A DNA stretch of 64,000 nt from a virus (IMGVR_UViG_3300025084_000011:19534-83533), one strand, 5' to 3'. Positions 1 to 64,000 are shown, counted from the first letter of the stretch. Notes: generated by a model from the sequence alone, not told the origin. Numbers and translations: made by a program.

Positions 1-1
1 A

Positions 2-3000
2 ATCGGTCCTATCAACTCGATTCGACTAATTTCACCTGGTGGATTCTATAAGAAACTCCCAATCATCTCTGATATTGCTTCTGATCGTAAGATCGAGAAA
101 CTGCGTATCACTGCTGCTGGTACTGAGTATGCACCTGGTGTATACACTCAGATCAGTATTGATGGTGATGGTGAAGGTGCTTTGTGTAATATCACTGTTG
201 AACTTGATGCTGAGACTGGATCTGGTGCTATCAGCGATGTTGCACTTACTGATCCTGGTAAAGGTTATACCTTCGCTACTATTGACATCGATGGTATCCC
301 TGGAATCCTTGGAGCAACATTGGCAGGTTCTGGTGGTGCCATCGAGGTTGTCATTCCTGATGAAGGTACTGGTGCTGCTGTATTCTTAACAGGTACTCAG
401 ATTGGTAAGATCAAGACTCTGAAAAACAATGAGTTTGGTTATGGTTACTCCCATGACTATACTCTCCGTCCTGAGATTGCATTCCCAATCAACCTTCAAC
501 TGTTCAACACTTCTATTCTTTCACAGATCAAGATCACTAATCCTGGTGCTGGTTATACCTCTGCACCTGCTGTTCTGATCTCTGGTGGTGGTGGTGTTAA
601 TGCAGAAGCAGAGGCAGTTGTCAAGAACAACAGACTTTCTGAAATTCTGATCAAGAACCCTGGTTCTGGTTACTCTTCACAACCTATTGTTACCCTGAAA
701 TCAGAGTTCACATACGTTGTGAACCTTGACCTCAACTATTTGCAGTTCAACTTCCCACATGGTATTACCACTGGTGCTGAGGTTCAGTTCCGTGCTGATA
801 ACATCGGTTCAACAGAAGGCATCCTGCCGAAACCCAGTAGCGTTGGTTTGACCAGTTTGTCTGCTAGTCAGACTTACTATGCTATTGCTGGTGATGCAAA
901 CGGTCTTGAATCCGATCAACTTAGATTCGGTCTGACCCCAGTTGATGCTGAGTCTGGTAACTTCATCACATTCTTGACCCAAGGTGATGGTCGTCAGGTT
1001 CTTCTTACCGAGGTGTTCGGTGGACAAGCAGAAGCAGTGGTTGAAACTTCCAGATTCTTGGAAGGTGAGCAAGTGTTCCAAGGCGAAACCTTCGAGACTG
1101 CAACTGCATTTGGTATCGTTTCTGAAAACGATGGTTGGCAGATTCAACCTAAGATCCTTAAAGTTACCAATCCTGACGGAGACTTCGTTGTTGGTGGTAA
1201 AGTTCAAGGTATCATTTCTCGCGCTTCTGGTGTCATCGACAACCTGAACATCGCTAAGGGTGTTCTGAACATTGATGCTATCACTAAGACTGCTGGTAGA
1301 TTTACTGATGACGTTGGCAAACCTTCTGAAATTGTTCAGAAGATTCAAGACTCGTTCTTCTATCAGAACTTCTCCTACGTTATTAAGTCTCAGATTCCTA
1401 TCAACAAGTGGAAGAATCAGATTCTGGAAAACAACCACCCAGTTGGTTTCAGCATGTTCGGTCAGTTAGAACTGACTGGTGGTAAGGATATCTCTGGTCG
1501 TAAGGTTGCTGCTGACTTCACTAAGCAAGTTAACATCAATGAGTATACTAATGTCAATGAGATTACCTCATTCGGCGCTGCTCAACCAATCTATTCAACC
1601 TTCAATAACTCCGAAGTTCTCTTCCGTAAGAAGAGACTGACTAACTCTGAGGAAATTCTTACATCTATCGTTAAGAAGATTGATAGTATTTCTTCTCAGT
1701 TCGATGGTGTCACTAAGGCATTCCCAATTACAGTTGAAGGCAATCAAGTAATTGTTAACGAGAATCAACTTCTTGTTACTTTGAATGGTGTTATCCAATC
1801 ACCAGGCAATGCATATAATGTGGTGGGTGGTTCTATTGTGTTCTCAGAAGCACCTAGACCTGACTCCAAAGTGGTTTATAGGAATATCTCTTTTGATATT
1901 ATGCCTATCACCAGATTGAATCTGAATACTATTGCTGGTATCTTCCCATCAATTGGTGACACAGTTAATGGATTCACAACTCAAACAACAGCAAGAGTTG
2001 TTGCAACTGGTGCAACTAGTATCGACGTTGTAGACATCGGTTCTGGAACTGGAACATTCGATCTGAATGAGAGAGTTGACGTTGGTAGAACTGGGTTTAG
2101 TGCTCTTATCGGAAGTATCGATAAGTCATTCACTAAACTGTTCTTACAGAGTATTGGTGGTACATTCGGAACAATTTTAATCGGAGATATTGTAACAGGC
2201 CAAACAACTGGTGCAAGAGCAACTGTAACCTCTATTGATCTTACTGATCAGAGCATCCAAGTGACAGACATGTCTAATGGATACTTCGACCGTGGTGAGG
2301 ATATACAATTCTTTGCCGCTGGTTATGGCGCTAACATCTTGAATGTTGATAGTGTTAACTATAAGACTATCTTTGAGTTTGGCGAATCTCTTACAGGTCT
2401 TGACAATGATACTGCTATTGTTGAAGAGACCAACCTTGACCTTGATGGTAACGTCTCTGATAAGTTGGTATTGTCCAAGACCTCAGGAACTGCTGAGTAT
2501 GAGACTGGTGCATACAACCTTCTTCTCAATGATATCTTCTATTCTGCTTCATCTAACATTGCTGGTCGTATCACACAGATCTCACCTTATAGAGATCCCA
2601 TCACGAGCATCAATATCGAACGTCCTTCTACCGTTACTGGCGAATGGGCATCCTTCCAAGAAGGTGATCAATTCCTTGGTCTGACTTCTGGTGCAAGAGG
2701 TGAAGTTGTCAGAATTGACTATGAGGCATCACCACCTATCCTGTACTACCTCAGAAAGACTGAGCAGAACTTTAACTTAGATCCTAATACTATTGATCCT
2801 ACTGATGGTGATCAGACAGCAGTTTCTGAAACTGTACAAAAGTATGAAAATGATGTTAATGGTAATGAAGTTTTAGATTCCTTAACTGAGACTCTTCTTG
2901 GAGAAGCAAGGATTGGTGATGTGGTTGACACTCTGGTCATTAACAGAGGTTCTACATTCTTCGGTATGATCTTCGAGCGTTTGATCTCTCTGACTAATCA

Positions 3001-6000
3001 GAACCAAATCCTTGATGATGTTTCTAAGACTACTATCACCCCTGTTGAAATTCTTGACAGTTCTGATCGTATTAACGCTGACTTCCTTGACTTTGAAGAA
3101 GTTCGTTCTACTGAAATCGAATATGAAGATCTCACTGGCGGCACATTAGCAGTTGGCGATAAACTTCGTTCTATCCAAGTAACATATGGCAACCCAGTAA
3201 CAGATTCCCTCAACAGATGGAAAGATGCTGGTCGTATGATCGAGTTCAACAGACAGGAGATCGTTGACTTTGCTAATGCTGAGATTTCTGTTGAGCACCC
3301 TGCGTTCTACTATCCTGGTGACAACCAGACAGATCAGTTCAGCAGATTTGCAGATTCTTATCGTCTGATTGCTAAGAACAAAGAATACATCATCGCTAAG
3401 TCTTATGCAGACATGGTTGTTGAGTATCCTCTTCTGACCATACCTTCTTCTACCAAGTGTAAGAGAGATATTGGTAAGTATATTGACGCACTATCCATGG
3501 ACATGTTCCAAGGTGGTACTGTTTATACACGTAAACTTCTCCAATCCTATTTCAGTACAGATGGTCTGACCTTCCTGTATATTGACGGTGAAGAGCAAGC
3601 AACTGAATATGCGTTTGAGCAAGCACTCAACTATATGAAGGATGCTCTCACTAACATGCTCACAGGTAGTGAGGTTGTTGATGGTGTAACTTATGTCAAG
3701 TATGACGAGAGATCTAGTGGTGGATCTAGTGGCACTGGTATCACTGCTGACCCATCACCTGGTAATAATTATGGTACTGCTGGTTCCAATGCTATAAACT
3801 ATGGTGCTACAAATTGTTCTGATGTGCAGTCAGCACTCACAACTCTCTTTACTAACGTATCCGAAGTTCTGCTTGCAGGTTCACTATCTGATCTGATCGA
3901 TCTGTCAGAACCCAATACATACAGTGCAAACGAGACTAAGTGTCGTCGTGACATCGGTCTGATGGTCGATGCTCTCGCTGCTGATATTGCAGGTGATGGT
4001 AACTATCAGATTGTCGAATTTACTAAGAAATACTTCGATAACGCTGGAACACCTATCAGCAATGGTCTGGTTGGTGAAGTTGCTGAATCTCTTACTGCAT
4101 TCAGAAAAGCAGGCGAAATGTGCCGTAAGGCAATCAACAACCTTCTCTATGTTCAGGTCAATACCAGAACTGCTGAGACTGGTTATATGCTGAAAGATCC
4201 GACCACATATGCTGGTCCATATCTTGGTTCTTCGGGAACTGAACTGACTGAGTTTGATGTATCTAATGCTGCCTATGTGTCTGGCAGTGGCATCATGACG
4301 TTGACGATCGGTTCACACTCACTGACAACCAGCGACAGCATTACGATCAGACCTTACTCTTTACGTTTCACATGTAGTTCTGATAGTAATGCAACCTTCC
4401 ACGATTACCCACGTACTGGCGATCCTGCATTCAATACACCCCTGACTATCGATGCTGTAACTGCTACAACCATTGAAGTTAACGTTGGTGCATCACCTGC
4501 TGGACAACAGTACGCTCACACCTTCATCAGTGCTATCGATAACGCTGTATTCCAAGGTGGCGGTGGTGCTGCTGCATACTACGATCCTAACTACTACTCT
4601 GGTAGAAACGAAAGTATCCAACATTGTGCTGACGTTCAGGCAGGTATCCATACTCTGGTCGAACTGGCAGCAACTGCTATCGGCGCTGGTAGTCTCACTA
4701 GCATCAACAGTCTGGCAGTTGTCAGTGATGGTTCTTATCAGATCAACGAAAACCTACGTGTTTACAAACTATCCTACAAAGATCCTGGTGGAAATGGATT
4801 CTTCATCCCTGGTGATGTAATCAAAGGTGCAACATCTGGTGCAACATTCTTAGCGAAGGGTGCAAACTCTGGTTTGAAGTGGTTGTATACCAATTCAGTT
4901 ACTGGCACTTTCCAAGACAGAGAGATTCTTTCTAACACCAAATTGACTAGCAGCAATGCAGTCTTGACTGGGTTGATTAAGAAGTCTGGTTCTAAGTCTT
5001 TGAGACTTGATGCTGGTGGTTATCTGTCACATGAACTGAGCGAAGTTCAGAAGTTTGGAACTGATGATTTTACAATCGAGATGTGGATCAGACCTACAAC
5101 TCTGTCTGGTTTGCAGTATCTCTGGGATACTCGCACCAGTGGTGCTGCTGAGGTTGGATCTCCTGTTCTATATCTGAATGGTAGTAACATCTCTTGGTAC
5201 CTGAACGGTAGTGATCAAATCTCAGGTGCTCACAACTTAGGCACTGACGCTTGGCATCATATTGCTGTCAGCAGAACAACAAACATCACCAAACTTTGGG
5301 TGAATGGTACACAAGTTGGCGGCGACTTCACTGATAACACTAACTATCTGGAACGTGCATTCAAGATCGGTGCTGACTTAACAAATGCTAATGGATTTGT
5401 CGGTTGGATTGACAACATCATTATTAAGAAGGGTGTTTCAGACTATACTGCAACCTTTACACCTGGTTCTACCTATCCTACTACTACTAATGACATCTCG
5501 TTCGGTATGAGTATGGAACTGCCTCTGATCATGAGTGATCAGGAAAGATATGGCGTGTATACTGGTCAAACTAACTCTTCTGCAACTGCTAAGAGTATTG
5601 ACTTTGATAATAAGCAGTTCATCATTGAAGATATTAACCTCGCACGCGATGAGCATCGTAAGTGTGCAGATCTTATCGAACTTAACTACGACTGGATCGC
5701 ACAGGTTGCTATCGGTTTGATGAAGGAGAAGTATTCCGACTTCCTCATCCCTGGCGATACTCTTGATGGAGTTGGAACACAGCAAGGTACTAACAAGTGC
5801 TTGCGTGACACCAAAGAATACATCTTGAAAGCAATCGTAGAAGACATTAAGTATGGTGGTAACTATAACAGCGTCATCGCTGGTAGAGGTTATCTGACTA
5901 AGGATGGTGGTCTAAATTATGTGGGTAATGAACTCCTACAATCTATCTACACTTGGACAGAACTTGCTAATGTTGTTAATTATGTAATTACTACTACTAG

Positions 6001-9000
6001 TGGTGATCTTGAAACCTATAACGGTACTAAGTATACTGAACTTCTTCGGATTCCTAACAACTTTACATCACCTGCATCTACCGCTGTAACTGACGAGATC
6101 ACTGCTCTTTCTAATACTATTGCAGATATCATCGGACCTACTGGTGATAGATTCCGTGATGCAGGCGATATGATCTGGAAGAACCGTAGTTACATTGCAG
6201 AAGAAACTGTTGGTTACTTGCAGGCAAACTACATTAAGGAAATCAATGGCACTACTTACGATTTCCTGACAATGCCTGGTTATGGCGACTCCTACTGTGA
6301 GCGCGATATCAAGCAACACATTCTGCCTGCTGTTGTTACTGACTTGATCACTGGTGGCAACTCTGCTACCCAGTATGTGATTGATCAGTACATCAATGTC
6401 AACGATCAGATCATTCACATTGAGAATGAACTTGGTCCAATGTTGGATGCCTTCACCTTCATTAAGAAGTTGGTACATCATGCAGTTAACAACACTCTTC
6501 TAAGCAAGGGTACGACTGCTGCTGAGTTCAGTGTTGATTTTGAATATCAAGATGATTACTATATTGCACAATGGACCGATCTTCCTGCATACAAAGATAA
6601 CACTCTAATCATTGATAGTAAGGGTTATGAAGGTGGTAACAGTTCTGATGTCAACAAGAATCTTGATGTTGCTGATCTGATTGAAGCAAACAAGCATGTA
6701 ATCGCAAGAGAAGCGGTTTACACGATGAACGATATGTCCAAGTATTTGGATCTTGCCGTTCCTGGTGGTGCTCAAAATTGTATTGATGATGTGATTGACG
6801 TTCTTGATGCTGTGATCCATGACATGAGATTCGGTGGCAACTCCAAGACTTGGGACGCTGCTGCACTCTACCTGAATGAAGAAGATGACAGTTTGAAGCA
6901 CATCGAAGGTGAAGTTGACGCTTCGATCGATGTATATAAGATTGCTGCTGAGATCTGCATCCTAACGATGCGTAATGGTTTCGGTCGCGACAACCTGTAT
7001 ATCTACCAAGAAGATGGTGGTGTGGATCCTGTCACTGGTCAACCAATCAGTGGCGGTTCTTCTCTCGATTCTGTTGATGTCAGCACTTATGAAAGAAATG
7101 GTGCTGATGACCGTTTCGTTGATGCTGGAAATGTCATTGATAGAAACATCCGCTTGATTGCTGAGGAAGCAGTTGCACAGGGTCTTGCCCAATATCCTTC
7201 ACTAACTATCAACGGATCTGGTGGCAGTGGTGGTGTCAAGAAAACTCCTACTTCTGCAACATATAACCAGGCAAATGGTGATATGACACTGACAGTTGTT
7301 GGTCATGGACTTTCTACTTCTGATAGAGTAACCATCAAACCTGGTAGCATCGTCTTCACATGTACCAGTAATGCTAACGCTACTGAACATGCATACCCAA
7401 GACAAAGCGACCCCGCGTATAACACATCATTAGCCATTAGTGCTGCTACAACGGACACATTCACCGTGAACGTTGGCGCTGCTGCTGCTGAGTACCAATA
7501 TGCACACACATTCGTTTCTGCTCAGCAAGACGCTGTGGTGACTAACGGTTACATTGACTGTGTTCATGACGTGACTGACGTTCTGTCTGCCATGGTATGG
7601 AACTTGAAGTATGGTGGTAACAATAAGGTCTTCAAGTCTGCTGAACTGTATGTCTCTGGTAGTAACCTACAACATATCGTAGGTGTTTCTACTGAGTCTA
7701 TCTGGATTCTGAACAAAGCAAGAGATCTTGCAATTCAGGCAATGAGAGATGAGACCATCACGATCACTGCTGCTCATGGATTCTCTCAGAAGACATACAC
7801 AGATCTAGATTACTTCCCTTACAGCGAGGGTGGTTATGCGATCACAGTCGATACTGACTCACCTAAGTGTGCAGACGTTGCTTCGGCAATCACCTCTATG
7901 ATGTCGATTGTTACTGACACAATCACTACGCCTGCAAGTATCGAAGACGGTACAATCACTAAGACTCTGCCATTCATCTGGCCTGTCAAGTATTCACCCG
8001 AATATGTCCAACGTGACGTGTCGGTTACGTATGAAGATGGTTCAGATTGGAATCAAGTTTGTGCTACTCAGGCAACAAATATTGAGACTTTGTTCGATAT
8101 TGTTATCGATACAATCAGCACAGCAAATGCTGGTAATGCAAGTTACCTCAATGGTGTTACTCGTGATACAGGATACAATGCCAACACAGATTATCAGTAT
8201 TACACATGCTACAACGTCACCTCAGCATCTGACACTCTCTTTGAGTTGATGGAAGAGACACTTGGTGGTGGTAGTAAGTCTGATAAGGCAGTTGCACGTC
8301 GCATCTTGTGGAACAAGCACGCAGTTTCCCTGAAAGCATTCTCCGAAGTTCAAACAGCATATCCAGCAACTCTTGCCGAACAGTCGTTTGGTGATGCATT
8401 GCTTGATGGTCTGCTTTATGACCTGAATACTGGTGGTAACATCGGTATCCTGAGAATCGTGAATACTTGGTTTGATGGTGAGGGCAACTTCATCGCATTC
8501 CCCGATGTCACTAAGCAACATCTTCTCTGGTATGTAACTCGCATCAGTGAGTATGCCAAGCGTATTCTGGATGACTACAATGACAACCTGGTTGGTGGTG
8601 AGTGGTATGGATATGACATCTACTTAGATGAGACTCATATCAACACTGGCGCTATCGAGCATAGATTTGAATATGAGCAAGAATCTACTCAGTTTAAGAT
8701 TGATAGTTCTCTCAATGCTGCATACTTTGCTATCAGCAGAGGTACACCTCCTGCACAAAACAGTGTTCAGTGGACCAATAATGTTCATGCTAATAATGCA
8801 CAGAATCTATATGACGAAGGTAATGATTGGAACACTGATCCTGATCTGATCATCAACACACCTACTGTTGAAGTTGGTTTTGAAAGAAGAGAGAACAGAA
8901 TTATTATTCAACGTCCTAACTTCTACTCACGCGGTGATATTCTGCAATATGCAATTGCATCTGCTGATGTTGAATCTGCTTTCGCTAATCAAGATTACTT

Positions 9001-11608
9001 CTATGTTCTCAATGCAACACCAACGCAATTTGAGATCACAAGAGAAATCAGACATGATGCAAGATTCTCTCGCTTCGCAGTTGACACAAGAACTTCTGGG
9101 CAGCAGCAACTGCAAAGTCCCGTAAGATCTGGTCTTGTACGTCAATCAACTACATACGGCACAAGAGATATCGACAACCCTGTCAGTGGTGGTTTTAACC
9201 TCGCAGACGTGGTTGTGGGCACTACATCTACTGCAAGTTCTGAGATTGTTCGGAACAAGAATAACTCTGCTGACATCATCAAACTGTATTACAGGTACAC
9301 CATCAGACTTGCCACTGGCAGGTTCACAGTTGGTGAGCAAGTACAAGTTCAAGGTGGTGGTGCCAACAACGGTATCGTCATGCAGACCTCAGTCCTCACG
9401 GGCGATAATGAGGATGAAGGTTGGGTGTACATCGAGAATATCACGGGTACGCTTAGCAGCACTCAGGTGCTCGAAGGTGTGGACAGTGGAATCACAGCAG
9501 AACTCAGCAGTGACGGCACAACTCGCATGTTGATCAATACTGATCGTGGTGGGTTTACTAACGGTGAGATTATCTTCAACAAAGATAACGGCGCTGAGGC
9601 AACCATTGTTTCCTTCGAGAACTCTGCTGGTATCTTGACTGGTAACAGCGGTGGTCGTATCACGATCGATATCGAAACTCTGCAAGATGACTTCACTGAC
9701 GGTGACATCATTTACGGTTCTATCACTGACAAGATTCTTGACATTGGTAAGATCAGCAAAGAAGGATTCAGAGACATTGAACTTAATCAGTTCGTACACG
9801 CGGTTAAGACGATCGAGTGTGATGTCAACAGCGTCCTGAGAGATCAAGGTTTCGAGGGTGACTTCAAGAGAGGTGATATTGTTTATCTCCTTTCAGGTGG
9901 TGTACCTAAGGTTCCTGGTTGGACTGCTCTCGTTACAGATTATGTGTACGAGGAAGGCGTTCAGCATAAGATCTGGATCGCGAACTTGACACCATTTGGC
10001 GCTGCTGCTGATGGCACTACAACCACAGATCCTCAGGAACTAATAGGCGGTGGATTAGGTAGATTTGAAAACCTCAATAACTTCCCAATCATCTCCTGTG
10101 ATATTACTACGGTTACTGAGACCAACTACACGTCCTACGGTAAGGTTTCTGGCAAGTCAATTAGTGGCGATACAGGTCGCCTATGGTTGGAAGATGTTAA
10201 TGGTGATTTCCCATCAAACTTGACAATCAGATCCGACTATGGATGGTCTGCTGGTGTTACCCAAGCGAAGAATCTCTTGGGTCGCTGCGATAGGTTCTTC
10301 CGTGGATTCGATGGCATTGCTGATACCTTCAAACTGACGGTTAGCAATGGTGAAGCATACTTCCCAGATCCCGCTGGTCACCTACTCGTCTTTGTTAATG
10401 GTGTTATGCAACCTCCTGGTGCTAACTTCGCATACACTGCATTCTCTGACCAGATCACGTTCACTGAACCACCTACCATTGGATCTGAATTCATTGGTTA
10501 CTACGTGGGTAAACTGAGACAACTGGATGATATCTCGTTTGAGTTTGACTCCTTGCGCTCGTCCTTCAACCTGAAATATCAGGGTGGATTCTACTCACTG
10601 ACGCTGACTGAGGGCGTTTCGTCTAACACGATTCTTCCAGAAAACAACATCATCGTCTCGCTCAATGGTGTTATTCAGGAAGCAGGTATTGGTTATGAAC
10701 TGGTTGGTTCTAGAATCATCTTCGCTGAGATTCCTCGTGCAGGATCGACATTCGTTGCCTTCTCTTACATCGGTTCCGACGCTGACGTTATCGCAGCAAC
10801 TGTCGTGCCACCGATCGAAGCAGGCGATGTTCTACAAATCGAAGGTGAAGCAGACGAACGTGAAGTTGCTCTGATTGAGTCTTCCAACTCACTGATCACC
10901 TTCGAGTACACAGGCACAGTTAAGGGTCGTGGTGCTACCGCTCTTGCATCAATCAAGTCTGGTGAAATCACTAAGGCAATTATCACCGCACCTGGTGATG
11001 GTTACTCCTCGCGCCCGAACGTGGATGTGGTTTCCTCCACTGGTTTTGACGGTCGTGTTCGTGCCCTAATGGGTCTATTGAGAATTGATGTCAAGACTCC
11101 TGGTATTGATTATCAGCAACCAATTGTTGATGTTCAGACTACCGTCGAAGATGATTTTGTTGCTCCTAGTGGACCTGCTGTTAACCAAGGTTTCGACACC
11201 TACGCTGGTGAGGGCACTGACGCTCAGGGCAACCCAATCGTCATCATCCCTGGTTATATCAACGTCGCATCACAACCTGTGAACGTGACAGTGAACCAAG
11301 GTCAGACTGCATCCTTCACCATTGTCGCTCAGTTCATCAACAGTTCTGACAATCAGATTGGATCTACTGCTCTGAACTATCAGTGGCAGCGTAAGCAGTA
11401 TGGCGAAACTAACTGGTCGAACATCACTGGTTCTACCAGTGCCACATACACATCATTGACTGCCGAACAAGCAGATGATGGTGATGAGTTCCGTGTTGCA
11501 GTTACTGCTGCTGGTGCTACACCAATCTACTCCAACTCTGTGATCCTCACAGTACAGACTGGTGCAACTGTTGTTAACAACTTCAACCCGACTCAGATTT
11601 TTCAATAA
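2..11608 (+). CDS. Giant baseplate wedge/virion structural protein (gp7-like position), 5'-truncated by the window edge; contains LamG-like, Ig-like and multiple repeat domains
   Basis: Frame is open from base 2 (IGPINSIRLISPGG...), so the 182 start is an artefact. Motif IQDSFFYQNFSYVIKS...HPVGFSMFG (~1340-1465) is typical of T4-like wedge proteins. LamG-like block FTIEMWIR...WHHIAVSR...LWVNG (~5050-5430). C-terminal Ig-like domain (~11270-11560). Lies upstream of g8. Confidence 0.7.
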   Translation: MGPINSIRLISPGGFYKKLPIISDIASDRKIEKLRITAAGTEYAPGVYTQISIDGDGEGALCNITVELDAETGSGAISDVALTDPGKGYTFATIDIDGIPGILGATLAGSGGAIEVVIPDEGTGAAVFLTGTQIGKIKTLKNNEFGYGYSHDYTLRPEIAFPINLQLFNTSILSQIKITNPGAGYTSAPAVLISGGGGVNAEAEAVVKNNRLSEILIKNPGSGYSSQPIVTLKSEFTYVVNLDLNYLQFNFPHGITTGAEVQFRADNIGSTEGILPKPSSVGLTSLSASQTYYAIAGDANGLESDQLRFGLTPVDAESGNFITFLTQGDGRQVLLTEVFGGQAEAVVETSRFLEGEQVFQGETFETATAFGIVSENDGWQIQPKILKVTNPDGDFVVGGKVQGIISRASGVIDNLNIAKGVLNIDAITKTAGRFTDDVGKPSEIVQKIQDSFFYQNFSYVIKSQIPINKWKNQILENNHPVGFSMFGQLELTGGKDISGRKVAADFTKQVNINEYTNVNEITSFGAAQPIYSTFNNSEVLFRKKRLTNSEEILTSIVKKIDSISSQFDGVTKAFPITVEGNQVIVNENQLLVTLNGVIQSPGNAYNVVGGSIVFSEAPRPDSKVVYRNISFDIMPITRLNLNTIAGIFPSIGDTVNGFTTQTTARVVATGATSIDVVDIGSGTGTFDLNERVDVGRTGFSALIGSIDKSFTKLFLQSIGGTFGTILIGDIVTGQTTGARATVTSIDLTDQSIQVTDMSNGYFDRGEDIQFFAAGYGANILNVDSVNYKTIFEFGESLTGLDNDTAIVEETNLDLDGNVSDKLVLSKTSGTAEYETGAYNLLLNDIFYSASSNIAGRITQISPYRDPITSINIERPSTVTGEWASFQEGDQFLGLTSGARGEVVRIDYEASPPILYYLRKTEQNFNLDPNTIDPTDGDQTAVSETVQKYENDVNGNEVLDSLTETLLGEARIGDVVDTLVINRGSTFFGMIFERLISLTNQNQILDDVSKTTITPVEILDSSDRINADFLDFEEVRSTEIEYEDLTGGTLAVGDKLRSIQVTYGNPVTDSLNRWKDAGRMIEFNRQEIVDFANAEISVEHPAFYYPGDNQTDQFSRFADSYRLIAKNKEYIIAKSYADMVVEYPLLTIPSSTKCKRDIGKYIDALSMDMFQGGTVYTRKLLQSYFSTDGLTFLYIDGEEQATEYAFEQALNYMKDALTNMLTGSEVVDGVTYVKYDERSSGGSSGTGITADPSPGNNYGTAGSNAINYGATNCSDVQSALTTLFTNVSEVLLAGSLSDLIDLSEPNTYSANETKCRRDIGLMVDALAADIAGDGNYQIVEFTKKYFDNAGTPISNGLVGEVAESLTAFRKAGEMCRKAINNLLYVQVNTRTAETGYMLKDPTTYAGPYLGSSGTELTEFDVSNAAYVSGSGIMTLTIGSHSLTTSDSITIRPYSLRFTCSSDSNATFHDYPRTGDPAFNTPLTIDAVTATTIEVNVGASPAGQQYAHTFISAIDNAVFQGGGGAAAYYDPNYYSGRNESIQHCADVQAGIHTLVELAATAIGAGSLTSINSLAVVSDGSYQINENLRVYKLSYKDPGGNGFFIPGDVIKGATSGATFLAKGANSGLKWLYTNSVTGTFQDREILSNTKLTSSNAVLTGLIKKSGSKSLRLDAGGYLSHELSEVQKFGTDDFTIEMWIRPTTLSGLQYLWDTRTSGAAEVGSPVLYLNGSNISWYLNGSDQISGAHNLGTDAWHHIAVSRTTNITKLWVNGTQVGGDFTDNTNYLERAFKIGADLTNANGFVGWIDNIIIKKGVSDYTATFTPGSTYPTTTNDISFGMSMELPLIMSDQERYGVYTGQTNSSATAKSIDFDNKQFIIEDINLARDEHRKCADLIELNYDWIAQVAIGLMKEKYSDFLIPGDTLDGVGTQQGTNKCLRDTKEYILKAIVEDIKYGGNYNSVIAGRGYLTKDGGLNYVGNELLQSIYTWTELANVVNYVITTTSGDLETYNGTKYTELLRIPNNFTSPASTAVTDEITALSNTIADIIGPTGDRFRDAGDMIWKNRSYIAEETVGYLQANYIKEINGTTYDFLTMPGYGDSYCERDIKQHILPAVVTDLITGGNSATQYVIDQYINVNDQIIHIENELGPMLDAFTFIKKLVHHAVNNTLLSKGTTAAEFSVDFEYQDDYYIAQWTDLPAYKDNTLIIDSKGYEGGNSSDVNKNLDVADLIEANKHVIAREAVYTMNDMSKYLDLAVPGGAQNCIDDVIDVLDAVIHDMRFGGNSKTWDAAALYLNEEDDSLKHIEGEVDASIDVYKIAAEICILTMRNGFGRDNLYIYQEDGGVDPVTGQPISGGSSLDSVDVSTYERNGADDRFVDAGNVIDRNIRLIAEEAVAQGLAQYPSLTINGSGGSGGVKKTPTSATYNQANGDMTLTVVGHGLSTSDRVTIKPGSIVFTCTSNANATEHAYPRQSDPAYNTSLAISAATTDTFTVNVGAAAAEYQYAHTFVSAQQDAVVTNGYIDCVHDVTDVLSAMVWNLKYGGNNKVFKSAELYVSGSNLQHIVGVSTESIWILNKARDLAIQAMRDETITITAAHGFSQKTYTDLDYFPYSEGGYAITVDTDSPKCADVASAITSMMSIVTDTITTPASIEDGTITKTLPFIWPVKYSPEYVQRDVSVTYEDGSDWNQVCATQATNIETLFDIVIDTISTANAGNASYLNGVTRDTGYNANTDYQYYTCYNVTSASDTLFELMEETLGGGSKSDKAVARRILWNKHAVSLKAFSEVQTAYPATLAEQSFGDALLDGLLYDLNTGGNIGILRIVNTWFDGEGNFIAFPDVTKQHLLWYVTRISEYAKRILDDYNDNLVGGEWYGYDIYLDETHINTGAIEHRFEYEQESTQFKIDSSLNAAYFAISRGTPPAQNSVQWTNNVHANNAQNLYDEGNDWNTDPDLIINTPTVEVGFERRENRIIIQRPNFYSRGDILQYAIASADVESAFANQDYFYVLNATPTQFEITREIRHDARFSRFAVDTRTSGQQQLQSPVRSGLVRQSTTYGTRDIDNPVSGGFNLADVVVGTTSTASSEIVRNKNNSADIIKLYYRYTIRLATGRFTVGEQVQVQGGGANNGIVMQTSVLTGDNEDEGWVYIENITGTLSSTQVLEGVDSGITAELSSDGTTRMLINTDRGGFTNGEIIFNKDNGAEATIVSFENSAGILTGNSGGRITIDIETLQDDFTDGDIIYGSITDKILDIGKISKEGFRDIELNQFVHAVKTIECDVNSVLRDQGFEGDFKRGDIVYLLSGGVPKVPGWTALVTDYVYEEGVQHKIWIANLTPFGAAADGTTTTDPQELIGGGLGRFENLNNFPIISCDITTVTETNYTSYGKVSGKSISGDTGRLWLEDVNGDFPSNLTIRSDYGWSAGVTQAKNLLGRCDRFFRGFDGIADTFKLTVSNGEAYFPDPAGHLLVFVNGVMQPPGANFAYTAFSDQITFTEPPTIGSEFIGYYVGKLRQLDDISFEFDSLRSSFNLKYQGGFYSLTLTEGVSSNTILPENNIIVSLNGVIQEAGIGYELVGSRIIFAEIPRAGSTFVAFSYIGSDADVIAATVVPPIEAGDVLQIEGEADEREVALIESSNSLITFEYTGTVKGRGATALASIKSGEITKAIITAPGDGYSSRPNVDVVSSTGFDGRVRALMGLLRIDVKTPGIDYQQPIVDVQTTVEDDFVAPSGPAVNQGFDTYAGEGTDAQGNPIVIIPGYINVASQPVNVTVNQGQTASFTIVAQFINSSDNQIGSTALNYQWQRKQYGETNWSNITGSTSATYTSLTAEQADDGDEFRVAVTAAGATPIYSNSVILTVQTGATVVNNFNPTQIFQ

Positions 11609-11611
11609 ATA
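11604..11611 (+). promoter_or_regulatory. T4-type late promoter (AATAAATA)
   Basis: TAAATA core overlapping the upstream stop codon, 13 nt before the next ATG. Confidence 0.6.
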
Positions 11612-11624
11612 GATAAAAAGCACA

Positions 11625-13229
11625 ATGACAGCAACCGCTGAATTTAACGCTGGCACTAGGATAATTACCGTAGATGCGGATGGGTTACCAACCCCCGTAG
11701 AATACGGTACATTTCCTAATGTAAATAATCCGAATAGCGTCACTGAGCAAGCATTTGATCATGACTTCTATTATAGAGGTGGCACCTTTGGTGTAACTAG
11801 ACAATTGGATTCCAATGTCTATGTACATGAAGGGTTTTTTATTAGTGTTGCATTGTCAGTTGCTGATAACTCTTTATTGGGTAATCAGATTCAAGTTGGT
11901 GACAGAATTCTTTTTCTGTTTGATGAAGGCACACCAGAAGAAGAGAAGTTAGTATTTACATATAGAGGGACAGAACAAACTGCAATCCCTGGTGAATTTT
12001 GGAGAGAGACTGATCAGAATTTACAACTGGTCATGGAGTATACAGCGACTGGTCGTTCTGGTACATATAGTTATTATGATCAAAGAAATGGCAGGGTCAA
12101 TACACCCTTAGGTGCTATTGGTATTGCTGCTAATGGAGTAGTTTTCTTCAATCCTTCTGCTGGTGCTGGCGGAAACCCACCAGTTAATTTCAGTTGGAAT
12201 GCACACTTCCCAAGTTCACCAGTAACATTTGGTGAAGACAGTTGTGGTGGTCATCCAGAAAACACTGGTCAGTATCACTATCATGATACTGAGTTTTTGG
12301 AGTGTTGGAAGAATGGTGCCGCCATGGCATCTTACAATGATTACTATGGTTCTTCTCAGTATAATGGTGACAATCTAAGACACCCAGATGGGCATTCTAA
12401 AATCTTAGGATATGCATTTGATGGATTTCCTATCTACGGTCCATACCTTTATAGTAATAGTTGGAATGTTAATTCTAATGTCACAACTGCTACCAGTTCG
12501 TATCGTGTCAGATCAGAAGAGGTAGAAAACAGACCAATATATGGTGACTCTCAGCAGAACCCCCCTGCTGGATCCTTGATGGAAGATTGGGAATATGCAG
12601 AAGGTCTGGGTAATTTAGATAGACATAATGGTAGATTTTGCATCACTCCTGAATTTCAGAGTGGTACATATGCATATTTCTTATCTACTGAGGTAGATAG
12701 TGAGAACAATCTACAACCAGTATTCCCATATCTTATGGGTCTAACTTCTCGTGAACTTATAGATCAACCACCAAACAATGGCGCTGCAACACCTCCTGCA
12801 CCTCCTACTGGTGGTGGTGAGGAAGCACCTCCTGCTGTCATTCAAATTGCTTTGCAACCTGCAAATGCAACTTATAATGTCAATCAGACTGTCACATTCT
12901 CGATCACTGCTGCCATCAGTCCAGAAGATGGACCTAAGGCATATCAGTGGTTTAGATCTACTGATGGTGGATTCTCGTTTGCTGTGTTGACTGGTGCAAC
13001 TAATTCAACATATACATTTACAGCATTGAACTACATGTCTGGATATAAATTCAGATGTGAAGTACGTGGTCCTTTGGGTCTAGGTGTGACCCCTGCACAA
13101 AACTCACCTCTAACGTCAGACGTTGCAACTCTGACTGTGACTGGTTTCGGTGATGGTCAAGGTGATGCCGACTTCTCATCTACGGATGCTAAGTTCAGCA
13201 CTACCAGCATCTCCTTCGACGCAACATAA
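11625..13229 (+). CDS. YHYH-domain protein with C-terminal Ig-like domain, probably virion-associated
   Basis: GAIGIAANGVVFF, GGHP..TGQYHYH, GYAFDGFPIYGP and LDRHNGRF motifs; C-terminal QPANAT...YQWFRS...YKFRCEV Ig-like fold. Confidence 0.8.
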   Translation: MTATAEFNAGTRIITVDADGLPTPVEYGTFPNVNNPNSVTEQAFDHDFYYRGGTFGVTRQLDSNVYVHEGFFISVALSVADNSLLGNQIQVGDRILFLFDEGTPEEEKLVFTYRGTEQTAIPGEFWRETDQNLQLVMEYTATGRSGTYSYYDQRNGRVNTPLGAIGIAANGVVFFNPSAGAGGNPPVNFSWNAHFPSSPVTFGEDSCGGHPENTGQYHYHDTEFLECWKNGAAMASYNDYYGSSQYNGDNLRHPDGHSKILGYAFDGFPIYGPYLYSNSWNVNSNVTTATSSYRVRSEEVENRPIYGDSQQNPPAGSLMEDWEYAEGLGNLDRHNGRFCITPEFQSGTYAYFLSTEVDSENNLQPVFPYLMGLTSRELIDQPPNNGAATPPAPPTGGGEEAPPAVIQIALQPANATYNVNQTVTFSITAAISPEDGPKAYQWFRSTDGGFSFAVLTGATNSTYTFTALNYMSGYKFRCEVRGPLGLGVTPAQNSPLTSDVATLTVTGFGDGQGDADFSSTDAKFSTTSISFDAT

Positions 13230-13232
13230 ATA
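13225..13232 (+). promoter_or_regulatory. T4-type late promoter (CATAAATA)
   Basis: TAAATA core at the gene boundary. Confidence 0.6.
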
Positions 13233-13254
13233 GAATTGTAAAAAAAGAACGATC

Positions 13255-14736
13255 ATGGCAAAACAGCTAGTCGGTATTGGATCTTCGGCAAATGATGGTA
13301 CAGGTGATACCCTAAGAGACGGTGCTATTAAATATAATGCCAACTTTGAAGAACTTTATGACAAACTTGGTAACGCTACGGATATCCAACTAGATATCGG
13401 TTCTGCTACTGATGGCCAAGTGCTTAAATGGAGTTCAACACCGAGTGGTGCATTCCGTGCTGGCAACTTTGACACGTTAACTGGTAATCTAGATACCAAC
13501 GGTTTCGATATTGTAACCGATGGTACTGATAATATTATTCTAAAACACACTGGAACAGGTGACATCCAGTTCTGGGGTGGCGGATCTGGATCCGCTTATA
13601 CTTATATCGATGGTGACGATGGATACCTCAAATGGTACGCTCCTTACGCTACTCTGGGCGACCTTCCTGATGCGACTAACCATCATGGTATGTTTGCTCA
13701 CGTTCACAGTTCTGGCAAGGGATACTTTGCCCATGCTGCTGCTTGGATTCCCCTTGTAGACGAGAACCAAAGTATTACCGTCCTTGCCGACGTTGATACT
13801 ACTGTTAATGGTGGTCCCTCTGATGGGCAAGTCCTGAAATGGAATGATGCTAACAGTGCCTGGGAACCTGCTAACGATGAGCAGGGTACTGGTGGTTCTG
13901 GTGGTTCAACTCAGAACTTGTTTGAATCTGTTGATGCTGATACTGGATCTTCAACTGCTTCTGCTCCTAACGATACTCTCGTTATTGCAGGTGGTACTAA
14001 CATTTCCACAACTATGGTTGGTGATACACTGACCATTGATATGACAGGCACCTTGGGTGACCTAAACCAGAATGTGTTTACAACATTCGGTGCTGATAAT
14101 GGAACTGTTAGTGCCACGGTAGTTACTGACTCACTGACATTTACAGGTGGTAGTGGAATTAGCACTAATTTGAATGCTGGGGCAATTACATTCACTAACG
14201 ACTCTCCTAACGTCGTCCAGGACGCTCTGAAAGGGGTTGCAGGTGACACTGGTACATATACTGCAACTGCTGCTGATTCTTCTATCACCATTGCTGGTGG
14301 CACTGGAATCACTACTGCTGTATCTGGATCAACAGTAACGATCACCAACACGGTGGCATTGCCTAGTGCAAACGAAGGTCAGTCATTGATCTATGGCACA
14401 TCTAACTATGAAGCAGTAGCATCTCCTACTCTTAACTTTGCATTTAGTGCTTCTGATAGTAACAACTATACTGTCAATGGACCTGGTATCGATGGACTCA
14501 CCGATGCCACCATTTATGTGTATCGTGGATTTACTTACAGATTTGACAACACAACTGGTGCTAGTCACCCATTAGAACTCAGAGTATCTGATGGTGGTTC
14601 ACAGATTGGTGGAACATCTGGATCTATCAATAGTGTCCAATATTGGACAGTTCCAATGGCTCTTGCTGCTGGTACAACTTATGTGTATCAGTGTAATATT
14701 CATGGCAATATGAAAGGTAACATCGTAGTCGTCTAA
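13255..14736 (+). CDS. Baseplate-attached fibre/connector with gp9/gp10-like N-terminus and C-terminal cupredoxin-like domain
   Basis: N-terminal GIGSSANDGTGDTLRDGAIKYNANFEELY resembles the T4 gp9/gp10 N-terminal motif; C-terminal HP...YQCNIHGNMKG. Confidence 0.7.
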   Translation: MAKQLVGIGSSANDGTGDTLRDGAIKYNANFEELYDKLGNATDIQLDIGSATDGQVLKWSSTPSGAFRAGNFDTLTGNLDTNGFDIVTDGTDNIILKHTGTGDIQFWGGGSGSAYTYIDGDDGYLKWYAPYATLGDLPDATNHHGMFAHVHSSGKGYFAHAAAWIPLVDENQSITVLADVDTTVNGGPSDGQVLKWNDANSAWEPANDEQGTGGSGGSTQNLFESVDADTGSSTASAPNDTLVIAGGTNISTTMVGDTLTIDMTGTLGDLNQNVFTTFGADNGTVSATVVTDSLTFTGGSGISTNLNAGAITFTNDSPNVVQDALKGVAGDTGTYTATAADSSITIAGGTGITTAVSGSTVTITNTVALPSANEGQSLIYGTSNYEAVASPTLNFAFSASDSNNYTVNGPGIDGLTDATIYVYRGFTYRFDNTTGASHPLELRVSDGGSQIGGTSGSINSVQYWTVPMALAAGTTYVYQCNIHGNMKGNIVVV

Positions 14737-16583
14737 TGACAAGAACAGTTCCAGGAAGTGGCGCAACAATTGAACCCGTCTTTAACAGTGTATATGGTGT
14801 AAAAGACGTAATTGTAACCAATGTGGGTAGTGGGTATGATCCTGCTGACCCACCTAGGTTGGTAGTTGGGAACTGTGGTACTCCTATTAGGGATGCTGTT
14901 CTTAAAGCAAATATTGGCGATAACGGCGAATTGCTGTCAGTTGATGTATTAGATCCAGGTGAAGGGTATGATCCTTTACGTTTAGATATTGTTAGTACAG
15001 ATAGCGGCATCGTTGATGCAGATGCAAACATATTTTTGAACCCCGATGGATCGGTAAGTTTCTTACAAGTCAATCAACCTGGTGATGGTTACTTCTCTGC
15101 TGAGGCATACCTCAGAGGTGGTGGTGGATCTGGTGCAGAACTAGTTCCTGTGACTGGTGGTGTGACTGGTCTATCTGTTGAGAACAATGGTAGGAATTAC
15201 ACAGCACAAGATATTACTGTTGTTATTTCTGGTGGTGGTGGATCTGGTGCTAGTGGAGTTGCCGAAGTCAATCAATTTGGTGTTGTAGAAAGCGTCAATG
15301 TAACCACAGAAGGTGAGTTCTTTGAAACACCCCCTATCCTTCAATTGATCGGTGGTGGTGGATCTGGTGCAACAGCAGAAGCAGAAATCAATCTTGGTAG
15401 AATCTCTGCCATCAATCTACTGAATCCTGGTGGTGGTTATACATCAGCACCTCAGGTCATCTTTACTCGTGACACCAATTTAATCAGAAAGCAACGTAAT
15501 AGAACGTCCCTGGTGTCGGACTTCTATAACATGACGGCATTGATTAGAGATTCTCAACCTGCTGACAGTACAATATATGTAGAGACTACTAACGCTTTCC
15601 CTGGTTCTGGTAAGTTCCAGATCGGTAGAGAGATCATTAGATATACAGGTAAGACCGCTATCTCTTTCACTGGTTGTGATAGAGGTATTAACTTCCGCTA
15701 TGACCAGCGTGTAATTCTAGATAATCTAGCAACAGATCCAGCAACAGGACTCTCTGGATATAACTTTACAGTTTCAGATAGAGTCCGAAGAGTTGAGGAA
15801 GATAAGACTAACAAAGTTGCTATTGTGTATGACTGGCTTCCTACTACTAGGGAGTTGTTCTTGACCTTCCAGGTCGATGAACTTGCGTTTATCGATGGTG
15901 GTAGATCCAATGAGAACACTGCTGTGATTCAGTTTATTGCTGGATCAGCAGCATCATCAGGAACTGGTCAAGAACCTCACGTTCTTTTAGACGATGAGGA
16001 AGGTTCTATTGTTACATTTACAGATCCTATCGGCACTCTGGAAGGATTTAGATTTGAAGACGATGATGAAGTTGATGGTGCTGGTGACGGTATCATTGAT
16101 CTGGTAAATACAGATACAGACTTTGAAGATGCTATCAGTCTAGATGGTGGTATTGCAGTATCTCTGTATGGTATCGAAGAAACTGTGGGTGGACAGAACA
16201 CAACTCTGTTCCAACAGGGTGATCAAATTTATGATTCAAGTCTTGTGCCTTTGACATCAACAGTTTCGATTGCTGGTGCTTTGGGTGATGGTGTAGATCA
16301 TACATCTAGAAGTATATTAAAACTGAAAGATACCATCAATACCAATTTCTTAGTCGGTGAGATTGTCACTGGTAGTGTTACTGGTATCACAGCAACTGTT
16401 GAATCATATGTCGGCGTTGCTGATGAGTTTGGTTATAAGTATTTGACAGTGACTAATATTGTCAATAATGGCAATACTTATAAGTTCACAACGTCAGATA
16501 CCATTGCTGGTGGCACCACTGGTGCTAATGGCGTATTTGTTTCACAAGAATACAACAACCTGGTCAGAACTGAACCAGAATAA
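14736..16583 (+). CDS. Baseplate/virion structural protein with Gly-rich (GSGY/GGGGSGA) wedge-type repeats
   Basis: Repeats V..V..GSGY and ISGGGGSGA.A.A shared with the giant upstream protein; lies just before g8. Confidence 0.6.
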   Translation: MTRTVPGSGATIEPVFNSVYGVKDVIVTNVGSGYDPADPPRLVVGNCGTPIRDAVLKANIGDNGELLSVDVLDPGEGYDPLRLDIVSTDSGIVDADANIFLNPDGSVSFLQVNQPGDGYFSAEAYLRGGGGSGAELVPVTGGVTGLSVENNGRNYTAQDITVVISGGGGSGASGVAEVNQFGVVESVNVTTEGEFFETPPILQLIGGGGSGATAEAEINLGRISAINLLNPGGGYTSAPQVIFTRDTNLIRKQRNRTSLVSDFYNMTALIRDSQPADSTIYVETTNAFPGSGKFQIGREIIRYTGKTAISFTGCDRGINFRYDQRVILDNLATDPATGLSGYNFTVSDRVRRVEEDKTNKVAIVYDWLPTTRELFLTFQVDELAFIDGGRSNENTAVIQFIAGSAASSGTGQEPHVLLDDEEGSIVTFTDPIGTLEGFRFEDDDEVDGAGDGIIDLVNTDTDFEDAISLDGGIAVSLYGIEETVGGQNTTLFQQGDQIYDSSLVPLTSTVSIAGALGDGVDHTSRSILKLKDTINTNFLVGEIVTGSVTGITATVESYVGVADEFGYKYLTVTNIVNNGNTYKFTTSDTIAGGTTGANGVFVSQEYNNLVRTEPE

Positions 16584-16587
16584 GTCC

Positions 16588-16595
16588 CCTAAATA
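16588..16595 (+). promoter_or_regulatory. T4-type late promoter (CCTAAATA)
   Basis: Intergenic TAAATA upstream of g8. Confidence 0.6.
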
Positions 16596-16617
16596 AAAGG
16601 AAGGTAACTGCTTAAAG

Positions 16618-18153
16618 ATGGCACTTCTAACAGATCAATTTAGAATTTTCACTGCGAAAAGATTTATTAAATCTTTGGAGGGTGCTGATCCTACGCAGAG
16701 CGACCTGGTTGCAGGTACGTCGAGAGATCGACTGTATGTGTTTATCGGTCGCCCCCAAGAGTGGGATAATGAAAATGCTGCTCCGACTCCTGTGGATTCG
16801 TTCCAAGAGTTCTCGGACACATTCTCAGATATGATTTCACTGAAACGTGTGCTTGCGAGCGACACAATTCAGGTTGTACGTCGTATCGATTGGACTCCAC
16901 CCGAACAAACCACTGGTGGTTTGGGTTACGTTTATGATATGTATCGCCATGACTACTCTTCAACGAAGACGGCATCTTCTGGTGCTACGAAACTATACGA
17001 CGCAGATTTTTACGTCGTTAACTCGCAGTATCAGGTATATAAGTGCATCTATAACGGTACATCACCTAGTGATCCTAACGGTAAACCTTCTACTGTTGAA
17101 CCTACTGGTACCTCCACTTCAATTATCACAACTAGTGATGGTTACCGTTGGAAGTATCTTTATACGATCCCTGTGGGTCAGGTTCTGAAATTCTTCTCCA
17201 ATGACTACATGCCTGTTCTCAGCGATGTTGCTGTGACTGGTGATGCTGTTGGTGGTGAAATTGACAGTGTTGTGATTCAGGCATCTGGTACTGGTTATAA
17301 CAACGGTACCTATGAGAACGTTCCCATCAAAGGCGATGGCGTTGGTGGTCGTGTTTCTTTGGTGGTTGACGGTGGTAAGATCGTTTCTGCCACAGTGACT
17401 TCTGGTGGTTCTGGATACACCTTCGGTAAGGTTGTTATTGATGAAGTCAACGGTATTGGTGCTGGTACAGGTACTGGTGCTGCTATTGACGTTATCATTC
17501 CTCCCGACACTGGTCATGGTTCAGATCCTGGTAAGGAACTGGGTGGTTACAGATGTATGATCAACACGAAGTTCACCTATGATGAAGGATCAGGTGACTT
17601 CCCTACTGATAACGACTACCGTCGTATTGGTTTGGTGATTAATCCATATCAGTATGGAACAACCGAACTTACATCAGCGATTACTTTGTCTGCAACAAAG
17701 GCAGTAATCTTCTCTCCCACATTCACTGGTCAGTTCCAAACTGACGAGATCATCACTCAGTCTAGAACTATTGGTGGTCAGCAAGTGACTGCTCGTGGTC
17801 GAGTGATTTCTTGGAATAACACAACCAAAGTTCTGAAATATTATCAGAACAGAATTGATGGTGTGTTCCCTGAGATTACTGGTAACCTCACCGAGTTTGA
17901 AGGTGGTAACCCTGTGACGGGTTCTACCTCTGGTACAACCGCAGACCCTGACATCAACTTCCCTGTTGTGTCTGGTATCTCTACTCGTGTTATTAATAAC
18001 ACTGAGTATGACTTGGGTATGTCATTTACTAATGGTTATGCAAAATCTGAGATTCAACCCAACTCGGGTGAGATCATATATATTGATAACAGAGGCGCGA
18101 TCTCTCGTGCTGGCGACCAAATCGAAGACATCAAAATCGTAATCGAGTTCTAA
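16618..18153 (+). CDS. g8: Baseplate wedge subunit gp8
   Basis: LYVFIGRPQEW, YDMYRHDYS, YQVYKCIYNG, DGYRWKYLY and YIDNR...EDIKIVIEF motifs. Confidence 0.9.
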   Translation: MALLTDQFRIFTAKRFIKSLEGADPTQSDLVAGTSRDRLYVFIGRPQEWDNENAAPTPVDSFQEFSDTFSDMISLKRVLASDTIQVVRRIDWTPPEQTTGGLGYVYDMYRHDYSSTKTASSGATKLYDADFYVVNSQYQVYKCIYNGTSPSDPNGKPSTVEPTGTSTSIITTSDGYRWKYLYTIPVGQVLKFFSNDYMPVLSDVAVTGDAVGGEIDSVVIQASGTGYNNGTYENVPIKGDGVGGRVSLVVDGGKIVSATVTSGGSGYTFGKVVIDEVNGIGAGTGTGAAIDVIIPPDTGHGSDPGKELGGYRCMINTKFTYDEGSGDFPTDNDYRRIGLVINPYQYGTTELTSAITLSATKAVIFSPTFTGQFQTDEIITQSRTIGGQQVTARGRVISWNNTTKVLKYYQNRIDGVFPEITGNLTEFEGGNPVTGSTSGTTADPDINFPVVSGISTRVINNTEYDLGMSFTNGYAKSEIQPNSGEIIYIDNRGAISRAGDQIEDIKIVIEF

Positions 18154-18156
18154 GAA

Positions 18157-21100
18157 ATGCCCCAGAATACTAACCTAAACATTTCTCCTTATTTCGATGA
18201 CTTCGATAAGGATAAAAACTTTTACAGAGTTCTCTTCCGTCCTGGGTTCCCGATTCAGGCAAGAGAACTTACTACAATGCAATCGATCCTGCAAAATCAG
18301 GTCGAGGCAATGGGGCAGCACCTATTTAAGGAAGGTGCGATGGTCATCCCTGGTCAGGTCGGTTATGACTTGAACGTGGAATGTATCTTGATCCAGCAAG
18401 CGTTCCTGGGTGTAGATGTTGAGACATATAGAACACAACTACAAGGTAAGATCATTGAAGGTCTGACCACTGGTATTAAAGCGAAGGTATTGTATTCCAT
18501 TCCTGCCACTCAAAGTGAGCGTGGATACATTACATTCTATATTAAGTATATTGAATCAGGTGATACCACATCTGATGTAACGACAAAGAAATTCCAGAAC
18601 AACGAACAGTTAGTTGCTGAACAGGAGATTACTTTCGGTAACACCCTGATCGAAACTGGATCACCCTTTGCTCAGATGCTTCCAGTAGAGGCCGCCCTTG
18701 TCGGTTCTACTGCTTATATTAGCGAAGGTGTTTACTTCATCCGTGGACACTTCGTTGACATTCCCTCCGAATATATCATTCTTGACCAGTACACGAACAA
18801 CCCATCATACAGAGTCGGCTTCGAGGTTAGCGAGTCAATTATTACACCAGAGGACGATCCGTCTCTTACGGATAACGCCATTGGTGCGTCCAATTACTCT
18901 GCTCCTGGTGCTCACAGATTCAGAATCAAGACTCAACTTGTCAAGAAACCCATCAATGATGAGACGGACAAGAACTTCATTGAACTTCTGCGAATCAGAA
19001 ATTCAACCGTCGAGAACTTCGTTGATCGTACAGAATATAACGAGATTGAAAAATCGATTGCTCGTAGAACCTATGAAACGCACGGCGACTATGTTGTCGA
19101 TACGTTCGATGTCCGTGCAAGAGAACACCTAAATGATAATTTCAACAACGGTGTATTCACACCTGGTCAAACTTCTCCTGATGGACAAGTAGCATCTGAG
19201 CAATATGCTGTTCTTGAAGTTGGTCCTGGTAGAGCATATGTAAAAGGTTATAGAACTCAGATTCTTGCACCTACCTATGTTGACACTCCAAAACCACGTA
19301 CATTTGTAGGACGTAATAACCAGATTGTTCCTGTTGATCTCTCACAAAGAGTAGAAGTATATGATGTTTGGGGATGGCCACGTATCTCTGGCGAGAACGT
19401 AACAGAATGCTATCAAACTATTGACCTTAGAGATGACTGGACTGGCACTGGTCCTTCTAATAATGTTCAGGGTAACTTGATCGGTAAGGCAAGAGTCCTT
19501 CAACTTGAAAAAGATGGCAACAAGTATAACTTGTTTGTCTTTGACATTCAGATGTTTACTACTCTGAACTTTGCATCTTCACAGACCATCATTGATGGTG
19601 AGATGCTGGTTGGTCGTTCTTCTGGTGCCAGAGGTTATGTATTCTCTGCTGCTGCTGACTACGCACTTGTTCACCAGGTGTCTGGACGTTTCCAGAATGG
19701 TGAAGTTATCGAGCGTGATGGTCGTGTGTTAGATGTATTGAATGCATCTTACTCTTATGATAGATCTGATGTTCGTCAGGTTGTTGGTTATGAGTCCAGC
19801 AGTAATGCTACTCCAATCTTCACAGCATCACTTGCTCTGACAGAATCACTGTCATTGCTTGGTAAGACTATCACTGTTGACCAGGCATCTGGACAAGATA
19901 TCCAAGGTTTCGATACTGAGTTCTCTTCTGACCTTCGTGCTGGTGATGTCATTTCACCAACTAACACGGATTCAAAAGGTACAACCTCACTGCGTGTGAA
20001 GCGTATCGATCCTTCTAACGTTGCATTCACAACTAACAATAGAAAAAATTCTGGTTTGACACCAGTGTTTGACTTTGGTACACAGGAAGTAAAACTAGAC
20101 ACTAGTTTGACTAAGGGTAGTATTACTGATGCAGAATATCCTGCAACTCAGTTTACTCGTTTACGTCCTTACTTCTTTGAGAAAGATAACAGAGATGGCG
20201 AACTTGCTATCGATATGCCAAAGCGTGCTATCAAGTCGGTCTCTGATGAATCGTTCACTGTTATCAAAACGTTTGCAAACAAACCACTTTCCTCTGGTGA
20301 TGTGACATTCACACTACCTGAGAACGAACAGTTTACTACTCTTGATGGTGAAAACTACAACCTCACAATCACTCAGGGTGCTAATGACAACACTGGATAT
20401 GGATGGGCAATTGGTACTAACCTAGACATTGAAGCAGAATATGAAAAACAGTCTCCTACTATTGGAGTATCGTTTGGTGCTAATAGACAGTCATTGCAGA
20501 TCACTGGTCTGAATGATGGTTCTGGTGGTACTGTCAATAACATCTCTAATGTTACATTGACTGCTGCTGTATCTGTCAACACTGTATCTAAGAAGATTAA
20601 GACTGCTGCGAAGATGAGGACCATGAAGGTCATTCGCACCAGAAACCAAAATGATGTGACAAACTACGGTTTGGCATATGGTAACCTATATGGAACACGT
20701 ATTGAAGATGAAGAGGTTTCATTCGCACTGAATGATGTCTATGATCTCCATGCAGTATTTGAGTCAGAAGATGACGATGATGCAAAAGTTCCTTTTGTTA
20801 CTCTGACTGAGAACGTCTTCTATGACAATGGTTCTGTGGTTGTTGGTAGAACCTCCAATGCCAGAGCAAGAGTTGTAGCATTCAACTCTAACAACAACAG
20901 ACTATATGTTGTTCCTGTAAGTACAGAGTTCTTCCAGACTGGTGAAACCATTGATGGTTTTGATAATGATCTGAATGCCTTAGTTGGTGTTATTGATGAC
21001 AGCGAAGGTTCACTGGAAAGAGGATCTAAAAATATTACCAGTAACTTCTACTTAGATACAAACACCACGTCATACTATTATAGTGTGTCGAAGATGGTGA

Positions 21101-24100
21101 GAAAGGCAGGTACATCAGAACCTAAGCGTAAGTTAGCAGTTGTATTTGACTACTTCATTCATGAAGCATCAGGTGATTACTTCACTAACCAGTCATACAC
21201 TGGTATCGGATTCTCTGAGATTCCTAGAATTCGTGGCGATCGTAATACACAGTATCTGACCGACACGCTAGACTTCCGTCCTGCTGTTGGTGAACTAGCA
21301 TCAGGTAGTGGTACTGTTGAACAACCCTTCTTTGTGAACTGTAAGTCTCTGGACTTCCCATCTCGTGTGTTCACATCAGCAGGTGGTGCTGGTGGTTCGA
21401 CCATCTTCAATATTCCTAAGGTAGAAGATCAGATTCGTTTGGATTACGAATACTATCTCCCACGTCAGGACAAACTGTTCATGGCACATGATGGTGATCT
21501 GAAACTTTCCAAGGGTGTTCCTTCCGAAGATCCAGCAGAAGCAGATGATCTTGACAATGCTATGTTGCTGGCGAAGATTAGATATGAACCCTATGTGTAT
21601 GATGTAGAAGATGATATTGTCATCACCCTACACCAGCAACGTCGTTACACGATGGAAGACATCGGTAACATGGATCGTAGATTGCAGTCTCTGGAATACT
21701 ACACATCTCTGTCACTCCTAGAATCAGATGCTAGAAATGCAAAAGCATATGACTCTGATGGTTTTGATAGATTGAAGAATGGTTTCTTGGTGGATGACTT
21801 CACCGACCACTCTACTTCCGACACTGAGAACCAAGATTATAAGTGTTCTCTTGACTTCACTGAGGGCATTCTCCGTCCATCACACTACACTTCTAACGTT
21901 TCCTTACTGTATACTCAATCACTTTCCAGCAACTTGGTGTATTGGAGAGAGAACCCTGCACTGGGTGATAGAAAGGGTGCCAACATCCTGACTCTTCCAT
22001 ATGAAGAGATTGCTATCATTGTTCAACCTTATGCATCTCGTTTGGAGAATGTGAACCCATTCAACGTGTTTACATTCATTGGTCGTATTGATCTCCTTCC
22101 TGCATCTGATGACTGGACCGACACTCGTCGTGTTCCTGCTCGTGTGACTACTATTGAAGGTAACTTCCGTGCCACTCGTGAAAGACTTGGTACAAACAAT
22201 AGAGGTTTTGCTCCTGTTCAGTGGCGTTCTTGGAGAACGGCATGGACTGGAACACGTAGAAGTAATACAAGAACATGGAGAGAGACATCATTCTCTCGTG
22301 GTGTTCCTAGACGTATTCTTAGAGGATCGACTGTAACCACGACCCGTCGTCAGGTTAGATCTGGTACAAGAATTAGAGTTGTTCCTAGAATTGACCGTCG
22401 CTCTTTGGGTGATAGTGTCATCGATAGTACATTCATCCCATGGATCCGCTCTCGTAACGTTGGTTTCGACGTTGAGCGCGTAAAGCCAAAGACTAGAATG
22501 TATTCATTCTTCGATAACGATAACATCCAGAACTATGTTATTCCTAAGTTGATCGAAATCGTTAAGAACTCTTCTGAGGATAGTAACACTAACGAGACTC
22601 CGTTTGTTATCGGTGAGACCATCTATGGTTTGAGATCTGGTTGTAGGTTCAGAGTTGCTGCACCTAACAATGATATGGTAACCAACCCATACTCAGCAAC
22701 TAATGATATTCTGCCTGATTCTTATGCATCACAGACTTCTGTGATTAACATTGATACTAACATTCTTGCTGCTACTGTTAACCCTAACTTCTATGGTAAC
22801 TTCTCAGTTGGTGAAGTATTAGTTGGTAACACTTCTGGTGCTCGTGCAGTTGTTAAGGATCGTCGTCTAATCTCCGACTTGGTTGGTACTATTAAAGGTG
22901 CTTTCTTCATTCCTAACCCTGCAAACAACTCTAACCCACGTTGGGCAACAGGTTCGAGGGTGTTCAGATTATCCTCCTCAGAGCAGGATAGCAGACTCCC
23001 TGGTGCCGTTGATTCTGCTGCTGAGGCAGAATATACCGCCAGAGGTACATTAAATACATTGCAAGAAAATATCCTTGCTGTTCGTAATGCCACAGTTGTT
23101 AGAGATACTGTCAACCAGAGAAGAACAGTTCGTTCTGTTCGTACTAACACTCGTCAAGTTGGTTGGTGGGATCCCCTGGCACAATCATTCTTGCTGGAAG
23201 AGCAAGGTGGTACATTTGTGACAGGTGTTGATATCTTCTTCGGTACAAAGGATACCAAGATTCCCATCTCAATGCAGATCCGTCCTATGGAAAATGGATA
23301 TCCTACTAAGGACATCCTACCTTTCTCCGACGTTACTTTGAAACCATCTCAGGTTGAGGTATCTGATAACGCATCTATTTCAACTAGATTTACGTTCCCT
23401 GCACCTGTATACATTCCAGAATCAGAAGAGCATTGCTTCGTTCTGTTCTCTGACTCTAATGAATATAAGGTATGGATCTCACGTATGGGTGATATTGATA
23501 TCACTGGTACACGAACGATCTCTGAACAACCATATGCTGGTGTTCTCTTCAAATCACAGAACGCATCCACATGGACTGCTGACCAGTATGAGGATTTGAA
23601 GTTCAACCTGTTCCGTGCATCATTCAATACCTCTGTCATTGGTACAGCAACGTTCACTAACTCTGAACTTGGTGCTGGTAATGATGGTATTAGTTCACTG
23701 ACTGTCAATCCTATGATTACAGTTGAACCTAAGCAAACGTTGCAACTACCAACAGGTAATAGTTACAACTACACAATTGGTGCTCGTTTGATTCAGTCAC
23801 CATCCAATGCTGAGGCAACTATTGAAGAGTTTGACTCTACATCTAACCCACAACTACTTACAGTTAAAGGTATTATTGGTACCTTTGAGCAAGGTTTCCT
23901 TGATGGTAATGGAAATCCATTCCAAGCATTGAAGTCTTCACAGTCTGTGGTTACATTTACACTGTCATCAACACCTACAAATGGTACCCCTGAGTCAGGT
24001 GACACATTGGTTGGTGCTAACAGTGGTGCTACTGCAACTATCACATCATTCGATCCTGCTGGTAACGGAACTATCGTTGCTAAGTTTGTTGATAAGGCAT

Positions 24101-25587
24101 TCGATTCAAATGGAGAACAGTTAAACATTGCTGGTGGTAGTGTACAAGCACAGTACGCTGCTGGTGACGCTGTATATTCAGGTGACTCCTATACTGGTTA
24201 TCCTGCAATCACACCTACTGTTCGTACAGAAGATAAGAAGGTTGTTATTATCCATCCTAACCACGGTATGCACAACAGATCTAACAATGTTAAGATCACT
24301 GGTGTTGCATCCGAGATTCCAGGAACAGAACTAACACAGTCACTATCTACTGTTGCAACTAGCATCGGTGTCAGTAACGCTGGATCCTTCCATAAGATCG
24401 TCAACGGCAGACCAATCAGTACAACTAATCCTGGTTATGTGAAAGTCACTGGTGGGCAAATGTCTATCCAACCTGTCGGCGCTATCCCTGGCACTGACGG
24501 TGGCACAGAAGCATGGAACGACATTAGCGAATTACTTCCTAGTGAAATTATTGCTTACTCTGCTATTAGTGATGACGGTCAGACAATCACCGTTGCTCCT
24601 TCTGGTAGAGGCGCTGGCGGCACTGCTGCTAGTGAGTGGCCAACAGGAAGTAAAGTTGAGTGTTACAACTTGGATGGTATTCCACTGACCGAGATCAACA
24701 AAACTCACACTGCAATTCAAGATCCTACTCTGGACTCTTACACAATTGTAACTACATCTGTTGCTAGTATTGGTATCAGGACTGGTGGTTATAATGTTCA
24801 GGCAACTAAAAACATTCCGTTTGAACTTATCACACCTACCATTCAGATCATGCAATTCAAGGAAACACCTATTGTTCCTTCAATGAATACCACAACTGGT
24901 ACATCAATCGGTAATGGTTCTAGTATCGCTGACCAGGCATCGTTCGTTAACAACGGCGTCTATGATGAGATTCAATTGAATGAAGAGAACTACTATGAGA
25001 CTCCTAGAATCATTGCTTCTCAGTTGAATGAGGACAACAAACTCGAAGGTAACAAGTCATTGACATTGAAAGTCAATATGAACAGCAGTCTTGACAACTT
25101 GTCACCTGTTGTTGACCTTGACCGCGTATCTGTGATCACAACATCTAACAGGATTAACACCTGGGAAGGTGGTGCTCAGGTGTTGGGTCTGCAATCTGAG
25201 ATTAACCCACAAGGTGATGTATCCACACTACCTTACGGTGATCAGAATGATGCAGTTTACTTGACAAGAGTCGCAAGACTTGCTAACGTTTCAAGGTCTA
25301 TTCGTTTGATGATCTCCATGCAAAGGTATGGTGATTCTAATATCGATGTCTACTATCGTATCCAGAAACCTGGTTCCGAGAAGCAGATGAGTGATATTGG
25401 ATTTATCAAGATCCCTGTACCAGAAATTGGTGCAACCAATGTGAGTGAGAATGAGTGGGAAGACTTTGAGTACACAGTCGAAGGCGAGGAGTTCCAAGCA
25501 TTCCAAGTCAAGATTGTGATGAAGTCTAAGAACCAAGCGAAAGTGCCACTGATCAAAGACCTTAGAGCAATTGCATTCGCATCATGA
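18157..25587 (+). CDS. Large VrlC-like (DUF4815-type) virion/baseplate protein
   Basis: N-terminal PYFDDFDKDKNFYRVLFRPGFPIQARELTTMQSILQNQ; RLKNGFLVDDF; DPLAQSF..GGTFVTGVDIFF; follows g8. Confidence 0.8.
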   Translation: MPQNTNLNISPYFDDFDKDKNFYRVLFRPGFPIQARELTTMQSILQNQVEAMGQHLFKEGAMVIPGQVGYDLNVECILIQQAFLGVDVETYRTQLQGKIIEGLTTGIKAKVLYSIPATQSERGYITFYIKYIESGDTTSDVTTKKFQNNEQLVAEQEITFGNTLIETGSPFAQMLPVEAALVGSTAYISEGVYFIRGHFVDIPSEYIILDQYTNNPSYRVGFEVSESIITPEDDPSLTDNAIGASNYSAPGAHRFRIKTQLVKKPINDETDKNFIELLRIRNSTVENFVDRTEYNEIEKSIARRTYETHGDYVVDTFDVRAREHLNDNFNNGVFTPGQTSPDGQVASEQYAVLEVGPGRAYVKGYRTQILAPTYVDTPKPRTFVGRNNQIVPVDLSQRVEVYDVWGWPRISGENVTECYQTIDLRDDWTGTGPSNNVQGNLIGKARVLQLEKDGNKYNLFVFDIQMFTTLNFASSQTIIDGEMLVGRSSGARGYVFSAAADYALVHQVSGRFQNGEVIERDGRVLDVLNASYSYDRSDVRQVVGYESSSNATPIFTASLALTESLSLLGKTITVDQASGQDIQGFDTEFSSDLRAGDVISPTNTDSKGTTSLRVKRIDPSNVAFTTNNRKNSGLTPVFDFGTQEVKLDTSLTKGSITDAEYPATQFTRLRPYFFEKDNRDGELAIDMPKRAIKSVSDESFTVIKTFANKPLSSGDVTFTLPENEQFTTLDGENYNLTITQGANDNTGYGWAIGTNLDIEAEYEKQSPTIGVSFGANRQSLQITGLNDGSGGTVNNISNVTLTAAVSVNTVSKKIKTAAKMRTMKVIRTRNQNDVTNYGLAYGNLYGTRIEDEEVSFALNDVYDLHAVFESEDDDDAKVPFVTLTENVFYDNGSVVVGRTSNARARVVAFNSNNNRLYVVPVSTEFFQTGETIDGFDNDLNALVGVIDDSEGSLERGSKNITSNFYLDTNTTSYYYSVSKMVRKAGTSEPKRKLAVVFDYFIHEASGDYFTNQSYTGIGFSEIPRIRGDRNTQYLTDTLDFRPAVGELASGSGTVEQPFFVNCKSLDFPSRVFTSAGGAGGSTIFNIPKVEDQIRLDYEYYLPRQDKLFMAHDGDLKLSKGVPSEDPAEADDLDNAMLLAKIRYEPYVYDVEDDIVITLHQQRRYTMEDIGNMDRRLQSLEYYTSLSLLESDARNAKAYDSDGFDRLKNGFLVDDFTDHSTSDTENQDYKCSLDFTEGILRPSHYTSNVSLLYTQSLSSNLVYWRENPALGDRKGANILTLPYEEIAIIVQPYASRLENVNPFNVFTFIGRIDLLPASDDWTDTRRVPARVTTIEGNFRATRERLGTNNRGFAPVQWRSWRTAWTGTRRSNTRTWRETSFSRGVPRRILRGSTVTTTRRQVRSGTRIRVVPRIDRRSLGDSVIDSTFIPWIRSRNVGFDVERVKPKTRMYSFFDNDNIQNYVIPKLIEIVKNSSEDSNTNETPFVIGETIYGLRSGCRFRVAAPNNDMVTNPYSATNDILPDSYASQTSVINIDTNILAATVNPNFYGNFSVGEVLVGNTSGARAVVKDRRLISDLVGTIKGAFFIPNPANNSNPRWATGSRVFRLSSSEQDSRLPGAVDSAAEAEYTARGTLNTLQENILAVRNATVVRDTVNQRRTVRSVRTNTRQVGWWDPLAQSFLLEEQGGTFVTGVDIFFGTKDTKIPISMQIRPMENGYPTKDILPFSDVTLKPSQVEVSDNASISTRFTFPAPVYIPESEEHCFVLFSDSNEYKVWISRMGDIDITGTRTISEQPYAGVLFKSQNASTWTADQYEDLKFNLFRASFNTSVIGTATFTNSELGAGNDGISSLTVNPMITVEPKQTLQLPTGNSYNYTIGARLIQSPSNAEATIEEFDSTSNPQLLTVKGIIGTFEQGFLDGNGNPFQALKSSQSVVTFTLSSTPTNGTPESGDTLVGANSGATATITSFDPAGNGTIVAKFVDKAFDSNGEQLNIAGGSVQAQYAAGDAVYSGDSYTGYPAITPTVRTEDKKVVIIHPNHGMHNRSNNVKITGVASEIPGTELTQSLSTVATSIGVSNAGSFHKIVNGRPISTTNPGYVKVTGGQMSIQPVGAIPGTDGGTEAWNDISELLPSEIIAYSAISDDGQTITVAPSGRGAGGTAASEWPTGSKVECYNLDGIPLTEINKTHTAIQDPTLDSYTIVTTSVASIGIRTGGYNVQATKNIPFELITPTIQIMQFKETPIVPSMNTTTGTSIGNGSSIADQASFVNNGVYDEIQLNEENYYETPRIIASQLNEDNKLEGNKSLTLKVNMNSSLDNLSPVVDLDRVSVITTSNRINTWEGGAQVLGLQSEINPQGDVSTLPYGDQNDAVYLTRVARLANVSRSIRLMISMQRYGDSNIDVYYRIQKPGSEKQMSDIGFIKIPVPEIGATNVSENEWEDFEYTVEGEEFQAFQVKIVMKSKNQAKVPLIKDLRAIAFAS

Positions 25588-25832
25588 AGAGTGAGATTCC
25601 AAAATATATCCCTGTCGAGGGGGACGATAACAGAGGACTTTTTAGAGATAAAGATTCCAATGCTGTCCTCCTAAGGGACAAGGATATCTATGATAAATAT
25701 ATGCAGTCGTATTCGGAACGACAGCGTAAGAAGAATGAGTTTGCCACTTTACAAACAGAGGTAAATGAATTAAAATCTGATGTGTCCGACATTAAAAGTC
25801 TACTTATACAATTAATTAACAAAGGAGAGTAA
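25584..25832 (+). CDS. Hypothetical protein with C-terminal coiled coil
   Basis: ATGA overlap with the upstream stop; heptad pattern LQTEVNELKSDVSDIKSLL. Confidence 0.7.
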   Translation: MKSEIPKYIPVEGDDNRGLFRDKDSNAVLLRDKDIYDKYMQSYSERQRKKNEFATLQTEVNELKSDVSDIKSLLIQLINKGE

Positions 25833-25834
25833 CT

Positions 25835-26053
25835 ATGCCTGCTGATGTGCCCGAAGTTCAAGATGCTGCTGAACTGCTAGCAACATTCAAAGAACGCTAC
25901 AATCGTCTTGCAAATGAAACGAAAGAGATGCAAGAGAAGATTCGACAGAATGAACAAACTGGTTTGAAACTTATGGGTGCTATTGAGACCCTTGAATATC
26001 TGAATCCTCCTGATGAAGACGAAGTAACAGAAACCGAAACAACCGAAGAATGA
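25835..26053 (+). CDS. Hypothetical coiled-coil protein
   Basis: RBS AAGGAG upstream; ends immediately before a terminator. Confidence 0.7.
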   Translation: MPADVPEVQDAAELLATFKERYNRLANETKEMQEKIRQNEQTGLKLMGAIETLEYLNPPDEDEVTETETTEE

Positions 26054-26058
26054 CAAAC

Positions 26059-26087
26059 AAGAGGACCTTCGGGTCCTCTTTTGTTTT
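26059..26087 (+). terminator. Rho-independent terminator with C(UUCG)G tetraloop
   Basis: AAGAGGACC-TTCG-GGTCCTCTT followed by TTGTTTT. Confidence 0.9.
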
Positions 26088-26090
26088 AGG

Positions 26091-26098
26091 TATAAATA
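26091..26098 (+). promoter_or_regulatory. Consensus T4 late promoter TATAAATA
   Basis: Exact consensus just after the terminator and before the tail fibre gene. Confidence 0.85.
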
Positions 26099-26136
26099 AA
26101 CAAGAGACATCCTGACCCTGCTAGCGTTCATAAGCA

Positions 26137-29100
26137 ATGGCAAATAGAATCCAATTAAGACGTGACGGCGCTCAGCAGTGGGCGAACGTCAATCCAATCC
26201 TTGCTCAGGGAGAACTGGGCATTGAACTTGATACATCTCGATTAAAGATCGGAGATGGCGTTACGCAATGGAACTCCCTTAAATATGAGAGACCGCTAGA
26301 AGCGGATTCTAACATTGCCAACACTCTCGTGAAGAGAGATGCTGATGGTAACTTTGAAGCAGGTGCTATTACTGGTACGCTGATTGGTAATGCTGCAACC
26401 TCAACTAGACTTGCTAACGCCAGAAACTTCACCTTGACAGGTGACATGTCTGGTTCTGCATCATTTGATGGTTCTGCTAACATCAACATCACAGCAGAAC
26501 TGAACTTCCAACCTGGTCTTCCACACTACGATCCTAACGATCTAGATGCTCAGGCAACATATACTAGATTGACAATTGACTCTCGTGGTCGTGTTGTTAC
26601 TGGTGACAATCCTACAACTCTGACAGAGTTTGGTATTGTTGACGCTCAGGCTTTGGATTCAAACCTGACTGCTATCACTGCTATCAGCACCATCGGTATG
26701 CTGACAAGAACTGGTAGTGGTACATATGCTACCCGTTCAGTAACTGGTGCTCCTGGTCGTATCCTGACCTCAAACGCTAATGGTCAGTCAGGCAACCCAC
26801 TAGTTGATCTTGCTGATACTCCTGTTGTGGTTGGTTCCTATAACCCAACTTCATCTGTATCTCTTAATCAACCAGAAACTTCTGTCGCTGAGTCGAATAG
26901 TATTCACCAGACAGTTAACACAACAGACTTTACTGTTGATAGATATGGTCGTCTTACCTATGCAGTAACTGCTCCGATTTCTACTGCAAGAGAAGGTACG
27001 CTTCAACCCTTCTATGATAATGCTACTGCATATGTTAGATACGACAAAGTTAAAAATACGAATGATCGCCTGTATGAGGCTATCCTTGATATTAACGCTG
27101 GCGGCGGTGAACCGACACACACAGACACCTCCGATACAGGGTCTTGGAGATATCTCGGATCTGCTCTAATTCCTCAGAAAGGACTTGCTTCTTTCTCACA
27201 GGAAGATTTTGATGTTACTATCTGGGATGAGGCAAGTGATATCCAGGGTGGTTATGTTACCATCGCAGAACGTGGTGTTGACAACTTACAACTCCAAAAC
27301 AATCGTATTGGTTTCGCTGACGGTAATACCGTAGAAAATTTTGAACTGGATCAAGAACTTACTGCAACCACTGGATACAGAGGATTCAATTATCTTAACT
27401 ATCTTAAAGTTAATGATACGAGCGGTAATCTACTGTTTGGCGCTAATAATACGGGGGACAGCGGAGCTGGCGAACTTGATGTTAATGTACGGTCGTACTT
27501 CTCTGACCCTGATATTACTCTTGACGGTGTTCTTGACCAGAAACTGGATAAAACTGCTGATGGTGACTTAACCTTCCAGCACACTCAGAACACTGCTACC
27601 GATCGCACCCTGCTGATTAATGCTACCAATGCAGGTAGTGGTGATGCACTTATTAATATTACATCTGAAAATGATATTACAATCTCTGCTACTCATGTAG
27701 ATAACAGAGTCAATGTAGAAGATTATCATTTCCAAGATAATGTTTTCTCTACAACCAACGCCACCATGGTGTTGGATCCTAACGATGATGATGACGTTAC
27801 AGGTCTAGTCCAGATCCGTGGTGATCTACAAGTTGACGGAACAACCACGACTGTCAACTCAGTTACTACCACCATTCAAGACCCCATCCTGACCCTTGGT
27901 GGTGAGGATACTCTTACAATTGATGACAATAAGGATCGTGGTATTGAGTTTAGGTACTATGATTCACAGGAACGATTCGGATTCTTTGGTTGGGATGAAG
28001 ACTATGCAAACGCTAACATATGGACTGGCACTGGCGGGTATCGGTTCCTCTACAACGCGACTAACACAAGCGAGGTTTATGCTGGTACAGACGCTCCTCT
28101 CATTGCTGGTAACCTCAGGCTCACAACAGACACAGGATCCACATCTACCACAACTGGCACCCTGGTAGTAACTGGTGGTGTCGGTATCTCCGAGAATGTA
28201 TACATCGGTGGTACAGTTGACATTGCTAATGACTTAGATGTTAATGGTGGTGAGTTTGTTGTCACTGCTGCTAACGGAAACATCTACACTCAGGGTGATC
28301 TACAAGTTGATAGTAACGTTACTCTGGGTAACGCATCAACTGATACTGTCCTAGTTAACTCTGACACTACGTTTAAAGATGACGTAAGGATTGTTGGTCC
28401 TAACACTATCTTCTCTATTACTGACGGCACTGCTGAGAAGTTTGTCATTGATAGTGATAACGGTAACATTCATAGTGACGGTACACTTGACATTGACAGT
28501 GGAGTAACATTCAACAGCACATTAGACGTTGATGCCGCTGTTACTTTCAATAGCACACTCGATGTGGATGACGATTCAGTCTTCCATAATGACATTACTC
28601 TCGATACCACTGGTAAGTATTTCAAGATTACCAATGGCACCACCGATAAGTTTACTGTCCTGTCCACAAATGGCAACACTGACATTCGTGGTACACTTGA
28701 CGTAGGTGCTGCCGTACATCTTGAAACTACTCTACAAGTTGATGGAAACATTACCCTTGGTAATGCTGCTTCCGATACCATCACTGTTAATTCGGACGCT
28801 ACTTTTACCGACAACCTCACAGTCAACGAGGCGGTTGATTTCGATTCAACACTTAATGTTGATGATGCCGTTGATTTCAATTCTACTCTGGTTGTCGATG
28901 GTCAAACAACAATTTTTGACTCTCTGATCTTACAGAGTAACAATGAAGTTCTGAACATCAACAATGGTGCTGCTATCACGCAGTTCTCTGTTGACTTCGA
29001 CAATGGTAATACAATCATTGGACGTGACGGTGCTGGAACAGGTACTCTTACAGTCCATGGTGATTCGACCTTCAATGACAATACCAGTTTTACAGATAAC

Positions 29101-32100
29101 GTAACGATTGGTAATGCAAATACTGATACACTTACTGTTAATAGTGTGTCTCAGTTTACTGATGATGTAACTGTTGATGGTAGTCTGCTTGTTAATACAA
29201 ATGCAACTATCGAAGGTAACTTGACTGTTAATGGTGTTACTACCACAGTCAACTCCACCGTTGTGACACTAGATGATCCTATCATCACCTTGGGTGGTGA
29301 CACTGCTCCTACTAGCAATGATGCTAAGGACCGTGGTGTTGAGTTTAGATATTATGATTCCAGTGCCAGAATTGGATTCTTTGGTTGGGATGTTTCTGCT
29401 GCAAGATATGCACTGTATCATGCTGCAACCAATTCCTCAGAGGCATTCAGTGGTACTCGTTCGGGTATGGACCTAGGCAGTATCAAGTGTTTCGATGTTA
29501 CCAATGCAACTAACTCAGCAACAGGTGCTCTGATTGTTGGTGGTGGTGCTGGTATTGGACTTGACCTCTATGTTGGCGATGACTTAGTTGTTGCTGATGA
29601 TGGATCATTCGGTGGTGACGTTGACATCACTGGCACTTTGGATGTCACCGATGACTTCGCAGTCTCCAACAAATTTACAGTTGATGCACAGACTGGTAAT
29701 ACATTTGCTGCTGGTACGTTTGCTGCCAATGGTAATTGCACCTTTGGTAACGCACCAACTGATAGTCATACAATTAATGGTGTAGTCCAGTTCAATAATG
29801 AACTGACTTTCGTTAAGAGAGCAAACATCCGCAACCTGAAAGTTGCTACGGATGCTGCTAACTCGATCAGCACATCCTCTGGTAATCTGATTCTTGATTC
29901 TACTGGTGGTACTGTCAACATTACAGACAATGCTGACATTGATGGCGACCTTAATGTTGATGGTGATACTCAGATCGATGGCAATCTAACAGTTGACGGT
30001 AGTGCAACTATCGGTGATGCTGCTGGTGATGCTCATACTATTACAGGCACTGTCACCGCAAATCAACGGATTACTGCCAACGATGGTATCCACGTTAACG
30101 ATCTCCGTCTCGGCACTACTAATGGAGACCGAGCAATTTTTGCAAATGGTGGATCGCTAGTCCTTGACTCATCTGCTAACAACGTCGCTGTCACTGCTAG
30201 TCTTGATGTTAGCAATAACCTGACAGTTGATGGTAACTCCACTATTGGTAATTCAGACGTTGATACTCTGACTGTCAATGCAACGTCAACATACAACGCT
30301 TCCATAACTTCACAGCAGATCACTGCTAAGAACGTTAGGATTGGTGTTGATGGTAACGGTGAAGTTAGTACCACATCAGGTAATCTGACAATTGACTCTG
30401 CTAGTGGCGAAACTATTATTGATGATAATGCCAGTATCACTGGAACACTTGACGTTACTGGTGCTACAACTATCACCGATAACCTGACCATCAATGCTGC
30501 TACTAGAACAGTTGCAATTCAAAATGGTGCAGGTGCTAACAAATTTACTATTGCAACTAGCACTGGTAATACACTGATTGAAGGTGATGTTGACATCAAC
30601 GGTGCCACAGTTATTGATGACACCCTGAATGTAACTCAGGCAGTTGATTTTGATTCTACTGCAAATATCGATGGCGTTACAACCATCACTAATACTACTA
30701 ACGCATCTACTGGTAATACCTTCTCTGCTTCTGGTGCTCTGCAAGTTACTGGTGGTGCGACGGTTGCCAAAGATTTTACAGTCGGAGAAGACTTCAAGGT
30801 CTATGGTGACTTTGAGGTAGATGGTAACGTTGTCCAGAAAGGTAACCAGGAATTCCGTGGTCGTGTTGAGTTCTCCAAGAATGAGAATCCAGGCAGTCTG
30901 AGTGCAAATGCACCTATCATGATCCCCAATGGTGGTCTTACGGTTGCAGAAGATAGTTTCATGGGTCAGAGTTTGTTCCTTGGACCTAATGCAGGAACAA
31001 CTATCACTCTGGATGGTGTAAATGGTAATGTTGATATTAATGGTACCTTAGACGTTGCTGGTTTAACAACTCTTGGACAAGCAGCGATCAGTACGATTAC
31101 AACAACTGGTGCTGTAACCATTGGTGGTACTACAACAGTTGGTGCTAACAAGTTTATCATCAACTCTGCAAGTGGTAACACTGATATTGCAGGTACTCTT
31201 GATGTTCTCGGAGCAACTATCATTGATGACATCTTCAATGTAACAGGTGCTGTGGATCTCGATAGCACTCTGAATGTTGATGGTGAGACTACACTTAACG
31301 ATGCACTGACTCAGAATAGCACCTCACTGTTTAAGGACAACGTGGTCCTTCGTGGTGCTTCTAAGACTTTGAAGTTGCAGAATGGCAGCGGAACTGACAA
31401 GATTACACTTAACTCCACCACTGGTAATGCTGAGATCACTGGACTTTCAACTCTTGGAAGTCTTGATGTTACTGGCAACTCCACCATTGGTGGTACGCTG
31501 GGTGTTACTGGACAGATCACTGGTGATGTAACTGGTGACCTGACTGGTACTGCTGACAAGTCAAATCTGGTTGACGTTACTGACACTACAACTTCTAACC
31601 TTACTTACTTCCCTGCATTCGTTTCTACTAACAACGGATTCACTGAGGTCCGCACAGACTCTACTAACCTTACCTACAACCCAAGCACTAATACACTTAC
31701 GGTTGATAACTTCAAATCAGTTACTGACTTTGAGATTCAAGGTAACTTGAATGTTACTGGTAACTTGACATTCTTCCAGTCGGAAGTTGGTAGTATCGCT
31801 AATCACGATACCGATGCTCTGACAGAAGGAACCGCAAACCTCTACTTCACTGATGAGAGAGTTGATGACAGAGTTAACGCTCTGATCACAGGTGGCACTG
31901 GTATCACTGCTACATATGATGATGCAGGTAATATCCTGACTCTGAGTGCAACTCAGGGTGACATCAATACTGACAACATCACAGAAGGATCTACTGCCCT
32001 ATTCACCACTGCTGCTCGCACAAGGTCACACTTCACGTATGGCACTGGCATCGAGCATGATGGATCTGGCACTCTTTCTGTTACCCAATCTGATATTAAT

Positions 32101-33054
32101 ACTGATAATGTCACAGAAGGATCAACAAACATATTCTTTACGAACACTCGCGCTAGGGGTGCATTTAGTGCTGGTGGCGATCTGTCTTATAACGCTAGCA
32201 CTGGCGCGTTTAGTGTAACCACCTTTAAGACTTCTGATGCTCGTAGTGCTGTTAGTGCTGGTGGCGATCTGTCTTACAATTCTGGTACTGGCGTCTTCTC
32301 TTATACCACACCTGACTCGGATGGTATTGTTGAGGGAAGTGCCAATCTTTACCACACTGCTGGTCGTGTTGATACTCGTATCGCACTTCAAGTTGGGGCA
32401 AACCTTGACCTGACTAATCAGGACACTGATGATCTGACAGAGGGCACTAACCTTTATTACACCAACGCTCGTGCTGATGCTCGCATTGCACTTCAAGTTG
32501 GTGCAAACCTTGATATTAGCAACCAGTCTACGAGTGACCTGGCAGAGGGTACTAACCTCTACTATACAAATGCTCGTGCTGATGCTCGTGCCTCAGCAGC
32601 CATCACCGCTTTGGGTCTTGGTACTGCTGCTACAACAGCATCTACTGATTATGCAACTGCTGCACAAGGCGCACTCGCTGCTTCTGCTACTCAACCAGGA
32701 GATCTGGGCACTGCTGCTACTACTGCTGCAACTGATTATGCCACTGCCGCCCAAGGCACACTTGCTGCTTCTGCTACACAACCAGGAGATCTGGCAACCG
32801 TAGCAACCAGTGGTTCTTACAATGATCTTACTAACCTGCCTACGCTCTTCTCTGGTGCATATGCAGATCTGACTGGCAAACCAACCCTTGGCACTGCCGC
32901 TGCAACAGCATCGACTGATTATGCAACTGCTGCACAAGGTGCAACTGCTGACTCTGCACTTCAAGCAGAGACGATTGATCTTACTACCCTGAAAGCAGAA
33001 GTTGCTGCTGCAACTGACTTTGCTGACTTCCAGACCCGTATCGCCGCTCTCTGA
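26137..33054 (+). CDS. Long tail fibre protein (Mtd_N-like N-terminus, repetitive beta-rich shaft)
   Basis: N-terminal RIQLRRD..QW..VNPILAQGELGIELDT.RLKIGDG.T.WNSL.Y; many T.DVD..V.F.STL.V repeats; duplicated LGG...DD.KDRG.EFRYYD...GFFGWD blocks. Confidence 0.85.
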   Translation: MANRIQLRRDGAQQWANVNPILAQGELGIELDTSRLKIGDGVTQWNSLKYERPLEADSNIANTLVKRDADGNFEAGAITGTLIGNAATSTRLANARNFTLTGDMSGSASFDGSANINITAELNFQPGLPHYDPNDLDAQATYTRLTIDSRGRVVTGDNPTTLTEFGIVDAQALDSNLTAITAISTIGMLTRTGSGTYATRSVTGAPGRILTSNANGQSGNPLVDLADTPVVVGSYNPTSSVSLNQPETSVAESNSIHQTVNTTDFTVDRYGRLTYAVTAPISTAREGTLQPFYDNATAYVRYDKVKNTNDRLYEAILDINAGGGEPTHTDTSDTGSWRYLGSALIPQKGLASFSQEDFDVTIWDEASDIQGGYVTIAERGVDNLQLQNNRIGFADGNTVENFELDQELTATTGYRGFNYLNYLKVNDTSGNLLFGANNTGDSGAGELDVNVRSYFSDPDITLDGVLDQKLDKTADGDLTFQHTQNTATDRTLLINATNAGSGDALINITSENDITISATHVDNRVNVEDYHFQDNVFSTTNATMVLDPNDDDDVTGLVQIRGDLQVDGTTTTVNSVTTTIQDPILTLGGEDTLTIDDNKDRGIEFRYYDSQERFGFFGWDEDYANANIWTGTGGYRFLYNATNTSEVYAGTDAPLIAGNLRLTTDTGSTSTTTGTLVVTGGVGISENVYIGGTVDIANDLDVNGGEFVVTAANGNIYTQGDLQVDSNVTLGNASTDTVLVNSDTTFKDDVRIVGPNTIFSITDGTAEKFVIDSDNGNIHSDGTLDIDSGVTFNSTLDVDAAVTFNSTLDVDDDSVFHNDITLDTTGKYFKITNGTTDKFTVLSTNGNTDIRGTLDVGAAVHLETTLQVDGNITLGNAASDTITVNSDATFTDNLTVNEAVDFDSTLNVDDAVDFNSTLVVDGQTTIFDSLILQSNNEVLNINNGAAITQFSVDFDNGNTIIGRDGAGTGTLTVHGDSTFNDNTSFTDNVTIGNANTDTLTVNSVSQFTDDVTVDGSLLVNTNATIEGNLTVNGVTTTVNSTVVTLDDPIITLGGDTAPTSNDAKDRGVEFRYYDSSARIGFFGWDVSAARYALYHAATNSSEAFSGTRSGMDLGSIKCFDVTNATNSATGALIVGGGAGIGLDLYVGDDLVVADDGSFGGDVDITGTLDVTDDFAVSNKFTVDAQTGNTFAAGTFAANGNCTFGNAPTDSHTINGVVQFNNELTFVKRANIRNLKVATDAANSISTSSGNLILDSTGGTVNITDNADIDGDLNVDGDTQIDGNLTVDGSATIGDAAGDAHTITGTVTANQRITANDGIHVNDLRLGTTNGDRAIFANGGSLVLDSSANNVAVTASLDVSNNLTVDGNSTIGNSDVDTLTVNATSTYNASITSQQITAKNVRIGVDGNGEVSTTSGNLTIDSASGETIIDDNASITGTLDVTGATTITDNLTINAATRTVAIQNGAGANKFTIATSTGNTLIEGDVDINGATVIDDTLNVTQAVDFDSTANIDGVTTITNTTNASTGNTFSASGALQVTGGATVAKDFTVGEDFKVYGDFEVDGNVVQKGNQEFRGRVEFSKNENPGSLSANAPIMIPNGGLTVAEDSFMGQSLFLGPNAGTTITLDGVNGNVDINGTLDVAGLTTLGQAAISTITTTGAVTIGGTTTVGANKFIINSASGNTDIAGTLDVLGATIIDDIFNVTGAVDLDSTLNVDGETTLNDALTQNSTSLFKDNVVLRGASKTLKLQNGSGTDKITLNSTTGNAEITGLSTLGSLDVTGNSTIGGTLGVTGQITGDVTGDLTGTADKSNLVDVTDTTTSNLTYFPAFVSTNNGFTEVRTDSTNLTYNPSTNTLTVDNFKSVTDFEIQGNLNVTGNLTFFQSEVGSIANHDTDALTEGTANLYFTDERVDDRVNALITGGTGITATYDDAGNILTLSATQGDINTDNITEGSTALFTTAARTRSHFTYGTGIEHDGSGTLSVTQSDINTDNVTEGSTNIFFTNTRARGAFSAGGDLSYNASTGAFSVTTFKTSDARSAVSAGGDLSYNSGTGVFSYTTPDSDGIVEGSANLYHTAGRVDTRIALQVGANLDLTNQDTDDLTEGTNLYYTNARADARIALQVGANLDISNQSTSDLAEGTNLYYTNARADARASAAITALGLGTAATTASTDYATAAQGALAASATQPGDLGTAATTAATDYATAAQGTLAASATQPGDLATVATSGSYNDLTNLPTLFSGAYADLTGKPTLGTAAATASTDYATAAQGATADSALQAETIDLTTLKAEVAAATDFADFQTRIAAL
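32150..32960 (+). repeat. Imperfect in-frame repeats in the fibre C-terminal region
   Basis: TTAGTGCTGGTGGCGATCTGTCTTA x2; GCACTTCAAGTTGG.GCAAACCTTGA x2; ACTGATTATGC.ACTGC.GC.CAAGG x3 (TDYATAAQG). Confidence 0.85.
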
Positions 33055-33060
33055 TAACCA

Positions 33061-33861
33061 ATGGCCATTCCAACTTCTAAGGCAGAATTAAAAGAATACT
33101 GCCTCCGTAGACTGGGTAAACCAGTCTTGGAGGTGAATGTATCTGATGATCAGATTGATGATGCCATCGATTATGCTATTCAAAAGTTTCAAACATATCA
33201 CTATGAAGGTGCTGAGAGAGTTTATCTAAAACATCTCTTTACTTCTGCTGAAATTGCTGCTGGTCGTACTAATACAGATACTACTGGTGCTGATGGTACT
33301 ACTACTTGGTCTGAGCAAAATACATATCTAACAGTCCCAGATCATATTCTGGCAATTGAAGGTATGTTTGCTTTTACTGATAAAGGCACTCGTAGTATGT
33401 TTGATATTCGTTATCAGATGAGACTGAATGATCTGTATGACTTTACGTCTACACAGTTCTATCACTACTACATGATTCAGCAACACCTGTCTAGTATTGA
33501 CTTCATGTTGGAAGGTCTGAAACCTATCAGATATAATAATGTTCAAGACAGAGTATACATTGATTTTGACTGGACTGAGGATGCACTCTCAGATCAGTAT
33601 GTGATCCTTAAATGTTGGCGTGCTTTGGATCCAAACACTTGGACAGAAATCTACAACCAAATGTGGATGAAAGATTATGTTACTGCTAAAATTAAAAAGC
33701 AGTGGGGTCAGAATCTTACTAAGTTCACGAATGTCCAAATGCCAGGTGGTGTCACTCTGAACGGTGAGATGATTTATAACGATGCTGTTGAGGAATTAAA
33801 GATCCTTGACGAACAACTTCGTACTACCTGGGAAACACCTCCCCTAGACATGATAGGATGA
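33061..33861 (+). CDS. g13: Neck protein gp13
   Basis: LKEYCLRRLGKPVLEVNV..QIDDAID; KKQWGQNLTKF..VQMPGGVTLNG. Confidence 0.92.
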   Translation: MAIPTSKAELKEYCLRRLGKPVLEVNVSDDQIDDAIDYAIQKFQTYHYEGAERVYLKHLFTSAEIAAGRTNTDTTGADGTTTWSEQNTYLTVPDHILAIEGMFAFTDKGTRSMFDIRYQMRLNDLYDFTSTQFYHYYMIQQHLSSIDFMLEGLKPIRYNNVQDRVYIDFDWTEDALSDQYVILKCWRALDPNTWTEIYNQMWMKDYVTAKIKKQWGQNLTKFTNVQMPGGVTLNGEMIYNDAVEELKILDEQLRTTWETPPLDMIG

Positions 33862-33862
33862 T

Positions 33863-34738
33863 ATGGCACTTAACAGTTTCTTCACCCAAGGTACAACAGG
33901 AGAGCAGGGTCTCGTACAAGATCTCGTCGATGAGCAGATTAAAATGTTCGGCAAGAACGTGTACTATATCCCAAGAACGCTCGTCAAAGAAGATAGTGTC
34001 TTCGGAGAAGATACACTATCCAAGTATACAGGAGCATTTGAAGTCGAAGTATATTTGGAAGATGCTGGTGGTTTTCGTGGTGATGGCGATATCTTCGCTA
34101 AGTTTGGTGTCAGAATTCAAGACCAAGTTACCTTCATCTTATCTAAGCGACGGTTTACAGCAGCAGTAGATAATAACGCTACTCTGATTGTAGAGGGTCG
34201 TCCTAATGAAGGAGATCTGATTCACTTCCCTATGGTGGGTAAGACATTCCAGATCCAGTATGTAGAGCATGAACAACCTTTCTTCCAGTTAGGTAAGGTA
34301 TACACATGGGGTTTACGTTGTGAACTCTTTGAATACAGTGATGAGGATATTGATACTGGTGTTGCAGAGATTGATGCTATTGAAGTCAATCATGCTAATG
34401 CTGTTGGTATGGTAATGGCCGAAGGCGGCACAGGTGATTATGCAGTTGGTGAGACTGTGACTGGTGCTGTTACTAATACAACCGCCGAAGTGAAGTCTTG
34501 GGATAATGCTACTAGAACTCTTATTGTTATCAATAGGAGTGGTAGATTCTCATCTGGTGAAACTATGACAGGAGACACGAGTTCTGCTGTCTGGTCTACA
34601 TATACCTATAACACTATAAATAATGTGAACTCTGAATATGACCAAAACGTCGCCATCGAAACCGATGCTGATGCCATTATAGATTTCACACAAACCAATC
34701 CATTCGGTGAGTTTGGTAATAAAGGAGGCACAATCTAA
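33863..34738 (+). CDS. g14: Neck protein gp14
   Basis: EQIKMFGKNVYYIPR, FAKFG, NEGDLIHFP, VEHEQPFFQLGK, CELFEYS, NPFG; synteny. Confidence 0.92.
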   Translation: MALNSFFTQGTTGEQGLVQDLVDEQIKMFGKNVYYIPRTLVKEDSVFGEDTLSKYTGAFEVEVYLEDAGGFRGDGDIFAKFGVRIQDQVTFILSKRRFTAAVDNNATLIVEGRPNEGDLIHFPMVGKTFQIQYVEHEQPFFQLGKVYTWGLRCELFEYSDEDIDTGVAEIDAIEVNHANAVGMVMAEGGTGDYAVGETVTGAVTNTTAEVKSWDNATRTLIVINRSGRFSSGETMTGDTSSAVWSTYTYNTINNVNSEYDQNVAIETDADAIIDFTQTNPFGEFGNKGGTI

Positions 34739-35781
34739 TGCTAGGAACTTATTCATATCACGGTATAATTAAAAAAACCGTGGTTGCCTTTGGCACGCTA
34801 TTTAATAACATTGAGATCAGAAGATCCCAAGGATCCAAAACTGAGGTCATGAAAGTGCCTTTGGCATATGGACCCAAGGATAAGTTCTTAGCGCGTCTGC
34901 GTCAACTTGGTGATCTTACTACCAAGGATCAGGTACAGATTACTCTGCCTAGGATTGCATTTGAGATTCAAGCAATCACATACGATCCAACAAGAAAGTT
35001 ATCACCCACACAGTACATCAGAAATACTACTGCCGCTGGTGCTAACAACAAGGGGTTCATGCCAATCCCATATAATATTAATTTTGAATTAGCAATCCTT
35101 AGTAAGAATCAGGATGATGCTCTTCAAATCATTGAGCAAATTCTACCATTCTTTCAACCAAGTTTCAACATCACAATGAACTTGGTACCAGAACTTGGTG
35201 AGAAGAGAGACTACCCAATTACACTGACAAGTATTGATTATGATGATCAGTATGAAGGAGACTATGATACTCGCAGAACTCTAATTTATACCTTACAGTT
35301 TGTTGCTAAGACATTCTTGTATGGTCCTGTACAGGATAACAGTGGTGAGATTATCACAAAGGCAATTGTGGATTACGCTACCGATTCTGTCAGAACAGCA
35401 CCCAGAGAGGTGCGTTACACCGCTACTCCTGCATCCACAGTTGATAGAAACTCGGACGCAACAACTACGTTGTCGTTCGCGTGTGACGATAATGATGGAA
35501 TCATCAAAGTAACGGATTCATCTGGTCTTGCTATTCATACGAATATTCAGATCGATGATGAAGTTATGCGTATCGCTAAGATCGATGGAGAACAGGTATT
35601 CGTTACTCGTGCTTGGTTGAACTCAACGAATGCAGCACACACTAACGGATCAGCGATTCATAGGATCACTGAGGCAGATCATGCCTTAGTTGATTCTGAT
35701 GACAACTTCGGATTTAATGAACTATTCAGTGAATTTACAGATGGACTCTCACGAAACCCAACCACAGGCGCAGACGAGTAA
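34738..35781 (+). CDS. g15: Tail sheath stabiliser/terminator gp15 with C-terminal inserted module
   Basis: MLGTYSYH.IIKKTVVAFGTLFNNI, VPLAYGPK.KFL, LQIIEQILPFFQPS. Confidence 0.92.
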   Translation: MLGTYSYHGIIKKTVVAFGTLFNNIEIRRSQGSKTEVMKVPLAYGPKDKFLARLRQLGDLTTKDQVQITLPRIAFEIQAITYDPTRKLSPTQYIRNTTAAGANNKGFMPIPYNINFELAILSKNQDDALQIIEQILPFFQPSFNITMNLVPELGEKRDYPITLTSIDYDDQYEGDYDTRRTLIYTLQFVAKTFLYGPVQDNSGEIITKAIVDYATDSVRTAPREVRYTATPASTVDRNSDATTTLSFACDDNDGIIKVTDSSGLAIHTNIQIDDEVMRIAKIDGEQVFVTRAWLNSTNAAHTNGSAIHRITEADHALVDSDDNFGFNELFSEFTDGLSRNPTTGADE

Positions 35782-36190
35782 GTATGATGGCATTGAGGAT
35801 GCTCTCGATGTCAAAACTGAAATCGTCAAAGATGCAACACCAACACCTGTTGCTGAGGTAGAAGTAACTACTTCCACCAAAGAACAATTAAAGAAAGACT
35901 ATGAGTATACTCGTGGGAATCTTTACTCTCTGATCGAGAAAGGTCAAGAGGCAGTTGATGGCATCCTTGAACTAGCACAAGAGTCAGATCAACCAAGAGC
36001 ATTTGAAGTTGCTGGACAGTTGATCAAACATGTGGGTGATGTTGCTGACAAACTAATTGATCTACAAAAGAAGGTCAATGATATTGAAGCACCAACTAAA
36101 ACCAAAGAGGTTACTACAACAAACAATACTATGTTTGTAGGTAGTACGGCAGATCTTGCTAAGTTTCTAAAAGCGCAGCAAGATAAATAA
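35741..36190 (+). CDS. g16: Terminase small subunit gp16 (start most likely ATG 35741)
   Basis: KDYEYTRGNLYSLIEKGQEAVDGILELAQESDQPRAFEVAGQLIK...FVGSTADLAKFLK. Confidence 0.9.
   Translation: MDSHETQPQAQTSKYDGIEDALDVKTEIVKDATPTPVAEVEVTTSTKEQLKKDYEYTRGNLYSLIEKGQEAVDGILELAQESDQPRAFEVAGQLIKHVGDVADKLIDLQKKVNDIEAPTKTKEVTTTNNTMFVGSTADLAKFLKAQQDK
36182..36189 (+). promoter_or_regulatory. Late promoter candidate (GATAAATA)
   Basis: TAAATA core over the g16 stop, upstream of the island genes. Confidence 0.55.
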
Positions 36191-36214
36191 TAAAAACAAC
36201 CAAGTAGTATAACC

Positions 36215-36496
36215 ATGGATAGAGTTCGTGTACTGGCTACTGAGGTAACCCTCAGTGCAGCAACCAATCTAGGTAAGGCGACCGCTGTTCGTGTTGTCAA
36301 TGACACCGCCGCCACCATCGTCTTAGTTATTGATGATGGTCCTGTTGTAACTGAGCGTGGAGATGGCACTAAGTATGTCGCTCTCGGATCTCGCAATGCC
36401 AGTATCGAGGCGGGTGGTGTTGTCTACTTGGAAAAAGATCCACTCGAAACCATCGATGGCGCTGGTCTGAAATGTACAAAAGTAGCACGTCAGTAA
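36215..36496 (+). CDS. Hypothetical protein, beta-rich
   Basis: Clean ORF in operon context. Confidence 0.7.
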   Translation: MDRVRVLATEVTLSAATNLGKATAVRVVNDTAATIVLVIDDGPVVTERGDGTKYVALGSRNASIEAGGVVYLEKDPLETIDGAGLKCTKVARQ

Positions 36497-36497
36497 C

Positions 36498-37787
36498 ATG
36501 AATTTTTTCAAAGAAGAAGAATCAGATCGTCTCAAAGATAGACGCATGGAGCGCGGTGGTGTTGGTGGCAACCAACGTTACAACAAACCAATTAGTAACA
36601 CACCAAATACCTTTGGTAAGAAAAAACCAAAGTATGATGGTATGTCTGCACTTGAAAAAGTGAAAGCAGATATCCGTGCTAAGCATGGTAAAGGTGCTAT
36701 CAAAGAAGACGCCAAGATGGGTAAGCAGTCAGATGAGAAACTGGCAGCGTTGCACAAGCAAGTTAGTAGTGCAGATCAGAGTCTCCCCTCTAATCAGTTC
36801 ATGTTGAAGAGAGTCACTAAGGAAATGAATCGTAGAAAGAAAGCAACTAAGACTGAGGGTTATGCCCCTGGTGATGTTGATCAGAAAGTCGGTGCTGTAA
36901 CTCCTATCCCCAAGAAGGATCAGGATGATGCTCGTGCAAGAATCCTTGCTAAGGCAAAGGCTAAGCGTGCTGCACGCTTGAAGAGTGAAGGAGTGATCGT
37001 TGAAGGTAAGAAGAAGTGCGGTTCATGTAAGGGTAAAGGATGTTCTAAGTGTAAGGACAAAGGTTACCTGGTAACCCATGATTGTTCACAAAAGATCGAA
37101 CATGCTGAGTGGGGTATTGGTGAGTGTATCTCTGAGATGCATACACTAGATGAGCAGGGTAACATTACTCACTATGATATTCTCTTTGAGCATGGTGTAG
37201 AACAGAACGTTCCTGTTGAGTTTCTAGTCACACTAGAATCTGCAATGCACGAACATGCTATCAACGATGAGAAGAATGAGATTGTAGAGAAGAAAGGTCT
37301 GTGGGCAAACATCCACGCCAAGCGTAAGCGTGGTGAGAAACCTGCTAAGAAGGGTGATAAGGATTATCCTGAAACTCTGAAAGTAGAAAGTGCTTTGGAT
37401 GAGCGTGCTGACATGTGGCATCCAGATCCTGAGAAGGATAAGAAACTGGGTGGACCTGGTGCTAATGCTCGTGCTCGTGAAGATAGTGCTGCTAAATCTA
37501 AACCTAAGGCAGATCCTAAGAAACTGAAAGATGGTGAGTCCTACATGGACTACTCCAAGCGTCAGAAGGCAAGCAACGGTGGCAAAACTGTCAGCACTAG
37601 ACACAACACCGCTGTTGGTAGATTAGCAGCGAAAGGTGCTAAGACTGGATCTGGTGCAAAACCAAAAGAGCGTAAGCGCGACAAGATTGGTAGAGCACTC
37701 GGCAATGCACTAGATCGTGTTGCTGGTATCAAGAAAGAGGGTAAGACCTACAAACAGTTCTGTATTGAGGCTAGTGATCATGGCTGA
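36498..37787 (+). CDS. Lys/Glu-rich modular protein, candidate internal head protein
   Basis: Highly charged modules; CxxCxGxGCxxC cluster; C-terminal KTYKQFCIEA. Confidence 0.65.
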   Translation: MNFFKEEESDRLKDRRMERGGVGGNQRYNKPISNTPNTFGKKKPKYDGMSALEKVKADIRAKHGKGAIKEDAKMGKQSDEKLAALHKQVSSADQSLPSNQFMLKRVTKEMNRRKKATKTEGYAPGDVDQKVGAVTPIPKKDQDDARARILAKAKAKRAARLKSEGVIVEGKKKCGSCKGKGCSKCKDKGYLVTHDCSQKIEHAEWGIGECISEMHTLDEQGNITHYDILFEHGVEQNVPVEFLVTLESAMHEHAINDEKNEIVEKKGLWANIHAKRKRGEKPAKKGDKDYPETLKVESALDERADMWHPDPEKDKKLGGPGANARAREDSAAKSKPKADPKKLKDGESYMDYSKRQKASNGGKTVSTRHNTAVGRLAAKGAKTGSGAKPKERKRDKIGRALGNALDRVAGIKKEGKTYKQFCIEASDHG

Positions 37788-37905
37788 AAAATTAGATAAT
37801 GGCACATACAAGTGCCCTTATTGTGGATTGACATCCCCAAGAAACCATCAACGTCCTAAGACTTGGATGGAAAAGCATGAAGCAAACTGCCCTAAAAGAC
37901 CATGA
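37780..37905 (+). CDS. Small 41-aa putative zinc-finger protein (CPYC...H...C)
   Basis: MAEKLDNGTYKCPYCG...EKHEANCPKRP; overlaps both neighbours at their termini. Confidence 0.6.
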   Translation: MAEKLDNGTYKCPYCGLTSPRNHQRPKTWMEKHEANCPKRP

Positions 37906-38474
37906 TCAGTTTTAAACAATACATTTTTGAGGCAAAGAATTGCCCCGAAGGAACTAGTTACTGTAACAAGTGTGGGTCTTGTGTTCAGAAGACCTGCGAT
38001 CAAAAGAAAGCCGAGAAGGTGGTGAAAGAAGATGCTGTTGCTAATAAGAAGCAGCAACTTCAAAAGAAGCAACTGATGATTAATCGTCAGAAACTGCAAC
38101 TTCAAATGAAGGCCATCACTAAGAAGGATGCTTCTCAGGACATGAGCATGAAAGAGAGTAAAGAGAAGAAGGAGAAGAAGATCCCAAAGGGATACCATCG
38201 TATGCCTGATGGATCCCTAATGAAAAACTCTGACATGAAAGAAAGTGCATGGCAGCGTAAGGAAGGTAAGAACAAAGAAGGTGGTTTGAACGAGAAAGGA
38301 CGTAAGTCTTATGAACGTGAGAATCCTGGTTCTGATCTGAAAGCACCTCAACCTGGTGGTGGTCCACGCAAGAGATCATTTTGCGCTAGGATGGGTGGGA
38401 ACAAAGGTCCTATGAAAGATGAAAAAGGTCGTCCAACTCGCAAAGCATTGGCGCTAAGAAAGTGGAAATGTTAG
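37902..38474 (+). CDS. Basic modular protein with capsid-targeting-like N-terminus and GGLNEKGR...RSFCARM...RKW.C domain (possibly DUF6321-like)
   Basis: Starts MISFKQYIFEA; ATGA overlap; the C-terminal domain is recalled from marine phage proteins, family name tentative. Confidence 0.65.
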   Translation: MISFKQYIFEAKNCPEGTSYCNKCGSCVQKTCDQKKAEKVVKEDAVANKKQQLQKKQLMINRQKLQLQMKAITKKDASQDMSMKESKEKKEKKIPKGYHRMPDGSLMKNSDMKESAWQRKEGKNKEGGLNEKGRKSYERENPGSDLKAPQPGGGPRKRSFCARMGGNKGPMKDEKGRPTRKALALRKWKC

Positions 38475-38689
38475 GATTCTATATTATATTCGGTGTCATA
38501 CTTTGTCTCATATGTTATGCTGGCACCGAAGAAACCATGCGTCTCTTTGCTTTTATTGATATTCATATTAGATACAGTTTTGTTAAATTAAAATTATATT
38601 TCTTAAAGCAAAAGATAAAGCGTCAGTTAAGTAAAGATCTTGGGGACTACTCAAAACTAATTAAGGAAATTAAAGATGACCAACGATAA
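38462..38689 (+). CDS. Small membrane protein
   Basis: N-terminal hydrophobic helix LGFYIIFGVILCLICYA. Confidence 0.55.
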   Translation: MEMLGFYIIFGVILCLICYAGTEETMRLFAFIDIHIRYSFVKLKLYFLKQKIKRQLSKDLGDYSKLIKEIKDDQR

Positions 38690-38945
38690 GGAACTGTCGG
38701 ATCTCAAAATTGAGAGAAAAGAATGTCCTAAATGTGGTGCTACATGGATCAACGGTCAACACCGTTGGTCAACAGGTGCTATGGGTAGCGAACTAGACCT
38801 GGCAGGTTTGGTATGCAATAACCTAGGGGATCAAACTTGCATCAATCCCATACAAGGTATAGAGGGTGGTGATACGTGGGAAGATAGATTTGCGACTATA
38901 CATAAGTTAGATAGAGAGAAGCGTGATGAATTCGAGGCTGAATAA
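38676..38945 (+). CDS. Hypothetical protein (CPKC...W.NGQH.W.TG)
   Basis: Clean ORF with RBS-like AAGGA; motif recalled from cyanophage hypotheticals. Confidence 0.7.
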   Translation: MTNDKELSDLKIERKECPKCGATWINGQHRWSTGAMGSELDLAGLVCNNLGDQTCINPIQGIEGGDTWEDRFATIHKLDREKRDEFEAE

Positions 38946-39045
38946 ACGTGTTGGTCCTCTGACACAGAAGGAGCGCGAAGAACATCAGATGCTTATGTTA
39001 TCTCTTCGTGCTAGAATTCAAGAACTTCGCGAGCAAGATCAATGA
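38926..39045 (+). CDS. Small hypothetical protein (39 aa, not in ORF track)
   Basis: MNSRLNKRVGPLTQKEREEHQMLMLSLRARIQELREQDQ; fills the gap and is coupled to the next ATG. Confidence 0.45.
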   Translation: MNSRLNKRVGPLTQKEREEHQMLMLSLRARIQELREQDQ

Positions 39046-39203
39046 TGTTGCAGTTTGCTAGGTTCTGTGGAACAGTATTAAATAACCCATGGGGATGTGG
39101 ACTATTGGCATGGTGCCTGGTCTTCGTTCCCATTATTGGTATGTGGGCAGTACATACTTATGGGTGGCAACATTGGGAACCATTTCATAGGAGTCACAAG
39201 TGA
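39042..39203 (+). CDS. Small membrane protein (53 aa, not in ORF track)
   Basis: MMLQFARFCGTVLNNPWGCGLLAWCLVFVPIIGMWAVHTYGWQHWEPFHRSHK; ATGA and GTGA overlaps at both ends. Confidence 0.65.
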   Translation: MMLQFARFCGTVLNNPWGCGLLAWCLVFVPIIGMWAVHTYGWQHWEPFHRSHK

Positions 39204-39658
39204 GAGTTGGATTAGTAGGTTTGGGTAAGTTGGGTCAGAATATATGTAAGCAACTAATTGATAATGATGTTGAAGTTTATAGTTATCACACAGACCGTCC
39301 TACACAAGATGAAGTGTATGAACAAGGCAATCTAACTGGTTACGTTACGTCATTAAAACTACTAAGAAATAAAATCAAATTTGACACAAATATACATATT
39401 AGTGTAGGTGAAAAACCAGGTCTTTATATATTAACAGATAACTCATTCGATGAGTTAGTATTACATTGCGATCCCAGTGATGTAATTATTGATTACACAG
39501 ACCATAATGATGGTGTAGATAGAAAAACATACGCTGAAAAACTAGGAGTAAGTTATATCCATGGTGGTCTTTACGGTCACAAATATGCAATCCTTTCTTG
39601 TCAAAATGTCCTTAGCATTCTCTCATTAAATGGATCACGAAGAGGAACACGATTATGA
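39200..39658 (+). CDS. Truncated, divergent 6-phosphogluconate dehydrogenase (Gnd)-like NAD-binding domain
   Basis: MRVGLVGLGKLG (GxGxxG), PG.YI, D..IID, LGVSYI.GG.YG pattern; only 152 aa. Confidence 0.65.
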   Translation: MRVGLVGLGKLGQNICKQLIDNDVEVYSYHTDRPTQDEVYEQGNLTGYVTSLKLLRNKIKFDTNIHISVGEKPGLYILTDNSFDELVLHCDPSDVIIDYTDHNDGVDRKTYAEKLGVSYIHGGLYGHKYAILSCQNVLSILSLNGSRRGTRL

Positions 39659-39824
39659 CTATCAAGTATCACTCAGAATAGCAGATGTATATGCCCTGCA
39701 TGACTGTGTTTGCGAACGTCTTAGGATGTGGGCAGGCGGTGAAGCAATGCAGCAAGAACACTTATATTATTTGAGAGATTCTCTCTATCGTATTATTCTA
39801 GAAGACAGGTTTGAAAATTTATGA
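39630..39824 (+). CDS. Hypothetical protein
   Basis: Clean ORF coupled to the next gene by ATGA overlap. Confidence 0.65.
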   Translation: MDHEEEHDYDYQVSLRIADVYALHDCVCERLRMWAGGEAMQQEHLYYLRDSLYRIILEDRFENL

Positions 39825-39994
39825 AATTTGAATTAGATATGGATGACTACTCTATCATCCTCAATGCGCTACACTATTATAAGAAAGTAGAGAAGCGTGG
39901 CAACTTCAAACAATACAATGAAGATCGTGTCAATAAGTTGAGAGACAAGATGGCATATCAATTAATACCCAGTGAATATTGCGAACCTGAATAA
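39821..39994 (+). CDS. Hypothetical protein (57 aa, not in ORF track)
   Basis: MKFELDMDDYSIILNALHYYKK...EYCEPE; ATGA overlap upstream and TAATG overlap downstream. Confidence 0.65.
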   Translation: MKFELDMDDYSIILNALHYYKKVEKRGNFKQYNEDRVNKLRDKMAYQLIPSEYCEPE

Positions 39995-40203
39995 TGAATT
40001 TATTACTACGTCCTCTTGATAATGCTAACGACCCTGTGTGGTCTGTAATCATATGTGTAATGCTTGCTGTTGCAGGTGCGTTGTTCGTAGTCATATACAT
40101 ACTAAGAGAAGCATTTGCGGAGTTAGAAGATGGCAGCAATGGTGCCCCCAAGCAGGAAGAGTTGTTACAACTTCCGAGTGACGGAGATCAATCGTGTTCT
40201 TGA
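39994..40203 (+). CDS. Small single-pass membrane protein
   Basis: DPVWSVIICVMLAVAGALFVVIYIL hydrophobic helix. Confidence 0.6.
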   Translation: MNLLLRPLDNANDPVWSVIICVMLAVAGALFVVIYILREAFAELEDGSNGAPKQEELLQLPSDGDQSCS

Positions 40204-40591
40204 TGGCGATACTATCGATGTCACTATTGACCTCGGGTTTGATTTATACAAGAAAGAAAGAGTTAGAGTTGCAGGCGTTGATACACCAGAGAAAAGAACG
40301 AGAAACTTAGAGGAGAAGGCTCTTGGGATCGACGCAACCAACTGGCTCAAAGCGAAACTCGAAAGCACTTTGGCTGGTGACGATGAGTTGTCTGTTAGGA
40401 CTGAACTTGTTGGTGGGACTGGGAAATATGGCCGTCTTCTGGGTTGGCTTTACATCGGGGATGCAGATGTGTCCCTCAACGAACAAATGATTGAAGAAGG
40501 ATATGCTCACGCCTATGATGGTGGCACTAAGGATATGAATCTAGAAAAACTGAAAGAGATTCGTAGAGCACACGGTACGTTGGTGGAATGA
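40130..40591 (+). CDS. Staphylococcal-nuclease (thermonuclease)-like protein
   Basis: RVLDGDTIDV, RVRVAGVDTPE, GKYGRLLG, LNEQMIEEGYA motifs. Confidence 0.85.
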   Translation: MAAMVPPSRKSCYNFRVTEINRVLDGDTIDVTIDLGFDLYKKERVRVAGVDTPEKRTRNLEEKALGIDATNWLKAKLESTLAGDDELSVRTELVGGTGKYGRLLGWLYIGDADVSLNEQMIEEGYAHAYDGGTKDMNLEKLKEIRRAHGTLVE

Positions 40592-40592
40592 A

Positions 40593-42239
40593 ATGAGCGA
40601 TCAGATCTATCTTGGCAATCCTAATCTAAAAAAAGCAAATGTCTCTCAGGCATTTACACCAGATCAGGTTGAAGAGTATGTAAAGTGTAGTAAAGATCCT
40701 GTATATTTTATCAAAGAATATATCAAGATCATCTCACTTGACAAAGGTCTGATCCCCTTTACCATGTATGACTTCCAGGAGGACATGACCAGGAAGTTCC
40801 ATGCTGAACGATTTAATATTGCAAAACTACCACGGCAGTCAGGTAAGTCTACCATCGTTACCTCATACCTGCTGTGGTATGTGCTGTTTAATGATAATGT
40901 GAATGTGGCGATCCTTGCTAACAAAGCAGCGACTGCTCGTGAGATGCTACAACGATTACAACTAAGTTATGAAAACCTCCCCAAATGGATGCAGCAAGGT
41001 ATCTCCCAGTGGAATAGGGGGAGTCTGGAATTGGAGAACGGATCTAAAATTATGGCTGCTTCTACTTCGGCTAGCGCCGTTAGGGGCATGTCTTTTAATG
41101 TCATTTTTCTGGACGAATTCGCGTTTATTCCGAACCACATTGCTGATCAGTTCTTTTCATCTGTCTATCCTACTATATCTTCTGGTAAAAGCACAAAGGT
41201 AATTATCATCTCTACCCCACACGGGATGAATATGTTCTACAAACTCTGGCATGATGCTGAGAGGGGTAAGAATGAATACACAACCACAGAAGTTCACTGG
41301 TCAGAAGTTCCAGGAAGAGATGATCACTGGAAAGAACAAACGATTAAGAACACATCGGAAGAACAGTTCCGAGTTGAGTTTGAATGTGAGTTCCTAGGAT
41401 CTGTTGATACACTTATCTCTGCTTCTAAACTTCGTACCATGGTGTACGATGAACCTATCCAGAGAAACAAAGGTTTAGATATATTTGAAGCAGCGCAAGA
41501 AGAACATCAATATGTAATTACAGTTGACGTAGCGCGTGGAGTAAGTAAAGATTACTCAGCATTTACGATCATCGATACTACCACAATACCATATAAGATG
41601 GTAGGTAAGTATAGAAATAATACTATTAAACCTTTATTGTTCCCAAACATCATACATCAGGTTGCGACAGCATACAACCACGCCTACGTGCTCTGTGAGG
41701 TGAATGATATTGGTGGGCAGGTAGCAGACATTTTACAGTTTGATTTAGAGTATGATAACTTACTGATGTGTGCCATGAGAGGTAGAGCAGGTCAGGTAGT
41801 TGGTCAGGGATTCTCTGGGAACAAGACACAGATGGGTGTCAAGATGTCTACCACAGTTAAGAAGACAGGATGCTCTAACCTCAAAGCACTGATTGAAGAT
41901 GATAAACTATTACTATCAGATTATGATGTCATTGCTGAGTTGACTACTTTCATTCAGAAAGGTCAAGCATGGGAAGCAGAAGATGGATGTAATGATGACC
42001 TCGCTATGTGCCTGGTGATGTTCTCATGGTTAGCAACATCAGACTATTTCAGAGAGTTGCATGACAATGACGTGCGTCATAGAATGTACATGGAGCAGAA
42101 GGAAGCGATCGAAGCAGACATGGCACCATTCGGATTCATTGATGATGGGACTGAACCAGAATCATTTGTAGACAACCAAGGTGATAGGTGGCATGTTGAT
42201 GAGTATGGTGATATGGCATACATGTGGGATTATAGATGA
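40593..42239 (+). CDS. g17: Terminase large subunit gp17
   Basis: Walker A PRQSGKS, Walker B FLDEFAF, nuclease D-motifs VDVARG and NDDLAM. Confidence 0.96.
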   Translation: MSDQIYLGNPNLKKANVSQAFTPDQVEEYVKCSKDPVYFIKEYIKIISLDKGLIPFTMYDFQEDMTRKFHAERFNIAKLPRQSGKSTIVTSYLLWYVLFNDNVNVAILANKAATAREMLQRLQLSYENLPKWMQQGISQWNRGSLELENGSKIMAASTSASAVRGMSFNVIFLDEFAFIPNHIADQFFSSVYPTISSGKSTKVIIISTPHGMNMFYKLWHDAERGKNEYTTTEVHWSEVPGRDDHWKEQTIKNTSEEQFRVEFECEFLGSVDTLISASKLRTMVYDEPIQRNKGLDIFEAAQEEHQYVITVDVARGVSKDYSAFTIIDTTTIPYKMVGKYRNNTIKPLLFPNIIHQVATAYNHAYVLCEVNDIGGQVADILQFDLEYDNLLMCAMRGRAGQVVGQGFSGNKTQMGVKMSTTVKKTGCSNLKALIEDDKLLLSDYDVIAELTTFIQKGQAWEAEDGCNDDLAMCLVMFSWLATSDYFRELHDNDVRHRMYMEQKEAIEADMAPFGFIDDGTEPESFVDNQGDRWHVDEYGDMAYMWDYR

Positions 42240-42460
42240 ACCTAGAAGATGAGTTTGAACTAGAACATCTATTACTAACTCAAAGACGTTGTAGAGTATG
42301 TGGCAAGACGAAAGATCTTCTTGATGGTTTTTATCTAACACGAAAGGATAGAGGTAACATTCCTAGTGCGTATGCATATGAATGTAAGGAGTGTACTATA
42401 AGAAGAGTATCTAAATCAAGAATTACAGATAGTACAAAGTACGAATACCCTGACTGGTAG
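42236..42460 (+). CDS. Small CxxC...CxxC zinc-ribbon protein
   Basis: CRVC...YECKEC; located between g17 and g18. Confidence 0.7.
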   Translation: MNLEDEFELEHLLLTQRRCRVCGKTKDLLDGFYLTRKDRGNIPSAYAYECKECTIRRVSKSRITDSTKYEYPDW

Positions 42461-42500
42461 TAGGTTCACGTCCGAGTTCCCCAGTGAAAAGGTGCATTAT

Positions 42501-42508
42501 TCTAAATA
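42501..42508 (+). promoter_or_regulatory. Late promoter (TCTAAATA) for g18, inside a predicted hairpin
   Basis: Intergenic TAAATA flanked by inverted repeats. Confidence 0.7.
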
Positions 42509-42548
42509 ATAATAGCATCCATTGAACTTCACAGGAGAACCAAGCAAG

Positions 42549-45353
42549 ATGGCCAACACACAGATTTCACCAGGTGTATTGGTTCAGGAAAGAGATCTTA
42601 CTAACACTATTAACGCAACGATCGATAACGTTGGCGCTATTGTTGGTACTTTTTCCCAAGGACCCGTTGAAGAGATCGTAAGCATCTCTTCCGAAAGAGA
42701 ACTCATTCAAGTATTTGGTGAGCCAAACGAGCAAAACTACGAATATTGGTTTAGTGTCGCACAGTTTATGCTGTATGGCGGTACCTGTAAGGTAGTCCGT
42801 GCAGACAACTCTGCATTGAAGAACGCGATTGACACTGCAATCTTTACGCAGACAATCTTCTCAGCAGTTGACGTTACGTTGTCTGTTCAGAACGCTACTG
42901 GATTTGATGTCAACGATTTGCTGCTGATTGACGCAGAACTTCTGTCAGTCACTGCTATCACAGGTAACGATCTAGATGTTCTCCGTGGTCAGAACGCTAC
43001 CGCCAACACGTCACACGCTGGTGGTTCACAGATCACCCAGATCAAGACAGTCTCTGGTGCAACTTCACCCCTTAACCAAGGTGGTACGCTTGCTGCTAGT
43101 GCTACTACACTCACCGTTACTTCTAACGCTGCACTCACCGCTGTAACGAACTCATACATCCAAGTGGGTGATGAGATCCTGCAAGTTACTGGTATTTCTG
43201 GTAACGATCTTACCGTTAGTCGCGCACAACTTGGTTCAACTGCAACTGCTCATACTGATGCAACTGCTGTTAACCTGTTAGTTGTTAACGTCAACCAGAC
43301 CAGAATTAACGAGCAAACCAGCACTGGTGTTACTCCTCCTAAGATCAATAACATTGATACTTACGAAGCAACCACCGAGTATGCTGCCAACAACTGGAAG
43401 TTTGCTGCACGTACTCCTGGTACTTATGGTAACAGCATTCGCGTCGTAATGACTGATGCTGGTCCTGATCAAGTTCTGTTCCTTTCCGAGCCTGGTCCTT
43501 CTGCTGCTGAGTGGCAGATGCTTCCTGGTAAGCACATCTCTTTCTCTGCCTCTTCGATGCAGGGTCAGATTTTCAGTTACTCCTTGGTTCTTGAACTCAA
43601 AGCAGGCGCTGACCTGGTTGGTAAGTTCAAAGCAGATAACTTCTTTACTGCTGACAGTGGTAACGTCACTGGACGTATCCTCGCATACGAACCCAAGACT
43701 CGTACACTCGAACTGACTGTTGATTCTTCTGCTTCTGGTCACATCGATGTCGATATGGTTCTCACCGAACTTGCCGATAACGGTGGTTCACCTGGTTCTG
43801 CAACTGGTAACACCGCTAAGCCTACTTTGGTTCAGCGTCGTCTTACTGTTGTTAACGATGAAGGCGCAACTGCTTTCAGCAAGAACATCGTAATCAAAGA
43901 TTCCAGCACACTCAACGGTGTCATCAACGATGGCGACAATGTTACTATTCTTTCTACCGAAAGTGAGTACATTTCCAGAGTGTATGGAAACAATCAGAAG
44001 TGGTCAAGTCTAGCACCACGTCCTGGTACTAGTGTATGGGCAACTGAGCGTGGTGGTTTCCGCGACTTGTTCCATATCTTGGTTCTGGATGGCGACGGTG
44101 GTATCACTGGTACCCCTGGTGCAATTCTTGAAAAGTTCACTGATGTGTCCAAAGCAGCAGATGCTAAGACACCCCAAGGTTCTACCCTGTATTACAAGGA
44201 TGTCATTAAGGCACAGTCCGAGTACATCTTCTGGGGTTCCCACGAAAATACACGCATCTTCGACATTAATCCTTCACTGACAGGTGACATGGGAGATAAC
44301 GTGTTGAACAAGAAGTTTGACTTGTTCAAGAATGACTACTCCATCCTTTCCTTGGATGATCCTACTGGCACAAGTCTGCTGGCACAACCTCTGGTTAACA
44401 CCAAGAACACCTCTACCTTGAAGTATCAACTTCGCGGTGGTGCTGATGGTTATAGTGCTGAGCGTGACAAGTTGTTCGATTCTTACGATCTGTTCTCTGA
44501 TCCTGAGACCGAAGAAATTGATTATGTGATCATGGGACCTGCAATGAGCGACGGTGTTGACTCTGTTGCCAAGGCACAGAAGATGATCGACATTGCCGAG
44601 GTTCGCCAAGACTGTCTCGCATTCGTTTCTGCCCCTCGCGATGCCATCATTGGTGTTGCTAGCAGCAGAGAGATTGTTAGCAAGACTGTTGAATTCTTTG
44701 ATCAACTGTCTTCTAGTTCCTACGTTGTCTTTGACAACAACTACAAGTACATCTATGACAAGTACAACGACGCCTACCGTTACGTTCCTTTGAACGCTGA
44801 CATCGCTGGTCTCGTTCTTGACACTGCTGTTGAAGCAGAACCCTGGTTCTCTCCTGCTGGTTTCACCAGAGGTCAGATCCGTAACGCTGTCAAACTTGCA
44901 TACTCTCCTCTGAAAGAAGAGAGAGATTCACTCTATGCTGCACGAATCAACCCAGTTGTTGCTTTCCCTGGCGAAGGCATTGTACTCTTCGGAGACAAGA
45001 CTGGCATGGCAACTGCATCTGCATTCGATCGTATCAACGTTCGCCGTCTCTTCCTGGTAATCGAAAGAGCAATTAGTGATGCTGCTAAGAATCAACTGTT
45101 TGAAATCAACGATGAGTTCACTCGTCAGTCTTTCAACGACATTGTTGATCCTTATCTCAGAGGTGTTCAATCACGTCGTGGTGTTGAAGATTATCTAGTT
45201 GTTTGCGATGCAACCAACAACCCTGATGATGCTATTGATCGTGGTGAGTTCTTCGCTGAGATCTTCGTGAAGCCCACGCGCTCCATCAACTTCATCACAC
45301 TTCGCTTCACTGCTACTCGCACTGGCGCATCCTTCGCTGAAATCGTAGGTTGA
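42549..45353 (+). CDS. g18: Tail sheath protein gp18 (934 aa, with insertions)
   Basis: QISPGVLVQERDLT; WFSPAGFTRG; FDRINVRRLF; FVKPTRSINFITLRF; RBS AGGAGA at 42533-42538. Confidence 0.95.
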   Translation: MANTQISPGVLVQERDLTNTINATIDNVGAIVGTFSQGPVEEIVSISSERELIQVFGEPNEQNYEYWFSVAQFMLYGGTCKVVRADNSALKNAIDTAIFTQTIFSAVDVTLSVQNATGFDVNDLLLIDAELLSVTAITGNDLDVLRGQNATANTSHAGGSQITQIKTVSGATSPLNQGGTLAASATTLTVTSNAALTAVTNSYIQVGDEILQVTGISGNDLTVSRAQLGSTATAHTDATAVNLLVVNVNQTRINEQTSTGVTPPKINNIDTYEATTEYAANNWKFAARTPGTYGNSIRVVMTDAGPDQVLFLSEPGPSAAEWQMLPGKHISFSASSMQGQIFSYSLVLELKAGADLVGKFKADNFFTADSGNVTGRILAYEPKTRTLELTVDSSASGHIDVDMVLTELADNGGSPGSATGNTAKPTLVQRRLTVVNDEGATAFSKNIVIKDSSTLNGVINDGDNVTILSTESEYISRVYGNNQKWSSLAPRPGTSVWATERGGFRDLFHILVLDGDGGITGTPGAILEKFTDVSKAADAKTPQGSTLYYKDVIKAQSEYIFWGSHENTRIFDINPSLTGDMGDNVLNKKFDLFKNDYSILSLDDPTGTSLLAQPLVNTKNTSTLKYQLRGGADGYSAERDKLFDSYDLFSDPETEEIDYVIMGPAMSDGVDSVAKAQKMIDIAEVRQDCLAFVSAPRDAIIGVASSREIVSKTVEFFDQLSSSSYVVFDNNYKYIYDKYNDAYRYVPLNADIAGLVLDTAVEAEPWFSPAGFTRGQIRNAVKLAYSPLKEERDSLYAARINPVVAFPGEGIVLFGDKTGMATASAFDRINVRRLFLVIERAISDAAKNQLFEINDEFTRQSFNDIVDPYLRGVQSRRGVEDYLVVCDATNNPDDAIDRGEFFAEIFVKPTRSINFITLRFTATRTGASFAEIVG

Positions 45354-45359
45354 TTAAGT

Positions 45360-45380
45360 GGGGAGGGCAACCTCCCCTTT
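45360..45380 (+). terminator. GC hairpin with GCAA tetraloop after g18 (weak terminator or stabiliser)
   Basis: GGGGAGG-GCAA-CCTCCCC followed by only three T. Confidence 0.6.
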
Positions 45381-45435
45381 CCCCATTTCGTAATGTCATT
45401 CAATTAATTATTCTTCCCCAGGAGAAACCCCCAAA

Positions 45436-46161
45436 ATGACAAGTCCAATTAGAAGAAACAATAGAAAGAGGAATCCCTCTAACAGAAATGGTGTGCAGTC
45501 AGATGCCAATCTGATGCAGTTTAGGAACAACATTCAGGATCTTGCGAGACCTAATCTGTTCCAAGTGACTCTGCAATTCCCTAGTTTTGATGGCAACCCC
45601 AACAATGGTGGCGGTGGTGCTAACAAAAAAGGTAGAGGAGAGCGTAAGAGTGGTAACACTTCAATGGCCGAGCGTTCAACATTCTTGGTGAAAGCAGCAA
45701 ACTTGCCTGCATCCACTATCGGTGTTGTTGAAGTGCCATTCCGTGGTCGTCAATTGAAGATTGCTGGTGACAGAACCTTTGAACCATGGACTGTTACTAT
45801 CATGAACGAAGAGACCATGGCGCTGCGCGAGCACATGGAAAGATGGGCAGAGTACATGCAGCAGAATCAGTATAACTACCAGTCTGCTGATTCCATTGCC
45901 GACTATCAGGCAAGTGCAACTGTCGATCACCTTGACAGACAGGGTGAGTCAAACGGTTCATATCGTTTTGAAGGTATTTGGCCTTCTAACATCTCTGCAA
46001 TTGATCTTGCATGGGATAGCAATGATACCGCTGAGGAGTATACAGTTGAATTCCAGGTTCAATACTGGGAGAAGACTGATGACTCTAACATGTCTCATGG
46101 TAAGCGTAAGAGAAACAACCGTAACCGTAACAAGCGCGGTAGAGGTCAGTCCGCTGGTTGA
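45436..46161 (+). CDS. g19: Tail tube protein gp19 with basic terminal extensions
   Basis: ARPNLFQV, FLVKAANLPAS, PFRGRQLKIAGDRTFEPWTVTI, EEYTVEFQVQYW. Confidence 0.93.
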   Translation: MTSPIRRNNRKRNPSNRNGVQSDANLMQFRNNIQDLARPNLFQVTLQFPSFDGNPNNGGGGANKKGRGERKSGNTSMAERSTFLVKAANLPASTIGVVEVPFRGRQLKIAGDRTFEPWTVTIMNEETMALREHMERWAEYMQQNQYNYQSADSIADYQASATVDHLDRQGESNGSYRFEGIWPSNISAIDLAWDSNDTAEEYTVEFQVQYWEKTDDSNMSHGKRKRNNRNRNKRGRGQSAG

Positions 46162-46184
46162 TTAGAAACCACATAGTTGAAACT

Positions 46185-46192
46185 GCTAAATA
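46185..46192 (+). promoter_or_regulatory. Late promoter (GCTAAATA) for g20
   Basis: Intergenic TAAATA. Confidence 0.65.
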
Positions 46193-46215
46193 GTATTTGA
46201 AGTAATTACTTTCAA

Positions 46216-47826
46216 TTGATGTCTCAACTATTTGGTTATTCGTTAGATCGAAAGAAGGGTCAGGCAACTGGTCCTTCTTTTGTTCGTAAAGAATCAGACG
46301 ACGCTGCTCAACCAATTTCTGCTGGTGGGCACTTCGGACAATATGTTGAGATGGGTGACGCTGCTAATAAAGCAAGCGAAGCAGATTTGATCGGTAGATA
46401 TCGCGAGATGTCTTTGCATCCAGAAGCGGATGCTGCTATTAATGATGTTGTCAACGAAGCGATTGCTGGGGATCTGAATGATCACCCCGTGGATATTGAC
46501 CTCCAACACTTGAAAGTCTCTCAGACTCTGAAAAACAGAATCCGAGAAGAGTTCGTTAATGTTCTAGTGCTTCTAGACTTTGATAGAAAAGCATACGATA
46601 TCTTCCGTAGGTGGTATATCGATGGACGCTTGTTCTATCATAAGATGATTGATACTAAGAACCCTGCTGCTGGTATCACAGAGTTAAGGTATATCGATCC
46701 ACGCAAGATCAAAAAGGTTGTTGAATTTGACAAACCTAAGGATCGCGCACAACTCATTGACCCACAGATCACATCGATTGTTCCTAAATCGATTGAGTAT
46801 TATATCTACTCACCGAAAGGTCTGAAAGGATATGAGAACAACGGGATCAAAGTTGCACCAGATGCTATCACATACTGCCACTCTGGTCAGTTGGATATGC
46901 AACGCAACTATGTGCTATCCCATCTTCACAAAGCAATTAAGGCACTCAATCAACTTAGAATGATTGAGGATTCTCTGGTCATCTATCGTTTGTCCAGAGC
47001 ACCTGAGCGTAGAATTTTCTACATCGATGTGGGTAATCTGCCTAAGCAAAAGGCAGAGCAATACCTCAGAGAGGTGATGTCTCGCTATCGTAACAAGTTG
47101 GTGTATAACGCTGACACTGGTGAGATTCGTGATGACAAAAAGTTCATGTCTATGCTGGAAGACTTCTGGTTGCCAAGACGTGAAGGCGGACGCGGTACTG
47201 AGATCACTACACTGCCAGGTGGACAAAACCTAGGTGAGTTGGAAGATGTCAAGTATTTCCAGAAGAAACTGTATCGCTCACTCAACGTACCTGAGTCACG
47301 TTTAGAATCTGAAAGCAGTTTCAATGTCGGTCGTAGTGCCGAGATCACAAGAGACGAAGTTAAGTTCCAGAAATTTGTTACACGACTTCGCAAAAAGTTT
47401 AGTGATCTGTTTAGTGATCTTCTGAGAACTCAACTTGTTCTCAAAGGTGTCATCACACTTGATGAGTGGGATGATATGAAAGAGCACATCCAGTATAGTT
47501 TTATCGCTGATAACTACTTTGCTGAGATGAAAGAGAAGGAGGTGATGACAGAACGTCTCGCACTTCTTCAACAAATGGATCCTTATGCTGGTAAGTATTT
47601 CTCTCTGGAATACCTACGTCGCAACATCCTCAGGCAATCTGATGCTGAGTTCCAAGAAATCGACAAGCAGATGCAGGAAGAGGTTGAGGCTGGTCTGATT
47701 GTGTCTCCTGCTGAGATGCAACAGATGGAAAAAATGCAAATGGAAATGTCTCTGATGCCACCCGAACCTGAGCAGGAAGAGGAGCAGGGATTAGATCCAA
47801 AAGATTACGAAAAAGGAAACATCTAA
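46216..47826 (+). CDS. g20: Portal protein gp20
   Basis: RRWYIDGR, LRMIEDSLVIYRLSRAPERRIFYIDVGNLPK, EDFWLPRREGGRGTEITTLPGGQ. Confidence 0.97.
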   Translation: MMSQLFGYSLDRKKGQATGPSFVRKESDDAAQPISAGGHFGQYVEMGDAANKASEADLIGRYREMSLHPEADAAINDVVNEAIAGDLNDHPVDIDLQHLKVSQTLKNRIREEFVNVLVLLDFDRKAYDIFRRWYIDGRLFYHKMIDTKNPAAGITELRYIDPRKIKKVVEFDKPKDRAQLIDPQITSIVPKSIEYYIYSPKGLKGYENNGIKVAPDAITYCHSGQLDMQRNYVLSHLHKAIKALNQLRMIEDSLVIYRLSRAPERRIFYIDVGNLPKQKAEQYLREVMSRYRNKLVYNADTGEIRDDKKFMSMLEDFWLPRREGGRGTEITTLPGGQNLGELEDVKYFQKKLYRSLNVPESRLESESSFNVGRSAEITRDEVKFQKFVTRLRKKFSDLFSDLLRTQLVLKGVITLDEWDDMKEHIQYSFIADNYFAEMKEKEVMTERLALLQQMDPYAGKYFSLEYLRRNILRQSDAEFQEIDKQMQEEVEAGLIVSPAEMQQMEKMQMEMSLMPPEPEQEEEQGLDPKDYEKGNI

Positions 47827-47829
47827 ATA
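47822..47829 (+). promoter_or_regulatory. Late promoter (TCTAAATA)
   Basis: TAAATA over the g20 stop. Confidence 0.6.
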
Positions 47830-47850
47830 GTAATAGTATTAATTAACATT

Positions 47851-48102
47851 ATGCCTTCCCAACCTTCTCTTGATATCGTTAATGCATTGTTTGCTGGTCA
47901 GAAAGATCTTTCTGATTATGTGAACACACAGATGCAAACACTCGCTCTCGATAAACTCGATGGTATGAAACAAGAGGTTGGCGCAGCAATGTTCGCAGCA
48001 CCCGAAGAGGGTCCTGAGAATACTGAGCAACCAGAGGACGCTGTACCCCCCGATCAAACCGAAGAGGAACCAACTGATGAAACTGATAACGGAGACAATT
48101 GA
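47851..48102 (+). CDS. Small acidic prohead core protein (gp67/gp68 position)
   Basis: Acidic C-terminus; between g20 and g21. Confidence 0.6.
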   Translation: MPSQPSLDIVNALFAGQKDLSDYVNTQMQTLALDKLDGMKQEVGAAMFAAPEEGPENTEQPEDAVPPDQTEEEPTDETDNGDN

Positions 48103-48724
48103 AGACGCTAAGGTCGTAATTACCGAAGGTAAGAACGGCAAGCGTAGCACCTGTATTGAAGGTGTATTTCTTCAAGCCGAAATCACCAATCGTAATGGTC
48201 GTATGTATCCCATGCGTACCATGGAACGTGAGGTTGAGAAGTATAACGAGTCTTTCGTAAAGACTGGTCGTGCTCTCGGTGAGTTGGGTCATCCTGACGG
48301 TCCTACTATCAACCTTGATCGTGCATCACATTTGATTACTTCTTTGAGAAAAGAGGGTAACAATTTTATTGGTAAGGCACGTTTGCTTGAAACCCCTATG
48401 GGTAAGATTGCAAAACAACTTCTAGATGAAGGAGTCAAACTGGGTGTTTCCTCACGCGGTCTGGGTTCTATCAAAGAAGAAAATGGTATCAAAGTAGTTG
48501 GCGAAGATTTTATGCTTGCTACTGCTGCTGATATCGTAGCAGATCCTTCTGCTCCTGAGGCATTTGTCAATGGAATCATGGAAGGAAAAGAATGGGTTTG
48601 GGCAAATGGATCAGTTGCTGAGTCCACCATCGACCAAATCAAGAAGAGAATTGACAATGCTGCGGCAAGTCAATTGACAGAAAGAAAGATTTCCGCGTTT
48701 TCAGAATTTCTGAAAAATCTGTAA
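48077..48724 (+). CDS. g21: Prohead protease gp21 (start at MKLITE, 48077)
   Basis: NRNGRMYP, ALGELGHP, GVSSRGLGS, DIVADPSAP. Confidence 0.95.
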   Translation: MKLITETIEDAKVVITEGKNGKRSTCIEGVFLQAEITNRNGRMYPMRTMEREVEKYNESFVKTGRALGELGHPDGPTINLDRASHLITSLRKEGNNFIGKARLLETPMGKIAKQLLDEGVKLGVSSRGLGSIKEENGIKVVGEDFMLATAADIVADPSAPEAFVNGIMEGKEWVWANGSVAESTIDQIKKRIDNAAASQLTERKISAFSEFLKNL

Positions 48725-48725
48725 T

Positions 48726-48733
48726 CATAAATA
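48726..48733 (+). promoter_or_regulatory. Late promoter (CATAAATA) for g22/g23
   Basis: Intergenic TAAATA. Confidence 0.7.
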
Positions 48734-48774
48734 ATTAGAGCAATCACTCAATTCGTAGCATTAAGGAGACCCCA

Positions 48775-49797
48775 ATGTCTGACAAGATTGAAACAACACT
48801 AGATGAATCGAGCGTCACTGCTGGCGCTAAGGCAGCAGATCCTCAGGGCAAATTGTCCGATGAAGGTAGCGGTCTCGGCGGCGTACAGGATCTGGGAGGA
48901 CCAACCCCTCAGAACTCGAAGCCTGATGACGAAAGTAACAAGTACAAAGTCATCGGTAAGAGTGCATCTGCACCTACCACAAAACCTTCTGATGCATCTG
49001 CATCCCAAGGCGGTTCCATTAAAAAGGAAGATGCCGAGGTAGAAGGTGAAGAAGTGATTGCTGAGGAAGAAGTAGTCGAAACAATGACTATCGATCTTTC
49101 CGCTGATGTTGCTGCTCTGACCGAAGGTGAAGACCTGAGCGAAGAGTTCAAGCAGAAAGCAGCAACCATCTTTGAAGCGGCAGTTGTTTCCCGCCTCAAT
49201 GAAGAACTGAATCGTATCCATGGTGATTACGCTAAGGTTCTTGAAGAAGAAATTGAAACCGTCAAGTCTCAACTTGCCGAACAAGTAGACGAGTATCTGT
49301 CGTTTGCTGTCAGCAAGTGGGCTAAGGACAACACGCTCGCCATTGAGCACGGTATCAAAACCGAAATGGCAGAGAGTGTTCTGACTGGTCTCAAACAGGT
49401 TTTCGTCGAGAATTTCATTGATCTTCCCGATGAGAAAGTTGACTTGGTTGACGAAATGACCGAGCAACTTGATATTATGCAGACTAAACTCAACGAACAG
49501 ATCGAAGAGAACGTTGACCTCTCGAAAGAGGTTGGCGGTTATATCAAGAATGGGATTGTGAGCGAACTGAGCGAAGGACTGTCACTTTCACAACGTGAAA
49601 AGTTGGCATCTCTTGCTGAGGGAGTTGAGTTTGATGATGAAGAATCCTTCCGTGGGAAGGTTACGACACTTCGTGAGTCGTATTTCTCTACCAAGCCCGA
49701 AGTGACTACTGTCACCGAAGACGTTCAGGTTGAGAACGAGGTCGTAGGTGAGGCAATGTCCCACTACGTCCAAGCACTTTCCCGCTGGGCTAAGTGA
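48775..49797 (+). CDS. g22: Prohead core scaffold protein gp22
   Basis: LSEEFKQKAATIFEAAV, EKLASLAEGVEF, TLRESYF; RBS AAGGAG. Confidence 0.93.
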   Translation: MSDKIETTLDESSVTAGAKAADPQGKLSDEGSGLGGVQDLGGPTPQNSKPDDESNKYKVIGKSASAPTTKPSDASASQGGSIKKEDAEVEGEEVIAEEEVVETMTIDLSADVAALTEGEDLSEEFKQKAATIFEAAVVSRLNEELNRIHGDYAKVLEEEIETVKSQLAEQVDEYLSFAVSKWAKDNTLAIEHGIKTEMAESVLTGLKQVFVENFIDLPDEKVDLVDEMTEQLDIMQTKLNEQIEENVDLSKEVGGYIKNGIVSELSEGLSLSQREKLASLAEGVEFDDEESFRGKVTTLRESYFSTKPEVTTVTEDVQVENEVVGEAMSHYVQALSRWAK

Positions 49798-49839
49798 TAA
49801 ATTAAGGATCCACACTAACCCTATTAAGTATTAAAGCAA

Positions 49840-51186
49840 ATGTTCAATTCCGAATCTTTGCAGGAGAAGTGGGCACCCATTCTGGAACATTCTGAGATCT
49901 CTAACATCTCTGATAAGTACAGAAAGGCCGTCACCTCCATCCTGCTCGAAAACCAAGAGAAATTCCTCCGTGAGGAATCTGGAATGCTCAACGAAGCATC
50001 CCCAACGATGTCTGCTGGCACAGCAGGTTTCTCTGGTAGCAGCACCGCCACAGGTCCTGTTGCAGGTTTCGACCCTGTTCTGATCAGTCTGATCAGACGC
50101 TCCATGCCCAAGTTGATCGCCTATGATATTGCTGGCGTTCAACCGATGACTGGACCTACTGGTCTCATCTTTGCCATGCGTTCACGCTATGGCACTAACC
50201 GTACTGCTGGCGCTGAGTCCTTCTTCAATGAGGCGGACACAGAGTTCTCTGCTGAGAACGCAGCATCGAACCTCGGTCGCACCGCTCAGAGTGGAAGCAA
50301 CCCTGGTCTGCTGAACGACAGCGGCACCTACACCGTCTCTGACGGTATGCCGACTGCTGAGAGTGAGGCACTGGGCGATGCCGCTGGCAACGCCTTCGCA
50401 GAAATGAACTTCTCGATCGAGAAGGTCACTGTGACTGCCAAGTCACGCGCTCTGAAAGCAGAGTATTCGCTCGAACTCGCCCAAGACCTGAAAGCAGTTC
50501 ATGGTCTTGATGCTGAATCTGAGCTTGCCAACATCCTCTCAACAGAGGTTCTTGCCGAGATCAACCGCGAGGTGGTACGTACCGTCTATCGCATTGCTCG
50601 CCCTGGCGCTCAGAACAACACAGCAACTGCTGGCGTATTTGACCTTGACGTTGATTCCAACGGTCGCTGGTCAGTTGAGAAGTTCAAAGGACTCCTCTTC
50701 CAAATCGAACGCGATATGAACGCGATTGGTCACGAGACTCGTCGTGGAAAGGGTAACATCCTCATCTGTTCTGCTGACGTTGCTTCGGCACTGTCCATGG
50801 CAGGTGTTCTGGATTACACCCCTGCTCTCTCTGGTAACAGCAACTTGCTTCCAGACGACAACAGCAGCACACTGGCAGGCACCCTGAACGGTCGCATCAA
50901 GGTCTATGTTGACCCTTATTCCGCTAACGTAAGTGATCGTCACTTCTACGTTGCTGGTTATAAAGGTTCTAGCGCCTATGATGCTGGACTCTTCTACTGC
51001 CCATATGTGCCCCTGCAAATGGTTCGCGCCGTTGGTCAGGACACATTCCAGCCCAAGATCGGCTTCAAGACCCGCTACGGCATGGTCGCTAACCCATTCG
51101 CAGAAGGAACAACACAGGGGAGTGGTGCTCTTACTGCAAATGCTAACCGCTACTACCGTCGTGTGCTGGTTGACAACCTCATGTGA
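49840..51186 (+). CDS. g23: Major capsid protein gp23
   Basis: DPVLISLIRR, GVQPMTGPTGLIFAMR, KSRALKAEYSLELAQDLKAVHGLDAE, FQPKIGFKTRYG. Confidence 0.98.
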   Translation: MFNSESLQEKWAPILEHSEISNISDKYRKAVTSILLENQEKFLREESGMLNEASPTMSAGTAGFSGSSTATGPVAGFDPVLISLIRRSMPKLIAYDIAGVQPMTGPTGLIFAMRSRYGTNRTAGAESFFNEADTEFSAENAASNLGRTAQSGSNPGLLNDSGTYTVSDGMPTAESEALGDAAGNAFAEMNFSIEKVTVTAKSRALKAEYSLELAQDLKAVHGLDAESELANILSTEVLAEINREVVRTVYRIARPGAQNNTATAGVFDLDVDSNGRWSVEKFKGLLFQIERDMNAIGHETRRGKGNILICSADVASALSMAGVLDYTPALSGNSNLLPDDNSSTLAGTLNGRIKVYVDPYSANVSDRHFYVAGYKGSSAYDAGLFYCPYVPLQMVRAVGQDTFQPKIGFKTRYGMVANPFAEGTTQGSGALTANANRYYRRVLVDNLM

Positions 51187-51210
51187 TCCATTAGGTTACA
51201 CACAACACTC

Positions 51211-51234
51211 AGGACCCCATCGGGGTCCTTTTTT
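51211..51234 (+). terminator. Rho-independent terminator after g23
   Basis: AGGACCCC-ATC-GGGGTCCT followed by TTTTT. Confidence 0.88.
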
Positions 51235-51282
51235 AATGTCTAGTAATATTTGCTGATTCCCACACGAGAAGGGCGTTTGAGG

Positions 51283-51311
51283 TTGGCACTTATGTTAAAT
51301 AGAATTATACT
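51283..51311 (+). promoter_or_regulatory. Sigma70-type (early/middle) promoter TTGGCA-N17-TATACT
   Basis: -35 at 51283-51288, -10 at 51306-51311; an embedded GTTAAATA (51294-51301) could be a tandem late promoter. Confidence 0.7.
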
Positions 51312-51324
51312 GAACTTGACTCCC

Positions 51325-51492
51325 ATGCCAAGGTCCACCATGTTGAAGACCGATCTGCTTGCCAGATTATACAAAGAGAAAACCAAATTATACGAAGGCG
51401 AGTTTCGGGAGGAACAAACTGAGGAATGGCATCACGGTGCCCACTTCGCGTATAGTAGACTATTGGATATCATTAGCGAGTACCGACAATGA
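51325..51492 (+). CDS. Hypothetical protein (55 aa; start MPRSTM)
   Basis: First ATG downstream of the promoter. Confidence 0.65.
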   Translation: MPRSTMLKTDLLARLYKEKTKLYEGEFREEQTEEWHHGAHFAYSRLLDIISEYRQ

Positions 51493-51611
51493 AAGACCTT
51501 GACTTCATCGATGACCTGTTGACCATGCCCGAAGAACCTTCAAAATCTAAAAACATCACTGATGCTGATGCCAAAGACTGGGAAGACTTCTGGAATGGTG
51601 AAGAAGAATAA
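51489..51611 (+). CDS. Small acidic hypothetical protein (40 aa, not in ORF track)
   Basis: MKDLDFIDDLL...DWEDFWNGEEE; ATGA overlap. Confidence 0.55.
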   Translation: MKDLDFIDDLLTMPEEPSKSKNITDADAKDWEDFWNGEEE

Positions 51612-51631
51612 ACCATAACCCCCTTAATGTG

Positions 51632-51733
51632 ATGCTATTTGGAACTACGGCTGCACAACAACTGTTAACTTTCGGTTGTACCTTTGTTATAGCAACAGTA
51701 TACATTGTGGTAATCACATGTAGGGACCATTGA
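51632..51733 (+). CDS. Possible 33-aa membrane peptide (not in ORF track)
   Basis: MLFGTTAAQQLLTFGCTFVIATVYIVVITCRDH; fills the gap before the g3 leader. Confidence 0.35.
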   Translation: MLFGTTAAQQLLTFGCTFVIATVYIVVITCRDH

Positions 51734-51735
51734 AT

Positions 51736-51776
51736 TGAGTATGTTCCTATAAATAATTAAAACAGGAACATACTCA
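51736..51776 (+). promoter_or_regulatory. RBS-sequestering hairpin with late promoter TATAAATA (51748-51755) at its loop, upstream of g3
   Basis: Perfect 13-bp inverted repeat TGAGTATGTTCCT / AGGAACATACTCA. Confidence 0.85.
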
Positions 51777-52339
51777 TGGCATCATACGGAGGCAAGGACC
51801 AGACATCGCTCTGGTCTAAGCAATTAGATAACAGGAACTTCCTGTCGCCAATTGGATTTAAGATGCTACTGGAACAGTTTCCAAAGGTAGTTTACTTTGC
51901 ACAATCCGCTAATATTCCTGGTATCGGACTGAATACCATCGAGCAACCTACTATGCTGGGACGTGTGATCCCGTGGGAAGCACATGGTCTGAACTATGAA
52001 CCATTCAACTTGACGTTCCTTGTTGATGAGGATCTAGAAAACTATCTCATCCTACACAACTGGATGCGATCGATTGCAGGTGGCGATGCGTTTGAAGAAC
52101 GTGCTACTTACATGGATGATTACACTGTGACTTGTGATGCGTCACTAGCAATCATGAATAGTAATATGAGAACTAACTTCTTTGTCAACTTCAAAGATAT
52201 ATTCCCTGTCTCATTGAATGCATTAGAATTTAATGCTACAATTGATGGTACTGAGTATGCCACAGCAACTGCTGAGTTTAGGTATACTACTTACAACATA
52301 CAAAACCTTGAAGGTGGGCGGAGGAAGAATCTGAAATGA
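51776..52339 (+). CDS. g3: Tail completion/tube terminator gp3
   Basis: NRNFLSPIGFK, YFAQSANIPGI, FLVDEDLENY..HNW, F.DIFPVSL..LEF. Confidence 0.85.
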   Translation: MASYGGKDQTSLWSKQLDNRNFLSPIGFKMLLEQFPKVVYFAQSANIPGIGLNTIEQPTMLGRVIPWEAHGLNYEPFNLTFLVDEDLENYLILHNWMRSIAGGDAFEERATYMDDYTVTCDASLAIMNSNMRTNFFVNFKDIFPVSLNALEFNATIDGTEYATATAEFRYTTYNIQNLEGGRRKNLK

Positions 52340-52758
52340 ATCTAGACCAAATTCGTGACATGTGGAAAGAGGATTGCATCATTGATCAAAATGATTTAGA
52401 CACTGAGAACTTCAAGTGTACTGTGATCCACGAAAAATATTTGAATATCTGGTCTCATTTTAAACTGATGGCATCTGATGCTGACACCAAAGGTCGGATG
52501 CTATACAAAGCAAAGTTTGAATACTACTCAGGCAAAGCACCTGCCAAGGTGTACGCAGAGAAACCTTTCAATCACAAGGTACTCAAAACTGATATCAACA
52601 CTTACATCTGGGCAGATGATGAGTGGTTGAAAAACAAGCAGAAGATTGACTACCTTGATACTTGTATAAATTACTTAGAGATGATTCTTAAACAGTGTTC
52701 CTCACGAGGGTTCCAGATTAAGAATTACATTGATCTAAGGAGACATGGTGATTACTAA
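52336..52758 (+). CDS. uvsY: Recombination mediator UvsY
   Basis: W..D..ID, H.KYL, YYSGKA...Y.EKPF.HKVLK.D, RGFQIKN.I; precedes uvsW. Confidence 0.88.
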   Translation: MNLDQIRDMWKEDCIIDQNDLDTENFKCTVIHEKYLNIWSHFKLMASDADTKGRMLYKAKFEYYSGKAPAKVYAEKPFNHKVLKTDINTYIWADDEWLKNKQKIDYLDTCINYLEMILKQCSSRGFQIKNYIDLRRHGDY

Positions 52759-54214
52759 GATTGAAAAAAAGAATGAAGTCTACCTCAAAGTAACAACAGA
52801 ACCCCATGTTCATCAGGAACTGAGTGATCACTTTCAATTTGAAGTGCCACAAGCAAAGTTCATGCCACAGTATCAGAAGTGGAAATGGGATGGAAAGATC
52901 CGTTTGTATTCACCAGCAACAGGTGAGATATATGCGGGTCTTTTTGATTATCTAACTGAGTTCTTAGAACAACGTGGTTACGATTGGGAAGTTGAGGACA
53001 GTAAGTTTTATGGAAAACCAAATGAATGTGAACTACTCATATCTCCTGAGGCAACTGCGGGGTATGTTAGATCTTTGGGTCTACCTTTCAAAGTCAGAGA
53101 TTACCAGTTACGAGCAATTTACCAAGCACTTAGGTACAATCGGAGACTTCTACTATCCCCGACAGGATCGGGAAAATCTCTAATCATCTATGCACTGGTG
53201 CGATGGCATCTGGGGATGGATCGTCAGGTTCTTATCATTGTTCCTACTGTCTCACTAGTGGAGCAGATGTATAAGGATTTCCAACAGTATGGATGGAGAG
53301 CAGATGCATATGTACATAAGATCATGGGTGGCACTGAGAGGTACGTAGATGCCCCTGTGGTAGTGTCTACCTGGCAGAGTATATACAAAGAACCTAAAAA
53401 GTTCTTTAACCGTTTTGATGTCATCATTGGTGATGAGGCACACCTATACAAAGCAAAGAGTTTGTCAGGTATCTTGACTAAGTGTCATGATGCAAAATAT
53501 CGTATTGGTCTCACAGGTACTCTCGATGGTTTGCATACCCATCAGTTAGTGCTAGAAGGATTGTTTGGTAAATGTGAACAAGTTACCAAGACAGCAGACC
53601 TTATGAAGAAAGGTCATCTCACTAAACTTAAAGTAAATATTCTCTTATTAAAACATGGGTACGTTCCCTTTGATGACTACCAACAGGAGATGGATTACAT
53701 AGTAAGTCATCCTAAGAGAAACAATCTGATCACAAACCTTGCGAAAGATCTGAGTGGCAATACTCTGATCCTATTCAACTACGTAGAGAAGCATGGGGAA
53801 CCATTGCATGACCTGCTAAATACTAAGGTGAAGGAAGGTCGCAAGGTCTTCTTCATACACGGTGGTATTGATGCCTATGATCGTGAAGAAGCACGATCTA
53901 TATGTGAGACAGAAAAGGATGCAATCATTGTTGCATCGTATGGAACTTTCTCTACTGGTATTAATATCAAAAACTTACATAATGTGATCTTCGCTAGTCC
54001 CTCCAAGTCCAGAGTCAGAAACCTACAATCTATTGGTCGTGTACTCAGGAAAGGAGATAACAAAGCGCAAGCAGTTCTATACGATATTGCAGACCACTGT
54101 GCGAGAGGATCCAAAAGTAATTACACCCTTCGTCATCTTGCTGAAAGAATCAAGATATATCAAGAAGAAAAATTTAATTACGAAATTAAGGAGATCAAAT
54201 TGACTCATGATTAA
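52745..54214 (+). CDS. uvsW: SF2 helicase UvsW
   Basis: SPTGSGKS, DEAH, GLTGT, STGINI, QSIGRVLR. Confidence 0.96.
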   Translation: MVITKIEKKNEVYLKVTTEPHVHQELSDHFQFEVPQAKFMPQYQKWKWDGKIRLYSPATGEIYAGLFDYLTEFLEQRGYDWEVEDSKFYGKPNECELLISPEATAGYVRSLGLPFKVRDYQLRAIYQALRYNRRLLLSPTGSGKSLIIYALVRWHLGMDRQVLIIVPTVSLVEQMYKDFQQYGWRADAYVHKIMGGTERYVDAPVVVSTWQSIYKEPKKFFNRFDVIIGDEAHLYKAKSLSGILTKCHDAKYRIGLTGTLDGLHTHQLVLEGLFGKCEQVTKTADLMKKGHLTKLKVNILLLKHGYVPFDDYQQEMDYIVSHPKRNNLITNLAKDLSGNTLILFNYVEKHGEPLHDLLNTKVKEGRKVFFIHGGIDAYDREEARSICETEKDAIIVASYGTFSTGINIKNLHNVIFASPSKSRVRNLQSIGRVLRKGDNKAQAVLYDIADHCARGSKSNYTLRHLAERIKIYQEEKFNYEIKEIKLTHD

Positions 54215-54650
54215 TTACATCCGACACGACGAACAATTCTTTGCCACACTTAAACTTATCACTGGGGAAGAGATCCTTGGTGAAGCATTAGTTAGTGAGG
54301 ACCCTGATACCAAGAAAGATATGATCTTCATGCAGAACCCTGCTAGAACAAAGATCGTTGAACTTGAAGTAGATTCAGAAGATGCATCCCAAAAGGTTGC
54401 AATGGGATTCATGAAATGGATGAACTTCTCTGATGAGGATTTCTATGTAATTGATGCTCAGTCTGTTGTGTCTATTGCTCCTATGTCTGATGAAGCAATC
54501 TTGCTTTACAAGAGATGGATCAAGAAAGAATTTAAAAAGTCAGAACCTGATGAAGCAGAGGTACCCATCAACAAAAGCATGGGTCTCATCTCAAAGGTGG
54601 AAGATGCAAGGAAACTTCTAGAACGCATCTTCAAAGATGCATCTCTCTAA
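54207..54650 (+). CDS. Hypothetical protein (possible Sm-like fold)
   Basis: LKLITGEEILG...NP...KW pattern; between uvsW and g55. Confidence 0.7.
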   Translation: MINYIRHDEQFFATLKLITGEEILGEALVSEDPDTKKDMIFMQNPARTKIVELEVDSEDASQKVAMGFMKWMNFSDEDFYVIDAQSVVSIAPMSDEAILLYKRWIKKEFKKSEPDEAEVPINKSMGLISKVEDARKLLERIFKDASL

Positions 54651-54691
54651 GCCACTTAAAGATACTGTGTTTCTGAACCCTTACAGTGTTG

Positions 54692-54720
54692 AGTATAATG
54701 ATTTATTATTGTCTTGTCAA
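54692..54720 (-). promoter_or_regulatory. Leftward sigma70-type promoter TTGACA-N17-TATACT (antisense to upstream genes)
   Basis: Minus strand: -35 at 54720-54715, -10 at 54697-54692. Confidence 0.7.
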
Positions 54721-54746
54721 GCCCTGTCACCTTGTCACCTCGTCAC

Positions 54747-54775
54747 TTGACAAATCTGTCTTGATAAGTTAACAT
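54747..54775 (+). promoter_or_regulatory. Sigma70-type promoter TTGACA-N17-TAACAT for g55
   Basis: -35 at 54747-54752, -10 at 54770-54775; preceded by three GTCAC repeats. Confidence 0.7.
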
Positions 54776-54776
54776 T

Positions 54777-55286
54777 ATGTCATCCGTGAGTACCCTTATG
54801 TCTATGCTAATGCCACGGAAGAACGCCAAAAAGAAAGAACACTATGTAGATAACAAACAGTTCTTACATGAACTGATTATTTACCGTAACAAATGTGCAG
54901 TCGCCAAAGATAAAGGACTGTCCAAACCTCGTGTCTCTAATTACATTGGTGAATGCTTCCTTAAAATTGCAACCCACCTATCGTATCGTCCGAACTTCAT
55001 CAACTACATGTACCGAGAGGACATGATTGGTGATGGTATCGAGAATTGTATTCAATACATTCATAACTTTGATCCAGAGAAGTCTTCTAATCCGTTTGCA
55101 TACTTCACACAGATTGTATACTATGCATATCTAAGAAGGATTGCTAAGGAGAAGAGGCAGCAGGCAATTAGAGAGAAGATCCTAGAACGTAAGGGGTATG
55201 AGGAGGTTTTCCACACAGATGACCTTGACAATATCGCTGACATGAACTATATTAAGTCTCGTGTCGAGACCAATACGAGGTACTGA
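54777..55286 (+). CDS. g55: Late transcription sigma factor gp55 (true start may be a downstream Met)
   Basis: EHYVDNK.F, YIGECFLKIATHLSYRPNFINY, DPEKSSNPFAYFTQI.YYA.LRRI.KEK. Confidence 0.95.
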   Translation: MSSVSTLMSMLMPRKNAKKKEHYVDNKQFLHELIIYRNKCAVAKDKGLSKPRVSNYIGECFLKIATHLSYRPNFINYMYREDMIGDGIENCIQYIHNFDPEKSSNPFAYFTQIVYYAYLRRIAKEKRQQAIREKILERKGYEEVFHTDDLDNIADMNYIKSRVETNTRY

Positions 55287-55474
55287 TGTCCACAAAACAA
55301 AGTTTGATCGGTGACTATTGGAACGGTGGTTCCTCAGGTGAACAAACTCAGCGTCTAATTGCTGAGTTGACTGATAAGTTGAAAGGTATTACATACACCC
55401 AGACATGTACAACAGCAGAGGGAACTACCTACAAGAAACTTGTTATTGAATATGAAGATTCTTCTAATAACTGA
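55286..55474 (+). CDS. Hypothetical protein
   Basis: TGATG coupling to the g55 stop. Confidence 0.6.
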   Translation: MSTKQSLIGDYWNGGSSGEQTQRLIAELTDKLKGITYTQTCTTAEGTTYKKLVIEYEDSSNN

Positions 55475-56480
55475 TCAACACTTTGGTGCTCGTAATGATA
55501 GTCAAGTCTATCTTGACAAGTACCGAAAGTTTTATACTGAGACAGTTCTTCCTTATATCGATAAGCACAAGATCACTAATGTGATTGCTCTTGGAGATAC
55601 CTTTGATAGGCGTAAGTCCATCAACTTCAACTCTCTGGAAGCAGCGAAGGAAATGTGGTTTGATCCACTGAGAGATCGTAATGTCCACATGCATATGCTT
55701 GTAGGCAATCATGATATCTTCTATAAAAATACTCTCAGGATTAACTCACCAAGGTTACTCCTTAGTGACTATGACAACATTACCGTCGTGGACGATCCTA
55801 CTGAACTATCCATTGGTGATATTTCTATACTTCTTTTGCCTTGGATATGTGACGACAATAGAAAAAGATCCATGGATCTTATATCAACGAGTGATTCAAC
55901 TGTCTGTCTGGGCCATCTTGAACTTAATAGTTTTGAACCTATTCCTGGATATACGATGGACCATGGAGATGACCCCGATGTATTCGATAGGTTTAAATTA
56001 GTATGTAGTGGTCACTTCCATCACATATCTGCTAAGAAGAACATCAAATATCTCGGTAATCCGTACCAAATGTTCTGGAATGATTACGGTTGTGAACGTG
56101 GGTTCCATGTACTAAATACTAAAACTACAAAACTTAGTTTTGTAAAGAATCCCAACACGATGTTTCACAAAATTTACTATCGTGATAGTGAAACAGCAAC
56201 CATTGATTATGAAAAACTCAAAGGTAGTTATGTAAAACTAGTCGTCGAAAAGAAACAAGACCAAGTTCTTTTTGATAAGATACTCAGAGAGATTAACAAC
56301 AGCGATGTTGCTGATCTCAAAATCATCGAAGATACTTTTGTGTATCTGGATGAGGTAGACGATTCTCTGGAACAAGAAGACACACTAACCATGTTGCAAA
56401 ACTGTGTGACAGAGATCGATAACAAAGATGAAGTGTTTGGTATTTTAAAATCATTGTATGTCGAAGCACTTAGACTCTAA
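55452..56480 (+). CDS. g47: Recombination endonuclease subunit gp47 (Mre11/SbcD-like)
   Basis: ITDQHFG, LGDTFD, VGNHD, GHLEL, SGHFH phosphoesterase motifs. Confidence 0.95.
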   Translation: MKILLITDQHFGARNDSQVYLDKYRKFYTETVLPYIDKHKITNVIALGDTFDRRKSINFNSLEAAKEMWFDPLRDRNVHMHMLVGNHDIFYKNTLRINSPRLLLSDYDNITVVDDPTELSIGDISILLLPWICDDNRKRSMDLISTSDSTVCLGHLELNSFEPIPGYTMDHGDDPDVFDRFKLVCSGHFHHISAKKNIKYLGNPYQMFWNDYGCERGFHVLNTKTTKLSFVKNPNTMFHKIYYRDSETATIDYEKLKGSYVKLVVEKKQDQVLFDKILREINNSDVADLKIIEDTFVYLDEVDDSLEQEDTLTMLQNCVTEIDNKDEVFGILKSLYVEALRL

Positions 56481-56481
56481 A

Positions 56482-56745
56482 ATGTTCGTATTAGTTGACA
56501 AAAGTAGCGGTGGGGTGTACGCTGTAAAGGACAGTGGCATCCAAGAAAAGGTTGTTCAAATCTTCGAGCAAGAGGACGACGCCGAACGTTACTATGGTTA
56601 TCTAAAAGCAGATGATTATAAGCGTAAACTCGAAATCATGGAAGTCGAAGAAGAGATTGTCAAAGATAACTGTACCAACTATGGATACAGTTATACAATT
56701 ATTACACCCAACGACATTGTATTTCCCCCGAAAGACGTAGATTAG
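56482..56745 (+). CDS. Hypothetical protein (start MFVLVDK)
   Basis: GVYAV...FEQEDDAERY..L motif; between g47 and g46. Confidence 0.7.
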   Translation: MFVLVDKSSGGVYAVKDSGIQEKVVQIFEQEDDAERYYGYLKADDYKRKLEIMEVEEEIVKDNCTNYGYSYTIITPNDIVFPPKDVD

Positions 56746-56746
56746 T

Positions 56747-58462
56747 ATGATTGTTTTTGAGACTATTCGCTGGAAGAACTTCCTGTCCACTGGGCAACAG
56801 TTCACCGAAGTGAATTTGAGTGAGTCACCATCTACATTAATCGTAGGCAATAACGGCGCAGGCAAGAGTACCATTCTTGATGCGCTTTGTTTTGTTTTGT
56901 TCAACAAACCATTTCGTAAGATTACGAAACCCCAGTTGATGAATAGTGTAAACGAACGTGAACTTTTAGTAGAGGTTCAGTTCAAAATTGGCACTATCTC
57001 TTATAAAATAGTTCGTGGTATCAAACCAACGGTGTTTGAGATCTACCGTAACGACGAACTGGTGGACCAAAATGCAGCGAACAAAGACTATCAAAAGTAC
57101 CTTGAACAAAGCGTACTCAAACTTAACTACAAATCTTTCACTCAGGTTGTTATTCTCGGCAGTAGCACTTTTGTGCCTTTTATGCAGTTGCCTGCTGGTC
57201 ATCGAAGAGAGGTTATCGAGGATCTTCTAGACATTCAAATCTTCTCCCAGATGAATGGGTTGCTCAAAGAGAGAATTAAAGACGCTAAGGATGAGCAACG
57301 TCAGTGTGAGTATGAACTAGAACTTGCACAGACGAAAGTTGACATGCAAGTTCGTAATATTGCCAACCTAGAAAGTGTTGACAAGCAACACATTGAGAAC
57401 CAGCAACAGAAGTTTGTTGCTAATGAAGATCGTATTGTAGATATTAACTTACGCATCAAGGAAGTCGAAAAAGATATTTCAATCATTGAACCTGAGATCC
57501 AGAAACTAGATCATGCTGTTGAGAAGCATGAAAAGTTTAAGGACATGAAGTCTAAGATCTATCACAAGTTGAATACATCTAAGAAGAACTATGACTTCTT
57601 TGTAGAGAATCAAACTTGTCCTACATGTACTCAGGAGATTGATAAAGATCTCCGTCAATACAAACAAGCAGAACTTAATCAGAAGTGTGTTGAACTGACT
57701 GATGCAGGGTCACAGATCATGGGTCAGATCAATACTCTCAATAAGAACATCAAAGAACTGCGTCAGAAAGCAAGTCAGATCAATGAGTATAGGTATGAGA
57801 TTCAATCTCTTACCAAGGAAGAGATGCTTCTGTTGAAAGACAACACTTCTATCATGACTGAGGTAGGTAGCGATACCAGTAACTTAGAGAAAGAGAAGCA
57901 AGATCTTGAAACCATGACACAAGCACTTGACAACAAACTCATTTCGTGTTCTAATATAAACAAGCAGACGGATCATCTTAAAACGGTTGCTAACCTCTTG
58001 AAGGATGGTGGGATTAAGACTAAGATTATTTCTAAGTTCATTCCTCTCATCAATCAGAGAATCAATAAGTATCTTCAAAGCATGGATTTCTATGTGAACT
58101 TCACGCTTGATGATAGTTTTAACGAGAAGATTCTTTCTCGTTTCCGTGATGATTTTTCTTATGCTTCTTTCTCAGAAGGAGAGAAGCAAAAGATTGATCT
58201 GGCGCTGTTGTTCACTTGGCGAGAAGTCGCTGCTTTGAAGAACAGTGTGAGTACCAACCTTCTTCTACTTGATGAAGTGTTTGACTCTTCACTCGATCAG
58301 TCTGCTACGGATGAACTGATGCGGATTTTGAAAGGTCTTGGAGAGAAGACTAATCTCTTTGTTATTTCACACAAAGGAGAGGTGCTCTATGATAAGTTTG
58401 AGCGAATCGTAGAGTTCTCCAAAGAAGGTGACTTTTCAACTATGTCAGCGGTACAAGGATGA
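56747..58462 (+). CDS. g46: Recombination endonuclease subunit gp46 (Rad50/SbcC-like ATPase)
   Basis: GNNGAGKS, CPTC zinc hook, FSEGEK signature, LLLDE, ISH. Confidence 0.96.
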   Translation: MIVFETIRWKNFLSTGQQFTEVNLSESPSTLIVGNNGAGKSTILDALCFVLFNKPFRKITKPQLMNSVNERELLVEVQFKIGTISYKIVRGIKPTVFEIYRNDELVDQNAANKDYQKYLEQSVLKLNYKSFTQVVILGSSTFVPFMQLPAGHRREVIEDLLDIQIFSQMNGLLKERIKDAKDEQRQCEYELELAQTKVDMQVRNIANLESVDKQHIENQQQKFVANEDRIVDINLRIKEVEKDISIIEPEIQKLDHAVEKHEKFKDMKSKIYHKLNTSKKNYDFFVENQTCPTCTQEIDKDLRQYKQAELNQKCVELTDAGSQIMGQINTLNKNIKELRQKASQINEYRYEIQSLTKEEMLLLKDNTSIMTEVGSDTSNLEKEKQDLETMTQALDNKLISCSNINKQTDHLKTVANLLKDGGIKTKIISKFIPLINQRINKYLQSMDFYVNFTLDDSFNEKILSRFRDDFSYASFSEGEKQKIDLALLFTWREVAALKNSVSTNLLLLDEVFDSSLDQSATDELMRILKGLGEKTNLFVISHKGEVLYDKFERIVEFSKEGDFSTMSAVQG

Positions 58463-58794
58463 AGCACATACTCTTCACCCTGCGTCAATGTGATAGTGAA
58501 TTACTAGATGATGAATCTTACATTCGCGACATGCTGGCAAAAGCAGCGGAGTGTGCAAACAGTACACTCCTAGGTATCCAATCACATAAGTTCTCTCCAC
58601 AAGGCGTGACTGCTATTGCTATGCTTGCTGAGTCACATATCAGCATTCATACATGGCCTGAGACAGGCGAAGCAGTATGCGATGCCTTTACTTGTGGAGA
58701 CCATACGGATCCACACGATGCTTTCATCTTTATGAAATCTTCGTTGCTGAGTAAGCGATGGGTATATCAGACAGTGAAACGACCAGTCATATAA
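58459..58794 (+). CDS. speD: S-adenosylmethionine decarboxylase-like proenzyme (pyruvoyl-dependent)
   Basis: HKFSPQGVT, LAE/SHISIHTWPE self-cleavage motif, DAFTCG. Confidence 0.9.
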   Translation: MKHILFTLRQCDSELLDDESYIRDMLAKAAECANSTLLGIQSHKFSPQGVTAIAMLAESHISIHTWPETGEAVCDAFTCGDHTDPHDAFIFMKSSLLSKRWVYQTVKRPVI

Positions 58795-58837
58795 GTGGCA
58801 CCCCTCTACGTCCTGATGGACTAGGGGGGTTTATACT
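58781..58837 (+). promoter_or_regulatory. Putative early promoter: GACCA-N10-TGGCA element, 31 nt, then TATACT
   Basis: -10 at 58832-58837; no -35 consensus; same architecture at 61035-61091. Confidence 0.55.
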
Positions 58838-58859
58838 ATCTGTATACACACGAGGATGC

Positions 58860-61049
58860 ATGAAAAAAGAGATCAAGAGCACACTGGCACGTTTGCTTGC
58901 TACCGAGAACCTCCTGGTGGAGCACAAGCAAGTACCGACAGCATCCTTTGATGTTCATAAGCGTCTCTTGACTCTCCCTATGTGGAATCGTGCAAGTGAT
59001 ACTGTCTATGATCTGCTCGTAGGACACGAGGTGGGTCACGCATTGTATACACCTGACGATGACACCCTTGACAATCTCCCATGCCCTAAGGATTACTTGA
59101 ATGTAACTGAGGATGCACGTATCGAGAAACTGATGAAGCGTAAGTATCCTGGTCTTGCCAAAGATTTCTATCGTGGGTATCAGGAACTGAATGATGATGA
59201 CTTCTTCGCTATCGAAGATCAAGATCGTGACAAACTGTCTCTCATCGATCGTATCAATCTACACTATAAGATTGGTGCCTATGCACTGATGCCATTCAAT
59301 GCTTCTGAGACCCCTCTGTGTGCCGCTGTGGGGGATGCTGAAACGTTTGAGGAAGCGATTGCTGCTGCTGTTGCTATTTACGAATTTGCTAAGAAAGAAC
59401 AGGAGTCAAATCCAGCACCACCTATGAACCTTCCACCTAATCAAGGTGGTAGTGGTATGACTCATGAAGAGATGCTTGAAGAAGCACAGAAACGTGAGCA
59501 AGAGAATGAAGAAACTAAAAGTTCTGGTGAGAAAGAGCAGGAAGTATCTCGTCCATGGTTTACTGAGGACGAACCTGATACAGAGACTGAACGTAATGAT
59601 GATGACGCACAACTAGATGTCCCATCGTATGAGTACATCCAACCAAGTATCGATAATGCTACCACTCAGCGTAACTTTGATAGGAATGCGTCTGAACTGA
59701 TCGATAAGTATGCTAATGAATTTGAGTATGTCACTTTCCCTAAGATCAATTTCCAGAATACTATTGTTCCTAATGCACAATTGTGGGATGAGGCAGAGAT
59801 TTTTTGGGGAGAATACTATGAAGACTTTGACAGAGACGTGTGGAGTGAAGTTGATTCGGAGTTTGCAAATTTCTGTAACAACACATCCAAAGATGTAAAC
59901 TATCTGGTCAAAGAATTTGAGTGTAAGAAGTCTGCTACATCGTATGCTCGCTCATCAACAGCACGTACAGGAGTTCTTGATACAAACAAACTTCATAACT
60001 ACAAACTGAGTGAAGATATCTTCAAGAAAGTCACTCGTACTACTGATGGTAAGAACCACGGTCTTGTATTCCTACTTGACTGGTCTGGTTCTATGGCAAA
60101 CGAGATCTTTGAGACTATCTGTCAGGTCATCAACCTTGCACAGTTCTGTAAGAAGGTTGGTATTCCTTTTGATGTCTACACGTTTGTCAATGATCACAGT
60201 CTGTTGAGGTTCTTTGGTGTTGATTCTGACACTCCTATGGTAAAACTACCTAAGGTTGCAGAAACTGAGGCAGGTACCTTCTGGATTGACCCTCGGTTCA
60301 AGTTAGTCAACGTATTGACCAGCGAAGGTAATCAAAATAACTTCAAACGTCAATGTAACTTCCTGTATAGGGTAGGAAACTACTGGAATGATCGTAGAAA
60401 TATGTATAAATTCCGTCCTGCACCACCTGCATTCATGGGTTTGGGTGGTACACCATTGAATGAAGCATTGATTGTGATGCGTGAGTACCTAGGAGTCTGG
60501 CAAAAGAAAACAGGTGTGGAGAAATCCCACTTGGTTGTCTTGACTGATGGTGAGTCACAGTGTACTTGGATCACAAAAGACCATACTGGTAGTAACTATT
60601 TTAATGAACCATATCCTTCTGCCATTCGTGGTGAGAGTGTGATCCGAACTAAGAATAGGTACTACTCTGATATCCGTGATCCACATACAGCAATGACTAG
60701 GGGACTGATTCGGGTTATTCGTGACACATATCCTGAGTGTTCTGTCATGGGTTTCCGTATTTGTTCATCACGTCACCTGACTACATATCTCCATGCCCTA
60801 GGTATGCATGGTGGTGATGTACATTCAAAGTATTCCAAAATGTTCCGAAGGGATAAGTCTGTTGCCATCACTGGTTCTTGTTATAACGAACTGTATTGCA
60901 TACAATCTAGTTCTTACAATGATGATGTAGAAATGGATGTTGCTGAGGATGCAACCAAGGGTCAGATCCGATCTGCTTTCAAAAAATCTTTGAAGTCGAA
61001 GAGTATCAATCGTAAGATGCTCTCATCCTTTGCTGGACAAATCGCGTAG
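58860..61049 (+). CDS. HExxH metallopeptidase-like plus VWA domain protein (CobT-like partner of the AAA+ ATPase); start MKKEIK
   Basis: HEVGH, NVTEDARIE, MIDAS DWSGS, GGTPL, LTDGE. Confidence 0.8.
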   Translation: MKKEIKSTLARLLATENLLVEHKQVPTASFDVHKRLLTLPMWNRASDTVYDLLVGHEVGHALYTPDDDTLDNLPCPKDYLNVTEDARIEKLMKRKYPGLAKDFYRGYQELNDDDFFAIEDQDRDKLSLIDRINLHYKIGAYALMPFNASETPLCAAVGDAETFEEAIAAAVAIYEFAKKEQESNPAPPMNLPPNQGGSGMTHEEMLEEAQKREQENEETKSSGEKEQEVSRPWFTEDEPDTETERNDDDAQLDVPSYEYIQPSIDNATTQRNFDRNASELIDKYANEFEYVTFPKINFQNTIVPNAQLWDEAEIFWGEYYEDFDRDVWSEVDSEFANFCNNTSKDVNYLVKEFECKKSATSYARSSTARTGVLDTNKLHNYKLSEDIFKKVTRTTDGKNHGLVFLLDWSGSMANEIFETICQVINLAQFCKKVGIPFDVYTFVNDHSLLRFFGVDSDTPMVKLPKVAETEAGTFWIDPRFKLVNVLTSEGNQNNFKRQCNFLYRVGNYWNDRRNMYKFRPAPPAFMGLGGTPLNEALIVMREYLGVWQKKTGVEKSHLVVLTDGESQCTWITKDHTGSNYFNEPYPSAIRGESVIRTKNRYYSDIRDPHTAMTRGLIRVIRDTYPECSVMGFRICSSRHLTTYLHALGMHGGDVHSKYSKMFRRDKSVAITGSCYNELYCIQSSSYNDDVEMDVAEDATKGQIRSAFKKSLKSKSINRKMLSSFAGQIA

Positions 61050-61091
61050 TGTCCACTCTGCCCCTGACTCTGCCCCAATCTGCCCTATACT
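61035..61091 (+). promoter_or_regulatory. Putative early promoter: GGACA-N10-TGTCC palindrome, 31 nt containing 3x TCTGCCC, then TATACT
   Basis: -10 at 61086-61091; repeats start at 61057, 61069 and 61079. Confidence 0.6.
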
Positions 61092-61112
61092 TACTTCATA
61101 CGAAACGAACCA

Positions 61113-62204
61113 ATGCCTGCCAAGTCTGACCTCAACACCATCGATCTGATCAAGTACCTTACAGCAACCTATGCTACTCCTGAGGTAAATACTAATCAGG
61201 TACTTGCTGCTGCTGATCACTTTGGTGTTTCTTATCCCACTGTGTGTCAGCGATTGGAAAAGTTCAAATCAGGTCGTGGTAAGTGGAACCTTACTGCGAC
61301 AGAACTCGAAGAGACCTATAACGCTCCGTCTGCTGCCCCCGCTGTTGAGACTTCTACCTTGATCCCTATCAAAGACAAAAACTATGTACCGTTTGGGAAC
61401 TTCACTGATCTGAAAAAGATCATCAAGTCTGGTGTCTTCTATCCAACGTTCATCACTGGACTGTCTGGTAACGGTAAGACCATGGGTGTTGAGCAAGCAT
61501 GTGCTGCTCTCGGACGAGAACTGATTCGTGTAAACATTACTATTGAAACTGATGAAGATGACCTCGTGGGTGGTTTCCGCCTTGTGGGCGGCGATACTGT
61601 TTGGCATAATGGTCCCGTCATTGAAGCACTCGAACGAGGAGCAGTCTTGTTACTCGACGAAATCGATCTCGCCTCAAACAAAATCCTATGTCTGCAATCT
61701 ATTCTTGAAGGGTCGGGAGTTTATTTGAAGAAGACAGGCAGGACTGTCACCCCGTCACCTGGGTTTACTGTGTTTGCTACTGCCAACACCAAGGGTAAGG
61801 GTTCTGATGATGGTCGTTTCATCGGTACCAACGTGCTGAACGAGGCATTCTTGGAGCGTTTCCCTCTGACATTTGAGCAAGAGTATCCTGCTCCTAGTAT
61901 TGAGAGTAAAATGCTCAACAATTACTGTGCTGAACTTGACTGCTGTGATGCAGAGTTCATTAAGAACCTCACCACTTGGGCAGAGATCATCCGTAAGACC
62001 TTTGCTGAGGGTGGCGTTGACGAAGTGATCTCAACACGTCGTCTGGTCCACATCATTCGTGCATTCTCTATCTTCAACAATCGTTTGAAGGCAATCAAAC
62101 TCTGCCTGAACCGTTTCGATGACGAGACTCGCGATTCTTTCTTGGAATTGTACTCTAAGATTGACTCTGATGTTGAAATCAACCCCACTTTGCTTGACTC
62201 CTGA
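61113..62204 (+). CDS. MoxR/CbbQ-type AAA+ ATPase (usually annotated CobS-like) with HTH-like N-terminus
   Basis: Walker A GLSGNGKT, Walker B LLLDEID, ATANTKG, AFLERF, ISTRRL. Confidence 0.88.
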   Translation: MPAKSDLNTIDLIKYLTATYATPEVNTNQVLAAADHFGVSYPTVCQRLEKFKSGRGKWNLTATELEETYNAPSAAPAVETSTLIPIKDKNYVPFGNFTDLKKIIKSGVFYPTFITGLSGNGKTMGVEQACAALGRELIRVNITIETDEDDLVGGFRLVGGDTVWHNGPVIEALERGAVLLLDEIDLASNKILCLQSILEGSGVYLKKTGRTVTPSPGFTVFATANTKGKGSDDGRFIGTNVLNEAFLERFPLTFEQEYPAPSIESKMLNNYCAELDCCDAEFIKNLTTWAEIIRKTFAEGGVDEVISTRRLVHIIRAFSIFNNRLKAIKLCLNRFDDETRDSFLELYSKIDSDVEINPTLLDS

Positions 62205-62767
62205 TGCTATATCGCACACAAATCCTTGATGACTCTGGTATATCCAGAGTCCTTTCCCAAGTTGATCCCGTCCTAGTCTTGAATTCCCATAAGAATGTAG
62301 ATGAAGATAAGGGTATCGAACCTGACTTGCTAGATGACTACATTGAAGACTCTATGCAACCAGAACTGACTCTCACCTGTGGTAGATCAGGTTTTACTTT
62401 CAAAAAGTACAACCCTGGTCAAGATTATGACTGGCATCAGGACGAGGTTACCTCTGATGATGGTCTGAGGTTGGATGTATCTACTACTTTGTTTCTCAGC
62501 AACCCCGATGAGTATGAAGGTGGTGAGTTAGAGTTGCGTTTTGGCGACTTTGGTGTTAGTATTAAACTTCCAGCAGGCCATGCTGTAATCTATCCGACTG
62601 GTATCATCCATAGAGTACGACCAGTTACATCAGGTGTCCGTAGGGTAGTTCATTGGTGGGATGAATCCAACGTCCAGAACCCTTTTAGGAGGGATGCCAT
62701 TGTACAACTCAACAAACAACCTGAACGCATCGATCTACACACTGCTACACTTGAACGATTCTGTTAA
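62204..62767 (+). CDS. 2OG-Fe(II) oxygenase (PKHD/YbiX-like)
   Basis: WHQD (HxD), LSNPDEYEGGEL, IIHRVRPVTSGVR. Confidence 0.88.
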   Translation: MLYRTQILDDSGISRVLSQVDPVLVLNSHKNVDEDKGIEPDLLDDYIEDSMQPELTLTCGRSGFTFKKYNPGQDYDWHQDEVTSDDGLRLDVSTTLFLSNPDEYEGGELELRFGDFGVSIKLPAGHAVIYPTGIIHRVRPVTSGVRRVVHWWDESNVQNPFRRDAIVQLNKQPERIDLHTATLERFC

Positions 62768-62769
62768 TT

Positions 62770-63054
62770 ATGAACAAATACCATGAAGATGAGGTCCTTA
62801 AAGAACTTAAAGACTACATCGCCAGTACATACAGTCAGCACTACTCTGCTGGTCCTGAGGGTTTCCAAACCCTAGACTTGATTGAAGCATGTGGAGACGG
62901 AGAATCCTTCTGCCGTTCTAACATCTTGAAGTATGCCTCACGCTATGACAAGAAAGGAACTGCTAGACGTGACATCTTAAAAGTGCTACACTATGCTGTG
63001 CTCTTGATGCACTTCAACGACAAAAACGCCAAAACGGAAGACTATCCTCAATGA
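62770..63054 (+). CDS. Conserved hypothetical protein (DUF3310-like)
   Basis: TYSQHY...QTLDLI...FCRSNILKYASRYDKKG..RRDILKVLHYA. Confidence 0.7.
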   Translation: MNKYHEDEVLKELKDYIASTYSQHYSAGPEGFQTLDLIEACGDGESFCRSNILKYASRYDKKGTARRDILKVLHYAVLLMHFNDKNAKTEDYPQ

Positions 63055-63782
63055 CCTGTATGAAATTTACTGAACCACAATTGGAAATCCTCGGGTTGTT
63101 CATGAACATCAACCCATCTATCATGTTTAAACCTGGTCAGAAGGTTTCAACTATCTCTAACAATAAGAATATTCTCGGTTCCTGTACTTTCAAAGACATT
63201 GAGTTTCAGCGTACTGCACCCATCTATGACTTGGGTAACATGATGAAGACCATCAAGGTCCTCTCACGTAATACTACTAGCATTCCTGACGTTGACTTCA
63301 ACGATAAGCACGTTGACATCAGCATGAACAACAGTCGGATGAAGTATTACTATGCTGATGAGAGCATGATCACAGTTCCACCTGACATCATCAACAGTAT
63401 CGGTGAACTATCTGTATCTACTGAACTGAGTAATGAACACCTGTATCAAATCTTTGCTGCGGCGTCTGGGTATCAACTGCCAGATCTTTGCTTTACAGGT
63501 CATAATGGTGTTCTGTCTGCTGTTGTTACTGACAAGCGCAACTCCACTGCTAACACACTAGAAATCCAACTAGGTGAGACTGATAAAGACTTCTGCTTCT
63601 GCATGAAGATCGAGAACATCGCTATCCTGATGACTGGTGGTCAACCCTGCCGTGCTGCGAAAGGTTACAAGATTGATCTGTATGAGCGCAAGGTTGCCAA
63701 ACTGCATGGTATTATGACAGAGAGTTCATCCGTTGAAAATCTTGAACTGATGATTGCTCTTGAACCTGATTCAGAATACTGA
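63051..63782 (+). CDS. g45: DNA polymerase sliding clamp gp45, divergent (start 63051 or 63060)
   Basis: F.NINPSIMFKPG...STIS..KNIL, IYDL, YYYAD..MIT.PP, YQLPDL, GET...F.F..K.ENI, IALEPDS. Confidence 0.8.
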   Translation: MTCMKFTEPQLEILGLFMNINPSIMFKPGQKVSTISNNKNILGSCTFKDIEFQRTAPIYDLGNMMKTIKVLSRNTTSIPDVDFNDKHVDISMNNSRMKYYYADESMITVPPDIINSIGELSVSTELSNEHLYQIFAAASGYQLPDLCFTGHNGVLSAVVTDKRNSTANTLEIQLGETDKDFCFCMKIENIAILMTGGQPCRAAKGYKIDLYERKVAKLHGIMTESSSVENLELMIALEPDSEY

Positions 63783-64000
63783 TGAACATCTTCGTTACGG
63801 ACCCATCCCCATATCGCTCTGCTGTGGTTCTTCCTGACAAGCACATTGTCAAGATGCCCTTAGAGACCTGTCAGATGCTTGCTATTGTATGCTCTGACAA
63901 ATGGGGTCATGGTTTTGGCACCCTTCCCAAAGCAGACGGTACTCCCTATGCTACTGAGAAGGGTGCTTTTCGTAACCACCCATGTACCAAGTGGGCGAAT
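63782..64000 (+). CDS. Pyrimidine-dimer DNA glycosylase (DenV)-family-like protein, 3'-truncated (not in ORF track)
   Basis: MNIFVTDPSPYRSAVVLPDKHIVKMPLETCQML...NHPCTKWAN; TGATG coupling. Confidence 0.7.
   Translation, partial: MNIFVTDPSPYRSAVVLPDKHIVKMPLETCQMLAIVCSDKWGHGFGTLPKADGTPYATEKGAFRNHPCTKWAN

Follow-up and report, generated by a model that had tools for sequence, protein, structure and literature searches.

The window analysed here makes up the 3'-terminal 64 kb of a viral contig of 83.5 kb, which has an estimated completeness of ~45%. The contig of origin is a T4-like marine cyanomyovirus. The best matches of its gp3 protein are found in the Synechococcus phages S-WAM1 (74%) and S-SZBM1 (63%) and in cyanophage P-RSM6 (58%), all of which belong to the Kyanoviridae. 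The whole gene order from g22 to g55 lies on the + strand, with three small open reading frames (ORFs) between the g23 terminator and g3 (Table 1). The tail completion gene g3 is followed on the same strand by uvsY, uvsW and g55, and no terminator intervenes between it and either these genes or the small non-structural ORFs that precede it.

Table 1. Features of the g22-g55 region (positions counted from the first letter of the window)
Feature	Position	Strand	Remarks
g22, scaffold	48775-49797	+	
g23, major capsid	49840-51186	+	
g23 intrinsic terminator	51211-51229 (stem), T-run to 51235	+	8-bp GC-rich stem; conserved in relatives
Upstream promoter block (candidate)	51283-51311	+	TTGGCA, 17-nt spacer, TATACT; predicted start near 51318
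Conserved TGTTAAATAG, late-like box	51293-51302	+	Within the spacer of the promoter block
Small ORF1	51340-51492	+	50 aa, PHROG 566; conserved in relatives
Small ORF2	51489-51611	+	40 aa, ends ...DWEDFWNGEEE
Small ORF3	51632-51733	+	33 aa, hydrophobic membrane-type peptide
5' arm of inverted repeat	51736-51748	+	TGAGTATGTTCCT; only on RNAs begun upstream
Late promoter box TATAAATA	51748-51755	+	In the loop; predicted late start ~51761
3' arm of inverted repeat	51764-51776	+	AGGAACATACTCA; AGGA ribosome site through A of g3 ATG
g3, tail completion and sheath stabiliser protein	51776-52339	+	187 aa
Candidate internal sigma70-type promoter	52214-52242	+	TTGAAT, 17-nt spacer, TGcTACAAT (extended -10); ~90 nt before uvsY
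uvsY ribosome site GGAGGA	52320-52325	+	In the 3' end of g3; conserved in 11/11 aligned lineages
uvsY	52336-52758	+	ATG overlaps the g3 stop as ATGA
uvsW	52745-54214	+	
147-aa ORF	between uvsW and g55	+	
g55, gp55-type late sigma	54777-55286	+	Match to PHROG 234 (late sigma transcription factor) with E = 5.5e-68

A search of the phage collection at the DNA level recovered nothing beyond one 120-bp match within g3, and relatives were therefore compared via the gp3 protein. This protein-guided comparison comprises 41 viral-contig loci and 42 metagenome loci. The start codon of g3 is secure: the relatives align from residue 1, or have one in-frame ATG at the equivalent spot.

Promoter block and small ORFs upstream of g3

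A preliminary description of this DNA had reported TTGGCA-N17-TATACT right after the g23 terminator, and the two hexamers are present at 51283-51288 and 51306-51311. The promoter block is conserved between flanks that vary, including the sequence on its 5' side. In nearly every lineage of the clade, TGTTAAATAG lies directly 3' of the g23 terminator and is followed 4-5 nt on by TATA(C/A)T; the equivalent of window positions 51293-51311 is found at 1772-1792 in L042. Two lineages, L017 and L053, keep the TTAAATA box and have no TATA(C/A)T. Conservation of the -35 hexamer (TTGGCA, GTGACA or ATGACA) is limited to the lineages of the window and of L009. Overall, the block looks like a sigma70 -10 box overlapping a late-like box, which together would drive the small ORFs. 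For the 'middle' genes of T4-like cyanophages, an overlap of early with late promoters has been put forward (PMC2984593). Since the upstream promoter overlaps the late-like TTAAATA box, it may not be purely early, and long RNAs reaching g3 may also be made late.

ORF3, which was absent from the preliminary description, displays coding-type conservation in L006 and L009. No terminator had been noticed downstream of the promoter block, and none is credible, although the scan does flag one weak hairpin (51658-51679) as the only terminator-like call between the block and g3. This hairpin lies inside ORF3 and is not conserved in relatives, and we rejected it as a terminator. As only 2 nt separate the end of ORF3 from the 5' arm of the inverted repeat at the g3 start, with no terminator in between, the ORF3 transcript must at least enter that hairpin, and nothing in the sequence suggests that it stops there.

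The inverted repeat and late box at the g3 start

The perfect 13-bp inverted repeat described earlier, which takes in an AGGA motif and the A of the g3 ATG, proved correct in every coordinate. Its arms, TGAGTATGTTCCT and AGGAACATACTCA, are complementary at 13/13 positions and enclose a loop of 15 nt; the AGGA occupies 51764-51767 and the ATG 51776-51778. The late box that had been placed between the arms was likewise found, and the first T of TATAAATA is the final base of the 5' arm. Among the perfect inverted repeats of the 64-kb window that have a loop of 3-30 nt, this hairpin is the longest, and composition-matched shuffles predict ~0.1 inverted repeats of at least 13 bp per 64 kb. Taken alone, the hairpin has a folding energy of -17.1 kcal/mol. 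The 101-nt fold around it has a z-score of -2.65, and 0/200 shuffles fold as well.

With 3 copies in the window against 1.7 expected, the exact 8-mer TATAAATA shows no enrichment. The shorter sequence [C/A]TAAATA is present in 23 copies on the + strand and occurs 19-47 nt before nine start codons, mostly those of virion genes. It is this shorter sequence, and not the exact 8-mer, that counts as the late box of this phage. The late motif published for cyanomyoviruses is NATAAATA (PMC2984593). At g3 the distance from the late box to the ATG is 26 nt, and other late boxes lie at 27, 28 and 28 nt. The box of a T4 late promoter spans -13 to -6. By this spacing rule the g3 late start is predicted near 51761, which would give a leader of 15 nt. 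Because the 5' arm extends no further than the first base of TATAAATA, any start 3' of the box leaves the arm out.

The position of the hairpin right after the last small ORF, where it is the only strong structure between ORF3 and g3, could also mean that it mainly serves the messenger of the small ORFs, by stabilising its 3' end, by providing a processing site or by acting as a weak terminator lacking the U-run, with the masking of g3 as a by-product. The stem is, however, followed by TGGCATCATACGG and by no run of T (U in the RNA), even though a canonical terminator is used after g23, and the terminator scan does not call it as an intrinsic terminator. Its 13 bp also fall short of typical RNase III substrates, which are longer. 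Moreover, a role at the messenger end leaves unexplained why the 3' arm coincides with the ribosome site and AUG, and why a late box is looped out in two stem types. We consider this role quite improbable. A search of Rfam 15 assigned the hairpin to no family, the sole match being a chance-level snoRNA on the minus strand (17 bits vs a gathering score of 100).

Masking of the g3 start was expressed as an opening cost, the ensemble free energy needed to free positions -15 to +5 from pairing. At g3 this cost is 13.3 kcal/mol when 100 nt of upstream RNA are included, and 3.5-4.3 kcal/mol for the predicted late RNA. When the RNA begun upstream is modelled over 583 nt, the cost amounts to 17.6 kcal/mol, and the 13 stem pairs have pair probabilities of 0.8-1.0. 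The start regions adjoining g3 cost 5-12 kcal/mol to open. Across 14 pairs of late box and gene on the 83.5-kb contig, the difference between long and short RNA is 9.85 for g3 and ranges from -3.3 to +3.0 for the rest. When only the segment upstream of the predicted late start was replaced by dinucleotide shuffles, the observed occlusion was matched in 0/200 cases at g3 and in 82-191/200 at eight control late genes. A mask as a general feature of the late genes of this phage was rejected, g3 being the sole outlier among the 14. A hairpin around the late promoter of g18 (tail sheath, leader at 42476-42549) is likewise unremarkable in this test, with an opening cost of 10.1 vs 8.9 kcal/mol and 109/200 shuffles that equal it.

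We propose that g3 carries a translational mask of the T4 type with a late promoter nested inside it, and assign this reading a probability of roughly 0.6. RNA begun upstream, either at the promoter block and running through the three small ORFs or by read-through of the g23 terminator, would carry both arms and fold into the 13-bp hairpin of -17 kcal/mol, which would take up the g3 ribosome site together with the A of the AUG. With the start buried, 30S subunits could not load, and no gp3 would be made from the long RNA. When gp55 is active, RNA polymerase would start at ~51761, within the loop. The resulting late RNA, with its 15-nt leader devoid of the 5' arm, would leave the start region open and allow gp3 to be translated. 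Such a device would tie gp3 synthesis to the firing of the late promoter.

Stem variants and other g3 leaders

Covariation across cyanophage g3 leaders had been suggested as a check on the stem. The stem does covary in a sister lineage and is lost in more distant ones. It is unchanged in L001-L005 and L007, and near-identical relatives (97% gp3 identity) retain it. Single stem mismatches occur in L006, L008 and L046, accompanied by two extra pairs reaching into the box. In L009-L011, whose gp3 is 80% identical, the stem has another sequence, GGAGTATTTCTAT / ATAGATATACTCC, in an identical register: five base pairs are altered on both sides, and the box and its spacing are unchanged. The late box TATAAATA is invariant throughout L001-L011. 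Within alignment A1, 88% of the cells are paired and 1/500 shuffles does as well, and slid registers on the same alignment yield 0-1 pairs changed on both sides. The five compensations were all contributed by the one sister lineage, and few independent events are thus represented. The 3' arm of L009 has no Shine-Dalgarno motif. The conserved feature is the occlusion of the ribosome landing zone and not that of AGGA itself.

We also scanned viral contigs for the loop motif CTATAAATA-NN-TAAAA-N-AG. No new stem variants occurred among the matches listed, most of which are unrelated late promoters, and none of these matches (70 distinct sequences) revealed a similar leader outside g3 loci. The metagenome scan recovered minor stem variants only. 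With no further variants found, the covariation rests on two stem types.

Pairing in DNA instead of RNA offers another account of the conserved arms, as an operator for a dimeric DNA-binding protein or as a cruciform that modulates the g3 late promoter. G-U intermediates, which would discriminate RNA from DNA pairing, were not seen in the aligned stems. The Watson-Crick compensations fit both kinds of pairing alike, and the single mismatches of L006 (A-C) and L008 (C-A) are not wobble pairs on the sense RNA. For an operator, however, the half-sites differ at no fewer than 5 positions between lineages, so that the specificity of the protein would have to co-evolve with them, and the arm centres lie 28 bp apart and hence on different helix faces. 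Such arms are found at no other late promoter on the contig, and promoters of the T4 late type require the box alone. A DNA-level function strikes us as very improbable indeed.

The masking hairpin was also sought in more distant relatives. Its conservation across all cyanophage g3 leaders was rejected, as distant lineages are arranged otherwise; the 13-bp mask is, to judge from the leaders compared, lineage-specific. The g3 start of group B contigs (77% gp3 identity), S-WAM1 and S-SZBM1 is occluded by unrelated upstream sequences, with 0-18/200 shuffles reaching the same level. By the same shuffle test, significant occlusion of the g3 start is absent in L016, L017, L053, L050 and P-RSM6. In P-SSM7 (L209, ~1400-1489) a canonical GC-rich terminator directly precedes the g3 late box, which lies 28 nt before the ATG. 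In P-TIM40 and S-RIM2, g3 abuts the preceding ORF.

The ORF preceding g3 also differs among these lineages. A version of ORF3 with 59-63 aa and a charged tail is present in group B contigs, S-WAM1 and L016. In group B this homologous membrane-peptide ORF of 60 aa extends across the late box and a hairpin that is itself coding, and terminates as TAATG on the g3 ATG; in S-WAM1 the preceding ORF likewise crosses the late box and overlaps the g3 start by 11 nt. In L042 (2438-2465) and group B, a hairpin AGGAGA...CTCCT lies just 3' of the late box, ~20-40 nt before the g3 ATG and within the stretch that encodes the tail (RRRIE[D/E]LL) of the preceding ORF. One of its flanking pairs changes from A-T to C-G between S-WAM1 and group B, and the predicted late start in L042 and group B falls within its 5' arm.

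Translation of g3 is probably coupled to that of the preceding ORF in group B and S-WAM1, where the TAATG and the 11-nt overlap are classic coupling layouts, and this makes coupling a live rival in the window as well. An ORF that ends on the g3 ATG implies that long RNAs of those lineages do yield gp3. Here, ribosomes terminating on ORF3 of the long RNAs would melt the base of the stem and transiently expose the g3 start, so that a small amount of gp3, proportional to ORF3 translation, would be made before and alongside expression from the late promoter. Between the ORF3 stop and the 5' arm there are only 2 nt in the window and 0 nt in L009, an adjacency that genome compaction alone may explain. 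If the terminating ribosome holds the RNA single-stranded to 51743, the edge of its footprint, the opening cost drops from 13.6 to 5.6 kcal/mol; with the reach of the helicase only (~51738-51740), it stays at 9.5-10.9 kcal/mol and AGGA remains paired. The g3 ATG lies 43 nt past the ORF3 stop. ORF3 itself has no Shine-Dalgarno motif and its start region costs 12.1 kcal/mol to open, so few ribosomes may arrive at its end. On balance, we regard ribosome-gated expression of g3 in the window as unlikely.

A broader and likewise doubtful reading, to which we give some limited weight, treats the g3 locus of the clade as a series of interchangeable solutions, with the mask in the window possibly gated by ribosomes too. 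The shared problem may be the expression of a late virion gene from within a transcription unit that is not late and has no terminator to set the gene apart. The solutions may be a non-coding mask (window, L009), an ORF ending on the g3 ATG (group B, S-WAM1) or a terminator (P-SSM7). If this were true, early gp3 would be set by translation of the ORF3 peptide and would not be zero.

The proposed g3 mask among known systems

The core logic of the proposed mask, in which upstream RNA folds over the g3 start and a promoter in the loop provides RNA without the 5' arm, is supported at the level of sequence analysis: the helix includes the g3 ribosome site and a base of the start codon, and the late box is placed so that late RNA would lack the 5' strand. 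The preliminary description had seen in this arrangement a timing switch. Structure, energetics, covariation, late-box distance and the conserved promoter speak for that reading, while its timing is a deduction; from the sequence we infer where both transcripts start, that the upstream promoter fires early and that translation is affected. The transcriptome supplements of two published cyanophage studies contain no usable timing for g3, uvsY and uvsW.

The upstream transcript had also been thought to supply UvsY and UvsW. In favour of this, uvsY has its own conserved GGAGGA and is therefore translatable without translation of g3; against it stands the candidate promoter inside g3. In a comparison of synonymous sites among 18-19 diverged g3 sequences, an invariant cluster over codons 147-164 (52214-52267) coincides with the TTGAAT and TGcTACAAT elements. 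The codons AAT, GCT, GAT, GGT and TAT in this cluster are each invariant in 18/18 sequences, whereas the other Ala and Gly codons of g3 vary. The invariant sites suggest an internal promoter that could feed uvsY and uvsW independently.

The closest parallels to the g3 mask are the leaders of genes e, soc, 49 and I-TevI of T4. In these, a helix covers the Shine-Dalgarno sequence or AUG of the long RNAs made early or in the middle period, and late promoters just before the ribosome site give RNAs without the 5' strand of the helix; the leader helix represses gene e by ~100-fold (PMC3014915). Similarly, the g3 stem would bury the ribosome site and AUG, the TATAAATA promoter would drop the 5' strand, and the phage encodes a gp55-type sigma. 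Unlike in T4, the host is cyanobacterial and the phage belongs to the Kyanoviridae, and the mask at g3 is a prediction from sequence. The arrangement also differs in detail, since the g3 box sits within the loop and shares one base with the arm, and the stop of a small ORF is only 2 nt 5' of that arm. The masked gene is here the tail completion gene g3, which is not named among the masked genes in the review of T4 (PMC3014915).

Hairpins bearing TATAAATA have also been described in the leaders of Aeh1 mobE and of homing endonucleases from marine metagenomes ('fractured genes') (PMC2677866; PMC3014915). They share with g3 a hairpin with an embedded late box directly before the start codon. Unlike these portable and selfish nuclease cassettes, the device at g3 belongs to a core virion gene in a fixed syntenic position.

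Within the clade, group B and S-WAM1 share with the window the gene order, the small ORFs and a late box within ~45 nt of the g3 ATG. In contrast to these coupled loci, the preceding ORF of the window is truncated 43 nt before g3, and a non-coding 13-bp mask replaces the coding tail. The leader of P-SSM7 would address the same problem, the insulation of g3 from upstream transcription. Unlike the mask of the window, it stops that transcription, and its uvsY and uvsW must consequently rely on other promoters.

We found no published report of a mask with a nested late promoter at g3 in the literature. The mechanism has long been known from T4, and its occurrence at the g3 gene of cyanophages is, by this comparison, apparently new. 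What is gained is an extension and an experimental handle, the principle itself being textbook T4. T4-like cyanophages lack MotA and Asi (PMC2984593). Their temporal control is poorly understood, and the g3 locus offers a clean testable case that comes with natural compensatory variants and with sister lineages that solve the problem otherwise. If the proposed mask is real, post-transcriptional masking, and not transcription alone, would decide the timing of a core virion protein. The early, middle and late classes assigned to cyanophage genes at the transcript level need then not match the timing of their proteins.
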